A stretch of 64,000 nucleotides of DNA from Candidatus Sulfomarinibacteraceae bacterium (GTDB lineage Bacteria > Acidobacteriota > Thermoanaerobaculia > Thermoanaerobaculales > Sulfomarinibacteraceae): the NCBI GenBank assembly GCA_963714895.1, contig CAVQQC010000016.1, positions 106,133 to 170,132 on the forward strand. The letters run 5' to 3'. The notes beneath the pieces are model-generated. The model did not search any database. It was not told the DNA's origin and saw nothing but the letters and a program-made list of their open reading frames with translations. Positions 1 through 64,000 of the stretch are shown here, piece after piece. How positions within the stretch are numbered: the first letter of the stretch is position 1; every line of letters starts with the position of its first letter. The translations under genes and the position numbers were made by a program.

Positions 1-393
1 GAGCACCAGGCAGGGCCCGCCGTGCTCCGCGTAGGCGGCCACTGCATCACACAGGCGGTCTGCGCCGAGTTCCTGGGGCGCGTCCACCAACAGCGGCATT
101 CCGGTCTCGATGCCCGGCTCGACAAAGAACGGCTTGCGGTCGAGGTAGCGCCGCACCCCTTCGTCGAGCCTCGGGTCGATCGGCGGCACCACGGACGAAA
201 TCGCGACCGCCGCCAGGTCTTCCGGATTCACCTTTTCCCAGCGCAAGAGCTGGTGCAGCCACATCCCGACCTCGTCCGCAGTGCGTTCGGCGTGGGTTGT
301 CAGCCGCCAGTGGGTGCGCAGATGGTCTCCGTCCAATAAACCGACAACGGTGTTGGTGTTACCGACATCCAGTGCCAACAGTAGTTCGCCCAT
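1..393 (-). CDS. coaX: Type III pantothenate kinase, 3' part outside window
   Basis: Own translation of the minus strand from ATG 393: MGELLLALDVGNTNTVVG...AISSVVP...ELGADRLCDAVAA...GPCLVL. DxGNT and LGADR are CoaX signature motifs. Not in the ORF track because it runs off the window edge. Confidence 0.93.
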   Translation of the reverse strand, partial: MGELLLALDVGNTNTVVGLLDGDHLRTHWRLTTHAERTADEVGMWLHQLLRWEKVNPEDLAAVAISSVVPPIDPRLDEGVRRYLDRKPFFVEPGIETGMPLLVDAPQELGADRLCDAVAAYAEHGGPCLVL

Positions 394-624
394 TCAGCCT
401 CCGGTAGGGCAACGTTACAGTCCCCGCGTGGGGCTGTCTACTGGGGCAGAACTGACGGCGCGGAAACGGGGAGCTGCAGAACCCAAATGCGTCCGGGCCG
501 TAGTATGATCTGCGAACCGCGAACGAAGTCCGGGAGCGCCTGTGAATCTGCATCGACAACAAACTGGGGCCATCCCCACCGGAAACGTAAACCCAATCGA
601 CACCAACACGGAAGGAGCGAAGCA

Positions 625-2403
625 ATGAGTCTTCGGCGTCATCTGACAGTCGCCGGACTGGCGGTGGTGGTGCTCTCGAGCACACTGACCATTTCAGCCC
701 AGGAGGCCAAGGTACCCGTCCAGGAGGTTTTTCTGGACAACGGCATGAAGCTTCTGATGGTCGAACGCCACGACAGCCCGACCGTCTCGGCGGGCTGGGT
801 GACCCACGTCGGCTCGGTCAACGAGGAGGTCGGCGCCACCGGGATCGCCCACCTCTTCGAACACATGATGTTCAAGGGCAGCCCGACGATCGGCACCTCG
901 GACTACGAGCAGGAAGCCGCGATCATGGCGCAGCTCGACGAGCTCCGCATCGAGATGGAGGCCGAGTACGAGGTCATGCGCGAGGTGAAACGCGGCGGTG
1001 AGATCGAGGGCAGCATCTACCTGCCGGAGAACCAGACCGAGAAACTGGCCGAGCTTCGCGCGAAGATGAAGGAGTTCCAGGCACAACAGAAGGAATTCAT
1101 CGTCAAGGACGAGTTCGACCAGATCTACACCGAGGCCGGGCGCCTCCGGCCTGAACGCCGGCACGAGCGAGGACTTCACCATCTACTTCATCACCGTCCC
1201 GGCCAACAAGCTCGAGCTGTGGTTCTGGATGGAGTCCGAACGACTGCTCAACGCGGTCTTCCGCGAGTTCTACACCGAGCGCGACGTGGTGCGCGAGGAG
1301 CGCCGCATGCGGACCGAGTCGGACCCGACCGCCAAGTTCGAGGAGCAGTTCGACTTGATGTTCTGGGGCTCCGTCCCCTACCACCACCCGGTCGTCGGCT
1401 GGCCGTCCGATGTCGAGTCCATCACCCGCGACCAGGCCGTCGAGTTCTTCGCCACCTACTACGCGCCCAACAACATCACGCCGCTCTGGTCGGCGATTTC
1501 GACCCTGCGCGAGGCGCTCGCACTCGCCAAGAAGTACTTCGGTCGCATCCCGCGCGGCGAGACGGCGCCGCCGCGAGGTGGTCACCGAAGAGATCGAGCA
1601 GACTCGCCGAAGCGGCGCATGATCGCCGAGGCCGACACCAACCCCTCGGTCCAGGTCCGTTGGCACACCGTGCCGTTCGCCCACAACGACTATCTACGCC
1701 CTCGAGGTCATGTGGACTCGTCCTCAGCGACCGCACCGGCCGCCTCTACAAGAGCCTGGTCGAGGACAAACAGATCGCGACCGGCGAGCCCTATTCGAGC
1801 CACAACTCGCTCAAGTACGAGGGTTACTTCGAGGTCGGCGCCGAGCTCGCGGACGGGGTGCGACCACAAGCTGGTGGAGGAGGCCCTGATCTTCGAGATC
1901 GAGCGCCTCAAGGAACGAACCGGTCGGCGAACGCGAGCTGCAGAAGGTCAAGAACCAGGTCGCTGGCCGATTCCTACCGGCGTCTGCAGTCCAACTTCTT
2001 CCTGCTGCTGCAGCTCCTCCTCTACGACGTGTGGGACGACTGGAGCTTCCTCAACGATTCTTCGGCCCGAATCGAGGCGGTGACGGCCGAAGACGTCCAG
2101 CGGGTCGCCAACGCCTACTTCACGGACGAGGGCCGGAACGCGCTCTGGTACCTCCGCAAGGAAGGCACCGAGGAGGACCCCGAGCTGGCGGCCCTTTCAG
2201 CGCAGGGCAAGGCGATGGCCAAGCAGGCGCTGGCGCAGATCAACCAGGTGACCGAGCCGGCCGAACTCGAACAGGGGCTGGCGCAGATGCAGACGATGGC
2301 CGCGCCAGGCGCCGCCGGAGTACAAGCCGGCGATCGACCTTGTGATTCAAAAAGCCACCGAACGCCTCGAAGCCTCAAGGCGTCGGCCGGAGAGGGGGAG
2401 TGA
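625..2403 (+). CDS. M16 family zinc peptidase (catalytic subunit), secreted; several frameshifts
   Basis: RBS GAAGGAG before ATG 625, signal peptide, LDNGMKLL...GSVNE...GIAHLFEHMMFKG (inverted HxxEH). The protein continues across ORFs 487..2403 and 1229..2083 (ERDVVREERR, YYAPNN). Confidence 0.85.
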   Translation: MSLRRHLTVAGLAVVVLSSTLTISAQEAKVPVQEVFLDNGMKLLMVERHDSPTVSAGWVTHVGSVNEEVGATGIAHLFEHMMFKGSPTIGTSDYEQEAAIMAQLDELRIEMEAEYEVMREVKRGGEIEGSIYLPENQTEKLAELRAKMKEFQAQQKEFIVKDEFDQIYTEAGRLRPERRHERGLHHLLHHRPGQQARAVVLDGVRTTAQRGLPRVLHRARRGARGAPHADRVGPDRQVRGAVRLDVLGLRPLPPPGRRLAVRCRVHHPRPGRRVLRHLLRAQQHHAALVGDFDPARGARTRQEVLRSHPARRDGAAARWSPKRSSRLAEAAHDRRGRHQPLGPGPLAHRAVRPQRLSTPSRSCGLVLSDRTGRLYKSLVEDKQIATGEPYSSHNSLKYEGYFEVGAELADGVRPQAGGGGPDLRDRAPQGTNRSANASCRRSRTRSLADSYRRLQSNFFLLLQLLLYDVWDDWSFLNDSSARIEAVTAEDVQRVANAYFTDEGRNALWYLRKEGTEEDPELAALSAQGKAMAKQALAQINQVTEPAELEQGLAQMQTMAAPGAAGVQAGDRPCDSKSHRTPRSLKASAGEGE

Positions 2404-2404
2404 C

Positions 2405-3892
2405 ATGCGCAACGCTTGATTTGTTCCACCGCCACGTTGGCCCTGATCGTCGCCGCGGCGACAGTCTCGCCGCAGATATCCCGGACCGCCCCGAGAAACT
2501 CGCCTATCCGGACCTCACCTTCGACGTGCCGGACGCCGACGCCCTGCGCTTCGAACTGACCGACGGCACCCCCGTCTACGCCAAACAGGACAGCCAGTTC
2601 CCGCTGGTCAACATCACGGTCTACTTCCGTGGTGGCCGCTATCTCGAACCCGAAGGCAAGGCCGGTCTGGCCGCCATCACCGGTGACGCCTGGCGCACCG
2701 GCGGCGCCGGCGAACGAACCGCCCAGGAACTCGACGAGGAGCTCGACTTTCTCGCCGCCAACCTCGGCACCAACATCGGCGACGTCACCGGTTCGGTGAG
2801 TCTCAACGTGCTGTCCAAGGACCTCGACGCGGCCATGGCGCTCCTCATGGACGTCGCTCACCGCGCCGCGCTTCCAGGAGGACCGCTTCGCCAAGGCCAA
2901 GGACGACCTGCTGCAGGCGATGAAGCAGCGCAACGACGACACCGCCGACATCGAGGCCCGGGAGTGGAACCGCCTCATCTACGGCGACGACTACTGGATG
3001 AACCGCCTCGCGACCAGGCGTCGGTCGACGCGATCACCGCCGCCGACTGCAAGGCCTTTGTCGAAGCTCCTGGTGCGTTCGGGCAACTCGTGGTCGCGGT
3101 GGCCGGCGACTTCACCGCAGACCGAGATGGACGCCCTGCTCAACACGCACCATCGGCTCCCTGCGAAGCTCGAAGCAGCCACTGCCGGAGATCCCGCAGC
3201 CCGAGCCACGACGCCGGCAACCGGGCGTCTACGTCGTCAACAAGCCCGACGTCAACCAGGGTCGGGTGCGCATCGGCCAGCTCGGCTCAGGCTCGGCCAC
3301 CCGGACGAGTTCGCGCTGATGGTCGGCAACGACATCCTCGGCGGCGGCGGCTTCACGGCCCGCATGATGAAGCGATCCGCTCGGACGAGGGCCTCGCCTA
3401 CAGCGCCTACTCGCGACCTCGGCATTCCCGGTGACCATCCCGGGGACATTCCGGCGTACTTCCAGACCAAGTCCTCGACCTGCGCCTACGCCGCCGAGCT
3501 CTTCTTCGACCTGATCAAGAGCGATGCGGACCGCGCCGGCCACCGACGAGGAGCTGAGCACCGCCAAGAGCTCGTTCATCGAGACCTTCCCGCGCACGTT
3601 CGAGTCCGCGGGCCAGACGGTCGGCCTCTATCGCCACCGACGAGCTGCTCGGCCGGCCCCACGACTACTGGACCGACGTACCGCGACAACGTGCGCGGCG
3701 GTCACCGCCGACGAGATCCAGAAGGCGATGACAGACAGACCTCGACCCCGACAAGATGATCGTGCTGGTCGTCGGCAACATCGAGGAGATCATGAAGGGC
3801 CACCCCGAGCACGATGCGAAACTCACCGACTTCGGGAGATCACGGAACTGCCGCTGCGCGACCCGATGACGCTCGAGCCGATCGCAAAGTAA
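2405..3892 (+). CDS. M16 family peptidase-like partner subunit; multiple frameshifts
   Basis: Fragments in ORFs 2400..3434, 2920..3759 and 3524..3892 (ELDEELDFLAA, NDILGGGGFTARMM, IRSDEGLAYSAYS). No HxxEH seen, as is typical of the second gene of M16B pairs. Confidence 0.8.
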
Positions 3893-3913
3893 CCTCGATC
3901 GTATCTAACAATC

Positions 3914-3946
3914 AAACGCCCGGGCTTCGGCCCGGGCGTTTCATTT
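3914..3946 (+). terminator. Rho-independent terminator
   Basis: AAACGCCCGGGC-TTCG-GCCCGGGCGTTT followed by CATTT, just after the M16 stop. Confidence 0.8.
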
Positions 3947-4107
3947 CGGATTTCGGATTTCGGATTTCGGATTTTTCGGACGCTCTGCCCGGAGGCCTTC
4001 TGCATCGGAAATGTCGGAAATCGGAAAAGACCGGCCAGTGGAAACCCCGATTTCACCCCGGGAGGTGCGCTGGAAATCCGAAATTCGAAATCCGAAATCC
4101 GAAATCT
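3943..4107. repeat. Inverted pair of heptamer tandem arrays
   Basis: (ATTTCGG)x4 at 3943-3970 and complementary (GAAATCC/GAAATTC) about x5 at 4073-4107. Confidence 0.85.
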
Positions 4108-4155
4108 TCATTTGGTGCTACCGTGTGGCCCGCCGCAAGTGCGGCTGGAGGTTTC

Positions 4156-5932
4156 GTGTTTCGAATCCGCAGAGTCTACGACAACATCTTCGCCCACGAC
4201 CGGGCCGCCATCGAGCAGGTGCAGGCGATCCTGGTCGACCGTTTCCCGGGTCTCGACCCCAAAGACGTCGAAAGCCTGGCGGACAAGCTCAGATCACCGG
4301 TGCGGCACGGTTTCCGGGCAATCCTCTACGTCGCCGAATCGCAGCGCCAAATGGTCAAGGCCTTTGCCGTCATCCACCACGAAACGGAGGTCGGCTTCGT
4401 GTGGCTGGATTTCATCGCCACCCGATCGGGCACCGCCGGCAGCGGTCTCGGCGGCACCCTGTACGAGCGGGTGCGGAGGGACGCCCTGGCGGTGGGCGCG
4501 TGGGGGGTCCTCTTCGAGTGTCTGCCCGACGACCCGGCGCTTTGCCCCGACCCCGCCAAGCGGCGGCAGAACGCTGCCCGTCTGCGTTTCTACGAGGGTT
4601 ACGGCGCCCGCCCGGTCGTCGGGACCGGATATGAAACCCCGCTGAGCCCGGACGACGAGGAGCCTCCCTACCTCGTGGTGGACGACCTCGGCACCGGCAA
4701 GGCACCGGGACGCAAGGCCATGCGCGCGGCGGTAAGGGCGATCCTCGAACGCAAGTACAAGACCCTGTGTCCCCCGGACTACGTGGATAGCGTCGTGGCC
4801 TCGATCCGCGATAACCCGGTCCAGCTGCGGCCGTTCAAATACCTCAGCGAACCGGCACGCGTCGAGGCGGATCGCCCGCCCGTCCCCCCTCCGGACCGGC
4901 GAATCGCCCTGGTGGTCAACGACCGCCACCTCATCCACCACGTGCGGGAGCAGGGCTATGTGGAGTCGCCGGTTCGGATCAAGGCCATCCGGAAGGAGAT
5001 CGACCAGACTTCGTTGTTCGAAGAGATCGCGCCGCGCGAGTTTCCGGATCGGCACCTCCTCGAGGTGCACGATCCGGGCTACGTCAGCTATCTGAAACGG
5101 GTGTGCGAACGGGTCGGCGACGGCAAGGCCGTCTACCCCTACGTCTTTCCTATCCGGAATGCGGCGCGTCCCCCTAAGGAACTCGAGGTCCGGGCCGGCT
5201 ACTACTGCATCGACACCTTCACGCCTCTCAACCGCAACTCGTACCTCGCCGCCCGCCGGGCGGTCGACTGCGTGCTCACCGCAGCCGACGCGCTGACCAA
5301 GGGGCGCCGCCTCGCCTACGCCCTCGTGCAGGCCGCCGGGGCACCACGCCGAACGCCGGTCGTTCGGGGGTTTCTGCTACTTCAGCAACGCGGCCATTGC
5401 CGCCCAGGAACTTTCAAAAACCGCCCGCGTCGCGATCCTCGACCTCGACTACCACCACGGCAACGGCCAGCAGGACATCTTCTGGGAGCGCGGCGATGTC
5501 TTCACGGTGTCGATCCACGGGCACCCGAACTTCGCCTATCCCTACTTCTCTGGTTTCGCGGATGAGCGCGGAGCGGGCGACGGTCGCGGCGCAAATCGCA
5601 ACTACCCACTCGAGGAGCATGTCGACGGTGAGAGGTACCGGCGGGTCCTCGCGAGAGCCCTGCGCAGGATCGAGAACCACGGGACCGAGGTTCTGGTGGT
5701 TGCCCTCGGTCTGGACACCGGTCGCAAGGACCCCACCGGCACATGGGACCTTGTCGCGAAAGACTTCGAGGCCAACGGACGTCTGGTGGGAGGTCTTCAA
5801 CTGCCCACCCTGATCGTCCAGGAGGGCGGATACCGGGTCCGCAGCCTGGGTAGCAATGCCCGGAGTTTTTTCACCGGACTGTGGGAAGGGGCCTTCGGTC
5901 TGGCGGCCCCGGCGCCGGAGCAAAAAAAATAA
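4156..5932 (+). CDS. GNAT acetyltransferase-like domain fused to histone deacetylase/acetylpolyamine amidohydrolase domain; frameshifts near 5330-5345
   Basis: GTG 4156 after GGAGG. N-terminal GNAT (WLDFIA..GSGLGGTLY..RLRFYEGYG). C-terminal HDAC motifs ESPVRI, (RP)PGHHA..GGFCYF, DLDYHHGNGQQ, SIHG, LGLDT, QEGGY are split over frames. Confidence 0.85.
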
Positions 5933-5955
5933 ACCGACATCGAGACCGAAAACAC

Positions 5956-5983
5956 TTGACACAGTTTCAATTGGCGGTACTTT
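5956..5983 (+). promoter_or_regulatory. Sigma70-like promoter for the KamA operon
   Basis: TTGACA (5956-5961), 16-nt spacer, TACTTT (5978-5983). Confidence 0.55.
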
Positions 5984-5989
5984 CGAATT

Positions 5990-6175
5990 GTGAGAGTTGA
6001 TACCACGTCCGACGAGCCCCCAAGTAGGTTCGGGCTGATCTCCGGCAGTCGCCACCGACTCCGGCAGACGGCCCGCCCCCGGCGCCTCCGGCCTCTCACC
6101 CCCCATGGATCAACCAGCAGTTGCCCCATGACCCAGCCATGTCAGTGGCTTCGGGAACCCCACACTCAAGGATAG
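5990..6175 (+). CDS. Possible leaderless upstream ORF (MRVDTTSDEPPSR...), or frameshifted N-terminus of KamA
   Basis: GTG lies 7 nt after the predicted -10. The ORF ends 7 nt before the KamA ATG and is out of frame with it. Confidence 0.35.
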   Translation: MRVDTTSDEPPSRFGLISGSRHRLRQTARPRRLRPLTPHGSTSSCPMTQPCQWLREPHTQG

Positions 6176-6182
6176 ATCGACC

Positions 6183-7472
6183 ATGTCGTCGCGCCCCTTG
6201 GGGCATTCCGCGCGTGTGACGCAATCGTCACTCGTTCAATCGAGCGAGCAGGGTGAAATCTCGCCCATCGCCAAACCCGACCGCAACTTCCAAAGGAGGA
6301 AATCACAGATGCCCAGAAACCGCCGCTCGGCGGCAAGGAAATTTGCGCCCGATCTCCGCCAACGCCTGTGCCAGGTCTTCGGCGAGAGTTACGACCCGGA
6401 AGCCTGGGCCGATTGGCGGTGGCAGCTTCGCCACCGCCTGACCCGCCTCGAACACCTCGAGGCCTACCTCGAACTCACAGAACAGGAAAGGCTCGGCCTC
6501 GCCATGGGCGCCGAGCGATTTGCCGTTTCGGTGACGCCGCACTTCGCGGCGCTGATGGACCCCTTCGACCCGAAATGCCCGATCCGCCGCCAGGTGGTGC
6601 CCACCTCGGAAGAGTTCGTCGTCAGCGCCGGCGACATGGAGGACCCCTGCGGCGAAGACCACGCATCCGCGGTCGAGGGCCTGGTTCACCGCTACCCGGA
6701 CCGGGTGCTGCTGCTCGCCCTCGACACCTGCGCAGCCTATTGCCGCTACTGCACGCGCTCGCGGCTGGTCAGCCAGGGCGCCCTCGACCCGCTGCCTCGC
6801 CGGATGGACGCAATTCTCGAATATCTGCGCGCCCACACTGAAGTGAGGGACGTGCTGCTGTCGGGCGGCGACCCGCTGATGATGTCGGACGATCGTCTCG
6901 ACGCCCTCCTGGGCTCGATTCGTGAGATCGAGCACATCGAGTTCGTGCGCATCGGCAGCCGCGTTCCCTGCTTCGTTCCGCAGCGCATCACGCCCGAACT
7001 TGCCGCCGTGCTGCGGCGTCACAGGGTGTGGCTGTCGCTGCACTTCTCTCACCCCTCCGAGCTGACTCCCGAAGTCGAGACGGCGTGCGACATCCTGGCC
7101 GACGCGGGAATTCCTCTCGGCAGCCAGACCGTGCTCCTGCGCGGCGTCAACGACGACGACGCGACCCTGAAGGAGTTGTTCCACGGTCTGCTGAGAAACC
7201 GGGTCCGCCCCTACTACCTCTATCAGGCCGACCCGGTCGTGGGCACCGCCCATCTGCGGACCTCGATCACCAAAGGCATCGAAATCATGAGCAAGCTGCG
7301 GGGCCACACCAGCGGCTACGCCGTCCCGACCTACGTCGTCGACGCCCCGGGCGGCGGCGGCAAGATTCCTGTGCAGCCGGAGACGGTCGTCGACCACGAC
7401 GGCGGGGTCTGGCGCCTCAAAAACTGGGCGGGCGAGATCTACACCTATATCGACCCGCAGGAAGCGAGCTGA
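6183..7472 (+). CDS. KamA family radical SAM aminomutase (lysine 2,3-aminomutase-like)
   Basis: HRYPDRVLL, CAAYCRYC (CxxxCxxC), SGGDPL, QTVLLRGVND, DAPGGGGKIP (PLP lysine). Start may be 6309. Confidence 0.93.
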   Translation: MSSRPLGHSARVTQSSLVQSSEQGEISPIAKPDRNFQRRKSQMPRNRRSAARKFAPDLRQRLCQVFGESYDPEAWADWRWQLRHRLTRLEHLEAYLELTEQERLGLAMGAERFAVSVTPHFAALMDPFDPKCPIRRQVVPTSEEFVVSAGDMEDPCGEDHASAVEGLVHRYPDRVLLLALDTCAAYCRYCTRSRLVSQGALDPLPRRMDAILEYLRAHTEVRDVLLSGGDPLMMSDDRLDALLGSIREIEHIEFVRIGSRVPCFVPQRITPELAAVLRRHRVWLSLHFSHPSELTPEVETACDILADAGIPLGSQTVLLRGVNDDDATLKELFHGLLRNRVRPYYLYQADPVVGTAHLRTSITKGIEIMSKLRGHTSGYAVPTYVVDAPGGGGKIPVQPETVVDHDGGVWRLKNWAGEIYTYIDPQEAS

Positions 7473-7475
7473 CCG

Positions 7476-8552
7476 ATGAAACTCAGAATTGCGCTCTGTT
7501 ACGACAGCAAGGAAGAGTACCTCGCAGCCGGCCACAGCAAGCTCGAAGTGGCCGAGTTTGACGACGAGGGGGTCATCAGCGGGCTCGAGGAAACCCTCTC
7601 CGGTCTCGGCCACCGGGTCGAACGGGTCGGCCGCGGGCGGGCCCTTGCCGCACGGCTGGTCGCCGGCGACCGTTGGGACCTCGTCTTCAACGTCACCGAA
7701 GGTCTCCGCGGCCGCGCCCGCGAGGCCCAGGTGCCGGCCCTGTGCGAACTCTTCGATCAGCCCTACACATTCTCCGATCCGGTGACCTGCGGTCTTACCC
7801 TCGACAAATCGTTGGCCAAACGCATCGTGCGCGACAAGGGGCTGCCGACGCCCGGCTTCATCGTGGTGCGGTCCCTGAGCGACATCGATTCGAGGATCAA
7901 CGGGAGCCCGATGTTCGTCAAACCGCTTGCCGAAGGCAGCTCGAAAGGCGTCGGCGCCTACTCCATCGTTTCGAACCGGAAAGAGCTCGTGAAGACCTGC
8001 ACCCGCCTGCTCCCCGACTTCCCGACCGGTCTGCTGGTCGAGGAACTCCTGCCCGGCCGTGAGGTCACGGTCGGGGTGATCGGCAACGGTGCCAACGCCC
8101 GCGTCGTCGCCGTCATGGAAGTGGTCTGGACCGATCGCTCAGAGGTCGAGGCCTACACCCAGCTCAACAAGGACGAATATCTCGACCGGATGGAGTACCG
8201 CCTGGTCACCGGCGAGCCGCTGGCCGATCAGGCGGCGGAGCTCGCAATGGCGGTCGTCGAAGCGTTGGATTGCCGCGACGCAGCTCGCGTCGACATGCGG
8301 TGCGATGCGGCCGGCCGGCTTTCATTCATCGAGGTCAACCCGCTGCCGGGTCTCCACCCGGTGCGCTCCGACCTGCCGATCATGGCCCGCATGGCGGGTC
8401 TCCCCTACGACGAACTCCTCGGCGAGATCGTCACTGCGGCCAAAGAAAGGTACGAATCCGAATCATGTCCGACATCCTTGTTGCCCACAACGCTGTCGCA
8501 GCCGCGGACGACCCGTCGACGCGCGATGTCCTCGCTCAAGTCGGCTTCGTAA
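7476..8552 (+). CDS. D-Ala-D-Ala ligase-like ATP-grasp protein 1
   Basis: VFNVTEG, DKSLAK, FVKPLAEGSSKG, EELLPGREVTVG, RVDMR, IEVNPLPG. Confidence 0.9.
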   Translation: MKLRIALCYDSKEEYLAAGHSKLEVAEFDDEGVISGLEETLSGLGHRVERVGRGRALAARLVAGDRWDLVFNVTEGLRGRAREAQVPALCELFDQPYTFSDPVTCGLTLDKSLAKRIVRDKGLPTPGFIVVRSLSDIDSRINGSPMFVKPLAEGSSKGVGAYSIVSNRKELVKTCTRLLPDFPTGLLVEELLPGREVTVGVIGNGANARVVAVMEVVWTDRSEVEAYTQLNKDEYLDRMEYRLVTGEPLADQAAELAMAVVEALDCRDAARVDMRCDAAGRLSFIEVNPLPGLHPVRSDLPIMARMAGLPYDELLGEIVTAAKERYESESCPTSLLPTTLSQPRTTRRRAMSSLKSAS

Positions 8553-9445
8553 CCGGTGCGCTGGACGTCCTCCGCCTCCCCTACCGCGTGCTGGCGGTCG
8601 GGGACGGAGGTGTCGTTGCTGCTTCGCTCGACGGCTCGGAAACGGTGTTCAACCTCGTCGAGTCCCCTCCGGGGCGCCCGACCTTTCAGGTCGAGGCGGC
8701 CGCTGCATTCGAACGCGCGGGGCTCAAAACCACCGGTTCGTCCGCCGAGGCCATCCGCGCCACCACCGACAAGGAGGCGACCCGGCAGACCCTCGCCCGG
8801 CACGGAGTCGCGGTAGCGCCCGGCGGACTGATCGACCCCGGTCACCCCGACATCCTCGACCGCGTGATGCCGCCGTGGATCCTCAAGCCGTCGCTCGAGG
8901 ACGCCTCGCTCGGCCTCGACACCACGGCCGTCACTTCGGACCGGGCGGAGGCCATCGCGCGCGCCGGCGAGCTCTTGCGCGTCTTCAACGGCCAACCCAT
9001 TCTCATCGAGCACCTGCTCCCGGGACGCGAGTTCAACCTCTCCATCCTCGAGGGAACATCCGGTCCCGAGGTCCTGCCGGCGGCGGAGATGACCTTTGTC
9101 GACTTCCCTCCCGACCGCCCGCGGATCCTCGACTGGGAGGCGAAGTGGGACGAGGGCTCGTTCGCCTATCGCAACACGGTGCGGGTCTTTCTCAACGGCT
9201 CAGAGACGCTCCTCCGACGCCACCTCGAAGAGGTCGCGCGGGTTTCGTGGTCGGCCTGCGGTCTCACCGGTTACGGCCGCGTCGACATCCGGCTCGACGA
9301 GGACGAGGTGCCGCGAGTGCTCGAAATCAACGCCAACCCCTGCATCTCCCCCGACGCGGGATTCGCCGCGGCAGCCGCGAAGGCAGGGATCGAACCCCAT
9401 GAAATCGTGCGGCGGATCCTCGCCGCAGCGGGATGGAAAGAATGA
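8465..9445 (+). CDS. D-Ala-D-Ala ligase-like ATP-grasp protein 2
   Basis: ATG 8465; VFNLVES, ILKPSLEDASLG, GREFN, RVDIRLD, LEINANP. Confidence 0.88.
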   Translation: MSDILVAHNAVAAADDPSTRDVLAQVGFVTGALDVLRLPYRVLAVGDGGVVAASLDGSETVFNLVESPPGRPTFQVEAAAAFERAGLKTTGSSAEAIRATTDKEATRQTLARHGVAVAPGGLIDPGHPDILDRVMPPWILKPSLEDASLGLDTTAVTSDRAEAIARAGELLRVFNGQPILIEHLLPGREFNLSILEGTSGPEVLPAAEMTFVDFPPDRPRILDWEAKWDEGSFAYRNTVRVFLNGSETLLRRHLEEVARVSWSACGLTGYGRVDIRLDEDEVPRVLEINANPCISPDAGFAAAAAKAGIEPHEIVRRILAAAGWKE

Positions 9446-9975
9446 ACACGCTCACCCTGATCTCACCCACGATCGTTCGCCGCGAACTGTCGACGGCGGA
9501 CCGCGACCCGGTTCACCGGCTCCTCAACGCGACCGGTTTCTTCAACCCCGAGGAAGTCGAGGTGGCAATGGAGCTGGTCGACGACCGCATCGCCCTCGGC
9601 GAGGACAGCCACTACCGTTTCTTGGTCGGCGAACACAATGGCGCGGTGGCGGGCTACGCGTGCTGGGGGCCGATCCCCGGAACCGTCGAGTCGGCGGATC
9701 TCTACTGGATCGCCGTCGACCCAGCTCTTCAGGGAATCGGCGTCGGCCGCACCCTGCTGGCGGAAGCCGAGAGCTGGATGGCCGCGTCGGGGAGGCCTCG
9801 CGTCTACCTCGAGACCGCCGGCCGCGCCCAGTACGCACCGACCCGGGCCTTCTACCTGGCCTGCGGCTATCAGGTTGCCGCCGAACTCGAGGACTTCTAC
9901 GCGCCCGGCGATTCCAGGGTGACCTTTCTCAAGATTCTCGACCCGGTGAACGTCACGGATTCTTCGAAGGCTTGA
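9442..9975 (+). CDS. GNAT N-acetyltransferase
   Basis: ATGA overlap with the preceding stop; LYWIAVDPALQGIGVGRTLL, TRAFYLACGY. Confidence 0.9.
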   Translation: MNTLTLISPTIVRRELSTADRDPVHRLLNATGFFNPEEVEVAMELVDDRIALGEDSHYRFLVGEHNGAVAGYACWGPIPGTVESADLYWIAVDPALQGIGVGRTLLAEAESWMAASGRPRVYLETAGRAQYAPTRAFYLACGYQVAAELEDFYAPGDSRVTFLKILDPVNVTDSSKA

Positions 9976-10600
9976 ACAGCCCGTCCGGGTCGGCGCCCGC
10001 GAAGCAGGCGTCCATCAGGTAGCGCGGCGCCCGCGGCAGACGGAGCGCGGTCTCTTCATCGACGAGGCGGGTGTGGCGCAGCCGGTCGAGGGCGTCGCCG
10101 AGGTATTCGAGGTCTTCGGTCGTGAACCGCCAGCCGCGGTCGTCGAATCGCGTGAGGTCGCAGGGCACCGAATAGGCGCGCAGCGCGCTGTAGCCGTCGA
10201 GGTTGAAATAGAAGGGAAAGTACGAAAGCGCAAGTTCGCGCACCGTCCGGTAGACGGGGTCGCGCATCCTCAGCGCCGTGGTGTTGGATTTGGCGACGGC
10301 ACCCCACAACCCGCCCTCCTGAAAGAGCGCGACGACGTGGTCGTCGTCGTTGTGCGCGCGCAAATCGACCAGCAGCGGCGGCCGCCCGTGGTGGCTCAAA
10401 GCAGCTGCTGCAAGCAGCGCTCCTTCCATACAGTGCGCCCGCCGCACCCGGAGGACCTCCCGCGGCGATCGGCACACTGGTTCCGCGTTATACGGCATGT
10501 CATCGAGAAAATCCTGAACCGCCCGCGGCGAGTTCAACTGCGCGAAAAGCCGCTGCTCCTTCGCGGACCACGCCCAATCTCTCGCCTCTCCAATTTTCAT
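9953..10600 (-). CDS. Conserved hypothetical protein, transglutaminase/papain-like Cys-His fold
   Basis: SPREVL..AHCMEGALLAAA, DDDHVVALF, WGAVAKSN; the Cys and His spacing resembles transglutaminase-like cores. Confidence 0.65.
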   Translation of the reverse strand: MKIGEARDWAWSAKEQRLFAQLNSPRAVQDFLDDMPYNAEPVCRSPREVLRVRRAHCMEGALLAAAALSHHGRPPLLVDLRAHNDDDHVVALFQEGGLWGAVAKSNTTALRMRDPVYRTVRELALSYFPFYFNLDGYSALRAYSVPCDLTRFDDRGWRFTTEDLEYLGDALDRLRHTRLVDEETALRLPRAPRYLMDACFAGADPDGLFKPSKNP

Positions 10601-10823
10601 CAATCTTCCTCCGTCTCGAAACCGGGTCTCGAATTACTGACCGCTCGCAATCATCTTGACACACGTTTAACAGGACGAATTCCTGATGTTGTTGTAGGCT
10701 TTGACAAAATCCGGCGAGACAGCTCGCGGCCGATCGTGGCCGAACCGGAGGCGGTTGGAGCACCAGATGGTGTCGTCAGTGCATCGCCAGGGAAAAAGAC
10801 CGGCAAGGAGACGATCCACGAGC

Positions 10824-13800
10824 GTGAAGACTACGGCGACCATCTGCCTGGTAATGATCGCGTGCATCCTGTTCACCGGTGAGCCCGCGGTCGCGGCAAC
10901 CACCGTGGCCACCGGTCGCGACCACACGCTCGCGGTGACGGTTGGCGGCGAGGTCTGGGCCTGGGGCGGCAACGCCCACAGCCAACTCGGCAGCGGACCC
11001 CCGTCGATGCCGTCCGGGCCGAACCGAGTGAATGGCCTCTCCGGCATCGCCGCGGTCGCGGCGGGCGATCACTTCAGCGTTGCCCTCGGTGCAGACGGCT
11101 CCGTCTGGACATGGGGGGCGAACGCTTCCGGCCAACTGGGCGACGGCACGACCATCGACCAGGCGCTGCCGACACCTGTCAACGGAATTCCGGGCGTCAT
11201 TGCGGTATCGGCTACTGCGCGTCACGTTCTGGTCCTCGCTGAAGACGGAACCGTCTGGACCTGGGGAGACGGCAACCCGGTTCCTCTCCGGGTCGCCGGT
11301 CTGCCTCCGATCCGGCGCATTTTTGCTGTGCCGACGGGCTCCCTCGCGCTGACGGCTGAAGGCTCTGTGTGGTCGTGGAGCGAAGACGAAACCTCCCCCG
11401 CTCCGATCGTCGGGCTTGAGTCGGTCTCGGATCTCGCGACCGTGCCAGGTGGCGAACTTGTCGCCGTCAGCCAAGGGGTCGTCATGACCGGTTTCCCGTC
11501 TGAGGACGCCGACCAGCCAGAGGCCACAGAACTCAAGCTCTCCGTCGCCGTGCGATCGGTGGTGATCGTCGGCCACCTGGCAATAGCCCTCGCGGCCGAC
11601 GGCACCGTCTGGACATGGTCGAGAGAATCGACCGTGGAGACGACCTCTTCGAGATCTCCTCAGGCCGCCCCCGATCTCAAGAACATCGTTGCCGTCGCCG
11701 GAGGTCCGAAAGGGGCCCTGGCCCTCGAGCGCGGTGGCGCCCTGTGGGCATGGAGCGTCGACGCGTCGGCGATCGAGAAGGTTCCCATCCCGGACATCAT
11801 GTGGCAGGTTGATGCACCCGAGTTCCGCCCTCCCGAGGGTGGATACCCATGGCCACGGTACGTATTTGCCGGGTCGAACACCCCTGGCGCCGAGATCCAC
11901 ATCACCCGCGACGGAAGCATCCCCACCCTCGAAGACCCGATTCTGAATCCGGACGATGCCGTGCGTATCGAGCGCCCAACCGCGATCTCGGCCCGCGCGT
12001 GGGCGGATCATCTGGATCCGAGTGTGGTCACAGTGGCAAAGTACCGCATCGAACCGATCCGGTCGGACGACGGACACGTGGTGCCTTCCAACCAGACCCG
12101 AAGGCGGGACGGCTCTGCCAAGGCCGGTGACGACGTGATCTTCACCGAGGACTTCGAAACGGGCGAGCTTTCACGTTGGTCGAGTTTTCAACCGCCACCT
12201 ACGATCGCTCTCGGCGCGCCGATCTTGACACCCAACGGCGGTGTCTTCGCCGTCGCGCAAGAGGTCTCGGTGACCTGTCCGATTCCGGGCGCTGTCGTTC
12301 GCTACTCGCTCACCGGTCTGCCCACAGAAACCGATCCCGTGGTTGCCTGTGGGTCCACCGTTTCCGTTGCACGGTCGACGACGTTCCGTGCCAGGGCGTG
12401 GGCGGTCGGGTTCCTGCCAAGCGCAACGACCGAGGCGACCTACCTCTTCCAGTTCGGTGCCGCTGAAATCCCGACGTTCGACCCACCGGGGGGCTCCTAC
12501 GGATCCGCGCAGAACGTCACCATTGCTACCACGACGCCTGGAGCCAGCATCCGTTACACCCTCGACGGGACGCAACCGAATGCGACATCGTCCATCTACG
12601 CTGCGCCGATCGAAATCACAACGACGGGAGTTCTCACAGCCCGTGCCTTCCGCCACGATCACGCTCCAAGCGGCACTGCACAGGCCACTTATTTCATCGG
12701 AGACGCCACCGGCCGGCCGGTCCTCGGCCCGGGTGGCGGAGTCTATCCGTCAGGGCTGTTGGTGACCGTCTCCAACACGACGGCCGGCGCGACCATCCGT
12801 TACACCACAGACGGCACCGACCCGCAAATCGGCGATACGGTCATCGCCGATGGCGGCACGATTTCCGTCACCCGATCGCTGCGAATCGCAGCGCGCGCCT
12901 GGGCCGATGGAATGGACCCGAGCCCGGTGACTATCGCCGACTACGAAATCGTCGGTGGGGTTTCCGCCGGCGCCGTTCACAGTATGGCGCTGCGATACGA
13001 CGGAACGGTGTGGGCGTGGGGCGAGAATCAATCTGGAGAGATCGGCACCGGCGACGACACGGTCAACGAATACCGGTTACCGCAGCTGGTGGTCAACCTC
13101 ACCGACATCATCGCCGTCGAAGCCGGATCCAAACACTCGATGGCGCTGCGCGCGGACGGTACCGTCTGGGCGTGGGGTTGGGGCTTCAAGAATCGAATCG
13201 GGGACGGGGCCCACGCGGACCGATTCGCACCGGTCCAGGTCATCACCGAAGGCGGAGTACTGGAAAACATCATCGCCCTGTCCGGAGGCTATGGGCATTC
13301 GCTCGCCATCGCCGCGGACGGCACGGTGTGGGCGTGGGGCGACAATTACCGAGGCCAGCTCGGAATCGGCACCGGCGACAGCACCAAAAGCAAAGCCATC
13401 CAGGTTCCCGGTCTGACCGGAATCACAGCGGTTGCCGCCGGCGGCGAGCACTCACTCGTACTCAAGACTGATGGTGAGGCCACAGGTTCCTTGTGGGCTT
13501 TCGGCGAGAATGCAAACGGTGAGGTCGGTGATGGAACCACCACCGAACGACGCACACCGGTGAAAGTCCTCGACGGCGTGCGGTCGATCTGCGCTGGAGG
13601 CTCCCACTCGATGGTGGTGATGGCCGACGGCAGCGTGCTCGGCACCGGCCTCAACGATCGCGGACAACTCGGCAACGGCACCACCGAGGGCCCGGTGCTG
13701 ACGTTCCAACCCGTGTTCGACGGCGCCGAGGGCATCGTCGGCTGTTCGGCGAGCGGCGTCCACACCCTGGCGCTGACGTCCGGCCGACGGATTCTCGGGA

Positions 13801-14447
13801 CCGGGCACAACGATCTCGGTCAGGTCGGCGACGGCACCAAAGAACATCGCCAGTTGCCGGTCCACGTGGTGCTGATCGAGGATGTGGCCCAGGTAGTGGC
13901 TGGACTCAGACTTGGCAGCGTCTTCACTGGTTGGTACGCCCACTCCATCGCGGCGACTCGCGACGGTCGAGTGTGGTGTTGGGGTTCGAACAACCGCGGC
14001 CAACTCGGCAACGGATGGGGGCTCAACGACGCACGTTTCCGCCCCGATGTGGTTCGCAACTTCAACCTGATGGATCGCAGCTGGCCTGACGGTGACCCCG
14101 ACGGCGATGGGTTGACCAACGAGCGCGAGCTCGAGCTCGGCACCGACCCTTTCAATGCCGACTCCAACGGCGACGGCATCGACGATTTGACCGCCAGCCG
14201 ATCGGGTCTCGACCCACTCGATCCTGATATGGACGCCGACGGCGTCGACAATTCGACCGAACGAACCCGGGGCACCGACCCGCTGCGGGCCGACAGCGAT
14301 GACGACGGCGTCAACGACGCAGCCGACTGTTTCCCGCTCGACCCGTCGCGGAGCGACTGCCCCGAACCGGTCCCGGGCGACACCGAACCACCGGTGATCA
14401 CGCTCACCGAACCGACCAACGCCGTCTTGATCTCGTCCACACCGTGA
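10824..14447 (+). CDS. Secreted RCC1-repeat protein with chitobiase/FN3-associated repeats and Asp-rich Ca-binding repeats
   Basis: Signal peptide from GTG 10824. Two RCC1 blocks (GxxHSLALxxDGTVWAWGxNxxGQLG), four PxGG.Y...IRYTxDGTxP modules, and DxDGDGL repeats. Confidence 0.88.
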   Translation: MKTTATICLVMIACILFTGEPAVAATTVATGRDHTLAVTVGGEVWAWGGNAHSQLGSGPPSMPSGPNRVNGLSGIAAVAAGDHFSVALGADGSVWTWGANASGQLGDGTTIDQALPTPVNGIPGVIAVSATARHVLVLAEDGTVWTWGDGNPVPLRVAGLPPIRRIFAVPTGSLALTAEGSVWSWSEDETSPAPIVGLESVSDLATVPGGELVAVSQGVVMTGFPSEDADQPEATELKLSVAVRSVVIVGHLAIALAADGTVWTWSRESTVETTSSRSPQAAPDLKNIVAVAGGPKGALALERGGALWAWSVDASAIEKVPIPDIMWQVDAPEFRPPEGGYPWPRYVFAGSNTPGAEIHITRDGSIPTLEDPILNPDDAVRIERPTAISARAWADHLDPSVVTVAKYRIEPIRSDDGHVVPSNQTRRRDGSAKAGDDVIFTEDFETGELSRWSSFQPPPTIALGAPILTPNGGVFAVAQEVSVTCPIPGAVVRYSLTGLPTETDPVVACGSTVSVARSTTFRARAWAVGFLPSATTEATYLFQFGAAEIPTFDPPGGSYGSAQNVTIATTTPGASIRYTLDGTQPNATSSIYAAPIEITTTGVLTARAFRHDHAPSGTAQATYFIGDATGRPVLGPGGGVYPSGLLVTVSNTTAGATIRYTTDGTDPQIGDTVIADGGTISVTRSLRIAARAWADGMDPSPVTIADYEIVGGVSAGAVHSMALRYDGTVWAWGENQSGEIGTGDDTVNEYRLPQLVVNLTDIIAVEAGSKHSMALRADGTVWAWGWGFKNRIGDGAHADRFAPVQVITEGGVLENIIALSGGYGHSLAIAADGTVWAWGDNYRGQLGIGTGDSTKSKAIQVPGLTGITAVAAGGEHSLVLKTDGEATGSLWAFGENANGEVGDGTTTERRTPVKVLDGVRSICAGGSHSMVVMADGSVLGTGLNDRGQLGNGTTEGPVLTFQPVFDGAEGIVGCSASGVHTLALTSGRRILGTGHNDLGQVGDGTKEHRQLPVHVVLIEDVAQVVAGLRLGSVFTGWYAHSIAATRDGRVWCWGSNNRGQLGNGWGLNDARFRPDVVRNFNLMDRSWPDGDPDGDGLTNERELELGTDPFNADSNGDGIDDLTASRSGLDPLDPDMDADGVDNSTERTRGTDPLRADSDDDGVNDAADCFPLDPSRSDCPEPVPGDTEPPVITLTEPTNAVLISSTP

Positions 14448-14473
14448 GCTGGAGCCGAACTGCAGGAGGCACG

Positions 14474-17400
14474 ATGGGAATGCGGAATCTCGAACACATG
14501 ACGATGGCACGACTGACTCTGACGTTTCTCGTCCTGGTCAGCATCACGGGTTCAGTGGTGGCCGAAGAGATGGTGCCAAACCGAACCGTGCCCAACGTGA
14601 CAAGGGCACCCCTCCTCCCGGTATTCTCCGATCCACCCACCGACCACGAAATCTTTCGCGCCCGAATTTTCGAAGAGCCATTGCTGGCCGTCAGCCCCAC
14701 CACCTCAACCGACAACATCGCGTTGGCGGACGCACTGACCGCCTACCTCGGCGCCGGCGGCGGCGAGAACACCGCAGCCCTCGAGGCCTTTCTCGATCGC
14801 CACCCGGCCTCCCCGTGGGCCCCCTCCCTACGGCTCGATCTCGGTATCGTCTACCGCCGCACCGGCTACTGGACCCGAGCTCTGGAACAATGGGAAGAGT
14901 CCTGGGCATCTGCAAAGCTGTACACCGCGGCCCCGACCAGCGCCATCGGCGACCGGGCTGCCGGCGAATTGGCCCAGCTCGCTGGGCGACTCGGGCGCTA
15001 CGACCGGCTCGAGGCCCTGTTCGCCGAGATCGAGGCCTCCGGTCGGGACGTTCGGGGGCCGGCCCACGAGAAATTGATCGGCGCCCGGCAGGGTCTGTGG
15101 ATGATGCACAACCGCCCCGAAATCGGCTTTCTGTGCGGCCCGCTCGGGATCGACCGCATTCTGTCCTACGACAAGGCCTCCTATTCCCGTGATCCAAGAC
15201 TCCTGGATGCGGCGTCAACCATGAACGGCACCTCGCTGCTGCAAAACCGGGTGCTGTCCGACGAGCTCGGTTTGGGCTTTCAATCCGCCTACCGCGGAGG
15301 AGCCGAAGAAGAGATCCTGGTACCCGCCCTGGTGCACTGGAAGGCAGGCCACTTCGCGGCGCTGGTAGATCAACGGGACGGCCGCTATCTCCTGCAGGAC
15401 CCGACCTTCGGCGAGGAGATGTGGATCAGCCGCGCCGCCCTCGACGACCAGTCGTCCGGCTACTTCCTGGTTCCAGGCGGACCACTCCCGCACGGGTGGC
15501 GACCCGTGGATGACGAGGAGGCCGCCACCGTCTGGGGCAAGGGCTACACCGACTCCAACAACCACGACAACCAGAAGTGCGGCGACAACAAGTCGGGTGG
15601 CTGCGGGGACTCTTGTCCAAAGAACAACTGTTGTGGAGGCCGCGGTATGGCGAGCTACAGCTTCCATACGATGCTGACTGCCCTCCATATTGTCGACACC
15701 CCGGTCGGGTACTCCCCTCCCGTCGGGCCATCAATCGAATTTCAGCTCGGGTACCACCACCGCGAGGTCTTTCAGCCCCAGACCTTCTTCTTTTCGAATT
15801 TCGGCCCCATGTGGACCTTCGACTGGATCTCGTGGGTCGAGGACGACCCGGCCGACGCGAGCCAACCAGTGGGTGTCTACCAACGAGGAGGAGGTCGCGA
15901 GGTCTATACCGGATATGATCCTGGAACGGACACGTATGAACCGCACCCCCAGAGCCGGGCGGTAACGGTCCGCACCTCCGAAGACCCGATCCGTTACGAG
16001 GTGCGATGGCCCAACGGCTCGGTCGATTTCTACGAACAACCGGACGGCGCCCTGGCCTTCCCACGCAAGGTTCTGATGACCCGCACCGTCGACCCACAGG
16101 GCAACGAGGTCGATCTCACCTGGGATGAAGAGCTGCGACTGGTGGCGATCACCGACGCCATCGGCCAGGTCACGACCCTCGCCTACGAACTGCCCGGCGA
16201 CCCACTGAGAATCACCCGTGTGACAGATCCCTTCGGCCGCTTCGCCACCTTCGAATACGAGGAGGGAAGGTTGGCCGCCATCACCGACGTCATCGGTCTC
16301 GTATCCTCCTTCGACTACGGTGAGGGCGACTTCATCGAAGCCATGACCACTCCCTACGGGACCACCACCTTTGCCCAGTTCGACGAGGGGCGGCGGTTCT
16401 GGATCGAGGCCACGGATCCCCTGGGCGCCACCGAACGGCTCGAATACGTCAACGGTCGCGAAGACGCCGTCCGCGGCGACGAGGGCCAGTTGGTGATGCC
16501 GGACGCCCTCCCCGCCGGGAACATCCCCCAGGGATTCTCGCCCGGTCCGCTCTACCCGAATCTCAAGTACCGCAACACCTTCTACTGGAGCAAGCTGGCC
16601 CACGCCCGGCACCCCGGCGACTACTCGATGGCCAAGATGACCCACTGGCTCCACCAGGAGGGCGTGTGGCAGACCTCCGGAGTCATCGAAAACGAGAAGG
16701 AACCCCTGGAAAGCAAACGGATCTACTACAAATATTCCAAGCAGCCGGCTCTGCAGACCACGGGTACGCACGCCACTCCATCCGGAATCGGCCGTGTCCT
16801 GGATGATGGCAGTGACCAGATCTGGACCTATGACTACAACTCGGCGGGAAAGAAGATCCTTGAAATCGACCCGCTCGGCCGCGAGACGATGTACATCTAC
16901 GGCAGCAACAACACCCCCGACGCCGATTCAAAGGAAGGCCGCGGTATCGATCTGCTGGAGATCCGGCAGAAGAACGGCGCAGCTTGGGACACACTCGAGA
17001 CCCGGACCTACAATACCCAGCACCTACCGCTGACGGTGACCGACGCCGCCGGCCAGACCACGGCCTACGCCTACAACCCCGCCGGTCAGATCGAGACCGT
17101 GACCACGCCCGAACGCGCCGGGATCACTGAGAACCGCACAACGACCTACTCGTACGATGAGGACGGCTTCTTGGAGAGCATCACCGGGCCTGCAACCGGC
17201 GCGACCACAGGCTTCACCTACGACGCCATAGGCCGTTTGAAGACCACGACTACCTCGGATGGCGATACTGTAATGTACGATTACGACAACCTCGACCGCG
17301 TCACCAAGGTCACCTACCCGGACGGCACGTACGACGAGACGATCTACGAAAGGCTCGATCCGGTGAGACAGCGCGACCGCCTAGGACGCTGGACCGAAAC

Positions 17401-19570
17401 CCTGTACAACGCCCTACGTCTGATCGAGCTGGTGCGCGACGCCGAGGGGCGCACGGTGAACTACCAGTGGTGCGACTGCGGCGCGCTCGAGGCCATCGTC
17501 GACGACAACGGCAACGCAACCACCTGGGTCCGCGACGCGCAGGGCCGCGTCACCAGCGAGGTGCGGGCCGACGGCGCGATCTTCTCTTATGACTATGAGG
17601 ACGCCACCAGCCGGCTCGAGTCCACGACCGACGCCAACGGCCAGACCACCCGCTACGCCTACAACCTCGACAACACGATCGCCGAGATCAGCTATGAGGA
17701 TGCCGTCGTGCCCACCCCGTCGGTGAGCTACACCTACGACCCGGTCTACACTCGCGTGGAGACCATGACCGACGGCACCGGCATCACGACGTGCAACTAC
17801 CACCCAGTCGGCGTGCTCGGCGCGGGCCGGCTGTCGTCGGTCGACGGGCCGCTGGCCGATGACACCGTGGCCTACGCTTACGACGAGCTCGGCCGGGTGG
17901 TGGGACGCGGTCTGACCACCTTCCCCACCACCACCGGCTACGACGTCCTCGGCCGCATCGAGTCCGTGGGCAGCCCGGTGGGCAGCTTCACGTGGGGCTA
18001 CGACGGCGTGACCTCGCGTCCCCAGACCCTCGACTACCCGAACGGCCAGACGACGACTTATACCTATCTCGACGGGCTGAACGACCGCAGGCTCGGGTCG
18101 ATCCGCCACGAGGCCCCCGACGATTCGCTCCTCAGCGAGTTCGCCTACACCTATGACGCGGTGCGCAACATCAGCACCTGGCAACAGCAGTGGGCGCCCG
18201 ACCCGCCGCAGGTCTACGACTTCGGCTACGACCGGGTCGACCAGCTGACCTCGGCCGTCCTTCAGACCACCGACCCGACACCCACGGTTCTCAAACGCTA
18301 CGGCTACGTGTACGACCTGCTCGGCAACCGCACCGCCTATCAGGAGGACGACGCGGTCACGGCAAGCGCATTCAACTCACGCAACCAGCTCGTGTCGTCG
18401 CAGCCGGGCGGTGCGCTCCTCTTCCGAGGCGCCACCGACGAGCCGGCGATGGTGACCGTCGACGGCGTTCCCGCCGTCACTGCTGCCGACGATAGCTTTG
18501 CGGGTCACGCCGGGGTGGCCGAGGGCACCGACACGGTCGAGATTCAGGCCACCGACCCCTCGGGCAACGTCCGCACCGCTACCTACCAGGTGAGCCAGAT
18601 TGGCCCCTCGACCTCCTACACCTACGACGCCAACGGCAACCTGACCTCGGACGCCGCCCGCACCTACGAGTGGGACGCCGCCGACCGCCTGGTTCGGGTC
18701 ATGGACGGCCCCACCGAGATCGCGTCATTCTTCTACGACGGCCACGGCCGCCGGGTACAGAAAACTGCCGGCGGCGTCACCCGGACCTACCTCTACGATG
18801 CAGAGGACATCGTCGAAGAGCACCTCGGTACCGGGGAACCATTCCGATACGTCCACGGTCCCGGAATCGATCAGCCGCTCGCTGTCGTTCAATCCGGAGC
18901 GCTTCTTTCCCTCTTGTTGTCTGATCATCTTGGAAGCATTGTCCAAATAACGGATGCTGAAGGAGTAGAGGCTGCAAAACGTAAGTACGACCCGTTCGGC
19001 AACGCTGATCAAACAGTCGTCGGCCAGGATTTCGCTTTCAACTCTCGAGAGTGGGACCCAGCTACCAACCTTTATTTCTATCGTGCCCGATACTACGACC
19101 CACCATCCGCGAGATTCCTGTCGGAAGATCTCATTCAGCTTGTTGAACAGCCTAACCTCTATTCCTATGTTGGAAACTCCCCGGTGGGATGGCAGGATCC
19201 GCTAGGGCTCAGCGGATTGCGATATCCGCTGGGCGGCCCTGACGCAATAATGGAACCTTCATGTCCAAATGAGAGAATCTGTCCGTGTGACACAACTCCA
19301 AAGGGCGATTTCGAGAATTTCTTACTGTGCATCGTCGCGGGAGGAAACGTTCCAACAGTTGGATCCGCCGCCAGCGGTGGCATGGGTGCCACCGGCATGC
19401 ACGGGGCATCTCAGCACAGAAAAAAGGCAATAAAGCCTGTCTCGCAACCGAGAAACGTCACGAGAAAACAAGGCGCACGGGCATGCGGGGCCGCTGGAAC
19501 GGCCGCCACGATGTCAATTGTCAATTTCTGCTGGTGGGCAACGACCGTTTGCCGACCCAATGACCCCTGA
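14474..19570 (+). CDS. Secreted RHS/YD-repeat protein with N-terminal TPR-like and C39 peptidase-like domains, internal Ig-like insert and small Cys-rich C-terminal extension
   Basis: RBS AGGAGG before ATG 14474 and a signal peptide. LCGP...VHWKAGHF...LQDP gives the C39 triad. YD repeats, then core LYFYRARYYDP...NLYSYVGNSPVGWQDPLGL. Confidence 0.9.
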   Translation: MGMRNLEHMTMARLTLTFLVLVSITGSVVAEEMVPNRTVPNVTRAPLLPVFSDPPTDHEIFRARIFEEPLLAVSPTTSTDNIALADALTAYLGAGGGENTAALEAFLDRHPASPWAPSLRLDLGIVYRRTGYWTRALEQWEESWASAKLYTAAPTSAIGDRAAGELAQLAGRLGRYDRLEALFAEIEASGRDVRGPAHEKLIGARQGLWMMHNRPEIGFLCGPLGIDRILSYDKASYSRDPRLLDAASTMNGTSLLQNRVLSDELGLGFQSAYRGGAEEEILVPALVHWKAGHFAALVDQRDGRYLLQDPTFGEEMWISRAALDDQSSGYFLVPGGPLPHGWRPVDDEEAATVWGKGYTDSNNHDNQKCGDNKSGGCGDSCPKNNCCGGRGMASYSFHTMLTALHIVDTPVGYSPPVGPSIEFQLGYHHREVFQPQTFFFSNFGPMWTFDWISWVEDDPADASQPVGVYQRGGGREVYTGYDPGTDTYEPHPQSRAVTVRTSEDPIRYEVRWPNGSVDFYEQPDGALAFPRKVLMTRTVDPQGNEVDLTWDEELRLVAITDAIGQVTTLAYELPGDPLRITRVTDPFGRFATFEYEEGRLAAITDVIGLVSSFDYGEGDFIEAMTTPYGTTTFAQFDEGRRFWIEATDPLGATERLEYVNGREDAVRGDEGQLVMPDALPAGNIPQGFSPGPLYPNLKYRNTFYWSKLAHARHPGDYSMAKMTHWLHQEGVWQTSGVIENEKEPLESKRIYYKYSKQPALQTTGTHATPSGIGRVLDDGSDQIWTYDYNSAGKKILEIDPLGRETMYIYGSNNTPDADSKEGRGIDLLEIRQKNGAAWDTLETRTYNTQHLPLTVTDAAGQTTAYAYNPAGQIETVTTPERAGITENRTTTYSYDEDGFLESITGPATGATTGFTYDAIGRLKTTTTSDGDTVMYDYDNLDRVTKVTYPDGTYDETIYERLDPVRQRDRLGRWTETLYNALRLIELVRDAEGRTVNYQWCDCGALEAIVDDNGNATTWVRDAQGRVTSEVRADGAIFSYDYEDATSRLESTTDANGQTTRYAYNLDNTIAEISYEDAVVPTPSVSYTYDPVYTRVETMTDGTGITTCNYHPVGVLGAGRLSSVDGPLADDTVAYAYDELGRVVGRGLTTFPTTTGYDVLGRIESVGSPVGSFTWGYDGVTSRPQTLDYPNGQTTTYTYLDGLNDRRLGSIRHEAPDDSLLSEFAYTYDAVRNISTWQQQWAPDPPQVYDFGYDRVDQLTSAVLQTTDPTPTVLKRYGYVYDLLGNRTAYQEDDAVTASAFNSRNQLVSSQPGGALLFRGATDEPAMVTVDGVPAVTAADDSFAGHAGVAEGTDTVEIQATDPSGNVRTATYQVSQIGPSTSYTYDANGNLTSDAARTYEWDAADRLVRVMDGPTEIASFFYDGHGRRVQKTAGGVTRTYLYDAEDIVEEHLGTGEPFRYVHGPGIDQPLAVVQSGALLSLLLSDHLGSIVQITDAEGVEAAKRKYDPFGNADQTVVGQDFAFNSREWDPATNLYFYRARYYDPPSARFLSEDLIQLVEQPNLYSYVGNSPVGWQDPLGLSGLRYPLGGPDAIMEPSCPNERICPCDTTPKGDFENFLLCIVAGGNVPTVGSAASGGMGATGMHGASQHRKKAIKPVSQPRNVTRKQGARACGAAGTAATMSIVNFCWWATTVCRPNDP

Positions 19571-19668
19571 AACCTGCTTCTCGGGTAACAATCCACGTTC
19601 GCTTGCCCGCTCGTGAAAGATGGTACAAAATAGCCCGGCCCGCAACGGGCAGTCCCTAAGGAGGCGAG

Positions 19669-20831
19669 ATGAAGATTCACGAGTATCAAGGCAAAGAGGT
19701 GCTGGCCAAGCACGGCGTTCCCGTGCCGCGCGGCATCGTCATCACCGAGGCGTCGCAGGCGAAGTCGGCGGCTGAAGAGCTTGGCGGGCGCGTGGTCGTC
19801 AAGGCGCAGATCCACGCCGGTGGCCGCGGCAAGGGCGGCGGCGTCAAGTTGGCAGCCAACCCCGACGAGGCGGTCAAGCTGGCAGGCGAGATCCTGGGCA
19901 TGACCCTTGTGACCAAACAGACCGGCCCCGAGGGCAAGCTGGTGCGGACGGTGCTCATCGAAGAGGCGCTGCCCATCGAACGCGAACTCTATCTGGGCGT
20001 GGTCCTCGATCGCTCCGAGGGCTTCCCGGTGATGATGGCCTCGAAGTTCGGCGGCATGGAGATCGAAGAGGTTGCGGAGGAGAATCCCGATGCCATCCTC
20101 AAGGCCCACTTCGACCCCGACGTCGGGCTCCACCCCTACCTCGCCCGCAAGCTGGCCTTCGGGCTCGGGCTCGAGGGCGACGCCTTCAAGGCGGGCACGA
20201 AGTTCATGCACGCCCTGGCCAAGGCCTATGGCGACACCGATGCCTCGTTGCTCGAAATCAACCCGTTGGTGACAACCACCGACGGCCGGGTGGTAGCCCT
20301 CGACGCCAAGATGAACGTCGACGACAGCGCCCTCTTCCGCCACAAAGACATCGCCGCCATGCGCGACGTCCACGAAGAGGAGCCGCTCGAGGTCGAGGCC
20401 TCGAAGTTCGACCTCAACTACATCAAGCTCGACGGCAACATCGGCTGCATGGTCAACGGAGCCGGGCTCGCCATGGCGACCATGGACATCATCAAACACT
20501 GCGGCGGCGAACCGGCCAATTTCCTCGATGTCGGCGGCGACGCCTCACAGGAGCGGGTGGCCGCGGCCTTTCGCATCCTGCTCTCCGACCCCTCGGTCAA
20601 GGGCGTGCTGGTCAACATCTTCGGCGGGATCGTGCGCTGCGACATGGTGGCGCGCGGGGTCGTCGCCGCGGCAAAGGAAGTCAAGCTCAGCATCCCGCTG
20701 GTGGTCCGCCTCGAAGGCACCAACGTCGAAGAGGGCCGGCGGGTGCTCGCTGAGTCCGGAATCGACCTGATCGTCGGCGAAGGGATGGCCGACGCAGCCG
20801 AAAAAGTCGTGGCAGCGGTCGGGGGTGCGTC

Positions 20832-20835
<4 letters not shown>
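19669..20835 (+). CDS. sucC: Succinyl-CoA synthetase beta subunit
   Basis: [51 protein letters not shown]. Confidence 0.98.
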
Positions 20836-21717
<882 letters not shown>

Positions 21718-21759
21718 GAGCGGTTAGCGGTTAGCTTTCGGACTGTCGAAAGAGTCAGC

Positions 21760-21791
21760 AAACGCCCCCGGGATTCCGGGGGCGTTTCTTT
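21760..21791 (+). terminator. Rho-independent terminator after sucD
   Basis: AAACGCCCCCGG-GATT-CCGGGGGCGTTT-CTTT. Confidence 0.85.
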
Positions 21792-21844
21792 GCCTCCATG
21801 GAATCCAGTACGGGAACAGACTCGCGGCGCAGAGAGACCCGAAA

Positions 21845-21945
21845 GGGAGGGGATAAACCCCTCCCCTACGACTTTGAGGACGGTATGTATTGTTCCAGCC
21901 TTGATCCGTTTCTGAAACCCGTAGGGGCGGGGTTTATCCCCGCCC
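21845..21945. repeat. GTAG-family REP doublet (inverted pair)
   Basis: GGGAGGGGATAAACCCCTCCC-CTAC at 21845-21869 and GTAG-GGGCGGGGTTTATCCCCGCCC at 21921-21945. The same units recur at 41618-41777 and 47006-47030. Confidence 0.85.
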
Positions 21946-22056
21946 GCGTGATTTCAAATCCTGGATGAGGCGCGGCGAATAGCTAAGAGCTCATTGCAGA
22001 TAGCCAAACGCTGGCATTTGAGGACCTCGGAATCACGCACCACGAGGCGAAAACAC

Positions 22057-22083
22057 TTGACTTCGAGAAAATCCCGCTATAAT
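22057..22083 (+). promoter_or_regulatory. Sigma70-like promoter with no downstream CDS
   Basis: TTGACT (22057-22062), 15-nt spacer, TATAAT (22078-22083). Confidence 0.6.
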
Positions 22084-22088
22084 TCCAA

Positions 22089-22150
22089 CTTCGTAGTGAG
22101 GGAGGAGGAGTTTCTCTCTACGAGAGCCCGGCGGTTTCGTCGGGTTTTTT
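22089..22150 (+). ncRNA. Candidate ~60-nt small RNA: hairpin with GGAGGAG loop plus intrinsic terminator
   Basis: TCGTAG-t-GAGGGA[GGAGGAG]TTTCTC-t-CTACGA, then GCCCGGCG-gttt-CGTCGGG-TTTTTT, directly after the promoter. Confidence 0.55.
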
Positions 22151-22154
22151 CATG

Positions 22155-22200
22155 CCTTTTTTCGTGAGGACCGGCGCATGGCCGGGCCTCACGAAAAAGG
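22155..22200 (-). terminator. Long hairpin, probable terminator for addA
   Basis: CCTTTTTTCGTGAGG...CCTCACGAAAAAGG with inner CCGGC/GCCGG, about 28 nt past the addA stop. Confidence 0.6.
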
Positions 22201-22227
22201 GGTGGCGCGACGCCGTCACGGGCCGGT

Positions 22228-25200
22228 TCAAAATCGCACGATGTGATCCGCAGCGAGGAACCACAGCTCGACGCGGGGCTCGTGATCGAGAGTGAGGGCC
22301 TCGCGGAGGGCGCGGGCGTAGGTGCGCACCTGAGGCTCGTACACTTCGGCTCGTTCCGCTATCGCCTCTTCGCCTTCGACATGGTCCGTCTTGTAGTCGG
22401 CCACCACGACGCGATCGTCTTCGGGGTCGCGGTAGACGAGATCAACAATGCCGGACACCACGGCACCGGCGGCGCCCGGTTCCTCCGACCACAGCATCAC
22501 CGGCAGCTCGCGCGCCAGCACGCGATCGGCGATGGCCTCCAACCGGGTGAGACACGAACCCTCTGCCAAACGCGTCATGAGGTTTTCCGCCCGGGTCTTC
22601 GCATCGTCGAAGGGCGCAAGTTCCGAGAGGATCCGGTCGCGGTGGCCGGCGACCTGCGGCCGCAGAGCGGCGTCCAGATCGAGATCTTCCATCATTGAAT
22701 GAACAGCGGTTCCAAGGGCCATCGCCGCCCTTCGATCGGATGGCCCCTCCCCCACCGATTCCACCTCTTCGGCCTCGGCGCTGCGCAGGCGGTCGTGGGC
22801 CTCGGCCGAGGCCGACCGGAAGACCGGCTGCGCCATCCGGTGGACCGACGCCGCCCGCGCAGCGGCCAGATCTTGCGCGCGCTGCAAGCGCTCTTCGATC
22901 CCCTCAACGCTTTCCCCGACGCGTCGGACAGGTTCGGCCTCCACCGCAATATCCGCAAACGCCGGCATCACTCGCATCAAATGGGGGGCGTCACCCGCCG
23001 CGCGCTCGGCCGCGAGCCCGATCTGCGCTCCCACCGCATCCGTGTCGAGGCGTCGGCTCACGAGATCGGCAAATGTCGTCGCCGCCTTCGGCGACTTGTG
23101 CTGGCCGGGAGCCCTCCACCCCCCGGAGAGGACCAGGCGGTTTTTCGCCCGGGTCGTGGCGACGTAGAGAAGGCGTACGAGCTCGGCCCTGGTCTTCCGT
23201 TCGGACTCCCACTCGGCCGACGCGAAGCCCGGAGACGACCATCCGAAGAGCCGGTATTCCGGCATCCCGTCGAAGGTCCGCACCTCGGCGGCCGCGCGTC
23301 TGCCGCCGCCGCGGCCTCCCTTGTGGATCTGGGCCACGTAAACGTGCGAGAAATCGAGCCCCTTGGCCTTGTGGATCGTCATCACGTGGACGGCGTCGAC
23401 CTCGAGATCGGGGGGCGTCGGGACCCGGCTTTCGCCGCCCTCTGAGACCGCCAGCCGCAGAAAACGCGCGAGGTCGGCACCGCCCTTTTCGCCGGTCACG
23501 AGAGTGGCCTCGAGGTCGGCGAGGAACCGCTCGATCCGCGCCCGCCGGAATCCACCGAGATAGCGCCCGGCCGCTGTGACCTCCGCCAACCACAGCGTCC
23601 GGATCTTTTCCACGAACACATCGGGAGGGTCGCACCGCAGCGACTGCCGCAACTCGGCGATGGTCGCGGCAGCCGCGCGGACCGCGTCCGGCCAGCCCGG
23701 CACCTCGCCGATGCCCGGGGCATCGGCCGGGGTCGCCACCCTGGCGGCCTCGACCGATGCGTCGACCGCGTCGATCACCGCACGATCCGGACCCGTCAGA
23801 CCGGCCATCCGAGCCGGGAGGCCGGCACGCCACAACGGCGCCAATGCGGCGTCGGGCACGCCGACCACGTCGCTGCGCAACACGGTCAGCAGAGCCAGGA
23901 CGTCTGCGGGCTCGAGGACGGTTCGCACCAGCGCCGCCAGCTCGACAACTTCCCTCTGGCGGTAGTAATCGCGTTCGCGAGCCACCTCGTAGGGAACGCC
24001 GGCCTCGCGCAGGGCCTCGAGGAGGACTTCCTGCGCGGTGGTCACCCGCAGCAGCACGGCCACCTCGCCCCAACGGCCGATCACGCTCTCGGAATGCAGA
24101 CGGGAAATATCTGCTGCAATCGCCCGCGCTTCGAGGGCCGAGGTCCCGTTGTCGGCATTGCCCTTCTCCGGCGCCACGCCATCCGGCCCATCCGGCCAGG
24201 CGACCCAGTGTTCCACCGTCTTCCAGCCGCTTGCGTCGACCCCCGCGACTCCACGCCGGCCTTCGGTCGCCTCGAGCGCCTGGAAGGCCGGTTGGATTCC
24301 CGTCTCCCGCTCCATGACGGGCGCCACCAGGCGCTCGACTTCATCGAGGATCGGCGTCACCGATCGGAAGTTCTGCACCAGGTCGACGGTCTTCCCCCCG
24401 GCTTCCAGCACCCGCCGGACAAAGCGGTGGTATGCCGCGAGGTCGGCGCTGCGCCAGGCATAGATCGACTGTTTCGGATCGCCGACGATGAACAACGACG
24501 GACGCCGCGGCGGTTCATCGGCCAGGGCCAGCATTTCGACCAACCGGCACTGGACGTCGTCGGTGTCCTGGAACTCGTCGACCAGGAGGTGGTCGATGCC
24601 GCGCACGACCTCCGAGCGAACGCCCGGCGAATCGGCCAGGAGATTCGCGGCGGCACGCAGCTGATCGGAGAAGGTCACCAGACCTTCGGCTCGGCGGCGT
24701 TCCTGGACGGCCGCGAGCAGCGGAGAGAGGACCGCCCGTGCGGCCGCCAACCCTTCGCGGTGCGGATCGGCAAGCGGTGCCAACACCGCCGCCAATTCGC
24801 CGGATGCCGGCGCCACCTCTTCGCCGATGTCCTCGAAGGCCGCGCCCTCGCCATCGGTGAAGCCGAGCCTCGACCACTTGCGCAGCCGCTCGATGGCCCT
24901 CGGATCGACCGCGGCGGCCACCCCCACGAGATCGAGCATCGACACCTCGTCGCCCACCGGCGGAAGGCCCGCCGCCACCTGTTCTCCCACACCCCCGGTG
25001 AGCACACTGACCTCGCCCCGGACCCCGGCCAGGCGATCGCCCACGAGACCGCGGAAGGTGTCGCTCGCACAGCGCAATCGGGCCGCGAGAACCGGCGCCC
25101 CTGCGTCATCGAAGGGGTCGCGCGCGAGCCATTCGGGTTCGACGCCGGCTTCCACCAGCGCGCACACCGCATCGACGATGGTCGCCGGGGCGACGCCTTC

Positions 25201-25797
25201 GGCCGCGAGCTGCTGCCAACTCCCGCCGGCCGCCCCACCGAGTTCCCGCAAGGTCTCCTCCAGCGCCTCTTCCACCAGGTCCCGGATGCGCGAACCGTCG
25301 GCATCGACCTCGAACCTGGGGTGGAGACCGGATTCCAGCGGGTAGGTGGAGAGAAGACGCTGGCAATAGGCGTGGATGGTCGAGACCACCAGCCGGTGGC
25401 TCTCTTCGGACAGGGCCAGCGCTCGCCGCTTCTCCTCCTCACTCTCGTCCGGCAGCAATCCCGGTTCGGGGTCCCACCCCACAGGTTTCTCGCCGCACGC
25501 CAGCGCGAGAAAGGCGGTGCCGATCTTGTGAGCCATCTCGGCCGCGGCAGCCTCGGTGAAGGTGATCGCGACCACCCGTTCGATCACCCGTCGGGCGACC
25601 GCGCAGTCGTCGAGCCCGGTCTCGGCGTGCCGTTGCCAACCCGGGCCCGCACACCACGCCACCACCCGCGAGACCAGCAGCGCGGTCTTCCCGGTGCCGG
25701 CGCCCGCAACGACCACGACCGGGTGCTCGAACTCGCTCTGAGCGAACCGCCGCGATCGGCGGTCGGCCTCGACCGGATCGGTGGCATTCACGGTCAC
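22228..25797 (-). CDS. addA: AddA-like UvrD helicase with PD-(D/E)XK nuclease
   Basis: AGAGTGKT, AITFTEAAAAEM, LLVDEFQDT, VGDPKQSIY, MTIHKAKGLDF, YVATTRAK, and C-terminal GIVDLV..DYKT. GTG 25797 overlaps the addB stop. Confidence 0.88.
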   Translation of the reverse strand: MTVNATDPVEADRRSRRFAQSEFEHPVVVVAGAGTGKTALLVSRVVAWCAGPGWQRHAETGLDDCAVARRVIERVVAITFTEAAAAEMAHKIGTAFLALACGEKPVGWDPEPGLLPDESEEEKRRALALSEESHRLVVSTIHAYCQRLLSTYPLESGLHPRFEVDADGSRIRDLVEEALEETLRELGGAAGGSWQQLAAEGVAPATIVDAVCALVEAGVEPEWLARDPFDDAGAPVLAARLRCASDTFRGLVGDRLAGVRGEVSVLTGGVGEQVAAGLPPVGDEVSMLDLVGVAAAVDPRAIERLRKWSRLGFTDGEGAAFEDIGEEVAPASGELAAVLAPLADPHREGLAAARAVLSPLLAAVQERRRAEGLVTFSDQLRAAANLLADSPGVRSEVVRGIDHLLVDEFQDTDDVQCRLVEMLALADEPPRRPSLFIVGDPKQSIYAWRSADLAAYHRFVRRVLEAGGKTVDLVQNFRSVTPILDEVERLVAPVMERETGIQPAFQALEATEGRRGVAGVDASGWKTVEHWVAWPDGPDGVAPEKGNADNGTSALEARAIAADISRLHSESVIGRWGEVAVLLRVTTAQEVLLEALREAGVPYEVARERDYYRQREVVELAALVRTVLEPADVLALLTVLRSDVVGVPDAALAPLWRAGLPARMAGLTGPDRAVIDAVDASVEAARVATPADAPGIGEVPGWPDAVRAAAATIAELRQSLRCDPPDVFVEKIRTLWLAEVTAAGRYLGGFRRARIERFLADLEATLVTGEKGGADLARFLRLAVSEGGESRVPTPPDLEVDAVHVMTIHKAKGLDFSHVYVAQIHKGGRGGGRRAAAEVRTFDGMPEYRLFGWSSPGFASAEWESERKTRAELVRLLYVATTRAKNRLVLSGGWRAPGQHKSPKAATTFADLVSRRLDTDAVGAQIGLAAERAAGDAPHLMRVMPAFADIAVEAEPVRRVGESVEGIEERLQRAQDLAAARAASVHRMAQPVFRSASAEAHDRLRSAEAEEVESVGEGPSDRRAAMALGTAVHSMMEDLDLDAALRPQVAGHRDRILSELAPFDDAKTRAENLMTRLAEGSCLTRLEAIADRVLARELPVMLWSEEPGAAGAVVSGIVDLVYRDPEDDRVVVADYKTDHVEGEEAIAERAEVYEPQVRTYARALREALTLDHEPRVELWFLAADHIVRF

Positions 25798-28700
25798 CCG
25801 TCCACCTCCGGTCGTTCGAAACCGAGCCACCACAGATCGCGGGCGGCATCCGCCGCCACGCCGCATTCATTCGAAGCGCCCATCCATCGCACGAGGTCAC
25901 GGCGGAAGGCCGAGTCATCGCGGCGACACGCCTCGGCCACCGCGCAGTAGAGGCAGTGCCCCGCCGACTTACCGTCGGCCTCCTCGAGGCGAGGGAAAGC
26001 GATTCCCGACTCTCGCGCCCGATCGATCGTCTGCACCGCGTTTTCAAACAGCTCGGCCGCCTTCTCGTCGTCCCCGCCGAGGGCAAGGACCCGCACCTCC
26101 TCCGCCCACTCCTCGTTTGGCTTGAGGAAGAGGTAGGCTCCCCGCGCGCTTTCGACCCCTGCGGCCGACGCGTAGGCGACCGCCTGCAGGCGCCGCCCGC
26201 GTGCAATCGAGGTTTCGATGTGTTTGCGTCTGGTAACTTCCTTCTTGGCATCCGAAACCGGCTGCGACGCCTTGTAGTCGACCAGCTTGATCGCACCGCC
26301 AAGACCATCGACCCGGTCGGCGCGGAACGCCAGCTTTCGGTCCACACCGGGTATCTCCGCCGCGCCCTCGACCTCGGATCCGAGAACGCCCGACAGCGCT
26401 CCGCCCGTCCACTCCAGCTCCCGTTCGACCTCGAGATAACCGCGCGCACGCGCCGCCAACAACGGCGCCATTCCGACCGGTCCGAGGCCGGCCCGTTCCG
26501 CCACGCGGGAGGCGGTCGCCGCCAGGATCTCCTCGAATACCGCCTCGTCCGGCCAGACCACCGTCACCAGACGGCCTCCCGCCAACTCGTCGAGCCTCGC
26601 GGCCCCGACCCGCTCGGGATCTGCGATGCCACGATCGACGATCTGGTCGAGGACCCCGTGCACCACCTGCCCGACCAACGGGCCGTCGATCCCCGGCAGG
26701 CCGAGCAGCGGGTCAGGCATCGGAAAGACGCCGAGCCCGTGCTCGACGAATTCCCGCCACGGGCAGGTGCCGGTCCCCTCGGCGTGGGTCACCCACAGGG
26801 GTTGGCCAGCATCACCTCGACCGGCGCCCGTGAACCCGAACCACGGGGAGATCGCCGCGTCCCGGGGCCGCTCCACCGCTTCGAGCACGCTGAGTCTGGC
26901 CGCTGCCACGGCTACCGGCGACACCGTTGCGACGGTTGAGGCGGCGTCCATCCGACCCTCATCGACGGCCGCCTCGAGCAGGCGCTTCAAAACGTTCGAG
27001 TCTGCACGCGGCGCCGCGAGAATCGCCAATTCGTAGGCAGTCCGTGGATGATCGCGGCCCGCTTCCTGGCTCCACAACTGAGGCGCCCGCATCGGCTCTC
27101 CGGCCCCGGTGCGAAGGCGCAGCCGATCGACGAATGGCGAGGCCGTCATGGTGCCGTCCGGACCGAACCCGGACCACGAGAGGTGGACCGACGGCGACGA
27201 CGACACGAGTTGGGCAAAGAGATAGCGCTCCTCGTCGGCACTCCGCCCCTTCACCGGCATCTCGGGCAGCACGGTGGCGGCGAGCCTCGTCCGGACCGCC
27301 TCCGGCAGCATCGGGTCTTCGTGAACGACCCGCGGAAAGAGGCGCCGGTTGCAGGCCATTACAAAAAGGTGCGAAAAGGTGCGCGAGCGGGCCTCCATCA
27401 CGGTCAAGACCTGGACCCCCGCACCCTCGCCGCCGATCGCCACCTCACCGATCTTCTGCATGCGGTCGCCGAGCAATCGCTGCCACTCCGCAGCGGTCAC
27501 CATCAGGTCGTCGGGAACTTCACGGCAGATTCTCTCGAGCGCCTCTTGAACTTCGGCGCGCCCGGGGGATTCTTCGCCCCAACCCAGAGCGTCGAGAAGG
27601 GCCAACGTGTGCCGCCTGTGGACCGCCGCCGGTCCCTTTTCGGGCCGTCGATCGAGAGCCGAGACCACCCGACCGGCACGTGCCACCGCCTCGCGCAGGA
27701 CTTCAGCGGACAACCTTCTCGCGGTGCCGGGCTCCTCGCCGTCCTCGTCCGGTCCAAGATCGACCGGTAGCCGGACCCCGTTCGAAGGAACGGCACCCGC
27801 TCGCAGAGCGGCCAGATCCGACAACCTGAGGACACCGAGCACCCTGAGTCCGAGCAGGAGCTCGGTCGTCCCGCCCTCGCCCGCGCAGGCCTCCATCCAG
27901 AGGTCGGCGCCGCACGACGGGCCCTGGCGAAGAAGCTCCAGCAGACGCAGTATCGTGTGCCTCGGGGAAGCGCCTGGAACACCCGCCCCAATACCCGAAA
28001 ACGGAACACCGAGACGCCTCAGGTGCCGTCGCAGGGGCAGCACCAGACCATCGAGGGTCCGACCCACCACACCGATCTCCTCCGGCGTGACTCCGTTTTC
28101 GAGGAGACCTCGAATTTCCTCGGCCACCCACCGCGCCTCGGCCTCGCGATCCGGCGCCTCCACGAGCACGAGCCGCGGTGGAGATTCGAGCCGGAGATCG
28201 GTCTCTCGACCGAGGTGGGTCAACCGTTCCTCGAGCCGACTCAGATACACCCCACCGAGGTCGTCGGCTTCCCGGTTCGCGGGGTCCGGCGGCCGATCGA
28301 GAAGGACCGTGGTGTCGAACACCCTCACCGCCGCGGCAAGGAGGTCGGCGGCCACTCCGGTGACGTCTGCGAACCCGTGCACAAACAGGTGGCGGGTCGG
28401 AGCGACCGAGGGCCCGTTCTTTGCGAGGCTTTCCCCGGCCCACTGCAGAGCCTGCATCGATCGCGCCGGGCCCGGGTCCTCGCCCAACTCGCAGACCATG
28501 GCCGCCAGTCTCACCACGGCGCGCGTGCGTTCCACTCGACCCGGTGCGAGATCCCGCGCCACATCGTCAAGGGACTCGAGCACCCCCTCCAAGTGGCCCG
28601 GTTCGAAGCCGGCATCGAGCAGGTCGCGAACGGCTCCGACGACAGGATCATAGCCGTCGCGCAATCCCCCGAGTGACTCGTTGAGCGCCGGGTCGGCGGC

Positions 28701-29015
28701 CGCCAGGCGCCGCACCACGAGTTCGAAGACCGCATCGCCGGGTGGTACGGATCGTCCGGATCTGGTCAGAACCTCGAGAGCAAAACCGAAAAGGGTCTGC
28801 ACTTGAAGCCCGGCGACCGCCCCCCTCCGCCGGGCGATCGTGCGCAGGAGATGCCGGCGCAGGCTCTTCGAAGGGACGACGATCCGGATCGGGCGTTCGA
28901 GCGCCTCGAGATCGGACGCACCATTCTCCTCTATCACTTCGAACAGACGACGCTCGGCTGCCCGCGCGCCTCGGCAGATGATGATCCGGGATCCGGTTTG
29001 GAGTGCTTCACGCAT
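25794..29015 (-). CDS. addB: AddB-like helicase-inactive/nuclease subunit with Fe-S cysteines
   Basis: ATG 29015 after GGAGG; degenerate helicase body; CPW...FRADRVD...DYK...CLYCAVAEAC. Confidence 0.82.
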   Translation of the reverse strand: MREALQTGSRIIICRGARAAERRLFEVIEENGASDLEALERPIRIVVPSKSLRRHLLRTIARRRGAVAGLQVQTLFGFALEVLTRSGRSVPPGDAVFELVVRRLAAADPALNESLGGLRDGYDPVVGAVRDLLDAGFEPGHLEGVLESLDDVARDLAPGRVERTRAVVRLAAMVCELGEDPGPARSMQALQWAGESLAKNGPSVAPTRHLFVHGFADVTGVAADLLAAAVRVFDTTVLLDRPPDPANREADDLGGVYLSRLEERLTHLGRETDLRLESPPRLVLVEAPDREAEARWVAEEIRGLLENGVTPEEIGVVGRTLDGLVLPLRRHLRRLGVPFSGIGAGVPGASPRHTILRLLELLRQGPSCGADLWMEACAGEGGTTELLLGLRVLGVLRLSDLAALRAGAVPSNGVRLPVDLGPDEDGEEPGTARRLSAEVLREAVARAGRVVSALDRRPEKGPAAVHRRHTLALLDALGWGEESPGRAEVQEALERICREVPDDLMVTAAEWQRLLGDRMQKIGEVAIGGEGAGVQVLTVMEARSRTFSHLFVMACNRRLFPRVVHEDPMLPEAVRTRLAATVLPEMPVKGRSADEERYLFAQLVSSSPSVHLSWSGFGPDGTMTASPFVDRLRLRTGAGEPMRAPQLWSQEAGRDHPRTAYELAILAAPRADSNVLKRLLEAAVDEGRMDAASTVATVSPVAVAAARLSVLEAVERPRDAAISPWFGFTGAGRGDAGQPLWVTHAEGTGTCPWREFVEHGLGVFPMPDPLLGLPGIDGPLVGQVVHGVLDQIVDRGIADPERVGAARLDELAGGRLVTVVWPDEAVFEEILAATASRVAERAGLGPVGMAPLLAARARGYLEVERELEWTGGALSGVLGSEVEGAAEIPGVDRKLAFRADRVDGLGGAIKLVDYKASQPVSDAKKEVTRRKHIETSIARGRRLQAVAYASAAGVESARGAYLFLKPNEEWAEEVRVLALGGDDEKAAELFENAVQTIDRARESGIAFPRLEEADGKSAGHCLYCAVAEACRRDDSAFRRDLVRWMGASNECGVAADAARDLWWLGFERPEVDG

Positions 29016-29108
29016 CGCGGTTCCTCCATGGGACCACGGGTCTCCCGGCCTGTCAACGCCGCCCACTGCGGTGGCGTAGAATGTCAGGAGCCGATACAGG
29101 GAGGCCGC

Positions 29109-29579
29109 ATGCCGGGGATGGAACAGACGGTCATCGAGAGGTGGAATCGCGCGAAGGGCTCGACTTTCGGCCGCTGGCTCTTCAGCCGGGCAGTGGGCCG
29201 CTTCGCCCCCTACACGGGCACCATCGGCGCTCGGATCGAGGAGCTGGAACCGGGTCGATCGGTGGTCGCGATGCGCGATCGCAAGAGCGTCCGCAATCAC
29301 CTGAGATCGATCCACGCGGTGGCGCTGACCAACCTGATCGAGCTCACCGGCAGCCTCGCGATCATCGCCTCCATGCACCCGGGCACCCGCATGATCCCGG
29401 TCCGCCTCGAGTCGGAGTTCGTGAAAAAGGCGCGCGGCACGGTGACCGCCGAGGGCAGCTGCGAGCCCCCGGCGCCCGGGTTTGACGGTGAGCTTCAGGG
29501 GCTGGTGGTCGTGCGCGACGCCTCGGGGAACGAGGTGACTCGCGGGCGAGTGACGGTTGTGATTGGGAAAGCCGGCTAA
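29109..29579 (+). CDS. Hotdog-fold thioesterase (PaaI/DUF4442-like)
   Basis: APYTGTI...NHLRSIHAVALTNLIE...FVKKARG. Confidence 0.85.
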   Translation: MPGMEQTVIERWNRAKGSTFGRWLFSRAVGRFAPYTGTIGARIEELEPGRSVVAMRDRKSVRNHLRSIHAVALTNLIELTGSLAIIASMHPGTRMIPVRLESEFVKKARGTVTAEGSCEPPAPGFDGELQGLVVVRDASGNEVTRGRVTVVIGKAG

Positions 29580-29682
29580 CAGTTACTTGGCACGCCCGAC
29601 TTTGCGAGCACTCTTCCCGAGAGGAGCCACCCTAGACATTGTTTGCCCATAAATTCACGGGTGCCTCAGCGCTCACCAATCA

Positions 29683-29840
29683 AACAATGTCAAGAATGGC
29701 ACCTCCGCCGCACGCGGACCCACCGACATGGCAGGCGGGACGCCTGCCCCACAAGGGCCGATCATGCAAGATTGTGGGGCAGCCGCCCCGGCTGCCGGAC
29801 GGGCCGGAACTCAAAACTCAAAACTGAGAACTAAGAACTA
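29683..29840 (+). repeat. Left arm of ~150-bp inverted repeat flanking sppA (REP hairpins plus AAACTCA heptamers)
   Basis: TGGCACCTCCGCCGCACGCG...TGGCAGGCGGGACGCCTGCCCCACAAGG.CCGATC...(AAACTCA)n; its reverse complement is at 31610-31766. Confidence 0.85.
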
Positions 29841-31568
29841 CTGAATCAGTATCGGCGGCATCCAGACGACCCCCGGGGTTGCGAGGGTGCCGCTGGTCAT
29901 CCACTGCTGGAGGAACTCGACCTTGGCCTCGAGGGTGACCTGGTCGGAACCGCGCTTTCTGGTCAGCTCCTGCCACCACGACATCGGCCGCGGAAAATAC
30001 ACCAACTCGACCTCGGTGTCGGGGTCGATATCGGCCAGCATCTTGGCCTCGGCCAGCGCCTCGTCAAACCCGCCGAGCACGTCGACGAGCCCGTTTTCGA
30101 GGGCCTGGACGCCGGTGAAGACACGACCTCGACCGATCGCGTCCACCGCTTCGGGCGTCATGCCCCTTGACGCCGACACCCGACCCACGAAATCGTCGTA
30201 GATCCGGTCCAGCATGCGATCGATGATCGCGCGCTGCTCATCGGTCCAGTTCTCGAGCTCTCCGTAGATATTGGCGTTGGTTCCCGCATCGATCCTGCCG
30301 TAGGTCACGCCGAGCTTGTCCGACCAGAATCCGGAGGTGTTGAGGTGGCCGGCGTACACGCCGATGGACCCGGTCAGAGTCACCGGTTCGGCGACGATCC
30401 GCTGCGCACCGCAGGTGATCCAATAGCCGCCCGACGCGGCCACGTTCGCCATCGAGACGACGACCGGCACCTCAGCCGCAACCCTCAGCATTTCCTGGCG
30501 GATGATCTCCGACGCCATCGCGCTGCCGCCGGGCGAATCGATCCGGAAGACGACGGCCTCGACGCCGGGCGTGTCGCCGACATCCCTGAAGGCCTTGGCC
30601 ATGGTCTCCGACCCCATGATTTCGCCGCCGAGCAGCGGGTTGACGCTGTCGCCGCTCGAGCCGCGCATGATGGCACCGACACCGGTGACGACCGCGATCT
30701 TCGGGCCCCTGTGGACCTTGGCGCTCTGTTGCAGATAGGCCCGAACACCGATCTCTTTCGCGCCGGGATCGCGTTCGTCGAGGCGCTCGTTGAAGGAGGT
30801 CCAGTCTTCAAGGCGGTCGATCAGGCCGGCCTCGACCGATTCCTCGCCGATGAATGGCGCGCGGTCGATGAGGTTCCGCACCTCCTCAGCGGTCATCCCA
30901 CGGCTGTCTCCGATGCCTTCGGTCAACTCCTCCATGAGGGAATCGATCAACCACCCGGTCATCTCTTCCTGTTCGGGGGTGAACTCCTTCTCCGTGTACA
31001 TGAAGCGCGCGGTCTTGTAGTCGCCTCGCCCGGGAAATTCGGCCTGGATACCCAACTTGTCGAAGGTCCCCCGGACGAACAGCGTCCGCGAGGAGAGACC
31101 GATCAGGTTGAGGTCGCCCTGCGGGTTCATGGACACCTCGTCGCAGGCCGACGCGACGTAGTAGACCAGGTTGCCGGGCATGAACTCACCAGCGGTGTCC
31201 ATGTAGGCCGCGGTCCACTTCCCGGCGGCGCCCACCCTCGCGATCAACGACCGAAGTTCCTGCGCGGTCGCGAAACCGCCGCCGATGCTGTCGATGCGCA
31301 AGCGAAGCCCACGAACCCGATCGTCCTCTGCAACCCGGTTCAACGCGCTCCGCAGATTGCTCAGGCTGGTGGCCTGGTCGCCCATCAGTTCGGCAAACGG
31401 GTCCTCCGCGGTCACCTCGGCGATCGGCCCCGCCAACCGCAGCGACACGACCATCTCTCCGGGAAGCGACGGGGCGGCAAGCCCCCGCACCAGCACCACC
31501 ATGATGATGACGCCGAGAACAACCAGCAGGCACCCGGCACCCAGAAAAACCGTCCGCGCTTTGGCCAT
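29838..31568 (-). CDS. sppA: Signal peptide peptidase SppA (67K type, S49)
   Basis: N-terminal TM segment, GDYKTA, RIDSPGGSAMAS, SMANVAASGGYW, TGSIGV, GRVFTG. Confidence 0.95.
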   Translation of the reverse strand: MAKARTVFLGAGCLLVVLGVIIMVVLVRGLAAPSLPGEMVVSLRLAGPIAEVTAEDPFAELMGDQATSLSNLRSALNRVAEDDRVRGLRLRIDSIGGGFATAQELRSLIARVGAAGKWTAAYMDTAGEFMPGNLVYYVASACDEVSMNPQGDLNLIGLSSRTLFVRGTFDKLGIQAEFPGRGDYKTARFMYTEKEFTPEQEEMTGWLIDSLMEELTEGIGDSRGMTAEEVRNLIDRAPFIGEESVEAGLIDRLEDWTSFNERLDERDPGAKEIGVRAYLQQSAKVHRGPKIAVVTGVGAIMRGSSGDSVNPLLGGEIMGSETMAKAFRDVGDTPGVEAVVFRIDSPGGSAMASEIIRQEMLRVAAEVPVVVSMANVAASGGYWITCGAQRIVAEPVTLTGSIGVYAGHLNTSGFWSDKLGVTYGRIDAGTNANIYGELENWTDEQRAIIDRMLDRIYDDFVGRVSASRGMTPEAVDAIGRGRVFTGVQALENGLVDVLGGFDEALAEAKMLADIDPDTEVELVYFPRPMSWWQELTRKRGSDQVTLEAKVEFLQQWMTSGTLATPGVVWMPPILIQ

Positions 31569-31609
31569 CGAACACCTCCGAACCCGGTCATGGTAGCAGG
31601 GAGCGAGGC

Positions 31610-31766
31610 TTGAATTTTGAGTTTTGAGTTTTGAGTTTTGAATTCCATCGCAAACGGCAGCCGGGTCGGCTACGCCGCGACAGGCAGGCTGGCCCCACGA
31701 TCTCTCAAGATCGGTCCTTGTGGGGCAGGCGTCCCGCCTGCCACGCGTGCGGCGGAGGTGCCACTT
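31610..31766 (-). repeat. Right arm of inverted repeat flanking sppA
   Basis: (TTTTGAG)n at 31610-31644, then GATCGGTCCTTGTGGGGCAGGCGTCCCGCCTGCCACGCGTGCGGCGGAGGTGCCA. Confidence 0.85.
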
Positions 31767-31921
31767 GAGCCTCTTGCAATATTCACATTCAAAGGCGGGG
31801 CAGGCCCCGCCACTACAAGGGAATATCCTCTGTGGGTAGGGGCGGCACCTGTGCCGCCCGATCTCGATCAGGCGTGATACGTCCGATTTCGGCGGTATTT
31901 TTCGAATTCTGCAGGAGCCTC
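31767..31921 (+). mobile_element. MITE copy 1 (~155 bp), 4-bp target duplication ACTT
   Basis: Ends GAGCCTCTTGCAA / CTGCAGGAGCCTC. ACTT at 31763-31766 and 31922-31925. Near-identical copies at 47054, 47713 and 53154. Confidence 0.85.
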
Positions 31922-32129
31922 ACTTGCAACATTGTTGGAAGCTCGGCCAGAGTCGTCGCCAAGGTGATCCGGGCCAACAATGTTGCGGGTGGCTCCTCAC
32001 GGAAGGGCCCCAGGAGAAGCGGGCTTTTCTCGAACGGTCATCTCAACCCACAGCCTTCCTGCGGCGGGGCCCGCAACTCTATGGCGTCGGAATCACGTAC
32101 TATCAAGAGAACCACGACGTGGAGTGAAC

Positions 32130-34683
32130 ATGTTCACCATCGCTCGCGCCGTTGCTGCCGTGTCTGCTGTGGCGCTCGCCGCCACCTTTGCGATGTTCTC
32201 TCCTGACCGCGAATCGATTGTCGGTTGCCCCCACCCCACCACCCGTCCGGCCCGGCCCCGCATTTGACGAGCCCGGCGCAGCCATGCAACTCGCAGCGAT
32301 GAAGCGGAGGGGACCCACCTCGAATCACGACCCTGCGGCGGCCTATGACCTGGCTCGAGCCCGGATGAAATCCATGCCCCGCTACTCGACGCGACTGGGC
32401 CGACACGTGACCCGGAGAGCCGTCACGGACGTCCGTTCAAGCGAGAAGTCCGTCGCCGTTCGCGCCCTCGACCAGTGGACCCCCGTGGGGCCTGGCAACA
32501 TCGGCGGCCGAACACGCACCCTTGTCATCCACCCCGGCGATCCGGACATCATGTATGCCGGTGGCGTATCGGGGGGCGTCTGGAAGACCGTCGACGGCGG
32601 CCAGTCGTGGCTGCCGATCGCCGATGACCTTTCCAACATCGCCGTCAACTCCATGGCCATGCATCCGGAAGACCCGGAGACCCTGCTTGTGGGAACCGGC
32701 GAGGGTCACTATCGTGAGATCGTACGCGGCACCTGGCTGCCGTTGCGAGGCGCCGGGATCTATCGAACCACGGACGGCGGAGCATCCTGGGAGCGGCTGC
32801 CATCCACCACAGGCGAAGATTTCCACTGGGTCAACGATCTGATCATCAGCCCTCGCTACCCGGATCACGTCTACGCCGCGACTCGCACCGGAGTCCATTT
32901 TTCCGAAAACGGGGGGCGGACCTGGGACCGAATCCTCGATCCGGAGGTCAACGGTGGGTGTCTGGATCTCGCGATTCGAACCGACCTCTCGGTGGCACGG
33001 ATCTTCGCCTCCTGCGGCACCTTTGAACAGGCCACCGTCTATCGACTGCGTGAGATCGGAGGCGCCTCGTTCGAGCCGGTGCTCTCGCAACCCGGAATGG
33101 GCCGCACCACCCTGGCCATCGCCCCGTCCTCACCGAACGTCATCTATGCGCTGTCCGCTTCCAACGTGCCCGGGCCCGGCGGCCATTACGAGCAGGCGTT
33201 GCACGCGGTCTACCGCTCCAACGCCGGCGGCGACCCGGGTTCCTGGCAGATCCGCGTCGACAATACGAATGCAGAAAAGCTCAACACCCTGCTGCTCACG
33301 AACCCCGTCGGCGCCTCCTACGTGGAGTGCGAATGGGGGAATCAGAATTCGTGGACCCCGATGGGCTGGTACTGCAACGTGATCGCCGTCGACCCCGTCG
33401 ACCCCAACATCGTATGGGCAGCGGGCGTCGACCTCTTCCGCTCCGACGACGGGGGCCGCAACTGGGGTCTCGCCTCCTACTGGTGGGGGCGAGCCGACCC
33501 GGGATTCCCCAGCTTCGCCCACGCCGACCAGCACGCGATCGTCTTCCACCCCGATTACGACGGGGTCACGAACACCACCATGCTCGCGGCCAACGACGGC
33601 GGCGTATTCAGGACGGACAACCCCGGCGCCGTCATCGGCCGTGACGAGGACGCCATCTGCGACCCCTCACGGTCCGAGGTGGTCTTCACACCGCTCAACC
33701 ACAATCTCGGGATCACGCAGTTCTACCATGGTGCACCTTTCCCGGACGGCGTGGCCTACCTCGGCGGCACCCAGGACAACGGCACCATCATGGGCACCGA
33801 GGCATGGGGCAACGACGGCTGGATAGGCATTTCGGGTGGCGACGGTGGCTACGTGGCCGTGAACCCGACGAACCCCGACATCATCTATGCCGAGAGTCAA
33901 CGCTTCGGCTTCAGAAAATTCATCGACGGCGGCGTCGAGTATGAGTTTGCAGTGGATGGAGTCACCGAGGATCGCTCCAACTTCCTCTTCGTGACCCCCT
34001 TCACCATGGACCCCAACAACCCCGAGCGCCTCTGGACCGGTGGCCGGACACTGTGGCGGACCGACAACGGCGCCGAGTTCTGGGCCGCGGCGAGTCAGAC
34101 CCCACTGGGAACCGGTCAGGTGAGCGCCATCGCCGTCGAGCCCGGAGACTCGCAGTCAGTGCTGGTGGGCACGACCGACGGTTTCATCTACCGATCCACG
34201 AGGGCACTGTCTGCGCACGCCTCGACTTCGTGGGAGAACAGTCGCCCCCGCTTGGGATTCGTCACATCCATCGCGTTCGACCCCTCGTCACCGGGTGTCG
34301 TGTACGCCACCTTCGCCGAGTTCGGTGGGATGCACGTCTGGCGGTCCACCGACACCGGCGTGACCTGGGAGGCCATCGACGGCACCGGCGCATCGTCGGT
34401 TCCCGACATCCCGGTTCACTGTATCGTCGTCGACCCCGAGAACCCCCGACGCCTCTATCTCGGTACCGATCTCGGCGTCTTCCTCTCCCGCAACGGAGGT
34501 GCCACCTGGGCGGTGGAGAACACGGGTTTCGCCAGTGTCGTGACCGAGTGGCTGGCATTGGGTTCCGACACCGGCGGTGCTCCGTTGCTCTTCGCCTTCA
34601 CCCACGGACGAGGGGCATGGAAGGTGGGGCTCCGTCCGACCCCTCCCGAGCCGCTCCGGCCGTCGGCCCGCCGGCGACCGTAG
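32130..34683 (+). CDS. Secreted BNR/Asp-box (VPS10/GH74-like) beta-propeller protein; frameshift near 32240
   Basis: Signal peptide from ATG 32130; WTPVGPGNIGGRTR, GGVWKTVDGGQSW, HADQH, GGTQDNG, GGDGG, THGRGAW. Basic C-terminal tail PLRPSARRRP. Confidence 0.85.
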
Positions 34684-34692
34684 CCCTGGACA

Positions 34693-34780
34693 TCTGTCGC
34701 CGCTCCGCGGCTTGTATGATTTCTTCCCCGTTTTCCTGGGGCTCACGCCCCAGGCTACAGCCTGTCGCTCCTTCGGAGCT
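34693..34780. repeat. Multi-hairpin intergenic repeat (REP-like)
   Basis: TGTCGCCGCTCCGCGGCT...CCTGGGGCTCACGCCCCAGG...TGTCGCTCCTTCGGAGCT. Single copy in this window. Confidence 0.5.
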
Positions 34781-34941
34781 CGCGCCCAGCAGTCCCCCGA
34801 ACTCATGCTTTTCTCGATGTCCTCGCGGGAGGCAAGTGTGGATACGAGACCCGTGCGGCGGAGGTGTCCGTCATCGGCTCGGGTCACGCAGATCTTGAAC
34901 CGCGAAGGGTCGGTCCTGCAGTCTGCTCTCCGACGGCGGGA

Positions 34942-35021
34942 CTGAAGGTGGGCCAAGGCCCACCCTACTTCGGAGTCACAGACCGAGTGGGCCGGTAGGG
35001 TGGGCTTCAGCCCACCTTCAG
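34942..35021. repeat. GTAG-family REP doublet, second family
   Basis: CTGAAGGTGGGCCAAGGCCCACCCTAC ... GTAGGGTGGGCTTCAGCCCACCTTCAG. Confidence 0.8.
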
Positions 35022-35066
35022 AGTCGTTCAAATGTTCCTGGCGATCTGGAACAGCGTGGTTTCCGT

Positions 35067-35966
35067 CTACACCTTCGTGCAGTACCTGAACAGCCCAGCG
35101 GAACTCTCTTTCACCGGGCACAGCTTGCGGTACCTCGCTGCCGCCTCGGGCGGGACCCGCGAGATTTCCATTTCACGCTCGTCCTGCGCCGCAAGCGCCT
35201 TCCCCAACGCTTCGCGGTCACCTCCCTCTGCGACCACCCGCCGCGCGGTTTCGGTCCAGCCGAGCAGGCGGTCTTCGAGCTCGTCGAGGTGGCGGGCGGG
35301 ATCGTCGAACGCGCCGTAGTGGGTCAACAACAACCGCGACGGCGCGAGGCGGCGCAACAACGCCAGGCTCGCGCGCCAGTCCTCGATCTCGATATCGGGT
35401 GGGGGCATGGGCGGCAGAACGTGGGTCGCCCCGGGAAAACGGACTCCTCCCACGTCACCGGTGGCCACCGCATCTCCGATCTGCCAGGCGACGTGGTGGA
35501 CCGCGTGACCCGGGGTGTGGTGGGCGACGATTTCAAGCCCCCCCACGTTGATCGACTCACCGTTTTCGACCGAGCGAAGCTGGGTTTCCGGAACGCTTTC
35601 GGTGACGCCCCACAACGGCACCATCATGTCCTTGTAGATCCGCTCGGCGGAGGGCAGAAGCTTGTCGCCGGGGTTGGCCAGGTGGGGAGCACCGGCCGGG
35701 TGCGAGAAGACCTTGCACCCGGTCTTCCGCGCGAGAACGCCGGCGCCTCCCGAGTGGTCGAGGTGGACGTGGGTGGCAAAAATCGCGCGCAGCTGACCGA
35801 GTTCGAAACCGGCGTCGTTCACCCGCCGTTCGAGAACCTTCACCGAGCTGGCAGGACCGGTTTCGAAAAGCACGAACCCCTCTTCCACCGGTACCAGGAA
35901 TGACGCGATGATCTCCGTCGCGCCGAAGAACTCGAGGTCGAGCGTCTGGATGTGCGGGGTCGTCAT
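35067..35966 (-). CDS. Metallo-beta-lactamase fold hydrolase
   Basis: THVHLDHSGG, TPGHAVHH, TGD, LTHYG. Confidence 0.92.
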   Translation of the reverse strand: MTTPHIQTLDLEFFGATEIIASFLVPVEEGFVLFETGPASSVKVLERRVNDAGFELGQLRAIFATHVHLDHSGGAGVLARKTGCKVFSHPAGAPHLANPGDKLLPSAERIYKDMMVPLWGVTESVPETQLRSVENGESINVGGLEIVAHHTPGHAVHHVAWQIGDAVATGDVGGVRFPGATHVLPPMPPPDIEIEDWRASLALLRRLAPSRLLLTHYGAFDDPARHLDELEDRLLGWTETARRVVAEGGDREALGKALAAQDEREMEISRVPPEAAARYRKLCPVKESSAGLFRYCTKV

Positions 35967-36022
35967 GGCACCCTCCCGGGGTTCAGTGTACGCTGTCCGG
36001 GCGCCCGTCAAGGAGGACCCCG

Positions 36023-36436
36023 ATGCGCCACCTCATACTCGTCGCACTCATGTGTGCAGCCGCTGGTTGCGCCACCACGGGCGGCGCCCCGACCCTCAGG
36101 GCGGACTGCGAGGACCGCTTCGACACGGTGTGGGTCTCTGCGCAGACAGCGGTGGGCCGGCTCGGCGGAACCGTCCTCAGCGCGAACCGGGCTTCGGGGG
36201 CCATCCTCGGCCGCCTCGACTCGGACGTGCTCGGCGCCGAGATCGATCTCCACATCAACCTGAGCAGGCTGCCCGACCACAACCCCGGAACCCAGCAGCC
36301 CGTGACCGTCACCATCAAGGCCAGCGACACCCGCGTGGCCGAGCCGGATGCTTACCGGGTGGAGGAACTGCGTTCCCTGGAAGATCAATACCTTCGGCTG
36401 GTCGGGGAACGCGCGGCCTGCAGCGGGCCCGTGTGA
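36023..36436 (+). CDS. Hypothetical lipoprotein
   Basis: RBS AAGGAGG; signal peptide with lipobox AAGC. Confidence 0.75.
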   Translation: MRHLILVALMCAAAGCATTGGAPTLRADCEDRFDTVWVSAQTAVGRLGGTVLSANRASGAILGRLDSDVLGAEIDLHINLSRLPDHNPGTQQPVTVTIKASDTRVAEPDAYRVEELRSLEDQYLRLVGERAACSGPV

Positions 36437-36563
36437 TCCTCCTCCGCCGAGACGTTCTGGTCCCGGAGCTCCTCGGACGGCTCACAAGGTATGATGGATT
36501 CAGGGAAGAAGCCGACGGGCACGGGGCTCGGAACGGCGCCGCGATGCAATCGAAGGAGGCCAG

Positions 36564-36809
36564 ATGTCCGACGATAGAAAAACAAAGCTGCTCTCGATCG
36601 TCATCCTGTTCCTGCTGGGAACCACCCTGTACAACACTCTGAGGGCGAATGACTACGGACACCGAACCACCAACTTCCGCAAGGAAGTCCGCTATCAGAT
36701 GGCCGCAACGCGTCGGGCCTTCGCCGAACAGAGCCAGATCAACCAGGATTTGCAGCGCCAGATCGACGCACTGGTTGCGGCCCAGAGCGCCGGCGCGCCT
36801 GCGAAGTAG
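36564..36809 (+). CDS. Small membrane-anchored coiled-coil protein
   Basis: RBS AAGGAGG; hydrophobic N-terminus; QINQDLQRQIDALV heptads. Confidence 0.65.
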   Translation: MSDDRKTKLLSIVILFLLGTTLYNTLRANDYGHRTTNFRKEVRYQMAATRRAFAEQSQINQDLQRQIDALVAAQSAGAPAK

Positions 36810-36858
36810 TCATTTCCGTCGAGCATCTGGAACGGCGCTGTGCAGGCCTGATCCAGCC

Positions 36859-38178
36859 TCAGTCCGTCTCGATACCCCTCCGAGCCACCGCCTCGAACAC
36901 GAGGTCAAGCCACGGTCCGGAAGCACCCAGTCTCGCGAGGTTGCCGAAGTGCCCGCCCAGCGCACGATTGATGAAAATGGCGTCTTCGGGGAACTGCATG
37001 TCCATCGAGTACTGCCAGTTGTCCATGCCGATGTCGAACAGGCGGCGGTAGATGTCGGGGTCCTCGCCGAAGGTGTAGGGCGGTGAGGCCCTGAGGACCT
37101 CACTGAACAACTCGAGATAGGGGTCGATCGCCGGCGACGGCATCGGTGATCCGTCGTTCATGTGAATCCCCATCTTGACGAGAATTCGAGCAATCTCGTC
37201 GCCGCGCCCATGTGCCGTCGCCACCAACAGCTCGGCGTACCTGGTTGCCATGTCCTCCGGGACCCGCTTGACGCTGCCGAAGTCGTACACCACCACCCGG
37301 CCGTCCTCGAGGAAGGCGAAATTGGCGAGGTTCGGGTCGGCGTGCAAGAAACGATGTTCGAGGAGGCCGCGCAACAGAAACTCCGCCAGGACGACGCCCC
37401 ACCGGTTTCTCAATCCCGGTTCGGCCGCGCACGCCCGGTCCGGAGACATGCCCGGCACGTATTCCAGCGTCAGAATGTTACGGGTGGTCGCTTCCTCCAC
37501 CACCTGCGGGATCACGATATCCGGCACGTCGGCGTGGAGTTCCGTCATGCGCCGGATATTGGCCGCCTCGTTCTGGTAGTCGAGTTCTTCCATCAAACGG
37601 TCGTTGAGCTCCGACCAGATCGGATCGAAATCGATGTCGGAGATCATCGCGAGCAGGGTTCGGACCAGGGCCTTCAGGTTCTTGAGGTCGGCCTCGACAA
37701 TGTGGTCGATCAACGGGTACTGGATCTTCACCGCAACGTCGCGGCCGTCCCGCAGCCTGCCGCGATGAACCTGGCCGATCGACGCCGCGGCAAAGGCGTC
37801 GAAATCCAGGCTCTCAAACAGTTCGTCGAAGTTCGCGAGGGCACCGCGGATCTCGAACTCCATCACCTCGGCAGGCACCTTCGGCGCTTCCTGTTGCAGA
37901 CCGCGCAAGACCTCGGCAACTTCCGGCGGCAGCATCCCGTCGTGCAGACTCAGCATCTGGCCGATCTTCATCGCGGCGCCCTTCATCTCACCGAGGGTCT
38001 CGACGATACGGGCCGCATTGTGGACCAGGTTTTCGGTCTTCTTGATCTGCTTCGAGGGCCCGGACCGGGCGATGTCCAGAATCTGGCTGCCGATCACCGA
38101 CGCCCCCACCCGGCCCGCCAACCCACCGAGTTTGGCGAAGCGGCGCACGGCCGATGTGATCATGTCGTTGTCAGTCAA
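36859..38178 (-). CDS. ABC1/UbiB (AarF) family atypical kinase
   Basis: MKIGQ, AAASIGQVH, VAVKIQYP, EELDY, HADPNLANF, YDFG. Confidence 0.93.
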   Translation of the reverse strand: MTDNDMITSAVRRFAKLGGLAGRVGASVIGSQILDIARSGPSKQIKKTENLVHNAARIVETLGEMKGAAMKIGQMLSLHDGMLPPEVAEVLRGLQQEAPKVPAEVMEFEIRGALANFDELFESLDFDAFAAASIGQVHRGRLRDGRDVAVKIQYPLIDHIVEADLKNLKALVRTLLAMISDIDFDPIWSELNDRLMEELDYQNEAANIRRMTELHADVPDIVIPQVVEEATTRNILTLEYVPGMSPDRACAAEPGLRNRWGVVLAEFLLRGLLEHRFLHADPNLANFAFLEDGRVVVYDFGSVKRVPEDMATRYAELLVATAHGRGDEIARILVKMGIHMNDGSPMPSPAIDPYLELFSEVLRASPPYTFGEDPDIYRRLFDIGMDNWQYSMDMQFPEDAIFINRALGGHFGNLARLGASGPWLDLVFEAVARRGIETD

Positions 38179-38345
38179 TGTGGTCCTGGTTCCGCAGCGG
38201 CCGCGGTCGGGTTCTCCGGGTCGTCGGTTCTCCGCGCCTCGACCCGAGGTTGAAATCCCGGTGCAGCGGCCTCCCCCGGATTATAGGCCTTCAAGCTGGA
38301 TCGATTCTCACTCTTGATGCCGTTCTGAGATGAGAGTTATTCGTG

Positions 38346-38380
38346 TTGACAAATAGAGTTTAATGCTACATATTAGCATT
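38346..38380 (+). promoter_or_regulatory. Promoter with overlapping AT-rich operator (candidate Fur/PerR-family box)
   Basis: TTGACA at 38346. Perfect inverted repeat AATGCTA-catat-TAGCATT at 38362-38380 covers the -10 region. Confidence 0.65.
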
Positions 38381-38418
38381 TAGTTGAAACCCCACGATCT
38401 CGATCAAGCAGGGCGGAA

Positions 38419-38880
38419 ATGGACGCATCGAAACAAGAAGACCGCATCCAGGAATTCAAACGCATCTGCCGCGAGCGCGGCGAGCGTTTCACGGTGCAGC
38501 GCAGGATCATCCTCGAAACGGTCCTCGATCTCGACAACCACCCGTCGGCCGACCAGATCTACGAAGCCGTCGAGTCTCGCCTCCCAGGTATCGCCCGCAC
38601 GACGGTCTACCGAACTCTCGAGCACCTCGCTCGAATGGGGGTCATCACCAAGGCCTGCCACCCGGGCAGGGTCGCCCGTTTCGACCCGCGCACCGAAATC
38701 CACCACCACCTGGTGTGCCTCGACTGCAACGAGTTCTTCGACTTCGAGGACGACGGGTTGAACCGATTGATCATGCCCGACACCTCGGACTTCGGCTTCG
38801 AAGTCAGCGACTACCGCGTTCAGATCAGGGGAATCTGTCAACACTGCAGAGAAAACCGAGAGAAGGAGGATTCGCAATGA
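38419..38880 (+). CDS. Fur/PerR family transcriptional regulator
   Basis: TVQRRIIL, HPSADQIY, TTVYRTL, HHHLVCLDC, GICQHC. Confidence 0.93.
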   Translation: MDASKQEDRIQEFKRICRERGERFTVQRRIILETVLDLDNHPSADQIYEAVESRLPGIARTTVYRTLEHLARMGVITKACHPGRVARFDPRTEIHHHLVCLDCNEFFDFEDDGLNRLIMPDTSDFGFEVSDYRVQIRGICQHCRENREKEDSQ

Positions 38881-40028
38881 GGAAAAGAATATTCATCGTG
38901 CTCCTGGGCGCGGCCCTGCTGGCCGCGGCGGGAGCCCTCAGCAATGCCGGACAGGAGCCGTCGACGCCGCTGGGTCTGCCCCCGGTGCCGATCCCGGAGG
39001 ACAATCCACAGACGCCTGAAAAGATCGCTCTCGGGGAAAAGCTCTACAACGAAACTCGATTCAGCACCACGGGTGAGGTCGGCTGCTTCACCTGCCACGA
39101 CCAGAAAAAGGCCTTCACGGACACCCCTCTGAAGACCTCTGAAGGCATCGACAAACTCACCGGCACCCGCAACTCACCGACCGTGATCAACTCCGCCTAC
39201 TTCACGACGCAGTTCTGGGACGGCCGCTCGCCGGACCTCGAAGACCAGTCGCTGCAGCCGTTCATCAACCCGGTGGAGCACGGGCTCAAGAACTACGACC
39301 CGATCCTCGAGATCGTGCGCACCGACCCCGAGTACGCCGCGGCATTCAAGGCGGTCTTCGGAAAATCGGGCGAGGACATCACGATGAGGGAAGTCTCCCT
39401 CGCGATCGCTTCGTTCGAGAGAACCGTGATCTCCGGGAATTCTCCTTTTGACCGTTACTACTTCGCCGGCGAAATGGACGCCCTGACCGAGCAGCAGATC
39501 CGCGGCTTCGACCTGTTCGTCAACCAGGGCCGCTGTGTCTCCTGCCACGTCGTCGAGCAGACGCAGGCTCTCTTCACCGACAACCGCTTCCACAACATCG
39601 GGGTCGGCATCAACAACATTCAAGCGGATGTTCCCAAGCTCGCCGCGAATTTCATCGAGGCCGATATGAATCTGTCCGAGGTCGATGTCGAGGTCTTGAC
39701 CGACCCGAAGACGTCCGAGCTGGGTCGTTTTGCCATCAGCCACGGTTTTGACGATCTCGGGTCTTTCAAGACCCCGACCTTGCGCAACGTCGCCGTCACC
39801 GCCCCATACATGCACGACGGCAGCGTCGAGACCCTCAAGGACGTGGTCATTCACTACAACAACGGCGGCGTGACCGACGTCGGCGATCCCGTCAACGACT
39901 TCCTGTCCGGCGGCATTCGACCACTCAATCTCGACGAGGACCAGATCGACGATCTGGTGGCGTTCATGGAGGCCCTGACCAGCCCTGAATTCGCGATGCC
40001 GGCCGAAGCAGCCGGCGACGAGAAGTAG
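38877..40028 (+). CDS. Diheme cytochrome c peroxidase/MauG/MbnH superfamily protein
   Basis: ATG 38877 and signal peptide; CFTCH, QFWDGR, CVSCH, FKTPTLRNV, TAPYMHDG..L.DVVIHY. Confidence 0.92.
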   Translation: MRKRIFIVLLGAALLAAAGALSNAGQEPSTPLGLPPVPIPEDNPQTPEKIALGEKLYNETRFSTTGEVGCFTCHDQKKAFTDTPLKTSEGIDKLTGTRNSPTVINSAYFTTQFWDGRSPDLEDQSLQPFINPVEHGLKNYDPILEIVRTDPEYAAAFKAVFGKSGEDITMREVSLAIASFERTVISGNSPFDRYYFAGEMDALTEQQIRGFDLFVNQGRCVSCHVVEQTQALFTDNRFHNIGVGINNIQADVPKLAANFIEADMNLSEVDVEVLTDPKTSELGRFAISHGFDDLGSFKTPTLRNVAVTAPYMHDGSVETLKDVVIHYNNGGVTDVGDPVNDFLSGGIRPLNLDEDQIDDLVAFMEALTSPEFAMPAEAAGDEK

Positions 40029-40038
40029 AGGTACAACA

Positions 40039-41116
40039 ATGACTGACTCAAAACTGACCCGACGCGGATTCATCAAAGGTGCGGGCGCAGTGGCCGCGGC
40101 CAGCGCCCTGCCCGTCAGCATGGTGGAGCTCGCCTTTGCCGACCCGGCAAAGAACTTCACCTTCGCCTACATCTCCGACGCCCATATTCAACACATCTCG
40201 GGTTCCCGTTTCGTCTACAACTGGGACCGCGGTCTGATCCGTGCGGTCGCCGAGACCAATTTGCTGGAGCCCCGGCCCGATTTCGTGATGTTCGGCGGCG
40301 ACCTGGCCCAGCTCGGCAGCAAACCCGAGCTCGACCACGGCGCCGAAATGCTCGCCAAGCTGAACTACAAGACCCACATGGTCATGGGCGAGCACGACTA
40401 TTATCTGGACCTCGGTGAGTACTGGTCGGAGCTCTTCGGGCCCCAGTGGTACAGCTTCGACCACAAGGGTGTGCATTTCATCGTTCTCAACAGCATTCTC
40501 ACCTACGACGAGTGGACGTTCGATCGATGGCCTACGCCTGAGCAGCGGATGCTCGAGATGGCCGGCCTCGACAACCCCAACGGTTCGCCCTTCATGGTCG
40601 GCGACAAGCAGCGCCAGTGGCTCGCCAAGGACCTCTCCGGGCGTCGCAAAAACCACCCCTGTCGTGGTCTTCTCCCACTCCCCGATCCAGAAGATCTACA
40701 AGGGCTGGAACTTCTGGACCGAGGACGCCGAGGAAGTGCAGGCCATCCTCCAGCCGTTCAACGATGCAACGGTGGTGTACGGCCACGTCCACCAGATCCA
40801 GTACAACCAGATCGGCAACATCAGCTTTAACGCGGTGATGGCCACCGCCTGGCCGTGGCCCTACCCGAGATCCTATGCGCAGGCCGAGAGCCACATGCCG
40901 AAGGTCACCGTGCCGATGAACCGGGCCAACCCGTTCTTCGAGCGCGACGCCACCGGCTGGCAGTTCATCAACTTGAACACGGGCCGCGTCGATCTCGAGT
41001 ACAACCTCTACAGCAACACCAACCGAACGGTGGCCTACAACCCGAAGACCGGCATGCCCGAGGACACGAAATACCAGGACCCGGCCGACCGGATCCCGCC
41101 GCAAACGCAGTACTAG
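40039..41116 (+). CDS. Tat-exported calcineurin-like metallophosphoesterase; frameshift near 40640
   Basis: LTRRGFIK Tat motif; SDAH, GGDLAQ, GEHD, FSHSP, YGHVH; C-terminal ATAWPWPY. Confidence 0.88.
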
Positions 41117-41126
41117 GAGGCTAGCA

Positions 41127-41540
41127 ATGTTCAAAAAGAACCTTCCGGTCGCGATCTGCCTGGTCGCCGCCGCGACGATCCTGGTCGGCTATGGCCTCCA
41201 GGCCGACGAGTTCACCGAAACCGACGTCGAACGTTGGCAGGGCGAGTTCATGGTGGTGGTCACCGAGGGGCGCTCCCTGTGGGGCAGCCCGGAGCTCGGC
41301 ACCAACGGCGTCGCCTGCGGCCAGTGCCATCCCAATGCCGCCAACACCCACCCCGAGACCTACCCCAAGTTCCAACAGCAGCTCGGACGGGTGGCGACCT
41401 TCCGCGAGATGATCAACTGGTGCATCATGAACCCGCTCGAGGGCGAGACCCTCGCCCTCGACGACCGCCAGATGATCGCCCTCGAGGCCTACGCCACGTA
41501 TGAACGGCGCGGCGTGCCGCTTGCGCCCGGCAAGCACTGA
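41127..41540 (+). CDS. Secreted monoheme cytochrome c
   Basis: Signal peptide; CGQCH; REMINWCI (a further Cys, SoxA-like placement). Confidence 0.88.
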   Translation: MFKKNLPVAICLVAAATILVGYGLQADEFTETDVERWQGEFMVVVTEGRSLWGSPELGTNGVACGQCHPNAANTHPETYPKFQQQLGRVATFREMINWCIMNPLEGETLALDDRQMIALEAYATYERRGVPLAPGKH

Positions 41541-41560
41541 GCAACTCGCAACGAAACAAC

Positions 41561-41592
41561 AAGGCGGGCGCTGCGGCGCCCGCTTTTTCTTT
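41561..41592 (+). terminator. Rho-independent terminator
   Basis: GCGGGCGC-TGCG-GCGCCCGC-TTTTTCTTTT. Confidence 0.8.
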
Positions 41593-41617
41593 TGCAGATC
41601 GGTTTTCGATCGAGAGC

Positions 41618-41777
41618 GGGAGGGGACGAACCCCTCCCCATGGCGTTCATCGGCATCGCGGTCGTTTGCGAACGGCCCTGATATCCGTAGGGGCGGGGTT
41701 TATCCCCGCCCGGCATCCCGGCGTTCAGAAGCGACGTTCCATCGAGAACGCGAGGAGGGGATAAACCCCTCCCCTAC
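41618..41777. repeat. Cluster of three GTAG-family REP units
   Basis: Units at 41618-41640, 41687-41711 and 41753-41777, same family as 21845-21945. Confidence 0.8.
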
Positions 41778-41814
41778 GGCTTTGAGGAACGACATTCGTT
41801 CCGAGAATTCGTCG

Positions 41815-42306
41815 CTACTGCGCGGCGCCGCCCTCGGGGGGGCCGGCCTGGAAGGACTGCAGGGCGAGATACTGCTCCCCGAAGCGCTTGACGTGCTCCG
41901 ACTGCTGGTCGAACTGGTCCCAGTGGCCCTCCTCGGCGGCCACCAGCTCTTCGAAGAGCTTCTTGGTTCCCGAGTCCGCGTTCTGGGCGCACTCGTTGGC
42001 GAAGCGGTTGTACATCTGAATGGCGTCCTGCTCCAAAGCGTCGGCCTTCTTGAGCATGCCTTCCGCGTCGTGGATCTTCTCGATCTCGCGACCCACCTTC
42101 ATCTCGACGTCGCCGCCGAGAAAGAGGATGCGTTCGGCGATCATCTCGGCGTGCTGCATTTCCTGGATCGCGGTCATCTTCAACAGGTTGGCGAGCGGCG
42201 CGTAACCGAGGTCGTCCAACCGGAAGTGGAAATACATGTACTGGTGGATGGCCGACAGCTCATCGGCGATGGCGGTGTTGAGAAGATCGATGCTTTTTTC
42301 GTACAT
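41815..42306 (-). CDS. bfr: Bacterioferritin
   Basis: LNTAIADELSAIHQY, EMQHAE (heme Met), ERILFLGG, EEGHWD. Confidence 0.92.
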   Translation of the reverse strand: MYEKSIDLLNTAIADELSAIHQYMYFHFRLDDLGYAPLANLLKMTAIQEMQHAEMIAERILFLGGDVEMKVGREIEKIHDAEGMLKKADALEQDAIQMYNRFANECAQNADSGTKKLFEELVAAEEGHWDQFDQQSEHVKRFGEQYLALQSFQAGPPEGGAAQ

Positions 42307-42505
42307 AGGTGATCCTCCTTCGTTCGTCAGCGAATTCTACACCCCCCGTTTCCAGCCGGCTCGCGATCAGATCTTTTCGGTGTTCGCCGACTTGACAAAA
42401 TACGGTCGAGAAACGAGACTTTCCATATCACGCAGTCTTCTGATCAAGAACCTGGTCACTTCGAGGGCCCAAATACTTGTCGCGCGCAAACACGAAGGAG
42501 GGGTC

Positions 42506-43874
42506 ATGTTTCAACGCATCCGTCACTTCACACTCAGGTTTCCGATCGCGCCGGCCCGGCGCACGAACAGCACGGACATGGCTCGAATTGTGGTGGCGAT
42601 CGTGGTCTTGGCAGCCCTCGCATTTCCAGCGCAGGCGCAAGAAGAAAAGGGCTGGTCCTGGGGTCCCGAGATGCGCCTCAACCTGGTCAATGCCAACCCC
42701 TGGGTGATCGGCATCCATCCCGACAGCGGCTGGCAGCTGACCGTCGACATGCAGGCAAGAAACCGCGAGCTCCTCGGGATCGGAGTCGAGTGGTTCCCTC
42801 CATATTTCCCGAGAACGGACAAAAAAGGGTTCCTGGTCTTCGACGACCCGGATCACTGTCCTTCGTTCATCCCGTTTTCGGGCCAGATCACCACCTTCCA
42901 CACGTTCTATTGCAGCGCGACTCCCGATCCCGATAGTCCCGACTGCGTCCCTCCCGACTGGCGGCCGACGCTGCAATCCGCGGGAATCGATCCCTGTGCT
43001 GGATCCATCCCTGACTGGCTGATGGAGAGCCTGCGTTGGGAGAAGGACGAAACCTGGGTCGAGTTCACGCCCGGTCTGAGCGTGATGGATCCCGTCGGCA
43101 CCGGCACGTCGTTCCATCGAAGACACCGAGGAGGAGCGGCCGTTGCTCTGGAGGTGGGCGGGGAGCTGGCAGTTGGCGCCCTACGGACCCTACCTCGGCA
43201 CGGTCGGTGACGACGTCAGGTACGGAAGCTGGCGGCGCATGCCCGGTTTGGTGGTGGTGGCCGACCACGGGCCAGGAGTTCGTTTCAACCTGCCTGCGGA
43301 GGGCGAGACTGGGCCGGCGCCCGACTATTTCGACCTCATCGAACCGCGCGAGGCGTGGAACATGGCCGGTTTCTTCCAGTCGGCGGCGTACTCACTCATG
43401 GGCGGAACCCGCGAGACCTCGTTGATGGCCCACATGAACGTGCCTTATGGAGTGTTTGCTCCGGTCGTGCTGTTTGACAACAACATCAGCCTCCCGACTG
43501 TCGACGATGCGGGGGTGTTGTGTGGAACGAACGACGCCCTGTACCGGGTGGACGGCGGGCCCCTCACGTGTTGGGAAGGCGGAGGCTCGAGGAACATCGA
43601 CCCGATCGCCAATAAGACCGTCGTGACCGTGCGGGTCTTCATGCTCGACGGAGTTGCACCCGATATCCTCGTCGACATGGATGGCAACGGAAGAATCGAC
43701 ATCCACGACGCGGAACTGATGGGTTTCGACCCGGTCTCGAGTCAGCAGACGACCCGATTCACACAGTACTTCGAGATCCTCTGCGACCACTCCTACGATT
43801 TCGACGGCGACGGCCAGGGCGGCACCTGCGTTGCCGGCGCGCGGCCGGGAGGTCTCACCCAGCCGCCGCGATAG
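42506..43874 (+). CDS. Secreted hypothetical protein with Ca-binding (EF-hand/dockerin-like) motifs; frameshift near 43130
   Basis: RBS GAAGGAGG before ATG 42506; signal peptide ending AQA. Continues in ORF 43143..43874 (DMDGNGRIDIHD, DFDGDG). Confidence 0.65.
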
Positions 43875-46805
43875 TCCGAAAAACTGGAGGCCGTAACCGG
43901 GGCCGTCGGCGAGGCGCTGCGCTTCGCCGAGCTCCGGCAGGCCACTGTCGGCGCCGCGCCACAGGGTGAGGAACTCTCGGGCCTGGGCGGCCGACTTGTC
44001 AGGGCGGCCCATCGCGTCCAACACCTGCGCCAGCACCAGCCGCGCGCGGGCGCGGTCGAGCATGAGATCGAGGCGAGGGTCGGCCATGTCTCGAGATTCC
44101 GCAGCCTGACGCGCGGCGGCCATCGCCTCGGGCAACCGCCCGGCGGCGAGAAAGGCCTGTGCCAGGCCGAGGCGGTACACAGCGTACTCGTAGCCCTCGG
44201 ACGACACCGCCAGCGACAGCCGCTCCACTGCACGTCCGGCCTCCCCGTCCGCCAGCATCGCCATCCCCTCGAGATAGGCAGCCGCCTTGTCCTCGGTGCG
44301 ATCGGGGTCGTCGGCCGGCAGGGCGTTGCCGGCCACCGCCGAGGCTGTCGCGCGCACCGCCTCGAGATCGCCGAGCCGCAGTTCCAGAAACCCCCGGGTC
44401 ACCAGGTAGCGGGTCGGCACGCCGGGCGAGCGCTCGATGGCACGATCGATCAGACGGCGCGCCGCCCGGACGTCGCCGAGTTCGGCCAGGCAGTCGCCGC
44501 GCACCGCCAGGGCCATTGCCTCGCGGACCTGCTCCGCCTCGAGTTCGTCCTCGAGCGACGCCAGCATCTTTTCGGCCTCACGGAACCGCCCTCCGGACCG
44601 CAACACCGACGCCAGCTCGAAGACCGCGTCGAGACGGTCCCTCGGCGCCGCGCTCTCGTTCTCCACCAGCGACCGCAGGCGCTGCTGGGCATCGCCGAAG
44701 CGCCCCTCGAGCGCCTCCACCACGGCCAGGCTGTTGGTCGCGAGGTGGAATGCAGGATCAGATTCGAGAGCCGCCCGGTACTCTTCGGCCGCCAGGTCGA
44801 GCTCACCCTGGGCTCGGTAGGCGTCGCCGAGCGAGGCGTGGCCGTTGGCGCTGTCCGGCTCCAACTCCACGTAGCGCTGGAGTTCGACGACGGCGCCGGT
44901 GTAGTCGCCGTTCGCCAGGTGGGCGTAGCCGAGCATGCTCCGCACCACGCCATCGTCCGGGGCAAGTCTGGCGAGCACCTGGAGCTCTGCGATCTCCTCG
45001 TCGTAACGGCCGCTGTCGTGGAGCGCGCCGGCCAGCATATGCCGGGCGTCACTGTCGTACGGATAGGCCTCGACCAGCGCCCGGTACTGGGCCAGTGCGT
45101 CGTCGATCCTCGCCTCGAACTCGGCCTCCGCCGCTCGCACGTAGCGCGTCTCTCGGTCCGACAGCCCGTCGGATTCCGCGGCGGCCCTCTTGACTTCGTT
45201 CAGCGCCTCATCCCGCCTCCCGGTGGCCCCGTACACCCAGGCCAGCCGATAGCGGGCCATGGTGAAGTCGGGCGCCAGAGCCAACGCCTCGGAGAAGCCG
45301 CGCTCGGCTTCGTCGTACCGCCAATCGGCGAAGGCCCTCAGCCCCGAAACATAGGCCCTGTAGGCCTCGGGGTTCGCGGTGGCGAAGTCGGCAGAAAAGA
45401 CGTCGACGTTGTCTTCCGGTGGCAGCCCGAGCCCCCTGCGGGCCTCGGCGGCCACCTCATCCGCACACCCGAGCAGCGACCCGACCGCCAGACCATCCAT
45501 CCGCAGGGCCGCCACGCTGCGGCCGGTTCCGGATTCGACGATGCGCGCCGCCACCGTGATTCCCGATTCTCCGGGCAGGAACTCGCCCGACACCAGGACG
45601 TCAAATCCCCCGGCAGATTCGGAGACCTCGTCCGACACCACGTGCAGCAATCGCGAGCCGGTGAGGGCGTCGGTCACCAATCTGGCAACGGCCTCGCCGT
45701 ACCAGTCCAGGTTCGGCTCCCCGGTGCGGTTGACGAAATCGGCCACGGCCACGACAAACAGGGGCTGCTGCGCCACGGCAGCCGGGGCCTCCCCACCGGC
45801 ACCCGGCGCTGTCGGGGGCGACGCGCTCCGGTTGAGAACCCACCATCCGCCTGCTATCACCAGCAACGCCGCGGCCACACCGATCATCACGCGGCGTGCG
45901 GTTGAGAACCCGGGAATCGACAACGCTACCGTTTGCCGACCGCCGGAAACCGCGGTGCGCCCCGCATCGAAACCGCTCGCACTCAAGACCAGCGTCTGCT
46001 GTTCCATCCCGAGGTCCACTAGCAGCTCGCGAATATTCTGGTAACGCTGACCGGGCTCGCGCTGCAGGCACCTGCGGATCAACCGTTCGAGGTCTTCGGG
46101 CGCATCGGCCCGGAGATCCGCGACCGGGCGGACCTCCTGCGACAAAATGGCGAACATGATGGCGGTGGGATTGTCGCCCGCAAACGCGCGGGTTCCGGTG
46201 ACCATCTCGTACACGATGGTGCCGAGCGACCAGATGTCGGAACGAGGGTCGACCGTCTCGCTCTTGGCCTGCTCCGGCGACATATAGGCCGGGGTCCCCA
46301 GGGTCGCCCCGGTCTGCGTCATCTGGGTGACATCGCTCAGCTTCGCGAGCCCGAAGTCGAGGATCTTCACGCCACCGGGCGTGAGCATGATGTTGGCGGG
46401 TTTGATGTCGCGATGCACCACCCCGGCCTCGTGGGCGGCGGCAAGACCTTCCGCGATCTGGACGGTGATCGCGCGCGCCTCGTCGAACGGAACCGGCCCT
46501 CTCAGGATCCTCTCGCGGAGGGTCTCCCCGGCACAGTAGGCCATGGCGATGAACGGCCGACCATCTTCGGCTTCGCCGATTTCGTACACCGTGCAGATCC
46601 GCGGGTGGTCGAGAACCGACGCCGCCCTCGCCTCGCGGAGAAAACGCTCGCGGGCTTCCGGCGAGACCTCGTCCAACTCCGCCGTCAGGAACTTCAGGGC
46701 CACCGTACGGCCCAGGCGTTTGTCCTCGGCCCGGTAGACGACGCCCATCCCGCCCCTGCCGAGGCGATTCAACACCTTGTACTGGGATATCGTCTTCCCT
46801 TCCAT
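43392..46805 (-). CDS. Membrane Hanks-type Ser/Thr kinase with TolB-N-like and TPR region; true 3' end probably near 43880
   Basis: LGRGGMGVVY, VALK, HRDIKPAN, DFGLAK, GTPAYMSPEQ; TM helix; TPRs. The last ~160 codons overlap the convergent gene. Confidence 0.88.
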   Translation of the reverse strand: MEGKTISQYKVLNRLGRGGMGVVYRAEDKRLGRTVALKFLTAELDEVSPEARERFLREARAASVLDHPRICTVYEIGEAEDGRPFIAMAYCAGETLRERILRGPVPFDEARAITVQIAEGLAAAHEAGVVHRDIKPANIMLTPGGVKILDFGLAKLSDVTQMTQTGATLGTPAYMSPEQAKSETVDPRSDIWSLGTIVYEMVTGTRAFAGDNPTAIMFAILSQEVRPVADLRADAPEDLERLIRRCLQREPGQRYQNIRELLVDLGMEQQTLVLSASGFDAGRTAVSGGRQTVALSIPGFSTARRVMIGVAAALLVIAGGWWVLNRSASPPTAPGAGGEAPAAVAQQPLFVVAVADFVNRTGEPNLDWYGEAVARLVTDALTGSRLLHVVSDEVSESAGGFDVLVSGEFLPGESGITVAARIVESGTGRSVAALRMDGLAVGSLLGCADEVAAEARRGLGLPPEDNVDVFSADFATANPEAYRAYVSGLRAFADWRYDEAERGFSEALALAPDFTMARYRLAWVYGATGRRDEALNEVKRAAAESDGLSDRETRYVRAAEAEFEARIDDALAQYRALVEAYPYDSDARHMLAGALHDSGRYDEEIAELQVLARLAPDDGVVRSMLGYAHLANGDYTGAVVELQRYVELEPDSANGHASLGDAYRAQGELDLAAEEYRAALESDPAFHLATNSLAVVEALEGRFGDAQQRLRSLVENESAAPRDRLDAVFELASVLRSGGRFREAEKMLASLEDELEAEQVREAMALAVRGDCLAELGDVRAARRLIDRAIERSPGVPTRYLVTRGFLELRLGDLEAVRATASAVAGNALPADDPDRTEDKAAAYLEGMAMLADGEAGRAVERLSLAVSSEGYEYAVYRLGLAQAFLAAGRLPEAMAAARQAAESRDMADPRLDLMLDRARARLVLAQVLDAMGRPDKSAAQAREFLTLWRGADSGLPELGEAQRLADGPGYGLQFFGLSRRLGETSRPRAGNAGAALAVAVEIVGVVAEDLEVLCESGRLLTRDRVETHQFRVVDVDSSVAIHVDEDIGCNSVEHEDPHGHDGLIGDRVDVPRASAFPTREGPAVHPVQGVVRSTQHPRIVDSREADVVVKQHDRSKHSIRHVHVGHQRGLAGSAHE

Positions 46806-47053
46806 CGCTCCCAACCCGACGGCCTCTCAGAAGTTGGGCGCGCGCGACAATACGTTCATTGCGACGCCGATCTCAAGAACCGCCGGGATTCCCCGCACCA
46901 GTATAGAGAGTTCACGGCGGTGGCGTTTGTTTTCTCCTCAGACTGTTGTCCGGCCTCAAGCGAAAGCCCGCGAGTCAACGATCGAGAGGGCGCCAATTGA
47001 CAAAAGGGAGGGGATGAACCCCTCCCCTACAATGCTAAGAAGCAAAATGTGGG

Positions 47054-47201
47054 GAGCCTCTGAAAACCGTAAGGGCGGGGCAGGCCCGGCCACTCCAAAG
47101 GAATGCCCTTTGGGGGTTGGGGCGGCACCTGTGCCGCCCGGCCTCGATCAGGCGCGATACGTCAGATTTCGGCGGGATATTTCGAATTTTGCAGGAGGCT
47201 C
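47054..47201 (+). mobile_element. MITE copy 2 (more diverged)
   Basis: GAGCCTCTG...GGGGCGGCACCTGTGCCGCCCG...TTTTGCAGGAGGCTC. Confidence 0.8.
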
Positions 47202-47476
47202 CTGATACCATCCCTAGGTGCATTTCGGTCTTCTCATCGCCGTCCTCGTCATCATCGCCCTCTATCTGGTGGGCGGGGTCTTCCGTTACCTCCGCCAGGA
47301 GTTCCAGGAACCTCGAGACAAGGGCCGGCCGAGGCCGAAGGGCCGGAAGTAACTCAGCCTCTTCCAAAATCCACTGGACAGTCGCCGAAGTCGAGCTCAC
47401 TGCAGCGGCGAGTGACCCGCGTCACATCAGCGGCTTGAGCGAACCTGCTATCACTCGGAGGCTTGGAGGGCATCCC

Positions 47477-47698
47477 ATGAAGACGATCAGCGCGAAACTG
47501 CCCGACTCGTTGGTCGACGGCATCGACCGCGCGGCAAAAACCTTCGACTCGTCGCGGGCGCAGATTTTCCGGAGTGCGCTCGAGTCCTACCTTGCGGATC
47601 TGGACGAAGAATTCACGAGATCCTTGATCCTGCCCGCCGCCGAGGTCCTGCTTCTCGACTGGGACGACGTCGAGCAGTCGTTTCTGAGCGCGGACTGA
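47477..47698 (+). CDS. Ribbon-helix-helix (CopG/RelB-like) protein
   Basis: RBS GGAGG; MKTISAKLPDSLVDGIDRAA...SRAQIFRSALESYL; acidic tail LDWDDVE. Confidence 0.75.
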   Translation: MKTISAKLPDSLVDGIDRAAKTFDSSRAQIFRSALESYLADLDEEFTRSLILPAAEVLLLDWDDVEQSFLSAD

Positions 47699-47712
47699 CC
47701 GCAAGACTGAAA

Positions 47713-47867
47713 GAGCCTTTTGCAGAATTCGAAATACACCACCGAATTCGGAGTTATCGGGCCTGATCGAGGTCGGGCGGCACAGGTGCCGCCCCTACCC
47801 ACAAAGGACATTCCCTTGGAGTGGCGGGGCCTGCCCCGCCTTTGAATGTGAATATTGCTAGAGGCTC
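47713..47867 (-). mobile_element. MITE copy 3 (inverted)
   Basis: Reverse complement of copies 1 and 4; ends GAGCCTTTTGCAG / TTGCTAGAGGCTC. Confidence 0.85.
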
Positions 47868-47929
47868 GTATATTTTGTGGTGCAGGCGTCCCGCCTGCAC
47901 ATGCCAGCGTCAATTGGACATTATCGGGC

Positions 47930-50900
47930 CTAACCGGCTCTCTCCAGGGTGTCACGGACCTCACGAGCGGCCTTCACGACGTCGGCATCCGAGTCGTCGA
48001 GCGCGCCGTCGAGCACCTCGCGCAGCGGCTTCTCGTCCTCGAACAGGATCAGCGTCGTGACCGCGTTGCGACGGACCAACGGGTCGATGTTCTGACACAG
48101 ACGGCGCACCCTCTCGAAGGCGTCGTCCTCTGAGATCTTGCCGAGGCAGATCAACTCGGTCAAGACAGAGGACGCCGCCTCCACTCCGCGCCACTCCTCG
48201 CCTTCCAGGGCAGCCAGCAGGACCTTAGCGCCGCGGTCTTTGTCGCCGTAGATCAAGGTCCTCGCCGCCAGGTGCCGCACCGTCTCCGACTGGTCGAAAA
48301 GGGCGCGCTCGATCTGGGGATCCGCTGCAGCGCCGATGCCGATCAGAACTCCCAGCAAATCCTCCATCCGCTTCGGGTGGAGCCCCTTGGAGGCTCGTTG
48401 CAGCACCTGCGGAATCAGCCTCGCCTCTCCCAGTCTGGAGACGCAGTTGACCGCATTGGCGTAGCGGTTTCGGAAGTTCACGTCGGCGCCGACGCCCGGA
48501 TCGAGCGGTGGGTTGCGAAGGTTTTCGGCGTTGAGGGCCACCTCGACGAGATCGGAAAAAACCTCCTCGCCGCAGTCACCCGACCCTGCCGAAGAACCGG
48601 CCTGATAGGCGATCACCGCACCCTGGTTGACGCGCATCGCGCGCCCCTGAACGGTCACGCCGAGCTCGCCATAGAGGCGGCTGAACTTCACATCACCACG
48701 GGGCGAGGTCAGACTCCACAGACCCACCAGAACCAGGATCACCGCCGCCGAGACCACCGCCACCTTGAGGCCGAGGTTCCGGGAGAGGCCGGCGGCGATC
48801 TCCTTGACCGGCGCCACCTTGATCTGGCGCGCCCTTCGTTTGGCCTGTTCGCGGGTCTTCTCCTGCTCCTCGGTCCGGCTCTCGTCGCGAAACCTGACGA
48901 GCCGCTCGAGCTCCTGTTCGACCCGTTCCGGAGCGAGCCAGCCGAACCCACGCCGCCCCAGGTCTTCCAGCAGGTTCGCGAGCTGGTGATCCGACCACGT
49001 CGGGCGCCCACCCTCGGCGGAATCGCTCTCACGCAGCCTCAAGAAGACCTGCAGGAAGGGGCGAACCCGGTCGTCCCAGCTGGCGCTGTCGACGAGTTCC
49101 GGCTCCCAGTCGAGAAACCACAGACGGGCGCTGCCGTCGGCCCCGACAGACACCGCCGTGCCGCCGTCGCGATCGACCACCAGATCGGCCACCGCTCCCG
49201 AGTGACCCTTGACCACCCGGACCGCGCCTCCGGTGCGGGCATCCCACAAACGAACGGTGGCGTCCTTGCCCGCAGAAAGCAGGTACCGCGCATCGGGTGT
49301 GAAGGCGACCGCCAGCACCGCATCCTCGTGACCGGTCAGGGTGCGCCACATGCGACCGCTCTCGAGGTCCCACAACCTCACCGAGCCGTCGTCGCCGGCC
49401 GACGCCGCGAGTCGGCAGTCGGGGCTGACGGCGACCGCGTGGACCACGCCCTCGTGACCCGCGAGGCGGCGCAGCTCGACCCGTCGCCGCAGGCTCCACA
49501 CCGTGACCAGGTTGTCCCACCCGCCGCCCACCAGATACCTTCCGTCCGCGCTCACCGCGAGACTCGACACGGCGTCGTCGCACCCGCCCAGGGTCTCGGC
49601 CCGGGCGGTCTCGTCCAGCCGCCAGATGCGGACAGTCTTGTCGTCTCCGGCGGCGATCACCGACTGGTCTCCCGGGGCAAAGACCACCGACCGCACTGCC
49701 CCCCCGCCACTGCTGAAGGTGAAGCACCGCTCGCCGTCGGCGGCGCGCCACACCCCGATCGAACCGTCGCGTGCCGCAGTCGCCACCAGTTCGCCGTCGC
49801 CACTCACGACGAGTGCCGTCAGCCCCTTTTCGCCGACCGCGACGGAAAAGACCTCGTCGCCGCTGCGAGGGTCGAGACAGGTCAACGAGCCATCGCCGCC
49901 GCCGGCCAGAATCACCGAACCGTCGGGCGCCAGACCGCACGCCGTCAGGGGGCCGCGCCCGCCGCTGATTCTGCGCAGCTCGACGACGGCGCGGGACTCG
50001 GATTTCGGGAAGTGTGCCAGGACGCGGTTCCACAACTCGAGGGACTCCTGGTGGAGCTCGTAGCCCGGGACCGCCCGCGCCTCGCGCAACGGACCCACCG
50101 CCTCGGCCACCGCGCCCGATTGCAGGAGTTCGCGCGCTCTCCCCAGGTGTTCCTGGAACTGGAGCTCGCGTTGGGCGAGCTCGCCGGAGGCGGCAGATTC
50201 GGCGAGAACCAGTGGCAGGGGCGAGGCTGCCGGCTCACCCAGCGGCACCAGGTTGACGTGCGAGCCGAAGGCAGCGATCAGGGCCGAACCGTCGGCGGTC
50301 GCCGCCAGATCGTGGATCGGATTCGCCAGGCGAACGACCCGCTGGGACTCTCCCCGATCCAGCGACCACAAACGGATGGTGCCGTCCTCACCGCCGGCAG
50401 CGATCGACTCACCCACTGCGAGCACCCCCGTCGCTGCTCCCTTGTGGCCGCGCAGGAATCGGATGTTGCGGCCGGTCGCCGTGTCCCACACCCCGATGAG
50501 ACCGTCCTGTCCGGCGGTCAGGGCCACACGACCTTCTGCGGCGAACGCGACGCTTCGGAGGGGCCCCCGATGTCCCTCGAGCACGTGCACCGAGCGTCCC
50601 TCGACGAAATTCCACAGTCTGGCCGTACCGTCAGCACTCCCGGTGACGATAACGGGCTCGTTCGGGTGCCACGCCAGGGCGCTGAGAAAGGCCCGATGCC
50701 CTTGCAGCGTGCGCTCACACTCTCCGCTCTGGACATTCCACAATCGGAGCGCCCGGTCGGATCCACCGCTCGCGATCGTGCCTCCATCGGCTGAGAAATC
50801 GACGCAGGTCGCCACCCCGGGGTGGGGACGAAAGCTCCGCAACCGCCGCGCCGTGTCGAGGCTGAAGATCGTCAGCGGGCCGTTTTCCAGGCACACCACG

Positions 50901-53122
50901 AGGGCGCCGCCGGCCACCGCCATCGACCGCCCCTGCCGCGCCGGTCCGCCGAGGTCGATCCGGAGCTCGGGACGGTCGCCGCCCCGTCCCCAGGCGAAAG
51001 CCTCCGCCCCGGCCGTCCTCACCACCACCCGGCCGTCGTCCGCCACCCGCAGGCTCTGGACCGGCGCCGCGTGGTTCATCACCCGATCGACACGGTGGCC
51101 CGGCAGGTGGGCCGCCACCGCATCGGCCAGATCTGCGGGGAGATCGCGATCGAGCGACCGCGCGGCCGCCAACGCCTCGTCGGCCTTCGCCCGGTCGCCC
51201 GCGAGCGCGCAGCACTCGGCAAAAGCGACCATCGCCGGAAGGTCGGACGGACTGTCCTCCACCACGCTGCGCAGGAGCTCGCCGGTGTGGCTTGTATCCA
51301 TCGCCGCACCGGAAGCGCGGGCGGCTGCAAGCATCGCGAAGGCGCGGGCGCGACGCACCGCCAGGCTCTCTCCCTCGCCTTCGGACAGGGCGTCGAGAAC
51401 CTCCAGAGCCCCCACCGGGTTGTCAAGCAATAGCCGGAGCCGCGCCCGCAGCAGACCGGCACGGGCCCTGTTGGCTCCCGAACTCTCAGCCTCGCTCAAC
51501 CGCCGCTCGAATTCGGCATCGGTGAGGCCCTCACGCCGCCACTCGAGCAGACCTGAGTTGAAGGTGGCCTCGAGGTGGGTCGGATCGACTTCGAGGGCGT
51601 CGCGAAAGCTCGCCGCCGCCCGGTCCGCGAGGCCCAGGGTCACGAACGAGGCGCCGCGGTTTGACAGCGAGTCGGCGAGCAGCTGCGTGCGTTTGGGCTC
51701 AGGCCGCGGGTACATCCTGCCGGCGACCTGCTGGTACGCCGTCACCAGTGTCGTTCGAATCTCGGCGAATGACTGCGGCCGGTCGTCGGCTTCCTTGGCG
51801 AGACACGACTGCATCAGCGCCGCCAGGTGGTCGTCGATGGCGGGGTCGAGCGTTCGCGGGTCGGGAGGGGTGTCTCGCAGGTGCATCCGCATCAGGCTGC
51901 CGAGGTGGGCCTCGCGGGTCTGCGACGCCGCGTCCGACTTCATGACGAACGGCCTCCGTCCGCAGAAGACCTCGTAGAGCAGGCAACCGTACGCGTAGAC
52001 ATCGGTGGCGACGGTGCCGCGCTGGGACTGCCGCCACAGCTCGGGCGCCATGTAGGGTGGTGTTCCCACCAACCCGCCGGCCGCGGTCACCGTCTGCCAC
52101 GACCCCGTGGCCACGCTGTCCTGCGGGCGGGCCGTGCTCGGCAGCGTCGGATCCAGCTGATCCCGAACATCCTCGCCAGTCTCGATTTCCACGACGTTGT
52201 GGGACCGCACCAGCCCGAAGTCGGTGACCCGCGCAATGCCGTCGGTCGTCAACAGGACGTTGGCCGGTTTGACGTCGCGGTGGACCAGACCGCGGTGTTC
52301 GACACCGTCGTCGTCGGTCCAGGGAAAGGTGTTGGTGTAGTCGAGCCCGCTCGCGATCTGGATCGCGATGTCGAGTCTCTCTTCGAGCCCCGGTTTGTCC
52401 TCGCGCTTCAACCACTCGGTGAGATCGCCGCCGTCCACGTACTCGATGAAGAGCCTCGGCATCCCGCCGATCTCCTGCAGGTAGTACGCGCAGCAGATGT
52501 TGGGGTGGACGCCGAGGGCGACCCACGACTCCGCCTCCCGTTGAAAACGCGCGCGGCCGTCGACCGTGGCGAGCATCGACGGCAGCGGCGTCTTGATCGC
52601 GACCATCCGCCACAGTTCGCGGTCGAAGGCGATCGCCACCACCGCCATCCCGCCGCGGGCCGTCGCGTGGACCTCGTAGCGGCCGTCGATCACCGATCCC
52701 GCCGTCCACCCGCGGCGGGTGTCGGGGATCGCCATGGTGGCAAAACTCTTCGGCGCCTGCGACTCCACCGTCGCCCGGCGGGTCACGTCGGCAAGCGCCG
52801 GTTGTGCCGCGGCCGTGACCGGCGAGTGCTCGATGAGTTCGTGAGTGACCGTGTGCGCGGCGTCGAGCCCGGTCAGGGCCTGCTGCCGCCAGCTTTTTGC
52901 CGAGTCGGACGCGGGGTCCAGCTCGAGACAGCGATCGAAGGCGGCGATCGCCTCGTCGAGCCGACCCAGCCGAAACAGACAGTAGCCGCGGTTCATCCAG
53001 TTCTTGGCGTGGTCGGGGAATTTCTCGCACCACGCTTCGAGCAACGGCAGCGCATCGCCCCACCGTTCCGCCTTGAGGGCAGCCACGATGTTGCGTTTGA
53101 GGTCTTCAATCTGCTGATTCAC
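47930..53122 (-). CDS. Large TPR - Ser/Thr kinase - TPR - WD40 x2 - TM - HEAT-like protein
   Basis: ARGGMAVV, IKT, HRDVKPAN, DFGL, GTPPYMAPE; many GH...WD repeats; TM VAVVSAAVILVLVGLW; HEAT-like C-terminus. Confidence 0.9.
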   Translation of the reverse strand: MNQQIEDLKRNIVAALKAERWGDALPLLEAWCEKFPDHAKNWMNRGYCLFRLGRLDEAIAAFDRCLELDPASDSAKSWRQQALTGLDAAHTVTHELIEHSPVTAAAQPALADVTRRATVESQAPKSFATMAIPDTRRGWTAGSVIDGRYEVHATARGGMAVVAIAFDRELWRMVAIKTPLPSMLATVDGRARFQREAESWVALGVHPNICCAYYLQEIGGMPRLFIEYVDGGDLTEWLKREDKPGLEERLDIAIQIASGLDYTNTFPWTDDDGVEHRGLVHRDVKPANVLLTTDGIARVTDFGLVRSHNVVEIETGEDVRDQLDPTLPSTARPQDSVATGSWQTVTAAGGLVGTPPYMAPELWRQSQRGTVATDVYAYGCLLYEVFCGRRPFVMKSDAASQTREAHLGSLMRMHLRDTPPDPRTLDPAIDDHLAALMQSCLAKEADDRPQSFAEIRTTLVTAYQQVAGRMYPRPEPKRTQLLADSLSNRGASFVTLGLADRAAASFRDALEVDPTHLEATFNSGLLEWRREGLTDAEFERRLSEAESSGANRARAGLLRARLRLLLDNPVGALEVLDALSEGEGESLAVRRARAFAMLAAARASGAAMDTSHTGELLRSVVEDSPSDLPAMVAFAECCALAGDRAKADEALAAARSLDRDLPADLADAVAAHLPGHRVDRVMNHAAPVQSLRVADDGRVVVRTAGAEAFAWGRGGDRPELRIDLGGPARQGRSMAVAGGALVVCLENGPLTIFSLDTARRLRSFRPHPGVATCVDFSADGGTIASGGSDRALRLWNVQSGECERTLQGHRAFLSALAWHPNEPVIVTGSADGTARLWNFVEGRSVHVLEGHRGPLRSVAFAAEGRVALTAGQDGLIGVWDTATGRNIRFLRGHKGAATGVLAVGESIAAGGEDGTIRLWSLDRGESQRVVRLANPIHDLAATADGSALIAAFGSHVNLVPLGEPAASPLPLVLAESAASGELAQRELQFQEHLGRARELLQSGAVAEAVGPLREARAVPGYELHQESLELWNRVLAHFPKSESRAVVELRRISGGRGPLTACGLAPDGSVILAGGGDGSLTCLDPRSGDEVFSVAVGEKGLTALVVSGDGELVATAARDGSIGVWRAADGERCFTFSSGGGAVRSVVFAPGDQSVIAAGDDKTVRIWRLDETARAETLGGCDDAVSSLAVSADGRYLVGGGWDNLVTVWSLRRRVELRRLAGHEGVVHAVAVSPDCRLAASAGDDGSVRLWDLESGRMWRTLTGHEDAVLAVAFTPDARYLLSAGKDATVRLWDARTGGAVRVVKGHSGAVADLVVDRDGGTAVSVGADGSARLWFLDWEPELVDSASWDDRVRPFLQVFLRLRESDSAEGGRPTWSDHQLANLLEDLGRRGFGWLAPERVEQELERLVRFRDESRTEEQEKTREQAKRRARQIKVAPVKEIAAGLSRNLGLKVAVVSAAVILVLVGLWSLTSPRGDVKFSRLYGELGVTVQGRAMRVNQGAVIAYQAGSSAGSGDCGEEVFSDLVEVALNAENLRNPPLDPGVGADVNFRNRYANAVNCVSRLGEARLIPQVLQRASKGLHPKRMEDLLGVLIGIGAAADPQIERALFDQSETVRHLAARTLIYGDKDRGAKVLLAALEGEEWRGVEAASSVLTELICLGKISEDDAFERVRRLCQNIDPLVRRNAVTTLILFEDEKPLREVLDGALDDSDADVVKAAREVRDTLERAG

Positions 53123-53153
53123 GACCTCTCCAGAATAACTCCATCACTGATGA

Positions 53154-53308
53154 GAGCCTCTTGCAATATTCACATTCAAAGGCGGGGCAGGCCCCGCCAC
53201 TCCAGGGGAATGTCCTTTGCGGGTAGGGGCGGCACCTGTGCCGCCCGACCTCGATCAGGCCCGATAAGTCCGAATTCGGCGGTATTTTTCGAATTTTGCA
53301 TGAGGCTC
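53154..53308 (+). mobile_element. MITE copy 4
   Basis: GAGCCTCTTGCAATATTCACATTCAAAGGCGGGG...TTTTGCATGAGGCTC; flanks ATGA/ATGG. Confidence 0.85.
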
Positions 53309-53376
53309 ATGGATAAGCTATGCGCATCGCCCCGTCGCGAGCGGGACGGCGCGAGCTTGCGTGGGGTGACGACCGT

Positions 53377-53949
53377 CTAACGCAGCCAGCGCCGCGGCAG
53401 CCACACATCCTGGTGTGCCGACGGCCCGTCGAGGATCCGCACCTTGGCCTCGCGGTCTTCGTTGGCGTAGGCGAGGACGCGGACCTTGGTTCCCGCCTCG
53501 AGCTCGAGGTATTTGTCCTGGTTGGTCATCAGCGACGAGACGCCGAGCTGGATCGCGCCGGTTCGCATGTCCACCAGCGCACCCACCGATTCGTGGTCGA
53601 GGGCCACCATCACCGGGCGCGTCGTACCGGTGTCAACCGAGGCCACCTCGCCGACCGCGTGCCCTTCGCGGAAGGCGGTGTCGGGCTTGTCGTCGTCGCC
53701 GCCCATCCAGACCAGAAAACCGGCCAGCGGGATCAGCAACAAGAGCAGCGGCAGAAAACGTTTTGCGCTCTTTTCCGGGGCGTGCCCGGAGCGCGCCGGC
53801 ACGTACGAATCGTCGCCAGCGCCGCCCCCGGAATCCCCCGCCACAAACTCGGTGCGGCAGGTCGTGCATTTGAGCGTCCGACCGGCGTAGCGGTCGTGGA
53901 TCTGCATCTGGGCTCCGCATTTCTCACAGGTGTGAATGTAGGCCGACAT
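53377..53949 (-). CDS. Zinc-ribbon plus TM hypothetical protein
   Basis: CEKC...CTTC at the N-terminus, one TM helix, SH3-like C-terminal region. Confidence 0.75.
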   Translation of the reverse strand: MSAYIHTCEKCGAQMQIHDRYAGRTLKCTTCRTEFVAGDSGGGAGDDSYVPARSGHAPEKSAKRFLPLLLLLIPLAGFLVWMGGDDDKPDTAFREGHAVGEVASVDTGTTRPVMVALDHESVGALVDMRTGAIQLGVSSLMTNQDKYLELEAGTKVRVLAYANEDREAKVRILDGPSAHQDVWLPRRWLR

Positions 53950-54009
53950 CGTGCCCCCTGACTCCGCCCACTCGAGTTTACCAAAGGGTCAAATGTGTCG
54001 AACCACGGA

Positions 54010-54260
54010 GGTTCAGCTTGGTGGCGAACCACACGTCGGTTCGCCTGAACCCGGCCGCCATCATCACCTCGCGCAGCCGCGAATTGCCCATAAAGGCCTT
54101 GGCGCATCCATGGAATCGAAATGGTGGTAGATATCACGTTGTTGGGGTTGTCTTCGACCTGATACACGCCGTGTCCGGTGACGCCATCTATGCCCGCTCG
54201 TCGTGAAATCATCATCAACGGCAAAGTGTGTCGGACGACACCGATCGGTCTGGCTACACT
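54010..54260 (-). pseudogene. Degraded small ABM/cyclase-like (dimeric alpha-beta barrel) gene
   Basis: Stitching frames gives GVTGHGVYQVEDNPNNV/YHHFDSMDA/AKAFMGNSRLREVMMAAG/EP/VWFATKL; at least three frameshifts. Confidence 0.5.
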
Positions 54261-54327
54261 CTGGTGGCAAACCACGCGATCGGCGGCTGTACAATCAACC
54301 CACCGAACTCGAACTGGAGCACACGTC

Positions 54328-54998
54328 ATGAGTCAGCGCATCAAGAACGCACCCAACCCGGCCTTGCTTGCCGTCACCCTCGTCACGGCCGCGATCCTGG
54401 CCGGCTGTTCATCCGCCTACTACTCCGCGCTGGGAAATGCTCGGCCAGGAGAAACGCGACCTCCTGCGCTCCAACGTCGAGTCGGTCAAACAGGAGCAGC
54501 AGGCCGCGGCCGACGACTTCGAAGACGCCCTCGAGCGCCTCCGCAGCCTCTACGATATCGACGGCGGCAAGCTCGAGAAGACCTACGACAAGCTCAAGGA
54601 CGATGCCGAGGACGCCGAGAACCGGGCCCAGGACATCCGCGACCGGATCGACAAGATCGACTCGATCGCCGACGATCTCTTCAAGGAGTGGGACCAGGAG
54701 ATCGGCGAGATCTCCAACGCCGGCTATCGCCAGAAAAGCCGTGCCAAGCTCAACGAAACCAAAACCAAGTACAACGCCCTCGCCGCCTCACTTCGAAAAA
54801 TCAGAGGCCAGCATGGACCCCGTCCTCACCCACCTCAACGACAACGTCCTCTTCCTCAAACACAACCTCAATGCCGCCGCCATCGGCGGTCTCGCCGCCG
54901 ACATGGAGGGCATCGAGACCGACATCGAACAACTCATCGCCGACATGCGGGCCTCGATCAACGAGGCCGACAGTTTCTTGAAGACGTTGCCGGAGTGA
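54328..54998 (+). CDS. DUF2959-like helical lipoprotein; two frameshifts
   Basis: LAGC lipobox, SSAYY, EKRDLL, LFKEW..EI, DNVLFLKHNLNAAAI. Confidence 0.75.
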
Positions 54999-55210
54999 GG
55001 CAGGCCACCAGTTCGGACACCTTTCAGCTCATCCCCTGATTCCACCACCGGTTGCCGCTGTCTTTTTTATCCAGGGATTTCTTCGCCCAAGCCGGACGCA
55101 TCCATGCCGCATCGTCCCTTTTCCTCGGATCTGCCGGTTGATAACGTCACAAAGCAGAGGATGAGGGCCGCGGGCCAATATCCGCTGCCGACAACCAGGA
55201 GGAAGACATC

Positions 55211-56227
55211 GTGAGGTATTCCGCCGTGCAGATGCGTGGCATCGCCCACATCGACGCCCCCGACCGCGTCTCGTCCGAGGACATCGAGAGCCGCCTCGCG
55301 CCGGCCCTCATCCGAATGGGAATTCCTCGAGGGATCCTCAAGAAACTCACCGGGATCGAGTCCCGCCAGATGTTCGACCCCTCCCTGCTGCCGAGCGAGG
55401 GTGCCCGACAGGCCGCCGAAAAGGCGATCGAGGCGACCGGTATCGACCGTTCGGACGTGGGGGTGATCGTCAACACCTCGGTGTGTCGGGATCCCGGCGA
55501 GGCGACGACCGCCGGCCTGGTCCACCAGAAACTCGGTCTGGCCGAGAATTGCATGAGCTTCGACGTCGGCAACGCCTGTCTCGGTTTCATGAACGGCATG
55601 GATCTCGTGGCCACCATGATCGAGCAACGGCAGACCGACCACGGCATCATCGTCGCCTGTGAAAACACCCACTTCGCCATGCTCGAGACCATCAAGCGGC
55701 TGCTGGAACCGCGCACCACCTGGACAGCGTTTCGCGACAACTTCGCGACCCTGACCCTCGGCTGCGGCGCGGTCGCGATGATCCTGTCCCGGGCCACCGG
55801 GGCCGCCAGAGAACACCGCTACCTGGGTGGGGTGACCATGGCGGCGACCGAACACTGCAAGCTCTGCACGGCACAGGTCGACCAGATGATCACCAACACC
55901 AAGAAGCTCTTCCACCACGGCCTCGAACTCGGTCTGAAGACCTGGGAGCGCGCCCGCGACGTCCTCAACTGGAGGATCGAAGACCTCGACCAGTTCATCA
56001 TCCACCAGGTCGGCAAGGCCCACACCGAGAAGTTCGCCCGCACCCTGGGGGTGCCGCTGGCCAAGATCTTCAAGCTCTACCCCAACCACGGCAACATCGG
56101 CCCCGCAGGGGTCCCCATCGCCTTCTCCAAACTCGTTGCCTCAGGCACCCTGAAGGATGGCGACCGGATCGCCCTCATGGGTATCGGCAGCGGGATCAAC
56201 TGCTCGATGGCCGAGTTGAGGTGGTAG
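55211..56227 (+). CDS. oleA: OleA-like thiolase/FabH-fold condensing enzyme
   Basis: NTSVCRDPGEATTAGLVH, FDVGNACLGFMNG, FATLTLGCGA, IIHQV, GNIGPAG, MGIGSGINC. Confidence 0.75.
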   Translation: MRYSAVQMRGIAHIDAPDRVSSEDIESRLAPALIRMGIPRGILKKLTGIESRQMFDPSLLPSEGARQAAEKAIEATGIDRSDVGVIVNTSVCRDPGEATTAGLVHQKLGLAENCMSFDVGNACLGFMNGMDLVATMIEQRQTDHGIIVACENTHFAMLETIKRLLEPRTTWTAFRDNFATLTLGCGAVAMILSRATGAAREHRYLGGVTMAATEHCKLCTAQVDQMITNTKKLFHHGLELGLKTWERARDVLNWRIEDLDQFIIHQVGKAHTEKFARTLGVPLAKIFKLYPNHGNIGPAGVPIAFSKLVASGTLKDGDRIALMGIGSGINCSMAELRW

Positions 56228-56581
56228 CGGGGCCGGGATCCAAGTCAATCGCCGTCTCCGGATCGGAGAAGATCTCCTCTCCGCTCGCAGCCCGTTTGCA
56301 GACGTGATAGATCTCACCCTCAATCAAACGCACGGGCCGACGCGGCATCCGGCAGCCCCACCCAATCGTCCCATCTCAAGACCGTAGGATCTTGGCACCG
56401 ATCGCGATGAGATGGGCTGAGGCGAGGAATCATGGATGACGGGTGAACCCATACAAATTGAAGCGATCGTCGTGTTGATATCATAAAGAGCGGAGTATTG
56501 ATGGGGTGAGTCGATACTCTCGCTCGGAGCGGCGATCTCCTCGCTTCCAGCATATCTCAGTGAAAATGGATTGGGAATGAA

Positions 56582-58912
56582 ATGAATAGAGTTCCGCTCG
56601 ACAGGATCGCGAAACCCGAAATTCTGTTCAAGGTCCTCATCGCGGCGGCTGCCGGCGCGGTTGCGGTGGGGGCGTTACTCGAGCCCACCCTCACGGCGGC
56701 AGTCAAGGCTGCTGTGAGCATTATTCTGTTTCCGTTGGTAGCGGCCGCTCTCTATGCGACCTCTGGGCCGCAGTGGCTACTCAATCTGGTTGATCGATCG
56801 ACCGATCCTCTGCAGCGCCTTATCGAGACGCTTGAAGGACACAGATTGACGATTGCGATCGTCCTTGCGTCCGCATTGGGTTTGTATTTCGAGCTCTTTC
56901 TGATCCGCTGGCACGCAAGTAGCTTTCAACTCTTCGCCTACTACAAGAACGTCACGCTGATCGCGTGCTTTCTGGGACTCGGCATCGGTTTTGCCCTGGG
57001 TTCCCGTGGTCGCATCTGGCTCGCGCTGGCCTTCCCAGGCATCGCTTTGCAGATTGTCCTGTTGAGGCTCCTGCGAGATACGCCGATTGCAGAGCTGCTG
57101 AACAACCCGGTGCCGGGAAACGTCGCCCTGGGTCTCACCAAAAACACCCTTGTCGGAGGGGTGCCGGAGGCATTGCCCGGCATTCTCATCAGCTATGGAT
57201 TCCTGGCATTGATCTTCGTTGCCTCGGCCCTGAGCCTTATTCCCATGGGTCAGATCACTGCTCGGCTCATGAAGCGGATGCCCGAGTTGCGTTCCTACGG
57301 CTTGAACCTCGTTGGCAGCATTCTCGGCGTCCTCGTCTTCACGTTGCTGGCCCATTTCTGGACGCCTCCTACCGTGTGGTTGGTTTTGGGCGTCACAGCT
57401 GCGCTTCCGTTTCTGAGGGTCGAGAGGCGGATGGTCATTGCCGCCGCGACCGCGACCACAACTGCGGCCGCCCTTCTTGGGCTCCTGAGTTTGTCCTCTG
57501 AGGTCCGTGAGATCTACTCCCCCTATCAGATCTTGCTTGTCAACGAGCGGCCCGGAGAACCTCCGGTCATAATGGTGAATCACACCTATTTCCAGCGAGC
57601 CCTCGATCTGAGTTTGAAATCGGTGATGATGGATCCCCAACTGGAGCGGCGAGCCCGTTACTACGAGCTCGCCTACCTCATCAGGCCAAACCCAGAGTCG
57701 GTGCTGGTCCTCGGCAGCGGTCTCGGGAACGACGTTGCCGCGGCATTGAGGCGTGGGAGCACTCGGGTTGATGCTGTGGAGATCGATCCGGCGATCTACC
57801 GATTGGGCCGTGAAATTCATCCGGAAAACCCCTATCTGGACAAACGAGTAACGACGACCGTAACCGACGCCCGGCGGTTTATTCGGCGGAGCGATGAGCG
57901 ATTCGACGTCATCGTATATGGACTCCTCGATTCTCACAGCCTCCTCTCGGCCAACACCAGCGTCCGGCTTGACTCCTATGTCTACACGGTAGAGGCGTTC
58001 AGGGAGGCGCGCTCTCTCCTGACCGACGATGGGATTTTGATCCTCTCATTCTCGCTGATGTCTCAGGAACAGGGAGAAAAGCTCTACCGCATGATGAGCA
58101 TGGCCTTCGACGGGGCGTCTCCGCGAATTCTCCTGTCGGGGTACGACCGGGGTTTTGCCTTCCTGGTGGGTCAGGGTGTGGAGGAAATGAACCTCTCGGC
58201 TATCAGCGGCTTTCTCGACGTCACCGAGAACTTCGCCAACCCCGAATCGACGGTAGATCCTGCGACCGACGACTGGCCCTTCTTCTATATGCCCCGCAGG
58301 ACGGTGCCGCTCGGCTACGGCGCCCTGATCGCGGTCTTGCTGGCGGTGTCGTTCACTGTCTCGGCACGCGTGCTGCAGTCCCCCGGCCGCCTCGTGCCTT
58401 CGTTGCCGTGCTTCTTTCTCGGCGCCGGGTTCATGCTCGTCGAGACTCGGACCATCACCGAGCTCGGACTGCTATTCGGCAGCACCTGGCAGGTCGTTAG
58501 CGTGACAATCGTCGCCGTGCTGGTCATGGCCTTCTCCGCCAACTTCATCATCCTGAAAATGGGGAGTCCACCAGTCGGGATAACTTACGGGCTCCTCATT
58601 CTCTCGCTGGTTGTAGGATTCGCGGCGGGCGCAGGGGTCTTTCGTCTGTCCGGCAATGTGGAACTCCTCGTACGTACGGCGATCATCACACTGCCACTCT
58701 TCTTTTCCGGATTCGCCTTCTCGAGCGAGCTTCGGCGAAGCGGAGATGTGGCGGGAGCGATGTCGTCGAATCTTCTAGGCGCTGTCTTGGGGGGGTTCCT
58801 GGAGTACTCCTCGATGCGGTTCGGTTTTCAGGCCTTGTATCTGATCGGCGGCATCATCTATGTGCTGGCGTTTTGGACATCTGTTCGCCTGACCCGATCC
58901 GCAAAGGCCTAA
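56582..58912 (+). CDS. Polytopic membrane protein with spermidine-synthase-like SAM-binding domain
   Basis: Many TM helices around VLVLGSGLGNDVAAAL..VDAVEIDP..DARRFI..FDVIVYGLLDSH. Confidence 0.85.
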   Translation: MNRVPLDRIAKPEILFKVLIAAAAGAVAVGALLEPTLTAAVKAAVSIILFPLVAAALYATSGPQWLLNLVDRSTDPLQRLIETLEGHRLTIAIVLASALGLYFELFLIRWHASSFQLFAYYKNVTLIACFLGLGIGFALGSRGRIWLALAFPGIALQIVLLRLLRDTPIAELLNNPVPGNVALGLTKNTLVGGVPEALPGILISYGFLALIFVASALSLIPMGQITARLMKRMPELRSYGLNLVGSILGVLVFTLLAHFWTPPTVWLVLGVTAALPFLRVERRMVIAAATATTTAAALLGLLSLSSEVREIYSPYQILLVNERPGEPPVIMVNHTYFQRALDLSLKSVMMDPQLERRARYYELAYLIRPNPESVLVLGSGLGNDVAAALRRGSTRVDAVEIDPAIYRLGREIHPENPYLDKRVTTTVTDARRFIRRSDERFDVIVYGLLDSHSLLSANTSVRLDSYVYTVEAFREARSLLTDDGILILSFSLMSQEQGEKLYRMMSMAFDGASPRILLSGYDRGFAFLVGQGVEEMNLSAISGFLDVTENFANPESTVDPATDDWPFFYMPRRTVPLGYGALIAVLLAVSFTVSARVLQSPGRLVPSLPCFFLGAGFMLVETRTITELGLLFGSTWQVVSVTIVAVLVMAFSANFIILKMGSPPVGITYGLLILSLVVGFAAGAGVFRLSGNVELLVRTAIITLPLFFSGFAFSSELRRSGDVAGAMSSNLLGAVLGGFLEYSSMRFGFQALYLIGGIIYVLAFWTSVRLTRSAKA

Positions 58913-59778
58913 TAGGTGCCGGGTCCGCAGTTCCGTAGTTGTTACGAATCAACGATCGTCACCAATCAACAGCCTATCCAACTTCTCATACCGTTGCTGA
59001 AGATGTTCGTCGTCGAGCCTTTGTTTGACTCCTTCACGCTGAATGTAGGTTACCGTGTCCGCGCTTTTGTGGAGTGCCGACGCTAAGTTCTTGGTGCTCT
59101 GTGCCCACCGTTCCCGTCCCAAGGTAACGATTAACCTTCGGGCCTCGACCAGTGGTTGCAGGCGGGAACGACTCGCGAGGTCTTCGACCTTGAGCTGAAG
59201 GATATCGGCGCAATGTCGGATGAATTGATCCGCTGAGAGTTCATCTCGCTCCGGCCCGGTGCTCCTTCCGAGGACGTCGATATAGGGCCCCTCGTCATCC
59301 GGAGCCAAGTCTCGATCCGGCCGAAACCAGATTTCAGGCAGGCCTGTTTCTCGACCCGCTTCCGCCCCGAGATCCCGGCACCCCTGCCGGATCGCCGACA
59401 GGTAGGCCTTCCGCGCATCACGCTGCTTCTGCCCAAAGCTCAGCAGGCAGTCGTCAACGTCGATGATGGGGTTCGAGATCCCCTTGACGATTTCTCGGTG
59501 GCCGCTGAAGACATGGTCGACCGGGCGAGCGACCAATCCGCCTGCTACCGGGTTGAGATGAATGTAGAGAATGACCCGATCGAGGTATCCCTGCTCATTG
59601 ATCGGTTTCGCGTGGTAACGACTCTGCCAAAGCGCCCCGGTGCGTCTTCGCCCTCGGTTGAATCGCTGGCTGAATCTACCTTGAAGATACTGGAATCCCC
59701 GCGAGATCGGGATCGCTCTGCTCCGTATGGCGAGGTGGTAGTGGTTCGACATGTAAACCCAAACAGAACACCCCACTC

Positions 59779-60237
59779 GTGGGTGATGGCGGACGAGTCC
59801 ACATCTACTACCGATACCACGGCCATGCGGGCGGCGAGTTCGAAGTTGCCAAGGCCTGGAAGGCGCGGGGACAACAGGTCAACGTCGTCCTTCCGAACGG
59901 CTCCCGCCTCTTGGTCCCGGAGTGGGTGACGCAGCCCAGCGCCGCCGCCTTTGAGGTGACAGAGCAGGCTGCAATCAGCGTCGGAGCCTTGCTGGCGATT
60001 TGTCAACTCATCGAAAGCCGCGGGTGCCGGTCGGCGGCGCGTCACGGGTCTACTCTTTCGGCGAATGAAACCAACGCCGGAAAGGGGGACGCGGATGGAG
60101 CAGCTTCGACTCCTCGTGATCGAGGACGAGGTGACCGTTCGAGTCGAGCTCGACGAGAGCCTACGCGACGAGCTGGTCACCCTGATGGTCGCGGCCATCG
60201 TGGCCGTCCATCAAGCAGAAACGGAGGCCGACAATGA
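59779..60237 (+). CDS. Accessory ORF1 of the recombinase element; lacks a strong start in the integrated state
   Basis: IYYRYHGHAGGEFEV..LPNGSRLLVPEWVT. The frame is open back to the left junction, and its stop overlaps the recombinase ATG. Confidence 0.55.
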   Translation: MGDGGRVHIYYRYHGHAGGEFEVAKAWKARGQQVNVVLPNGSRLLVPEWVTQPSAAAFEVTEQAAISVGALLAICQLIESRGCRSAARHGSTLSANETNAGKGDADGAASTPRDRGRGDRSSRARREPTRRAGHPDGRGHRGRPSSRNGGRQ

Positions 60238-60241
60238 GTGA
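60095..60241 (+). CDS. 48-aa accessory ORF2 (MEQLRLLV...ETEADNE)
   Basis: Own translation; purine-rich RBS AAAGGGGG; overlaps the recombinase start by 8 nt. Confidence 0.55.
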   Translation: MEQLRLLVIEDEVTVRVELDESLRDELVTLMVAAIVAVHQAETEADNE

Positions 60242-62366
60242 TTGGGACCATCCCAAGGTTCGGTCGGAGCATGTCAGCCGTAAGGCTGTCGTGTATCTCA
60301 GGCAGTCATCGATGAAACAGGTCCGGGAAAACCTCGAGAGCCAGCGCCTTCAGTACGCCCTGGCAGACCGCGCGCGGAAAGCCGGATTTGCCGAGGTCGA
60401 GGTCATCGACCGCGACCTCGGCGTCAGTGCGGCGGTCGGTTCCGATCGCGAGGGATTTGAGCGCCTGGTTTCGGAGGTTGCGCTGGGCCAGGTCGGTGCC
60501 GTGGTTTCTCGAGAGGTCTCCCGGCTTTCGAGGACCGACAAGGACTGGTGCCATTTACTGGAGGTCTGTCAGGTCTTCGACACCCTGATCATGGACGAGG
60601 ACCAGGTCTACGACCTCAGCGAGATCGACGACCAGCTCGTGCTCGGCATCAAGGGCACGATGAGTGTCGTGGAGCTGAAGGTGCTGCGAATGCGAATGCT
60701 CCGAGGTCGCGAGGAGAAGGCCCGGCGCGGGGAGCTCAGAACCCGCCTAGCGCCGGGCTTCGCCTACGACTCGACCGGCAAGATGGTGCTGCATCCTGAT
60801 CAAAGAGTTTTTGACGCGATCTCGCGAATCTTCCGAAAGTTCCGCGAGCTGTGGAGCGCGCGCCAGGTCTTCATGTGGTTTCATGACAACGAAATCATGG
60901 TCCCGGTCAACCGCTGGGGAGGAGGACCTGCCGAGCTGGAATGGAAGCTACCGACGCTCAGCTTCATCCAGGACGTCCTGCGCAATCCGGTCTACGCCGG
61001 GGCATACGTTCATGGTCGGCGACCGGTCGAAACCGTGTTCGAGGACGGCAAGCTCGCCAAACGAGCGGGGAGCCCGAGAGAGCCAGAGGACTGTCACGTC
61101 TTCCTGCGGAATCATCACGAAGGTTATATTGACTGGCAGGAGTATGAGCTCAATCGCAAGCGGCTGCGACGAAACTGTATGAGATTCGAAAGCGATCCGG
61201 CGACCGCGGCGGTTCGTGGTGGTCACGGCCTGTTGGGCGGTGTCCTGCGCTGCGGGCATTGCGGTCGCAAGCTCCAGGTGCGCTACTGGGGGAAGAAGGG
61301 GACCACACCTCGCTACTTCTGCAAGGGCGACTACGATAGCGGCGGCGCCTACTGTCTGTCCTTCGGTGGTCACAAGGTTGATCAGCGCTTCTCCGAGGAG
61401 GTCTTAAGGGTGCTCTCCCCGCTGGGGATCGAGGCCGGCCTGCGGGCGACACAGGAGCTCCGATCACAGCATGAGGATCGAGTGCAGGCGCTCAAGCTCG
61501 AGCTCGAACAGCTCGACTACGAGGTTCGGCGGGCGTTCGAGCAGTACGACGAAGTCGACCCGAGGAACCGGTTGGTCGCGGCCGAGCTCGAACGCCGGTG
61601 GAATGCCAAGCTCGAAGAGCAGAATCGGGTTCGGCAAAACCTGATTGCGGTGGATGCGGATCGGCAGCCGGTCACTTCGGAGGTCGAGGCGAAGCTTCGC
61701 AATCTCGGTGAGAATTTCACGCTGGTCTGGAATGATCCCGGTTGCCCGGTCGAACTGAAGAAGAAGGTCGTACATACGCTCATCGAGGAGATCACCGTCA
61801 CGCTCGACAACGATGTCGCAACGCTTCGATTCGTCGTTTACTGGAAAGGCGGCTGCCACACCGAGTTGGCACTGGAAAAGCCTCGGCCGGCTACCGCCAC
61901 GAAAACCTGTTCAGACGCGCTGGAAATCATTTGCAAGATGGCCTCAAACTACGGCGACGGACAGATCGCCGCCGTCCTCAACAAGTCAGGACTCCGCACC
62001 GGCAAAGGCAAACGCTGGACTCAGACCCGCGTCGCGACGGCCCGCAGGAACCACTTGGTTACCGGCCAACGATCGATGATTCCAGACTCCGATATCCTCA
62101 CCCTCAGTCATGCGGCAAAGCACTGCGACGTCAGCCAGCACACGATCCAGCAGCTCGTGAAATGTGGTCTCCTGGAAAACAACCAGGTCGTCCCGCACGC
62201 GCCGTGGGAAATCAGGAGAGAGGATCTCGAATCCGAACCCATCCGAATAGCCCTGGTACACCTCAAAAGGACCGGCAAACTGTCCCCGATGGGGGGTCAT
62301 TTACGATCCCAAATAGCACTTCCTCTTGAAAACAAAGAAGATGATAACGAGGGGTATTATGAGTGA
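60234..62366 (+). CDS. Large serine recombinase (resolvase, recombinase, Zn-ribbon, coiled coil, C-terminal HTH)
   Basis: VYLRQSS, EVSRLSR, LRNPVYAG, LLGGVLRCGHCG..YFC, LTLSHAAKHCDVS. Confidence 0.95.
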   Translation: MSDWDHPKVRSEHVSRKAVVYLRQSSMKQVRENLESQRLQYALADRARKAGFAEVEVIDRDLGVSAAVGSDREGFERLVSEVALGQVGAVVSREVSRLSRTDKDWCHLLEVCQVFDTLIMDEDQVYDLSEIDDQLVLGIKGTMSVVELKVLRMRMLRGREEKARRGELRTRLAPGFAYDSTGKMVLHPDQRVFDAISRIFRKFRELWSARQVFMWFHDNEIMVPVNRWGGGPAELEWKLPTLSFIQDVLRNPVYAGAYVHGRRPVETVFEDGKLAKRAGSPREPEDCHVFLRNHHEGYIDWQEYELNRKRLRRNCMRFESDPATAAVRGGHGLLGGVLRCGHCGRKLQVRYWGKKGTTPRYFCKGDYDSGGAYCLSFGGHKVDQRFSEEVLRVLSPLGIEAGLRATQELRSQHEDRVQALKLELEQLDYEVRRAFEQYDEVDPRNRLVAAELERRWNAKLEEQNRVRQNLIAVDADRQPVTSEVEAKLRNLGENFTLVWNDPGCPVELKKKVVHTLIEEITVTLDNDVATLRFVVYWKGGCHTELALEKPRPATATKTCSDALEIICKMASNYGDGQIAAVLNKSGLRTGKGKRWTQTRVATARRNHLVTGQRSMIPDSDILTLSHAAKHCDVSQHTIQQLVKCGLLENNQVVPHAPWEIRREDLESEPIRIALVHLKRTGKLSPMGGHLRSQIALPLENKEDDNEGYYE

Positions 62367-62571
62367 GTCGTCATCACGCACCATGCCAGCACACTCCATC
62401 CATCACGTGTCTTCGTTTCTCGCACGGTGTCGATGAACTCGACCGCTTCCTCAGGATTCGCGAATATCGGTTCGCCGCTCGCAACCCGGTTGTACACATG
62501 GTACAAACCACCTTCGATCTCGACCCTCGCCCTTCGAACCATAGATTTTTCCCTGTTCGGGAAAGCTATCA

Positions 62572-62817
62572 CAACTTTCTAAGTTTCTAAAGCCTGGCAC
62601 CGATAATGGCACCGATAAGAAACTCCACCATTATCTCCACAGGCAGGATAGAGCATCACGACCAGCAGGATGATGACGATGGTGGTTGCGACGATGATGG
62701 TGACGATGACGACGGTGGTGGGCGTGACCACCATCATGATGATGGTGATGTTGATCAGCAGCGAAGTGAACGGCCGGCGCCGGCCTCGGTCAACTTTCTA
62801 AGTTTCTAAAGCCTGGC
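62572..62817 (+). repeat. 27-bp exact direct repeat, each copy followed by a short tandem duplication
   Basis: CAACTTTCTAAGTTTCTAAAGCCTGGC at 62572-62598 and 62791-62817, followed by (TGGCACCGATAA)x2 and (TGGCTCTGATT)x2. Confidence 0.92.
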
Positions 62818-62842
62818 TCTGATTTGGCTCTGATTCGCCAAG

Positions 62843-63136
62843 GTGGGGAATTTTGCATCGTACTGCCGTTTGGTGAAGTCGGATCGGTTCAGCAACGGTA
62901 AGCGAAAGGGCTCAGGCAACTCCAAAAACGGCAACCCCAATTTGTCTTGGGCTTTCTCGGAAGCTGCCCATTTCGCGGTGCGTTACTACGAGCCTGCCAA
63001 AAAGTTCGTGCAACGGAAACGATCCAAGACCAACGGCATCGTGGCGATCAGAGCTTTGGCTCACAAGCTGGCGAGAGCGTCGTACTACGTCATGAAAGAT
63101 CAAGTGGACTTCGATCCCGATAAAACGTTTTCATAA
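62843..63136 (+). pseudogene. IS110 transposase C-terminal fragment
   Basis: FASYCRLV..SNG..KNGNPNLSWAFSEAA..ALAHKLARASYY; the DEDD N-terminal domain is missing. Confidence 0.85.
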
Positions 63137-63139
63137 TGT

Positions 63140-63480
63140 TGCGGACCGGGGCGGAAGCGAGGATAGGTGCCTGGAAAAACCACCGAGCCTGAGTCGATCC
63201 GCCCCGGTTTCCGCACCCCTTGCTCGACCTGCGCGCCGACTGTGAGCCAAGAGGTGTTGGCGCCCTTCGGGGTAGCCCGTAGTCTGTCATTCCTCAACCG
63301 CGTGGACACAGCCGGCAGAGCTCGAGGACTTTCTGGGGCGCCGAATGGCGCCAGGGGCCGAGGACCTCGTACGGAGATCCTCATCGCCTTGATCCTGATG
63401 GGTGGCTGGTGCAGTCGACTGCTGACACCAACCCGATTGAACGTCCGGCCGCGTGGGGAGACCATAGGGTGACTTCTCAT
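63140..63480 (+). ncRNA. Candidate IS110 bridge/seek RNA
   Basis: Stem CCGGGGCGGA/TCCGCCCCGG encloses an internal loop whose two strands match both insertion flanks. The 3' boundary is uncertain. Confidence 0.6.
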
Positions 63481-64000
63481 CATGCCGCCACGGGAAAAGG
63501 CTGTGGAATCTGCGGAAAGCTGCCTCGCCTGCGGCGAGTCACCTTCCAGCAGCTCCCACAGCCACGACGACGACGGCGAGATGGGATCAAAAACTTGTTG
63601 ATGCAAACGTCAGGCGCACGCGGCACCCGTTTGGGAAAACTCTACCTACTTGACACGGGGCTTCTAATGGGTGGCACCTATTACGTTACAGCCACCCGGT
63701 GTCTTGAAGCGAAGTTTCGTAACTCTGTTTGAACGCGTCTGCATCAAAGTCCCGAAGCTTGAATTCTGGAATTCTCACTATAGCCCGAAGAAGTGCATGA
63801 GCAACCAGTTTTGTCTGGTTGAATTCGTCAGATTCACGAAAAATCTCGTATGGGATCTTTAGACGGAACTCAGCATCACGATCGCGTTTATGAAACTTCG
63901 TGGTCTCAGGATAATTGGTGTCCCCATCAGGGCGGAGAATCCCAATAAACGTCAGACTCGTTAAGGATTTTCCAAATCCGCTCGCCGAAAAATGTTCGTT

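What the first reader, a model, noticed from the sequence alone, without database searches (positions are those of the whole stretch)
59730..62395. Minimal serine-integrase element inserted just before the catalytic HUH motif of a RAYT, with both att sites recoverable
Seen: removing 59753-62374 gives TGG TGC GTG ATG TCG AAC CAC TAC CAC CTC (WCVMSNHYHL), with only CAT shared by the two junctions. The rejoined element ends, GGGGTATTATGAGTGAGTCGTC-AT-GTAAACCCAAACAGAACACCCC, form an imperfect palindrome centred on AT (15 of 23 positions pair by my count). The empty site TGGTTCGAC-AT-CACGCACCA is partly symmetric about the same AT. Established: this is the attP/attB geometry of large serine recombinases. 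Inference: a 2.6-kb IS-sized integrative element that may target the conserved M-x-N-H-x-H coding sequence of RAYTs, and a ready-to-test integrase/att set.
Basis: partly seen in the sequence, partly recalled or inferred. Interest (0 to 1): 0.85.

Follow-up and report, generated by a model that had tools for sequence, protein, structure and literature searches.

The report
Serine-integrase mini-element splitting a RAYT gene
A 2.6-kb mobile element that encodes little more than a large serine integrase has cut a RAYT transposase gene just before its catalytic motif, and its many relatives do the same to the key motifs of other transposons.

Summary
Window 59753-62374 (2622 bp) splits a RAYT-family gene on the minus strand. 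Taking it out rejoins the gene without a gap, as in an intact paralogue of the same genome. The insert carries a 710-aa large serine recombinase (LSR) and two small upstream ORFs.

RAYT targeting is supported. All 6 junction contexts in this integrase clade sit at the same Met/Leu codon, two codons before N-H-x-H, in RAYT genes only about 50% identical to each other. Copies 99.6% identical lie in other RAYT flanks in public runs.

The sister clade sits in the HUH motif of IS91 transposases, in the same register. More distant clades sit in the IstB Walker A motif, IS3, IS21, IS66, IS110 and a group II intron RT. This includes complete plasmids of cultured rhizobia.

I read it as an IS-sized site-specific LSR element that parasitises other mobile elements.

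Not shown: excision, a circular form, or the exact crossover (AT favoured, CA not excluded). Nine literature searches found no description. Interest 0.75; new variant of a known kind.

The parts
58949..59752 (-). C-terminal part (267 aa) of the split RAYT-family gene. It starts at the Met codon and holds SNHYH (the HUH motif), the YIHLNP tyrosine motif and a DnaA-C-like HTH tail.
   Evidence: Pfam Y1_Tnp scores 23.8 bits against a cut-off of 23; Bac_DnaA_C scores 22.3, below its cut-off. Gap-free alignment with the paralogues.
59750..59752 (.). CAT shared with the right junction (attL core). The crossover dinucleotide is AT (59751-52) or CA (59750-51).
59753..59778 (+). Left end of the element (the attP arm next to the crossover). 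It is nearly identical in L010 and L011.
   Evidence: Alignment. It forms one half of the palindrome tested.
59779..60060 (+). ORF-A, a small protein (GTG start, about 90 conserved residues; the frame stays open to 60237). It is a distant relative of DUF5372.
   Evidence: Conserved in all clades. Against L010 it shows 29 synonymous and 26 non-synonymous codon changes. Homologues from other clades hit PF17342: L109 scores 29.5 bits (cut-off 25), while L079, L035 and L046 fall below the cut-off. The window's own copy gives no hit.
60065..60241 (+). ORF-B, a small protein of 48-58 aa that overlaps the integrase start (ATGA). Function unknown; it is a candidate regulator or directionality factor.
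   Evidence: Conserved pattern across clades. L010 carries an in-frame 6-nt deletion. Synonymous to non-synonymous changes are 7:13 and 6:10, against 6:26 and 6:16 (vs L010, L011) in the overlapping ORF-A frame. RefSeq annotates an equivalent 55-66-aa gene in 5 of 8 plasmid loci.
60234..62366 (+). Large serine recombinase, 710 aa. In order: resolvase catalytic domain, recombinase domain, zinc ribbon, coiled coil, then an extra C-terminal module of about 190 aa with two HTH-like units.
   Evidence: Pfam PF00239, PF07508 and PF13408. Invariant R23, S25, R97, R100, C340, C343, C363 and C374 in 25 of 25 aligned relatives. AF2 model and Foldseek hits to solved serine integrases, E 5e-16. C-terminal part analysed.
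62367..62374 (+). Right end of the element: 5-6 nt after the integrase stop codon, then the shared CAT (attR core, 62372-74).
   Evidence: The IS91-targeting clade has the same layout: stop codon, 6 nt, then the dinucleotide.
62375..62572 (-). N-terminal part (66 aa, GTG start) of the split RAYT-family gene, ending ...LAWCV.
   Evidence: It is 79% identical to the N-part of the intact paralogue L004.
62573..62598 (+). Context, not part of the element: a 26-nt repeat directly upstream of the RAYT start, repeated at 62792-62817.
   Evidence: 6 copies in the genome. An inverted pair flanks the intact RAYT on C25.

Best explanation
Window 59753-62374 is an IS-sized (2622 bp) site-specific integrative element. 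Its only large gene is a large serine recombinase.

Inferred mechanism:
- The integrase pairs the joined element ends (attP) with a site of about 40 bp inside a RAYT gene (attB).
- It cuts both duplexes at a central dinucleotide, swaps the halves and religates.
- Nothing is duplicated or lost, so the RAYT gene is split one codon (M/L) plus two codons before its N-H-x-H catalytic motif, and precise excision would restore it.

The recognised half-site includes the two His codons of the HUH motif, at +8..+10 and +14..+16 from the crossover. The element therefore homes into the most conserved DNA of a multi-copy, horizontally moving gene family. I read it as a parasite of another mobile element.

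Shown here: the anatomy, the exact rejoining, LSR identity, repeated independent insertion at the same codon, and recent mobility (near-identical copies in different flanks).

Inferred, not shown: strand-exchange chemistry, the circular intermediate, excision, the roles of ORF-A and ORF-B, and the exact dinucleotide.
For: 1. LSR identity. Three Pfam domains. Catalytic-type and zinc-binding residues invariant in 25 of 25 relatives. Fold matches to solved serine integrases.

2. Exact, gap-free rejoining of the RAYT gene, against two intact paralogues. The intact paralogue passes NCBIfam REP_Tyr_transpos (87.1 bits, cut-off 80).

3. Same codon in 6 of 6 junction contexts of the clade: window, L010, L011, L042, the X1/X3 flank and the X5 flank. 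The RAYT flanks are far more diverged (41-53% aa) than the integrases (86%).

4. A 2663-nt contig of run X3 carries the element with 11 differences in 2634 nt, but with another RAYT flank.

5. These four integrases form one clade (SH-aLRT 99), sister to a clade of 28 rows. In 26 of those rows an IS91-family gene abuts the junction, split within its H-P-H-x-H motif.

6. In that sister clade the same dinucleotide stands at both junctions in 16 of 19 loci, with six different dinucleotides among them. That fixes the crossover 6 nt after the stop codon. The HUH His codons lie in the same register as in the RAYT site.

7. The attP palindrome is centred at the homologous position (14 of 23 pairs, reached by 0.1% of centres).

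8. Related clades show recent movement within one genome. In G260, two copies 99.69% identical over 2605 nt lie in two different genes, both at a G-P-P Walker A sequence.
Against: - No circle junction and no clean empty site were seen. Only assembled contigs could be laid, and these cannot show rare forms.
- The element is single-copy in its own genome. Yet two paralogous sites match the occupied site at 11 of 12 and 16 of 18 positions and are unoccupied.
- No promoter-like site was found.
- The crossover is ambiguous. A fixed CA fits all RAYT-clade junctions and, unlike AT, is not palindromic. AT is palindromic, which in canonical LSRs would lose orientation control, yet every insertion has the same orientation.
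- If AT is right, the X5 (TT) and L011 (CT) junctions imply that the dinucleotide changes between copies. That is not canonical LSR behaviour.
- The RAYT clade rests on few contexts. Two of them are 27-29-nt flanks read from single contigs.
Confidence: 0.8

Rival explanations
1. Host-kept conditional switch. As with the skin element in sigK or the fdxN element in cyanobacteria, the insert is kept by the host and excises on a signal to turn the RAYT gene on.
For: Both gene halves are intact and excision would be precise. The best NCBIfam hit of the integrase is XisF. [quoted passage not shown] Passages of PMC4874684 describe that arrangement for most cyanobacterial interruption elements.
Against: Near-identical copies sit in different RAYT genes in several runs. 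The clade crosses RAYT genes only about 50% identical. Two other RAYT paralogues in the same genome are uninterrupted. The XisF score of 77 is far below the cut-off of 375. The whole family behaves like a spreading repeat, with 536 plasmid records and up to 15 places in one plasmid.
Confidence: 0.1
2. Inactive relic. The element inserted once, can no longer move, and the shared position in other genomes is inherited.
For: Single copy in its own genome, with free look-alike sites left unoccupied. No excision products were seen.
Against: The integrase ORF is intact with all invariant residues. Copies 99.6% identical lie in at least two other RAYT flanks. The flanks are much more diverged than the element.
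Confidence: 0.05
3. Serine transposon with loose target choice (TnpX/TndX-like or IS607-like). The RAYT hits are then a sampling accident.
For: The crossover dinucleotide seems to vary between copies. In a distant clade, identical integrases of one genome (G279) lie in an IS3 gene and in an IS21 istA gene.
Against: 6 of 6 contexts in the RAYT clade sit at one codon. In the sister clade, 26 of 28 tree rows have an IS91-family gene abutting the junction, at the H-P-H motif. No DUF4368 domain was found. IS607 scores 20.7 bits against a cut-off of 110, and the domain order is that of an LSR.
Confidence: 0.04

Closest known systems
Gene-interrupting elements of heterocyst-forming cyanobacteria (XisF-type serine recombinases) and the skin/SpoIVCA element of Bacillus
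   Same: A large serine recombinase gene lies at one end of an element that splits a coding sequence, mostly opposite in orientation to the split gene, and precise excision restores the gene. In PMC4874684 (passages read), 48 of the 100 excision genes reported there (48 serine, 52 tyrosine) are serine recombinases, and two of the interrupted genes are transposases. XisF is the best NCBIfam hit.
   Different: Here the element is only 2.6 kb and carries no cargo. It spreads among diverged copies of a mobile-element gene in many phyla and is not tied to cell differentiation. It is not a XisF equivalog (77 bits against 375). It has an extra C-terminal HTH module and the ORF-A/ORF-B pair.
Phage-type serine integrases (PhiC31, Bxb1, A118/LI integrase)
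   Same: Domain order, zinc ribbon with coiled coil, and fold (Foldseek E 5e-16 to 6e-07 against 9dxh, 9rah and 4kis). The attP is imperfectly palindromic, and no duplication is made.
   Different: No phage or island cargo. The target is a motif of a transposase gene. The integrase stop codon lies inside the attP arm. The crossover dinucleotide differs between copies of one clade (16 of 19 loci matched at both junctions, six kinds). As I recall it, in phage integrases the dinucleotide is fixed and must match.
Serine transposons: IS607 family, and Tn4451/Tn5397 (TnpX/TndX)
   Same: A mobile element moved by a serine recombinase, without terminal inverted repeats or target duplication. IS607 elements are IS-sized.
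   Different: IS607 transposases are small, have the DNA-binding domain first, and show little target specificity (abstracts of PMC4058570 and PMC6188088, seen in search listings). TnpX/TndX-type LSRs usually carry DUF4368 and are multi-targeting (PMC10083194, passages read). Neither feature is present here.
Integrases that repeatedly target genes of other mobile elements (helper-embedded satellites in prophage late genes, PMC10111431; serine-integrase IMEs inside streptococcal ICEs)
   Same: The same logic: one mobile element homes into a conserved gene of another. PMC10111431 was seen as an abstract in a listing. The streptococcal case is recalled.
   Different: Those elements are multi-gene satellites or mobilisable islands inside phages or ICEs. 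Here a near-bare integrase sits inside the catalytic motifs of insertion sequences.

Membership tests
Large serine recombinase (serine integrase) | N-terminal resolvase-type catalytic domain with the nucleophilic serine and conserved arginines | tested here: met
   PF00239 E 4.4e-18, residues 18-167. R23, S25, R97 and R100 are invariant in 25 of 25 aligned relatives. Their equivalence to R8/S10/R68/R71 of gamma-delta resolvase is recalled, not tested.
Large serine recombinase (serine integrase) | Recombinase domain, then a zinc ribbon with four Cys and an embedded coiled coil | tested here: met
   PF07508 E 3.7e-17 and PF13408 E 2.3e-08. C340, C343, C363 and C374 are invariant. Long helices are predicted at 380-475.
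Large serine recombinase (serine integrase) | Fold like solved serine integrases | tested here: met
   Foldseek top 12 hits, all serine integrases: 9dxh (5.1e-16), 9y66, 9dxf, 9rah (PhiC31), 4kis. The model has mean pLDDT 70.8 and pTM only 0.33, so the relative placement of domains is not reliable.
Large serine recombinase (serine integrase) | Conservative exchange at a 2-nt crossover between imperfectly palindromic att sites, with no target duplication | tested here: inconclusive
   Exact rejoining, only CAT shared, and an attP palindrome of 14 of 23 pairs. Which 2 nt cross over is not settled, and attB symmetry is weak. In the sister clade the dinucleotide varies between copies.
Large serine recombinase (serine integrase) | Recombination activity, and direction control by a directionality factor | not testable with these tools
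   Only contigs could be laid. ORF-A and ORF-B are candidates only.
XisF (fdxN element excision recombinase, NF041201) | Score at or above the equivalog cut-off | tested here: not met
   77.2 bits against a cut-off of 375.
IS607-family serine transposase (NF033518) | Small transposase with an N-terminal HTH before the catalytic domain, passing the model cut-off | tested here: not met
   20.7 bits against a cut-off of 110. The catalytic domain comes first and the protein has 710 aa.
TnpX/TndX-like multi-targeting LSRs | DUF4368 domain and many unrelated target genes | tested here: not met
   No DUF4368 hit. 6 of 6 clade contexts are in RAYT genes at one codon.
RAYT (REP-associated tyrosine transposase, NF047646): the split target gene | Y1 HUH transposase fold with HUH and catalytic Tyr motifs, passing the model cut-off | tested here: met
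   The intact paralogue L004 scores 87.1 bits (cut-off 80); L005 scores 77.2, just below. The C-part of the split gene passes Pfam Y1_Tnp (23.8 against 23) and keeps HYH and YIHLNP. The rejoined protein itself was not handed to a family search.
RAYT (REP-associated tyrosine transposase, NF047646): the split target gene | Association with abundant REP/REPIN repeats | tested here: inconclusive
   A 26-nt repeat abuts the gene, and an inverted pair flanks the intact paralogue. But the 4.0-Mb, 86%-complete genome holds only 6 copies.
DUF5372 (PF17342): ORF-A | Score at or above the Pfam gathering cut-off | tested here: inconclusive
   The window's ORF-A gives no hit. Positional homologues score 29.5 (L109, passes), 20.8, 18.4 and 17.5 (below the cut-off of 25). 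RefSeq names a DUF5372 protein upstream of a related recombinase in L126.
Insertion sequence (in the ISfinder sense) | Short element that encodes only its own mobility functions and occurs in several copies | tested here: inconclusive
   2622 bp with no cargo. One copy in its own genome. Two 99.69% identical copies of a related clade in G260. Up to 15 places in one plasmid. No terminal inverted repeats or target duplication, as expected for serine chemistry.

The most novel reading that the evidence does not exclude
This element is one tip of a very large family that I did not find described. Its members are IS-sized elements with a DUF5372-like ORF, a 50-aa ORF, and an integrase of about 700 aa with extra C-terminal HTH units.

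The family would consist of specialised parasites of other mobile elements. Each integrase clade homes into the DNA that encodes a catalytic or nucleotide-binding motif of one transposon protein:
- the HUH motif of RAYT and IS91, in one shared register;
- the Walker A motif of IstB;
- conserved blocks of IS3, IS21 IstA, IS66 and IS110;
- a group II intron RT.

The elements can leave precisely, so they may act as reversible off-switches of their host transposons. Their crossover dinucleotide is not fixed, which would mean strand exchange tolerates or resets a mismatch, unlike in phage integrases.
Probability: 0.5. Interest if true: 0.85.

Novelty: new variant of a known kind. Interest (0 to 1): 0.75.

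Why it matters
- It would add a second, site-specific kind of serine-recombinase insertion sequence beside IS607. This kind lives inside other transposons and silences them at their catalytic motifs. That bears on how transposon load is kept in check, for example on rhizobial symbiosis plasmids, where the family is abundant.

- It offers many natural integrase/attP/attB sets whose sites can be read directly from genomes. Related clades recognise different short conserved targets, which is useful material for studying how LSR specificity changes.

- The variable crossover dinucleotide would touch a basic rule of serine integrase chemistry, if experiments confirm it.

Tried and rejected
- Excision products. 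Read laying on four runs served assembled contigs only. No circle junction was seen. One 'joint' in X5 (59749 to 62486, one contig, 24 letters on the shorter side) does not fall on the junctions. It is best read as an uninterrupted paralogous RAYT of another organism, so it is no evidence either way.

- Circular contigs. None of the 36 loci shorter than 3.3 kb that were checked has a terminal overlap.

- Promoters. No sigma-70-like site in 59400-62700, and terminator-like sites at chance level.

- Second copy. The own genome holds none: one 41-nt weak DNA match only and no second integrase.

- PDB by sequence gave only one catalytic-domain hit (3g13, E 4.6e-06). The fold search was needed.

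- L070 (integrase 55% identical) has a weak RAYT-like hit in its left flank (E 3e-4), at a distance that does not fit the junction. It is left unresolved.

- Unassigned flanks. Of 97 loci with enough flank, 34 matched nothing in my own panel of target proteins. Pfam found nothing for the flank ORFs of L020, L027, L042, L072, L080, L101, L102 and L118. That the L020 target is a helicase is only my reading of its motif.

- Alternative crossover. I considered a fixed CC or TC dinucleotide for the IS91 clade and dropped it. It cannot explain why the variable dinucleotide co-varies at the two junctions.

- Supplements of PMC10083194 (target-gene Pfam enrichment) and PMC4874684 (Table B) could not be seen. 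They may already list transposase genes as LSR targets.
Full report
**What is in the window**

On the minus strand, 62375-62572 encodes 66 residues ending ...LAWCV. 58949-59752 encodes 267 residues starting MSNHYHL. Between them lie 2622 bp (59753-62374) that carry, on the plus strand, a 710-aa ORF (60234-62366). This ORF has the three Pfam domains of a large serine recombinase: Resolvase (E 4.4e-18), Recombinase (3.7e-17) and Zn_ribbon_recom (2.3e-08).

The C-part of the split gene passes Pfam Y1_Tnp (23.8 bits, cut-off 23). The same genome holds two intact paralogues:
- Contig C25: 344 aa, 43% identical over the C-part and 79% over the N-part.
- Contig C7: 323 aa.

The rejoined protein aligns with both without a gap at the junction. 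The C25 paralogue passes NCBI's RAYT model (NF047646, 87.1 bits, cut-off 80); the C7 one scores 77.2. One reservation: the flanking 26-nt repeat has only 6 copies in this genome.

**The junctions**

Only CAT is common to both junctions. Only 0.1% of all centres in the window do as well. Around CA the figure is 10 of 23, which 7.5% of centres reach. The empty site is only weakly symmetric: 6 of 12, reached by 8% of centres.

**The integrase**

- In an alignment of 25 relatives (58-100% identical), R23, S25, R97, R100 and the four zinc-ribbon cysteines are invariant.
- An AlphaFold model (mean pLDDT 70.8, pTM 0.33) shows the catalytic domain, recombinase domain, zinc ribbon and long coiled-coil helices (380-475). 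After these comes a confident extra module (about 500-680) of a small sheet and two helical HTH-like units.
- Foldseek puts solved serine integrases first: 9dxh at 5.1e-16, the PhiC31 integrase 9rah, and 4kis. Small local matches to Xis/MerR-type HTH proteins also appear.
- Pfam sees a second recombinase-like HTH and a weak HTH_17 in the last 210 residues.
- The protein is not a XisF, Ccr or IS607 equivalog.

**Other genes of the element**

Two small ORFs precede the integrase in every clade I looked at.

ORF-A (59779 to about 60060) shows 29 synonymous against 26 non-synonymous codon changes versus L010. Its positional homologues hit DUF5372: one passes the cut-off, three fall below it, and the window's own copy gives no hit.

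ORF-B (60065 or 60095 to 60241) overlaps the integrase start. L010 carries an in-frame 6-nt deletion in it. It has a better synonymous ratio than the overlapping ORF-A frame. RefSeq annotates an equivalent gene in 5 of 8 plasmid loci. The functions of both are unknown. A role in directionality is my guess.

**Is the RAYT position a target?**

The element is single-copy in its genome, so the test had to come from relatives.

- L010 (integrase 86% identical): a RAYT N-part only 47-50% identical ends at the same residue, directly after the integrase gene (WCLM).
- L011 (86%): a RAYT C-part 43-53% identical starts at residue 1, at the same distance upstream (482 nt against 481), with a Leu codon (LGNHHH).
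- L042 (58%): the flank ends GYVVM.
- Contigs of four public runs were laid on the region. X3 holds a 2663-nt contig with 11 differences in 2634 nt, whose left flank reads MDNHYHVIL. X1 has the same flank. X5 holds a contig whose right flank ends SWWAL.

That makes 6 of 6 readable contexts at one codon, in RAYT genes far more diverged than the element. L012/L017 is one contig fetched twice and has no flanks. L070 is unresolved. These four integrases form one clade (SH-aLRT 99) in a tree of 78 full-length integrases. That tree left out 30 of 108 loci whose integrase was shorter than 600 aa or held a stop.

**The wider family**

The protein search returned 6192 proteins at E 0.001 or better among 8000 scored candidates. 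The 120 listed are 56-100% identical and mostly 710 aa. Many sit on contigs of about 2.6-3 kb. That is what a repeat that breaks assemblies looks like.

*IS91 clade.* The sister clade (28 tree rows, 55-62% identical to the window's integrase) has an IS91-family gene abutting the junction in 26 rows. The N-part (Pfam Zn_Tnp_IS91) ends ...LHTW.Q.L.. right at the integrase stop. The C-part starts (x)HPH[VLI]HC some 512-533 nt upstream of the integrase start. Elements 85-90% identical at the DNA level lie in IS91 genes only 53-67% identical in protein, so these too are independent insertions.

In this clade the first two bases of the codon before H-P-H are the same at both junctions in 16 of 19 loci. 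They differ between loci: CA, CT, TT, AT, GC and AC. By chance the two would match 1 time in 16. This marks the crossover at the stop codon plus 6 nt. Placed so, the two His codons of the HUH motif lie at +8..+10 and +14..+16. That is exactly their position in the RAYT site if the window's crossover is AT.

*More distant clades (28-44% identical).* These abut other mobile-element genes, mostly cut at conserved blocks:
- IstB_IS21, cut at profile position 101-103 of 238, which is the G-P-P of the Walker A motif. Seen in 5 of 5 tested.
- IS3-type and IstA-type rve domains.
- TnpB_IS66 and DDE_Tnp_IS66.
- IS110.
- A reverse transcriptase, cut at 81 of 205.

With my own panel of these proteins, 62 of 97 loci with enough flank have such a gene at the junction. 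This leaves out L036, whose IS91 gene is merely nearby. The other 34 matched nothing in the panel, and most were not studied one by one.

*Movement within genomes.* In genome G260, two copies 99.69% identical over 2605 nt lie in an istB gene and in an unassigned gene, both at G-P-P. In G279, identical integrases lie in an IS3 gene and an istA gene.

*Cultured bacteria.* In PLSDB plasmids, 536 records hold a relative, mostly Rhizobium, Sinorhizobium and Bradyrhizobium, with up to 15 places in one plasmid. Of 8 loci inspected, 7 have an IstB N-part or an IS66 transposase abutting the integrase 3' end on the opposite strand. All are annotated simply as 'recombinase family protein'.

**How it most likely works**

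The anatomy fits conservative site-specific recombination by an LSR between a circular form of the element and a site centred two codons before N-H-x-H. The chemistry, the circle and excision are inferred from the family, not seen.

*Which two bases cross over.* AT is favoured by the palindrome centre and by homology with the sister clade. CA is the only dinucleotide common to all RAYT-clade junctions: the codons are ATG, CTG and TTG. Unlike AT, CA is not palindromic. I put AT at about 2 in 3.

If AT is right, the dinucleotide differs between near-identical copies (TT in X5, CT in L011). The sister clade shows the same thing. There, 3 of 19 loci even carry different dinucleotides at their two junctions, which is what replication of a mismatched exchange product would leave. 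That would depart from the rule, recalled from work on PhiC31 and Bxb1, that the central dinucleotides must match.

*Points against high activity here.* The element has one copy, and the two paralogous sites on C25 (the intact gene and the truncated copy beside it) are free although they match the occupied one at 11 of 12 and 16 of 18 positions.

**Comparison with what is known**

The kind is known: an LSR element that splits a gene and can restore it. Examples are the skin element, the fdxN element, and the cyanobacterial interruption elements, two of which split transposase genes (PMC4874684, passages). Serine transposons are also known (IS607, TnpX/TndX). So are integrases that home into genes of other mobile elements (PMC10111431, abstract seen in a listing).

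What I did not find in print is an IS-sized, cargo-free LSR family whose clades each target a catalytic or nucleotide-binding motif of a transposon protein. The searches were (DUF5372: 0 papers). Passages of PMC10083194 name magnesium chelatase, prolyl isomerase and competence genes as LSR targets, and not transposases. My recollection that ISfinder lists IS607 as its only serine family comes from no call.

**Verdict**

I rate it a new variant of a known kind, interest 0.75. The main open points are experimental: activity, the circular form, the crossover bases, and the roles of the two small ORFs.

Noticed in passing
window 62573-62598 and 62792-62817; G000 contig C25 12205-12230 (-) and 13256-13281 (+): A 26-nt repeat abuts the RAYT start codon in the window. 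An inverted pair of it flanks the intact RAYT paralogue on C25. The genome holds only 6 copies at up to 3 mismatches. In the four runs laid, many contigs with unrelated flanks cover just 62572-62605. It may be the RAYT's own REP-like end.
   Followed up: partly
window 62606-62790: Between the two copies of the 26-nt repeat lies a low-complexity stretch rich in GAT/GGT/GAC triplets. An ORF at 62606-62809 would read as runs of Asp and Gly. Not explained.
   Followed up: no
window 62843-63136 (+): C-terminal fragment of an IS110-family transposase (Pfam Transposase_20, profile 33-87 of 87, E 9.7e-07). The neighbourhood of the split RAYT is a patch of mobile-element debris.
   Followed up: partly
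L004 (G000 C25) 2423-2788 (-): A second RAYT copy, truncated at 121 aa, lies directly upstream of the intact paralogue. It breaks off where the 26-nt repeat begins. Its look-alike attB site is unoccupied.
   Followed up: partly
L020 and L035 (genome G260): Two copies of a related element, 99.69% identical over 2605 nt, lie in one complete genome. One is in istB and the other in a gene without a Pfam hit. Both sit at a G-P-P Walker A sequence, so the DNA motif is what is targeted, not the gene family.
   Followed up: partly
L025 and L037 (genome G279): Identical integrases abut an IS3-type transposase (flank ends ...GNPYD) and an IS21 IstA-type transposase (flank ends ...GWE). This distant clade may have a shorter or looser target.
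   Followed up: no
L046 2003-2040 and the other loci of the IS91-targeting clade: In the IS91-targeting clade, ORF-A has no ATG, GTG or TTG near its conserved start, and its frame runs from the very end of the element (H-N-T-L-S-A is encoded by the conserved end sequence). Its translation or transcription may depend on what lies across the junction, in the flank or in the circular form.
   Followed up: no
L126 (Bradyrhizobium barranii plasmid) 5764-6992: A second, related architecture lies next to the hit. RefSeq annotates a 'DUF5372 family protein', then a 'helix-turn-helix domain-containing protein', then a 'recombinase family protein'.
   Followed up: no
L087 and L078: Two relatives abut genes that are not transposon genes: a DruA-like (Druantia) fragment and an AbiEi-type antitoxin. 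I did not check whether these genes are split by the element.
   Followed up: no

Follow-up and report, generated by a model that had tools for sequence, protein, structure and literature searches.

An accessory gene split between the ends of a small serine recombinase element and probably whole only at their junction

A mobile element of 2622 bp in Candidatus Sulfomarinibacteraceae DNA carries a small accessory gene, ORF1, which is divided between the two ends of the element by the recombination site, and the same division is conserved across a family of related elements. We think it probable that this is a minimal element driven by its large serine recombinase (LSR), that its recombination site falls within the opening codons of ORF1 and that ORF1 is whole only where the two ends are joined. 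The anatomy and its conservation are shown here; excision as a circle, translation from the start codon at the junction, binding of ORF1 to the recombinase and a role for ORF1 in its action are inferences.

Anatomy of the element and its insertion site

The sequence analysed is a single stretch of 64,000 nucleotides (the window), in which the element occupies positions 59753–62374 on the plus strand (one copy of the central dinucleotide counted) and contains ORF1, a small ORF2 and an LSR of 710 aa. Both ends were set using an uninterrupted paralogue of the target gene from the same genome (L002, about 1500–1530) which is continuous across the site, and with this empty site and the relatives in hand the ends given in the original prediction proved to be right. 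One relative (L004, 82% nucleotide identity) has an identical right end followed by another copy of the same type of target gene, and its contig starts exactly at the left end of the element; a second relative (L005) also supports these ends. Logan contigs from four public runs break at 59752/59753 and at 62374–62389, matching the ends of the element. The trinucleotide CAT is found at both junctions (59750–59752 and 62372–62374), no target duplication was present at the paralogous empty site and the element occurs as a single copy in its own genome.

The interrupted gene is on the minus strand and is Y1-transposase-like (Pfam Y1_Tnp, E 1.7e-5). Its C-terminal part, with the Y1_Tnp and DnaA-type HTH regions identified by Pfam, lies at 58949–59752, and its N-terminal part, assigned from the open reading frame list and from alignment with the intact paralogue L002, lies at 62375–62572. 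The Bac_DnaA_C match of this gene (E 1.4e-4) is below the curated cut-off. The insertion point falls within the codons of a conserved His-rich motif, which we take to be the HUH motif.

The LSR (60234–62366, plus strand) contains the Pfam domains Resolvase (residues 18–167, 4e-18), Recombinase (195–314, 4e-17) and Zn_ribbon_recom (333–388, 2e-8), and all three score above their curated cut-offs, which identifies it as a large serine recombinase. Residues Y21, R23, Q24, S25 and Q29 do not vary among seven relatives with identities as low as 33%, and S25 is by analogy presumably the nucleophile. Assignment to the IS607 family was rejected, as the protein scored 20.7 bits against NCBIfam transpos_IS607 (cut-off 110), is 710 aa in length and is not accompanied by tnpB.

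At the right end a start codon is followed by 11 nt and a central dinucleotide, and at the left end the dinucleotide is followed by 11 nt and CAG. The central (crossover) dinucleotide located by this geometry is AT, and its two copies in the window, at 59751–59752 in the left junction and again at 62373–62374 in the right junction, agree. The left arm of the recombination site (59753–59776, plus strand) is at the same time codons 6–13 of the junction-spanning ORF1, includes a conserved CAG (Gln) codon at 59764–59766 and is near-invariant across the window, L004 and L005. The right arm (62339–62374, plus strand), which is identical in L004, carries the putative translation start region of ORF1, consisting of a Shine-Dalgarno (SD) sequence, an ATG and the first four to five ORF1 codons. 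In the window the two arms are imperfect mirror images, matching at 15 of 24 positions. The ORF1 body (59764–60237, plus strand) shows third-position substitutions relative to L004 and L005.

The sequence GAGGGG-tatt-ATG had been noted at the right end, and all of its coordinates were verified (GAGGGG 62349–62354, spacer tatt 62355–62358, ATG 62359–62361). This ATG does overlap the end of the recombinase gene as had been claimed, the two frames sharing 8 nt up to the recombinase stop (TGA 62364–62366). When positions 62359–62374 were joined by script to 59753–60237 the expected in-frame read across the joined ends was recovered, free of stops and 166 codons in length, and its first residues match those originally quoted. 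Within the left part the ORF1 frame extends from GTG 59779 as far as TGA 60235–60237, and in the window this TGA overlaps the recombinase ATG at 60234–60236. Two overlaps had been proposed for the circle; the one between recombinase stop and ORF1 start holds here, while the one between ORF1 stop and recombinase start holds in the window and not as a general rule, since the ORF1 frame ends earlier in lineages of lower G+C content. Between the preceding stop (ending at 59673) and GTG 59779 there is no ATG, GTG or TTG in the ORF1 frame, and the 20 nt upstream of this GTG, the sole internal start candidate of the ORF1 body in the window, contain no SD match.

It could be argued that the SD and ATG at the right end serve the integrated state, either by restarting translation outward into the target gene or by producing a fusion protein, and the ATG of the integrated form does indeed face the flank with just 13 nt of element beyond it. 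We regard this as highly improbable, since 14 of the 16 lineages with a Pfam-identified target gene, the window included, are inserted antisense to it. The outward frame from ATG 62359 in the window extends only 25 codons into the flank before it stops, and in the sense-oriented L009 it ends after 8 codons, in a frame other than that of the target.

Junction geometry across the family

A metagenome scan was made with an alignment of the recombinase. One geometry was common to 45 of the 65 loci with both ends, corresponding to 36 lineages when a lineage is defined by <80% nucleotide identity, with LSR identity down to about 36%. It consists of an SD, an ATG or GTG, 11 nt and a dinucleotide XY at the right end and of the same XY, 11 nt and an in-frame His/Gln codon of ORF1 at the left end. 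In these 45 loci the left-end CAN codon lies exactly 8 codons before column 22 of the ORF1 profile, and across the joined ends the distance from the right-end start to the conserved His/Gln codon is 27 nt, in frame. The geometry was assigned as the best mirror match, chosen regardless of frame; finding ends by inverted-repeat score alone was judged too noisy, and an identical central dinucleotide was therefore added as a requirement. The check suggested in the original prediction, reconstruction of homologous junctions and a search for a conserved in-frame start, thus came out positive, and the comparison across relatives supports, as far as sequences can, its reading that ORF1 would be fully made only from the excised form.

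The 20 loci which failed the geometry test include some cut by contig ends and some decayed copies. The central dinucleotides at the two flanks differ in nine of them (L040, L053, L055, L058, L059, L065, L096, L111 and L128), and in L045 the crossover point derived from the target gene is not the one derived from the geometry, both being in frame. Eleven kinds of central dinucleotide were found among the 36 lineages (AA in 10, GG in 8, CC in 3, AG in 3, and seven other kinds). GA, the dinucleotide fixed both at the ends and in the targets of serine transposons of the Tn4451/Tn5397 type, was not among them, and in this respect the elements differ from that type. The distance from recombinase stop to ORF1 start ranges from -30 to +49 nt and is mostly +14 to +18.

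An SD of at least 4 nt at 3–11 nt spacing was present in 31 of 36 right arms versus 8 of 36 mirrored left arms and a background of 20%, and an SD of at least 5 nt in 23 versus 1 and a background of 6% (Fisher p = 7e-8 and 2e-8, respectively). At the right arm 33 lineages start with ATG and 3 with GTG, a count which is biased because only ATG or GTG passed the right-arm filter, and the mirror codon of the left arm reads ATG in 19 lineages, GTG in 13, CTG in 3 and TTG in 1. Across the nine junction codons stops occur in none of the 36 lineages in the ORF1 frame, compared with 22 and 5 of 36 in the other two frames. In 28 of 36 lineages the part of the left end that precedes the conserved core offers no ATG, GTG or TTG in frame; the other 8 are the window and 7 further lineages.

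These counts bear on an alternative which we consider unlikely, namely that the SD-like run and ATG of the right arm are a recombinase binding site only and that integrated elements produce ORF1 from some internal or non-canonical start such as GTG 59779. The ATG mirrors the left-arm CAN codon inside the imperfect inverted repeat, the frame is set by the geometry of the site, the 8 lineages just mentioned do offer a GTG, TTG or ATG in frame, and in some family representatives an ATG is called right at the core. A binding motif should, however, be mirrored in both arms and the SD is not; the first position is G, C or T in 17 of 36 left-arm mirrors against the 33 of 36 right arms with ATG; only the junction frame is stop-free; and most lineages lack any start codon before the core, while GTG 59779 lacks an SD. 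The fixed 11+2+11 geometry of the site dictates the frame match, so that the lineages are not independent trials of frame, and since the right-end ATG lies inside the imperfect inverted repeat it is also constrained by recombinase binding. The original prediction had put the frame match at one in three by chance. For the window alone such a coincidence is possible, but the comparison of family sequences shows that the match is not due to chance.

The ORF1 and ORF2 proteins and the joined form

The conserved domain of ORF1, an SH3/KOW-like barrel with helices, spans about 90 aa and ends at about 60030; beyond it lies an Arg/Gly-rich tail encoded in the frame which overlaps ORF2. A profile search with ORF1 found 575 representative clusters at E<=1e-3, and the domain was located upstream of the LSR in 88 of 101 scanned sequences, 100 of which had an LSR match. 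Gene callers have given this family wildly varying N-termini, including fusions to the flank, V or L starts at the core and, in some representatives, an ATG placed directly at it. Pfam DUF5372 was matched by 35 of the 90 ORF1 relatives in alignment A4 (best E 5e-8), the window's own ORF1 giving no Pfam match even at E<=1, and on these profile matches ORF1 appears to belong to an extended DUF5372 family. Searches of the window's ORF1 and ORF2 against Pfam and NCBIfam otherwise returned nothing useful. The AF2 model of ORF1 has a pLDDT of 86; Foldseek comparison of this model with the PDB returned nothing at E<=0.001, and a wide VIA-align comparison of the fold yielded no more than generic SH3/KOW/Tudor-like barrels with Z of at most 5.9, from which no function follows.

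The element contains a second small gene which was absent from the original prediction. ORF2 (60095–60241, plus strand, 48 aa) has its own AAGGGGG Shine-Dalgarno sequence and ATG, is in the +1 frame relative to ORF1, overlaps the ORF1 tail and has its stop just past the recombinase ATG. Relative to L004 and L005 the ORF2 frame includes synonymous changes. Most of the 36 lineages show an ORF2-like peptide in the same relative frame; in L048 and L070 the peptide is in frame with ORF1. In the G+C-poorer lineages for which the sequence reached far enough, the ORF2 stop falls on the recombinase start or just beyond it.

A model of the ORF1-LSR complex reached 0.67, with 0.00 for the best control, a mark which in calibration was attained by 58 of 80 solved complexes and by 2 of 110 mismatched pairs. 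Separate runs shared 93% of contacts or more, and the partner had a pLDDT of 70 or higher. The predicted interface covers LSR residues 339–409 and 478–544 and, on ORF1, residues 21–24, 48–55 and 66–89. The modelling supports binding of ORF1 to the recombinase, with the conserved domain predicted to sit on the zinc-ribbon region.

Neither the joint 62374–59753 nor the empty site was seen in Logan contigs of the same four runs (three DNA and one RNA); contigs drop rare forms, so that a joint missing from them says nothing against circles. Other flanks were present in these contigs as loose ends, and the depth of the element was greater than that of the flank in X1. Contigs of the RNA run cover the element at low depth, coverage which is not proof of transcription. 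No tandem or circular assemblies and no terminal overlaps were found among the family loci.

The chief effect of joining the ends might instead be a new promoter, of the kind known from Tn4451 and IS110, with the start codon being secondary. Junction promoters are the known route by which genes of circles are switched on, according to the sources cited in the next section, and no sigma-70-like site was found within 59500–62600, which takes in the integrated element. We nevertheless rate this explanation as very unlikely. In a crude scan for the consensus, from which the promoters of the hosts may differ, a sigma-70 site with -35 and -10 across the joint, as in the junction-promoter elements IS911, IS30, IS110 and Tn4451, was found in 0 of 36 computed junctions and a sigma-70-like site within 150 nt upstream of the ORF1 start in 1 of 36. 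The joint itself is coding sequence, with only 11 nt to the conserved ORF1 codons on one side and 11 nt and a start codon on the other.

Our preferred reading is that ORF1 would be made in full from the joined ends. The right end would hold its ribosome binding site, start and first four to five codons, directly after or overlapping the recombinase stop, and the rest of ORF1 would follow from the first left-end base onwards. In the integrated state the ORF1 body would be left without a translation start of its own, with just the SD-less GTG available in the window, and the right-end start would read its 25 codons into the flank. Ends joined by the LSR would most likely belong to an excised circle (the joint of a head-to-tail tandem would be identical), and the joined order would be recombinase, ORF1, ORF2, recombinase, all closely spaced or overlapping. 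ORF1 would most likely act on the recombinase itself, through its conserved domain on the zinc-ribbon region as modelled, and the likeliest role would be to set the mode of the enzyme for the free circle, favouring insertion; because insertion splits the ORF1 gene, ORF1 synthesis would then stop by itself. A directionality, targeting or maintenance factor had been suggested for ORF1, and it may be one of these. A classical directionality factor stimulates excision and blocks integration, and such a role combined with expression from the circle only would work against reinsertion.

A wider and more tentative proposal, which may well turn out otherwise, joins a self-resetting directionality switch wired to DNA topology with a family that is parasitic on other mobile elements. 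As a switch, ORF1, perhaps together with ORF2, would bind the zinc-ribbon/coiled-coil region and set the LSR to insert the circle, and insertion would sever ORF1 from its start codon and so turn the switch off. As parasites, the elements would home into the most conserved motifs of other elements' genes, the candidate targets being IS91 and IS200-like HUH transposases, IS66 TnpB, the Walker A motif of IstB, group II intron reverse transcriptase, tyrosine integrases and the zinc ribbon of their own kind of recombinase.

Relation to known systems and significance

Tn4451 and Tn4453 of clostridia are likewise small elements with a large serine recombinase (the large resolvase TnpX). They move through a circular intermediate, which in the Tn4451/Tn5397 type is produced and inserted by the recombinase on its own, and its joint creates a signal for expression which is absent from the integrated form. 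That joint is a transcription promoter for the recombinase gene and the TnpX dinucleotide is fixed as GA, whereas here, as read from sequence, the joint places a putative ribosome binding site, start codon and opening codons before the remainder of an accessory gene, the central dinucleotide varies from lineage to lineage and the scan found no sigma-70-like junction promoter. We know of no counterpart of the accessory genes ORF1 and ORF2 in Tn4451/Tn4453. The integrase gene of SSV1-type archaeal viruses is split by its own integration and is whole only when excised; there a tyrosine integrase gene is itself cut near the middle, whereas here ORF1 is cut and the enzyme is a serine recombinase. 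The directionality factors of serine integrases (Bxb1 gp47, phiC31 gp3 and SPbeta SprB) bind the integrase at its zinc-ribbon region, and ORF1 resembles them in being a small element protein which is modelled on the zinc-ribbon region of the LSR. No likeness of ORF1 to known directionality factors was found in sequence or in specific fold, and expression of ORF1 only from the circle would not fit an excision-driving factor. The use of a Tn4451-type circle joint as an expression signal was reportedly described by Lyras and Rood in 2000.

In IS110/IS1111 the joined ends of the excised circle rebuild a promoter for the guide (bridge/seeker) RNA needed for insertion (PMC11208160). Expression of an insertion factor from the circle would be shared with the elements proposed here. 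IS110/IS1111 combines a DEDD recombinase with a promoter and a guide RNA; the elements here would combine a serine recombinase with a translation start and its protein product. With Pcirc of ICEclc and P3'end of ICEKp1 a signal from the far end reaches a near-end gene only when the element is excised (PMC13023037); unlike in the element here, control there is transcriptional, acts on the integrase gene and operates in large conjugative elements with tyrosine integrases. For the integration-dependent immunity of mycobacteriophage BPs and its relatives, PMC4557955 places the attachment site in coding sequence, with differing products from the integrated and free forms. There, integration swaps the 3' end of a repressor gene and removes a degradation tag; here it is the 5' translation start region that integration would remove, so that ORF1 would be on only in the free form.

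A literature search, outside which most subscription journals fell, found no description of this element family, of a junction start codon or of serine recombinase elements in IS genes. The family is large (hundreds of sequence clusters) and apparently undescribed. Sensing of the integrated or free state is known through junction promoters or through attachment sites in the 3' part of a gene; here, across the family, the recombination site of the element itself separates an accessory gene from its putative translation start region. LSRs are widely developed as genome-insertion tools, for which control of direction is a practical problem, and a small LSR partner tied to the free form could be tested directly using purified proteins on short DNA sites. 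For 36 lineages the ends, the natural target sequences and the 11+2+11 geometry of the site are now defined. Insertion into conserved motifs of other mobile elements' genes bears on competition among mobile elements. If our reading is true, the family would possess a very simple hard-wired on/off switch for the partner of its recombinase.

The inserted element and its computed junction

The product of the + strand gene at 60234-62366 (710 aa) carries Resolvase, Recombinase and Zn_ribbon_recom Pfam domains and is therefore a large serine recombinase (LSR). Two small accessory genes precede it on the same strand: ORF1, with a frame from GTG 59779 to TGA 60237, and ORF2 (60095-60241, 48 codons), which has its own AAGGGGG-ATG and is in a different frame from ORF1. 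The flanks are halves of a single - strand target gene, the N-terminal part at 62572-62375 and the C-terminal part at 59752-58949, the latter matching Y1_Tnp and, below the curated cut-off, a DnaA-type HTH. As a paralogue of the target gene in the same genome (L002) is intact and continuous over the insertion site, the insert is 59753-62374 (2622 bp). CAT was found at both the left and right junctions, and the genome has one copy of the element. The anatomy of the element is solid.

At the right end a Shine-Dalgarno (SD) sequence, GAGGGG (62349-62354, + strand), is followed by a tatt spacer and an ATG (62359-62361), which lies just before the LSR stop (62364-62366), 13 nt short of the element's right end. 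A scripted join of 62359-62374 with 59753-60237 gave an open frame of 166 codons, confirming the original observation that this SD-tatt-ATG is in frame with ORF1 over the joined ends and that the ORF1 start region overlaps the LSR stop. In the integrated state the frame of the ATG comprises 25 codons and runs into the flank. By script, the ORF1 frame was found to contain no start codon from the upstream stop (ending 59673) to GTG 59779, and no SD match was found ahead of this GTG.

Contigs of four public runs break at the element ends and carry other flanks; no joint of two element ends was found in these contigs, nor any circular or tandem assembly among the relative loci. Metagenomes of 10 studies contain near-identical copies of the window element. 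In run X1 contig depth was 15 on the element versus 2-3 on the flanks, and loose contig ends from X1, X2, X10 and X18 (window 59400-62700) revealed further insertion contexts whose flanks carry a similar His motif.

Site geometry and targets across the family

Relatives were collected by scanning genome contigs with the recombinase (7 loci), by searching 401 genomes of the phylum with an ORF1 profile (matches in 19, one of them a complete genome with four element copies) and by a metagenome scan with the recombinase alignment (597 relatives in 598 stretches, 80 kept). In 88 of 101 scanned sequences the ORF1 domain precedes the recombinase, and 100 of the 101 have a recombinase match; most sequences without the upstream domain were cut off upstream.

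The window layout is repeated wherever the element ends can be fixed, either from several copies or from a recognisable target gene. At the right end the order is SD, ATG, 11 nt, crossover dinucleotide, placed behind the recombinase stop or overlapping it; on the left the identical dinucleotide is followed, after another 11 nt, by a CAT, CAC or CAG codon for the conserved His/Gln of ORF1. Ends were fixed for three alphaproteobacterial loci inserted in IS66 tnpB (L007, L009, L010), for the four-copy genome and locus G170 (Walker A codons of an IstB-like gene), and likewise for L042 and the L054-L071 group. We also used a frame-blind end test which paired every NTG near the recombinase stop with every CA up to about 110 nt upstream of the conserved ORF1 core, required an identical dinucleotide at both predicted centres and scored the mirror similarity of the arms. 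In the homologous junctions rebuilt in this way the predicted in-frame ATG/GTG was kept in 45 of the 65 loci for which both ends were available, the best pair being a right-end ATG/GTG and an in-frame CA exactly 8 codons before column 22 of the ORF1 profile. These 45 loci form 36 clusters (lineages) at under 80% nucleotide identity. The 20 failing loci had a contig ending at the element, a decayed copy or a dinucleotide mismatch. Nine of these 20 keep the SD-ATG and His codon but their flank dinucleotides disagree, perhaps through chimeric assembly of a repeated element; a further one, L056, passes by eye.

Eleven kinds of central dinucleotide occur across the 36 lineages, and close relatives differ (GG in L007 versus GC in L009; AA, TG and AG in L064, L066 and L068). 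Serine recombinases require the dinucleotides of the two sites to match; central dinucleotides which vary and disagree are odd for such an enzyme. The L045/L044 element is shorter (2149 bp, recombinase of 538 aa) and is inserted in an IS91-like gene, at the zinc-ribbon motif of its C-end. When this gene is rebuilt the crossover falls approximately 6 nt deeper inside the element than under the 11+2+11 rule, and the junction frame is kept under both placements.

Nearly every lineage is inserted at a conserved motif of a gene belonging to another mobile element. Flanks were taken from L064, L068, L073, L045, L085, L088, L009, L097, L103, L115, L112, L118, L048, L104, L086, L042 and the window (58949-59752, 62375-62572). 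Pfam matches were obtained for 18 of 20 tested flank ORFs, 16 of these above the curated cut-off to Y2_Tnp/Zn_Tnp_IS91, TnpB_IS66, IstB_IS21, RVT_1+GIIM or Phage_integrase; the remaining matches were one to DruA and one to rve, below cut-off. In L093 (176-790 and 777 onward) the element has entered a recombinase gene that itself belongs to a second element of the family, the insertion point being the Cys-rich zinc-ribbon motif, and a recombinase-profile match abuts ORF1. Beyond the window element, 62606-62809 is GAT/GGT-rich, with Asp/Gly/His-rich + strand ORFs and Val/Ile/Thr-rich - strand ORFs, and a 97-aa ORF at 62843-63136 resembles by eye the C-terminal end of an IS110-type transposase.

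Translation start or binding site

The right-end ATG belongs to the imperfect inverted repeat of the recombination site, and since 11+2+11 equals 24 nt the frame match is automatic, so that frame conservation by itself proves little. The two arms were therefore compared across the 36 lineages. An SD match of at least 4 nt, 3-11 nt before the codon, was present in 31/36 right arms versus 8/36 left-arm mirrors (background 20%, p 7e-8), and one of at least 5 nt in 23/36 versus 1/36 (background 6%). The right-arm codon was ATG in 33 lineages and GTG in 3, a count biased by a filter which passed ATG or GTG only, versus ATG 19, GTG 13, CTG 3 and TTG 1 in the left-arm mirror; no CTG or TTG was found at the start position among the conserved right arms listed. 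Within the nine junction codons no lineage had an in-frame stop (0/36), and the two alternative frames had stops in 22/36 and 5/36. Ahead of the core, the left end had an in-frame ATG/GTG/TTG in 8/36 lineages and none in 28/36. Because of these asymmetries in SD, codon, stops and internal starts we favour a right-end start that serves translation and not a binding site alone, and the predicted state-dependent start at the junction is supported. The distance from recombinase stop to ORF1 start (-30 to +49 nt, mostly +14 to +18) resembles that of a coupled operon.

The same start could instead drive outward translation into the target gene, but this is unlikely, as of the 16 lineages whose target was identified by Pfam, the window among them, 14 are antisense to it. 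Joined ends might also form a junction promoter; a crude scan found none across the crossover in the 36 computed junctions and none inside the integrated element.

ORF1, ORF2 and known systems

Compared with L004 and L005 (approximately 82% nucleotide identity), changes in the first ~90 codons of ORF1 are mostly third-position and those in 60095-60240 are synonymous in the ORF2 frame, a pattern which indicates that both are real genes. The ORF1-domain profile matched 575 representative clusters (E<=1e-3) among 1.84 billion proteins. Their called N-termini are wildly unlike, some being flank fusions and some V/L starts at the conserved core, as expected if integrated ORF1 is without a proper start. 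Window ORF1 had no match in Pfam or NCBIfam, and 35 of 90 aligned relatives matched DUF5372 (Pfam). In most of the 36 lineages an ORF2-like peptide was observed in the frame +1 to ORF1; L048, L070 and family representatives P0008, P0029 and P0149 have the segment in the ORF1 frame itself, and its placement in L048 and L070 suggests that ORF1 and ORF2 act together. The small ORF2 protein is conserved and has a leucine-rich helix and an acidic tail; its coding region overlaps the part of the ORF1 frame that encodes an Arg/Gly-rich tail.

The conserved ORF1 domain was modelled by AF2 (pLDDT 86) as a small barrel of the SH3/KOW kind plus helices, for which no specific relative was found in the PDB. 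Modelled with the recombinase it scored 0.67 (best control 0.00), a mark reached by 58/80 solved complexes versus 2/110 mismatched pairs; runs agreed in at least 93% of contacts with partner pLDDT of at least 70. The contacted recombinase residues were 339-409, which cover the zinc ribbon and the stretch directly following it, and 478-544. The model supports binding of ORF1 to the recombinase, and the zinc-ribbon region is where serine-integrase directionality factors act. As a classical directionality factor drives excision, a poor fit with expression from the circle only, we favour a role in which ORF1 would set the enzyme for insertion or prevent re-excision.

Tn4451 reportedly has a junction promoter, and the SSV1 attachment site lies within a gene. 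Passages of published accounts describe junction promoters for IS110 (PMC11208160) and for ICEclc and ICEKp1 (PMC13023037), and an attachment site inside a gene for mycobacteriophage BPs (PMC4557955). These are the nearest precedents, and in none of them is an accessory gene severed from its translation start; full-text literature searches found no published description of this element family or of a junction-start design. Circle formation, use of the right-end start and the function of ORF1 are predicted parts of the supported reading. The split ORF1 start would be a variation on state-dependent expression in mobile elements.

Follow-up and report, generated by a model that had tools for sequence, protein, structure and literature searches.

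The window analysed here is a 64,000-nt stretch of assembly GCA_963714895.1, a Candidatus Sulfomarinibacteraceae genome with a completeness of 85.6%. Near its right end, a remnant of a transposase gene is followed by a hairpin whose two loop strands match DNA on either side of the remnant. This raises the question of what kind of element left the remnant, and whether the hairpin belongs to an RNA that guided the element to its target. Our comparisons indicate that segment 62834-63673 is very probably the 3′ half of an IS110-family, IS1111-group IS that encodes a bridge/seekRNA aimed at RAYT-end/REP repeats. In the following, G numbers denote genomes of the genus (G000 is the source assembly and C25 one of its contigs), L numbers denote element loci, and X numbers denote metagenome or RNA runs.

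Anatomy of the relic and its intact relatives

An ORF on the minus strand (62357-62572) holds the first 71 codons of a gene for a RAYT (REP-associated tyrosine transposase) and is interrupted on its left by a serine-recombinase unit. The 71-aa piece alone gave no Pfam match. Its identity to the N-terminus of an intact 344-aa RAYT on C25, judged by eye rather than computed, is about 80%; the intact protein matches PF01797 and scores 87.1 bits against NF047646 (cut-off 80). The C25 gene is flanked on both sides by inverted AACTTTCTAAGTTTCTAAAGCCTGGCACCGAT, the same motif as REP copy 1 of the window, and minus/plus motif pairs lie about 1.07-1.08 kb apart in at least six other genomes of the genus. 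Inverted doublets of the repeat without a gene were found at L126 and L129.

Two copies of the RAYT-end/REP motif are present on the plus strand of the window. Copy 1 (62572-62605; ..AACTTTCTAAGTTTCTAAAGCCTG|GCACCGAT) is an unoccupied site of the type used by the IS, and AGCCTGGCACC is located inside it at 62591-62601. Copy 2 (62791-62833) is a variant that reads ..CTAAAGCCTGGCTCTGATT up to 62824; the remaining 9 nt (62825-62833) are a tandem duplicate, TGGCTCTGA. Neither part is IS DNA. Short tandem duplications at the fusion to RAYT-end repeats were seen in three of four truncated relics.

The plus-strand ORF at 62834-63136 encodes 100 codons and a stop, corresponding to residues 239-338 of a 338-aa IS110-family transposase. 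Profile searches matched it to PF02371 (29.5 bits) and to positions 252-342 of NF033542, and tblastn gave 80.8% identity to residues 239-337 of P0001. Because only the C-terminal 100 residues are kept, the relic is a fragment of an IS110-family member. Downstream on the same strand lie the target-binding hairpin (63140-63216), a second loop (63237-63417), and the IS right end (63650-63673), which consists of a TTGACA box (63650-63655), GCTTCTA (63660-63666), ATGGG (63667-63671) and the core TG (63672-63673). The right target half, GCACCTATT, follows at 63674-63682; identical letters stand after the second relic, on C25, and after a relic in G004, and other copies carry GCACCGAT instead. In total, 840 bp remain of an element of about 1651 bp. 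What is missing is the left end together with the first 238 transposase codons and the DEDD/RuvC domain, and this copy, which also has no junction promoter, is dead.

The initial annotation had placed the left junction at 62815/62816. We found that IS-derived DNA begins at 62834: contigs of two metagenome runs from different studies match rightwards from this position and carry the ORF on leftwards past it (..IMYEVGDVHR|FAKVGNF). A contig of run X5 spans 62618-62824 and then diverges, and the 16-mer 62810-62825 is 1 nt off AAGCCTGGCACTGATT, an uninterrupted REP variant known in the genus. We also considered the 18 nt at 62816-62833 as internal IS sequence, and rejected this on their absence from intact copies. 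The relic is joined 9 nt downstream of the intact variant REP by a rearrangement of some kind.

The intact relatives match PF01548 (50.7 bits), PF02371 (61.6 bits) and NF033542 (177 bits, cut-off 140). Their left end is about 97 nt long and their 3′ non-coding region (NCR) measures 423-537 nt (six aligned copies plus L126 and L129). The intact layout comprises a 97-nt left end starting AGAATCCTC-TAGAAGGC, a 338-aa DEDD/Tnp_20 transposase, and a 537-nt 3′ non-coding region ending ..TTGACA..GCCTTCTA-ATGGG-TG. TAGAAGGC and GCCTTCTA form a subterminal inverted repeat of 8 bp (9 bp in the wider family), of which the relic keeps only the right half, reading GCTTCTA. TG stands at both junctions in intact relatives. 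The left ends start TG|AGAATCCTCTAGAAGG (AGAATCC) in all eight relatives that are intact or bear a left end (L028, L031, L032, L033 and L125-L129, with L125 and L127 being one locus).

Studies of IS1111 elements describe a signature of this group: a long 3′ NCR encoding an RNA in which the complement of the target top strand precedes the match to the bottom strand (PMC11187229, PMC11208160). The guide order in the relic and its family is the same, the 5′ strand being reverse-complementary to the right flank and the 3′ strand running in the same sense as the left flank. The IS1111 placement rests on this order, the layout and the subterminal repeats. The repeats of the group are given there as 7-17 bp (PMC11208160) and usually 11-13 bp (PMC11187229), so that 8-9 bp falls at the short end of the range and below the usual length. 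The initial annotation had proposed a new IS110 subfamily with a long 3′ ncRNA; since such an RNA is already the IS1111 hallmark in both papers, the element is not a new subfamily. The TTGACA at 63650, a 17-nt spacer and GAGAAT across the junction fit a candidate circle-junction promoter in the relic's subfamily. The corresponding spacing in L081 is 15 nt, so the pattern is not generalised.

Covariation of the target-binding hairpin with flanking DNA

The hairpin begins 4 nt past the transposase stop at 63136. CCGGGGCGGA (63146-63155) pairs with TCCGCCCCGG (63198-63207) in a perfect 10-bp stem, which extends to 63140-63155/63198-63216 with a 2-nt bulge. Its predicted fold has an energy of -42.7 kcal/mol (z = -4.42), and none of 200 shuffles was as good. 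Larger folds gave z = -1.98 (63130-63680) and z = -0.89 (63225-63420), neither informative alone. The hairpin is kept in 65 distinct sequences from many phyla, with compensatory changes at 12 of 12 predicted consensus pairs. A search of 62300-64000 against Rfam 15 returned no family at E <= 1, and a scan of 62560-63720 returned no promoter-like or terminator-like site. Among the RNA runs, at most 0.08 of sampled words matched. Run X15 yielded six short contigs of 90-95% likeness, with 85% continuing into unlike sequence; these contigs probably come from relatives, may represent DNA rather than RNA, and have no bearing on expression either way.

The 5′ guide ATAGGTGCC (63163-63171) is the reverse complement of the 9 nt GGCACCTAT (63673-63681). 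The 3′ strand AGCCTG (63186-63191) is identical to 62810-62815, part of the nearby RAYT-end repeat; it consists of the guide proper (63186-63189) and the core TG (63190-63191), and is followed by AG (63192-63193), identical to the two bases with which the IS left end opens. The strings, stem and loop-flank matches quoted in the initial annotation were thus all confirmed, with each string at its position.

We explored whether such matches hold across the family, as the annotation had suggested. About 50 related elements entered this analysis, with 46 loci on the right side and 32 on the left, and covariation was found on both. The 5′ strand matched the reverse-complemented right flank with a mean longest match of 5.76 for cognate against 4.10 for non-cognate pairs, and the 3′ strand matched the left flank with an identity of 6.66 against 4.62 of 10; 0 of 5000 permutations reached the observed value on either side, the permutations running over loci that include related, non-independent ones. 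For 19 loci with a right flank outside the majority ACCC class, the cognate mean match was 6.53 nt, against 3.55 for other classes. Matches of 9 nt between loop and flank occur at L076, L080, L082 and L089. The loop core equals the last two right-end bases in 46 of 48 loci, including six CG-core elements. In 37 of 39 loci, the left end starts with the same two bases that follow the loop core; several of these counts owe most of their size to a single class (AT/AT in 32 of 39 loci, AC/AC in 25 of 39). Family counts derive from an anchor-based loop parse of 86 sequences, which left out two without an ORF by pattern, ten unparsed and three without a stem of at least 6 bp. A hairpin is visible by eye in L030, L040, L048, L067, L085, L108 and L115, which were unparsed, and L066, L081 and L113 were removed by eye as mis-parsed.

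Sister elements within the genus carry the loop AAAGGG-TG / AGGTGC and are inserted in GCGAAGGGTG|GCACC. This repeat occurs as inverted pairs and in high copy number, with 106 copies in G019, 88 in G003, 74 in G006 and 4 in G000. The relic-type and sister loops differ exactly at the positions where their targets differ. The relic-type loop was found on six metagenome contigs, five of which have an intact 338-aa ORF and a left end. Full-length copies with the same loop, for which the initial annotation had called, therefore exist; their left end is AGAATCC and not the relic's 62816. Their left flanks read ..CTAAAGCCTG| (L126, L129), ..GCCAAGCCTG| (L125, L127) and ..CCGTACCTG| (L128, which adjoins a RAYT gene and has the second RAYT-end type as its flank). 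On the right, relic-type-loop copies are followed by GCACCGAT (L126, L129), GCACCTAT (L127), GCACCACT (L125) or GCACCGAA (L124). L126 and L129 occupy the predicted repeat (..CTAAAGCCTG|IS|GCACCGAT), and 25 nt identical to REP copy 2 form the actual left flank of L129. The proposal that the implied target AGCC-TG-GCACC.. is the RAYT-end/REP motif is borne out by these copies, which sit exactly there.

The predicted 14-mer target has no perfect copy across 25 genomes of the genus. With one mismatch allowed, six of nine matches in G000 are the RAYT-end AGCCTGGCACCGAT, and the reversed control gave 0. The 3′ guide reads GAGCCTG in the relic and AAGCCTG in intact copies. The loop-flank matches, the family covariation and the intact copies in predicted sites, together with the compensated stem pairs, identify the hairpin as the target-binding loop of a 3′ bridge/seekRNA, as first suggested for an IS110-family guide RNA.

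From the observed anatomy, the guide-flank covariation and the occupied and empty sites, a mechanism may be proposed, in which RNA expression, processing, transposase binding and strand-exchange chemistry are inferred from published ISEc11 and IS621 work. The 3′ region would encode the bridge/seekRNA of the element. In the first loop, the 5′ strand ATAGGTGC(C) would pair with GCACCTAT, the right target half, on the top strand, and the 3′ strand (G)AGCC-TG would pair on the bottom strand with the left target half and the TG core. The AG after the core matches the first two left-end bases, as IS621 handshake positions do, and the 3′ strand of the second loop carries right-end sequence of the IS, then the core and the first two right-flank bases. 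Jointly, the guides would direct insertion at ..AAGCC-TG|GCACC(G/T)AT, a motif that is the conserved end of REP-like repeats around RAYT genes and in inverted doublets.

Second loop and candidate donor guides

The second loop (63237-63417) is closed by CGACTGT (63237-63243) and GCAGTCG (63411-63417), and G006-type relatives show a compensatory change in this stem (GGCCGT/GCGGTC). Its 3′ strand reads ATGGG (63398-63402), core TG (63403-63404) and GC (63405-63406), which is the IS right end plus the first two right-flank bases; ATGGGTG thus occurs at 63398 and again at 63667-63673. The family keeps this pattern. An exact internal copy of the last 7 IS nt is present in 39 of 48 loci; eight of the other nine differ by one base (TG for CG or GG), and in L060 the copy was not recovered. 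In 36 of 39 loci, the 3′ strand runs from right-end sequence through the core into the first two bases of the flank. The suggestion that ATGGGTG is a donor-side guide is therefore supported.

The other proposed donor guide, GAGCCA (63244-63249), stands directly after the stem strand CGACTGT. It is part of a GTGAGCCA motif in 27 of 27 members parsed for the second loop, irrespective of their left end, and is structural. We found no convincing guide for the left-end start in the second loop, whether upstream of TTCTGGGG, in the hairpin GAGGACCTC..GGAGATCCTC, or after GAGCCA; the donor-loop model thus has a counterpart in the sequence for the right end alone. In the 5′ strand, the final 4-5 bases resemble the complement of the right flank (GGTG(T/A)/GCACC here, GGGGT/ACCCC in most others). 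It may be, though we think it rather unlikely, that the second loop of this IS1111 clade reads the right junction and not the donor circle as in IS621. If so, the left end would be recognised via protein contacts with the subterminal repeat, and retargeting such recombinases would take three flank-matched RNA segments, not two.

Alternative explanations, known systems and significance

The element could be read as 62816-63672/3 with both true ends (left end GCTCTGATTTGGCTC), that is, as a new IS110 subfamily with an internally deleted recombinase whose donor guides GAGCCA and ATGGGTG serve the ends GCTCTG../..ATGGGTG. In favour of this, AGCCTG at 62810-62815 does form the left part of a real target motif, as the flank of L129 shows. 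However, the two-run contigs run through 62834 with an open reading frame, and 62810-62825 is nearly an uninterrupted REP variant. The eight relatives start AGAATCCTCTAGAAGG, the AG after the loop core predicts an end in AG and not GC (a rule kept in nearly all loci), and 62816-62833 holds no subterminal repeat partner for GCTTCTA. GAGCCA is invariant, and the position of the RNA is the known IS1111 arrangement in the cited papers. We consider this reading very improbable. That the hairpin is a mere terminator or REP-like palindrome with coincidental flank matches is scarcely credible. It is GC-rich, follows the stop codon by 4 nt, and lies in a region full of GGCACC-containing repeats. However, no T-run follows it and the scan returned no terminator-like site; moreover, its loop strands covary with flanks across phyla, and loop-predicted sites are occupied in independent contigs.

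A truncated target-guiding IS relic is thus the preferred reading, and there remains the matter of its present activity. The relic RNA might still be made and work in trans, as a solo guide module, with an intact copy located either in the 14% of the genome missing from the assembly or in co-resident cells. Both loops are intact, near-identical intact copies exist in sediment metagenomes, and ISs often remain unassembled, as they may here. In PMC11187229, the ISEc11 NCR brought back circle formation and transposition when it was provided in trans on a plasmid of its own. However, G000 has neither a PF01548 domain nor a tblastn match to the N-terminal 238 residues, and the lack of a DEDD recombinase in an assembly of this completeness leaves action in trans unsupported. 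The scan returned no promoter-like site, and the family promoter arises, according to the same paper, at a circle junction that the relic is unable to form. The 3′ guide has drifted by one base, and the second relic has lost the first loop entirely. We regard action in trans as unlikely. The relic fusions could mean that IS sequence resembling the GGCACC motif is acted on by the RAYT machinery or by the IS recombinase.

Siddiquee et al. (2024, PMC11187229) studied ISEc11, ISKpn4 and ISXne4, IS1111-group elements with a 3′ seekRNA, which our elements resemble in layout and guides. Their DEDD transposase, of about 339 aa, is preceded by a short left end and followed by a long NCR, and the ends carry subterminal inverted repeats. 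They have an RNA hairpin with a 5′ strand complementing the target top strand and a 3′ strand matching it, make no target duplication, and show natural retargeting between relatives about 72-74% identical. Our family differs in its RAYT-end/REP target, its 8-9 bp repeat, its terminal extensions of 9 and 5 nt around the TG core (as placed here), and its longer NCR with a large second loop.

IS621, as described by Durrant et al. (2024, PMC11208160) and Hiraizumi et al. (2024, PMC11208158), likewise has an RNA-guided DEDD recombinase, two internal loops, a 2-nt core common to target and donor, and two-base handshake guides beside the core. However, its RNA is encoded 5′ of the gene and has the guides in reversed order, and no counterpart of its left-end guide was located in our second loop. 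The IS621 protein is distant (E = 8e-7 over residues 28-141). IS621 reportedly also inserts into REP sequences (Choi et al. 2003, as cited in PMC12288879). ISPpu9 and ISPpu10 of Pseudomonas putida are IS110-family elements that use a fixed REP position and prefer inverted REP pairs (PMC12288879). Their genome contains scattered, separate RNA-only and gene-fragment modules, whereas the relics here are truncations and not mobile modules. ISPpu9 also differs in belonging to the IS110 group, with an upstream bridge RNA and a downstream Ssr9 RNA that is dispensable for transposition (PMC12288879). The best named plasmid matches to the intact transposase are annotated 'IS110-like element ISGsu4 family transposase' (46% identity over 99% length), an annotation label on a distant relative only.

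Our results add a further case of a site-specific IS in REP/RAYT repeats, already known for IS621 and ISPpu9/10. Both target and guide are readable from sequence alone in an uncharacterised clade of compact (338-aa) RNA-guided recombinases. Natural retargeting within one genus, from the high-copy REP doublet (..AAGGGTG|GCACC) to the RAYT-end repeat (..AAGCCTG|GCACC), could be traced to identified guide positions. Guide design for this group can make use of the family-wide evidence that, in IS1111-type RNAs, the two bases on the far side of each loop's core follow the other partner in recombination.

The relic and its first hairpin

All strings quoted in the initial annotation were present in the window at their coordinates. 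The transposase remnant is a 97-codon open reading frame (ORF) on the forward strand (62843-63136), whose product corresponds to the Tnp_20 portion at the C-terminus of an IS110-family transposase (PF02371, 29.5 bits) and matched positions 252-342 of NF033542 in a profile search. This copy has neither a left end nor a catalytic domain, and residues 1-238 are absent. No match to PF01548 was found in the assembly of the same genome (4.02 Mb, 31 contigs, 85.6% complete), and a tblastn search of it with an intact transposase returned no match other than the window remnant.

A hairpin (63140-63216) starts four bases past the transposase stop. Its predicted energy is −42.7 kcal/mol (z = −4.42), a stability that none of 200 shuffles equalled, and it contains a small inner hairpin, TGG-AAAAA-CCA, flanked by an internal loop on each side. 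The 5′ loop strand, ATAGGTGCC (63163-63171, +), is the reverse complement of GGCACCTAT at 63673-63681; the 3′ loop strand is AGCCTG (63186-63191, +).

Related genomes carry intact elements that share about 73% identity with the window copy; G006, for example, has three. They have a 338-aa ORF with PF01548 and PF02371, a left end reading AGAATCCTC-TAGAAGGC.. after a TG and lying about 97 nt ahead of the ATG, a 3′ non-coding region (NCR) of 423-524 nt, and a right end of the form ..TTGACAC..GCCTTCTA-ATGGG-TG. Reported marks of the IS1111 group are subterminal inverted repeats and a long 3′ NCR combined with a short left end (PMC11187229, PMC11208160), and these relatives carry such repeats as TAGAAGGC and GCCTTCTA. 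The long 3′ RNA had been taken to indicate a new IS110 subfamily. However, the 3′ NCR is where the two 2024 papers locate the IS1111-group guide RNA (PMC11187229, PMC11208160); thus, this layout is already published and does not mark a new subfamily.

It had also been suggested that the relic RNA could act in trans. The ISEc11 NCR is reported to function in trans if expressed from a plasmid (PMC11187229), so such action would be possible in principle, but nothing in the relic supports it. A scan of 62560-63720 found no promoter-like or terminator-like sites; for ISEc11, the promoter formed at the circle junction is the sole one seen in the account given in PMC11187229. In this subfamily, the TTGACA of the right end (63650-63673) lies 17 nt before a GAGAAT formed across the circle junction (..GGGTG/AGAAT..). 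By analogy, this pair could possibly be a junction promoter like that of ISEc11, with a spacing that differs in at least one distant relative (L081). To the right, the relic adjoins a fragment of the Imm44 immunity family (63686-64000, −) at the edge of the window.

Guide strands and flanks across the relatives

We examined 80 loci (of 574 relatives) whose transposases are 46-56% identical, except two that are identical to the query. Nearly all of them have the same hairpin directly 3′ of the stop codon, and compensatory changes occur in 12 of 12 predicted consensus pairs (65 distinct sequences). In the loci whose loops could be parsed, covariation between loop and flank was found on both sides of the element. 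The 5′ strand matched the reverse complement of its own right flank over a mean longest match of 5.76 nt, against 4.10 nt for the flanks of others (46 loci), and the 3′ strand with the core matched its own left flank at 6.66 of 10 positions, against 4.62 for others (32 loci). Each value was reached in 0 of 5000 permutations, figures that cannot be read as true probabilities, given the relatedness of the loci and the weight of a single class in several counts. The informative loci are those outside the majority ACCC flank class: in these 19, the cognate match had a mean of 6.53 nt versus 3.55 nt, and L076, L080, L082 and L089 each have a 9-nt cognate match. The minority classes all agree in direction. 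In 46 of 48 loci, six CG-core elements among them, the IS ends in the same two bases as the core dinucleotide of the loop; in 34 of 36, so does the left flank.

Sister elements in the genus have ..AGGTGC as 5′ strand and AAAGGG-TG as 3′ strand and are inserted in GCGAAGGGTG/GCACC; the window loop has AGCC-TG at the positions where sister loops have AGGG-TG. The sister target is a high-copy repeat in inverted pairs about 67 bp apart, and its copy number differs strongly among genomes of the genus: GCGAAGGGTGGCACC, with at most one mismatch, was counted 106 times in G019, 88 in G003, 74 in G006 and 60 in G007, against 0-4 in others, with 4 in the genome of the window.

The second, donor-side loop is closed by CGACTGT (63237-63243, +) with GCAGTCG (63411-63417, +), and this stem shows compensatory changes in the sister subfamily (GGCCGT/GCGGTC). 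Two donor guides had been tentatively named. ATGGGTG (63398) holds as one, and the last seven IS bases are repeated internally across the family: the conserved stretch CCTTGATCCTG-ATGGG-TG-NN-TGGTGC, the 3′ strand of the second loop, copies them exactly in 39 of 48 loci. Eight of the remaining nine are one base off, with TG where the IS ends in CG or GG, and in L060 the internal copy was not recovered. With TG in place of CG, the six CG-core elements could form a U-G wobble with the bottom strand. The NN equals the first two right-flank bases in 36 of 39 loci (AC 25, GC 6, CC 3, TG 1, CG 1), which parallels the handshake guides described for IS621 (PMC11208158). The terminal bases of the 5′ strand of this second loop resemble the complement of the right flank. 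The other candidate, GAGCCA (63244), is invariant whatever the left end. It lies within a G(T/A)(G/A)AGCC motif present in all 27 family members whose second loop our script could parse, and a similar GAGCC/GAACC sits ahead of the 5′ guide in the first loop; it is structural, not programmable. No segment complementary to the left-end start was found in the second loop.

Target sites and the left breakpoint

A contig scan found the window-type loop in six metagenome contigs; in five of these, the 338-aa ORF is intact and the left end is AGAATCCTCTAGAAGG. Two of them, L126 and L129, are 94% identical to the relic over 62834-63681, and in both the IS has split one of the two arms of an inverted repeat doublet. 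The left and right flanks are ..AACTTTCTAAGGTTCTAAAGCCTG and GCACCGATGCC in L129, ..AACTTTCTGAGATTCTAAAGCCTG and GCACCGATAGC in L126, ..GCCAAGCCTG and GCACCACT in L125, and ..GCCAAGCCTG and GCACCTAT in L127; L125 and L127 represent one and the same site. In L128 the left flank is ..AACTACGTAACTCCGTACCTG, a second RAYT-end type that precedes an opposite-strand RAYT gene by about 30 nt, and the right flank lies beyond the contig end. L124 offers a right flank only, GCACCGAA. Because these junctions lie in RAYT-end/REP repeats, the main earlier proposal, a loop programmed to such repeats with a TG core, is upheld. None of 25 genomes of the genus contains a perfect match to the predicted 14-mer AGCCTGGCACCTAT. 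With one mismatch allowed, six of its nine matches in the genome of the window are the RAYT end AGCCTGGCACCGAT, and a reversed-pattern control gave none. Unoccupied CCTGGCACCTATT occurs in this genome at C11:93701 and at C25:8405 (−), 8449 and 11313.

The left junction had been placed at 62815/62816, but the intact copies begin with AGAATCCTCTAGAAGG and do not contain the 18 nt at 62816-62833. The dinucleotide after the core of the first loop equals the first two left-end bases in 37 of 39 loci (AT/AT 32, AG/AG 5); the window loop has AG, which predicts a left end AG.. as in the intact copies. IS-derived DNA starts at 62834. Contigs from two sequencing runs of different studies, X1 (856 nt) and X5 (739 nt), match from 62834 rightwards, and to its left they translate to ..IMYEVGDVHR, in frame with FAKVGNF, so that they supply the missing part of the ORF (compare MYEVGDISRFKKVGNF). 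One X5 contig spans 62618-62824 and then diverges. The sequence at 62810-62825 (AAGCCTGGCTCTGATT) is one base off an uninterrupted REP variant found elsewhere in the genus, and 62825-62833 is a 9-nt tandem copy of 62814-62822. Taken together, these sequences show an intact variant repeat fused, by way of a short duplication, to the transposase gene at its middle.

Other truncated relics all keep the right junction. The sole other piece in the genome of the window, C25:13633-13925, corresponds to 63390-63682 at 99% identity and is fused at 63390 to ..AAGCCTGGCACCGATACCGATA. One in G008 starts from 63167, within the 5′ guide, fused to inverted ..GATCAGTGCC, and one in G004 (C337) starts from about 62958. 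Small genes on the opposite strand neighbour the C25 relic as well. Two solo right-end fragments were seen: 50 nt at L126:330-379 (−), 96% identical to 63625-63674 and about 45 nt downstream of the intact copy, and L032 (G010) at about 2270-2340 (−), reading ..TTGACACGCGCCTTCTAATGG/GCACCC without GTG.

RAYT loci around the relic and known systems

Upstream of the relic lies a 71-codon N-terminal piece of a RAYT gene (62357-62572, −). The RAYT-end motif AACTTTCTAAGTTTCTAAAGCCTGGCACCGAT is at 62572-62605, with a variant at 62791-62824. An intact 344-aa RAYT on contig C25 of the same genome (NF047646, 'REP-associated tyrosine transposase', 87.1 bits, cut-off 80) is bracketed by inverted copies of AACTTTCTAAGTTTCTAAAGCCTGGCACCGAT.

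A unit of about 2.6 kb (59762-62366; also L123, G013:C140, 1-2650), whose sole gene encodes a 710-aa large serine recombinase (PF00239, PF07508, PF13408), lies inside RAYT coding sequence, at the codons for the HUH motif. In the window, the RAYT N-terminus on its right ends ..AWCVM/TTHS-stop, and the C-terminal part on its left starts WVYMSNHYHL. The G013 recombinase (86% amino acid identity) is followed by a different RAYT N-terminus, ..AWCLM/TTHS-stop, with identical junction letters. From these junctions, the unit looks like one that targets RAYT genes. The two RAYT halves end in different types of repeat and are unequally similar to the C25 RAYT (N-terminal piece about 80%, read by eye and not computed; C-terminal piece 42%), and they may come from two loci. 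A second RAYT-end repeat type, AATAGGTGCCGGGTCCGCAGTTCCGTAGTTG (58911-58941), just beyond the 3′ end of the left piece, contains a 9-mer identical to the 5′ guide of the first loop; read from the opposite strand, it gives ..GGACCCG/GCACCTATT, close to a target but with CG as its core. TGGCACC is common to the RAYT ends of several paralogues (62590-62620 and 62810-62835; C25:11203-11240 and 13608-13632; L123 at about 2900-2990), often with short tandem duplications just after it (TGGCACCGATAA, TGGCTCTGATT, AAGCCTGGCACCGATG and ACCGAT, each twice; ACGTGGCACCCATC two to three times). Elsewhere, 47930-53122 (−) encodes a protein of 1730 aa that combines a protein-kinase domain with numerous WD40 repeats.

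ISPpu9/10 are reported as IS110-family elements that insert in REPs (PMC12288879), whose reference list also cites REP insertion by IS621, and natural retargeting among IS1111-group relatives is described for ISEc11 and ISXne4 (PMC11187229). The matches listed in a full-text literature search on RAYT/REPIN with IS110/IS1111 guide RNAs did not name RAYT. The explicit link to RAYT ends may therefore be new, although RAYTs and REPs are two aspects of a single system. In substance the earlier finding is right and has good support, but the window element is a broken and unremarkable representative of a kind already known.
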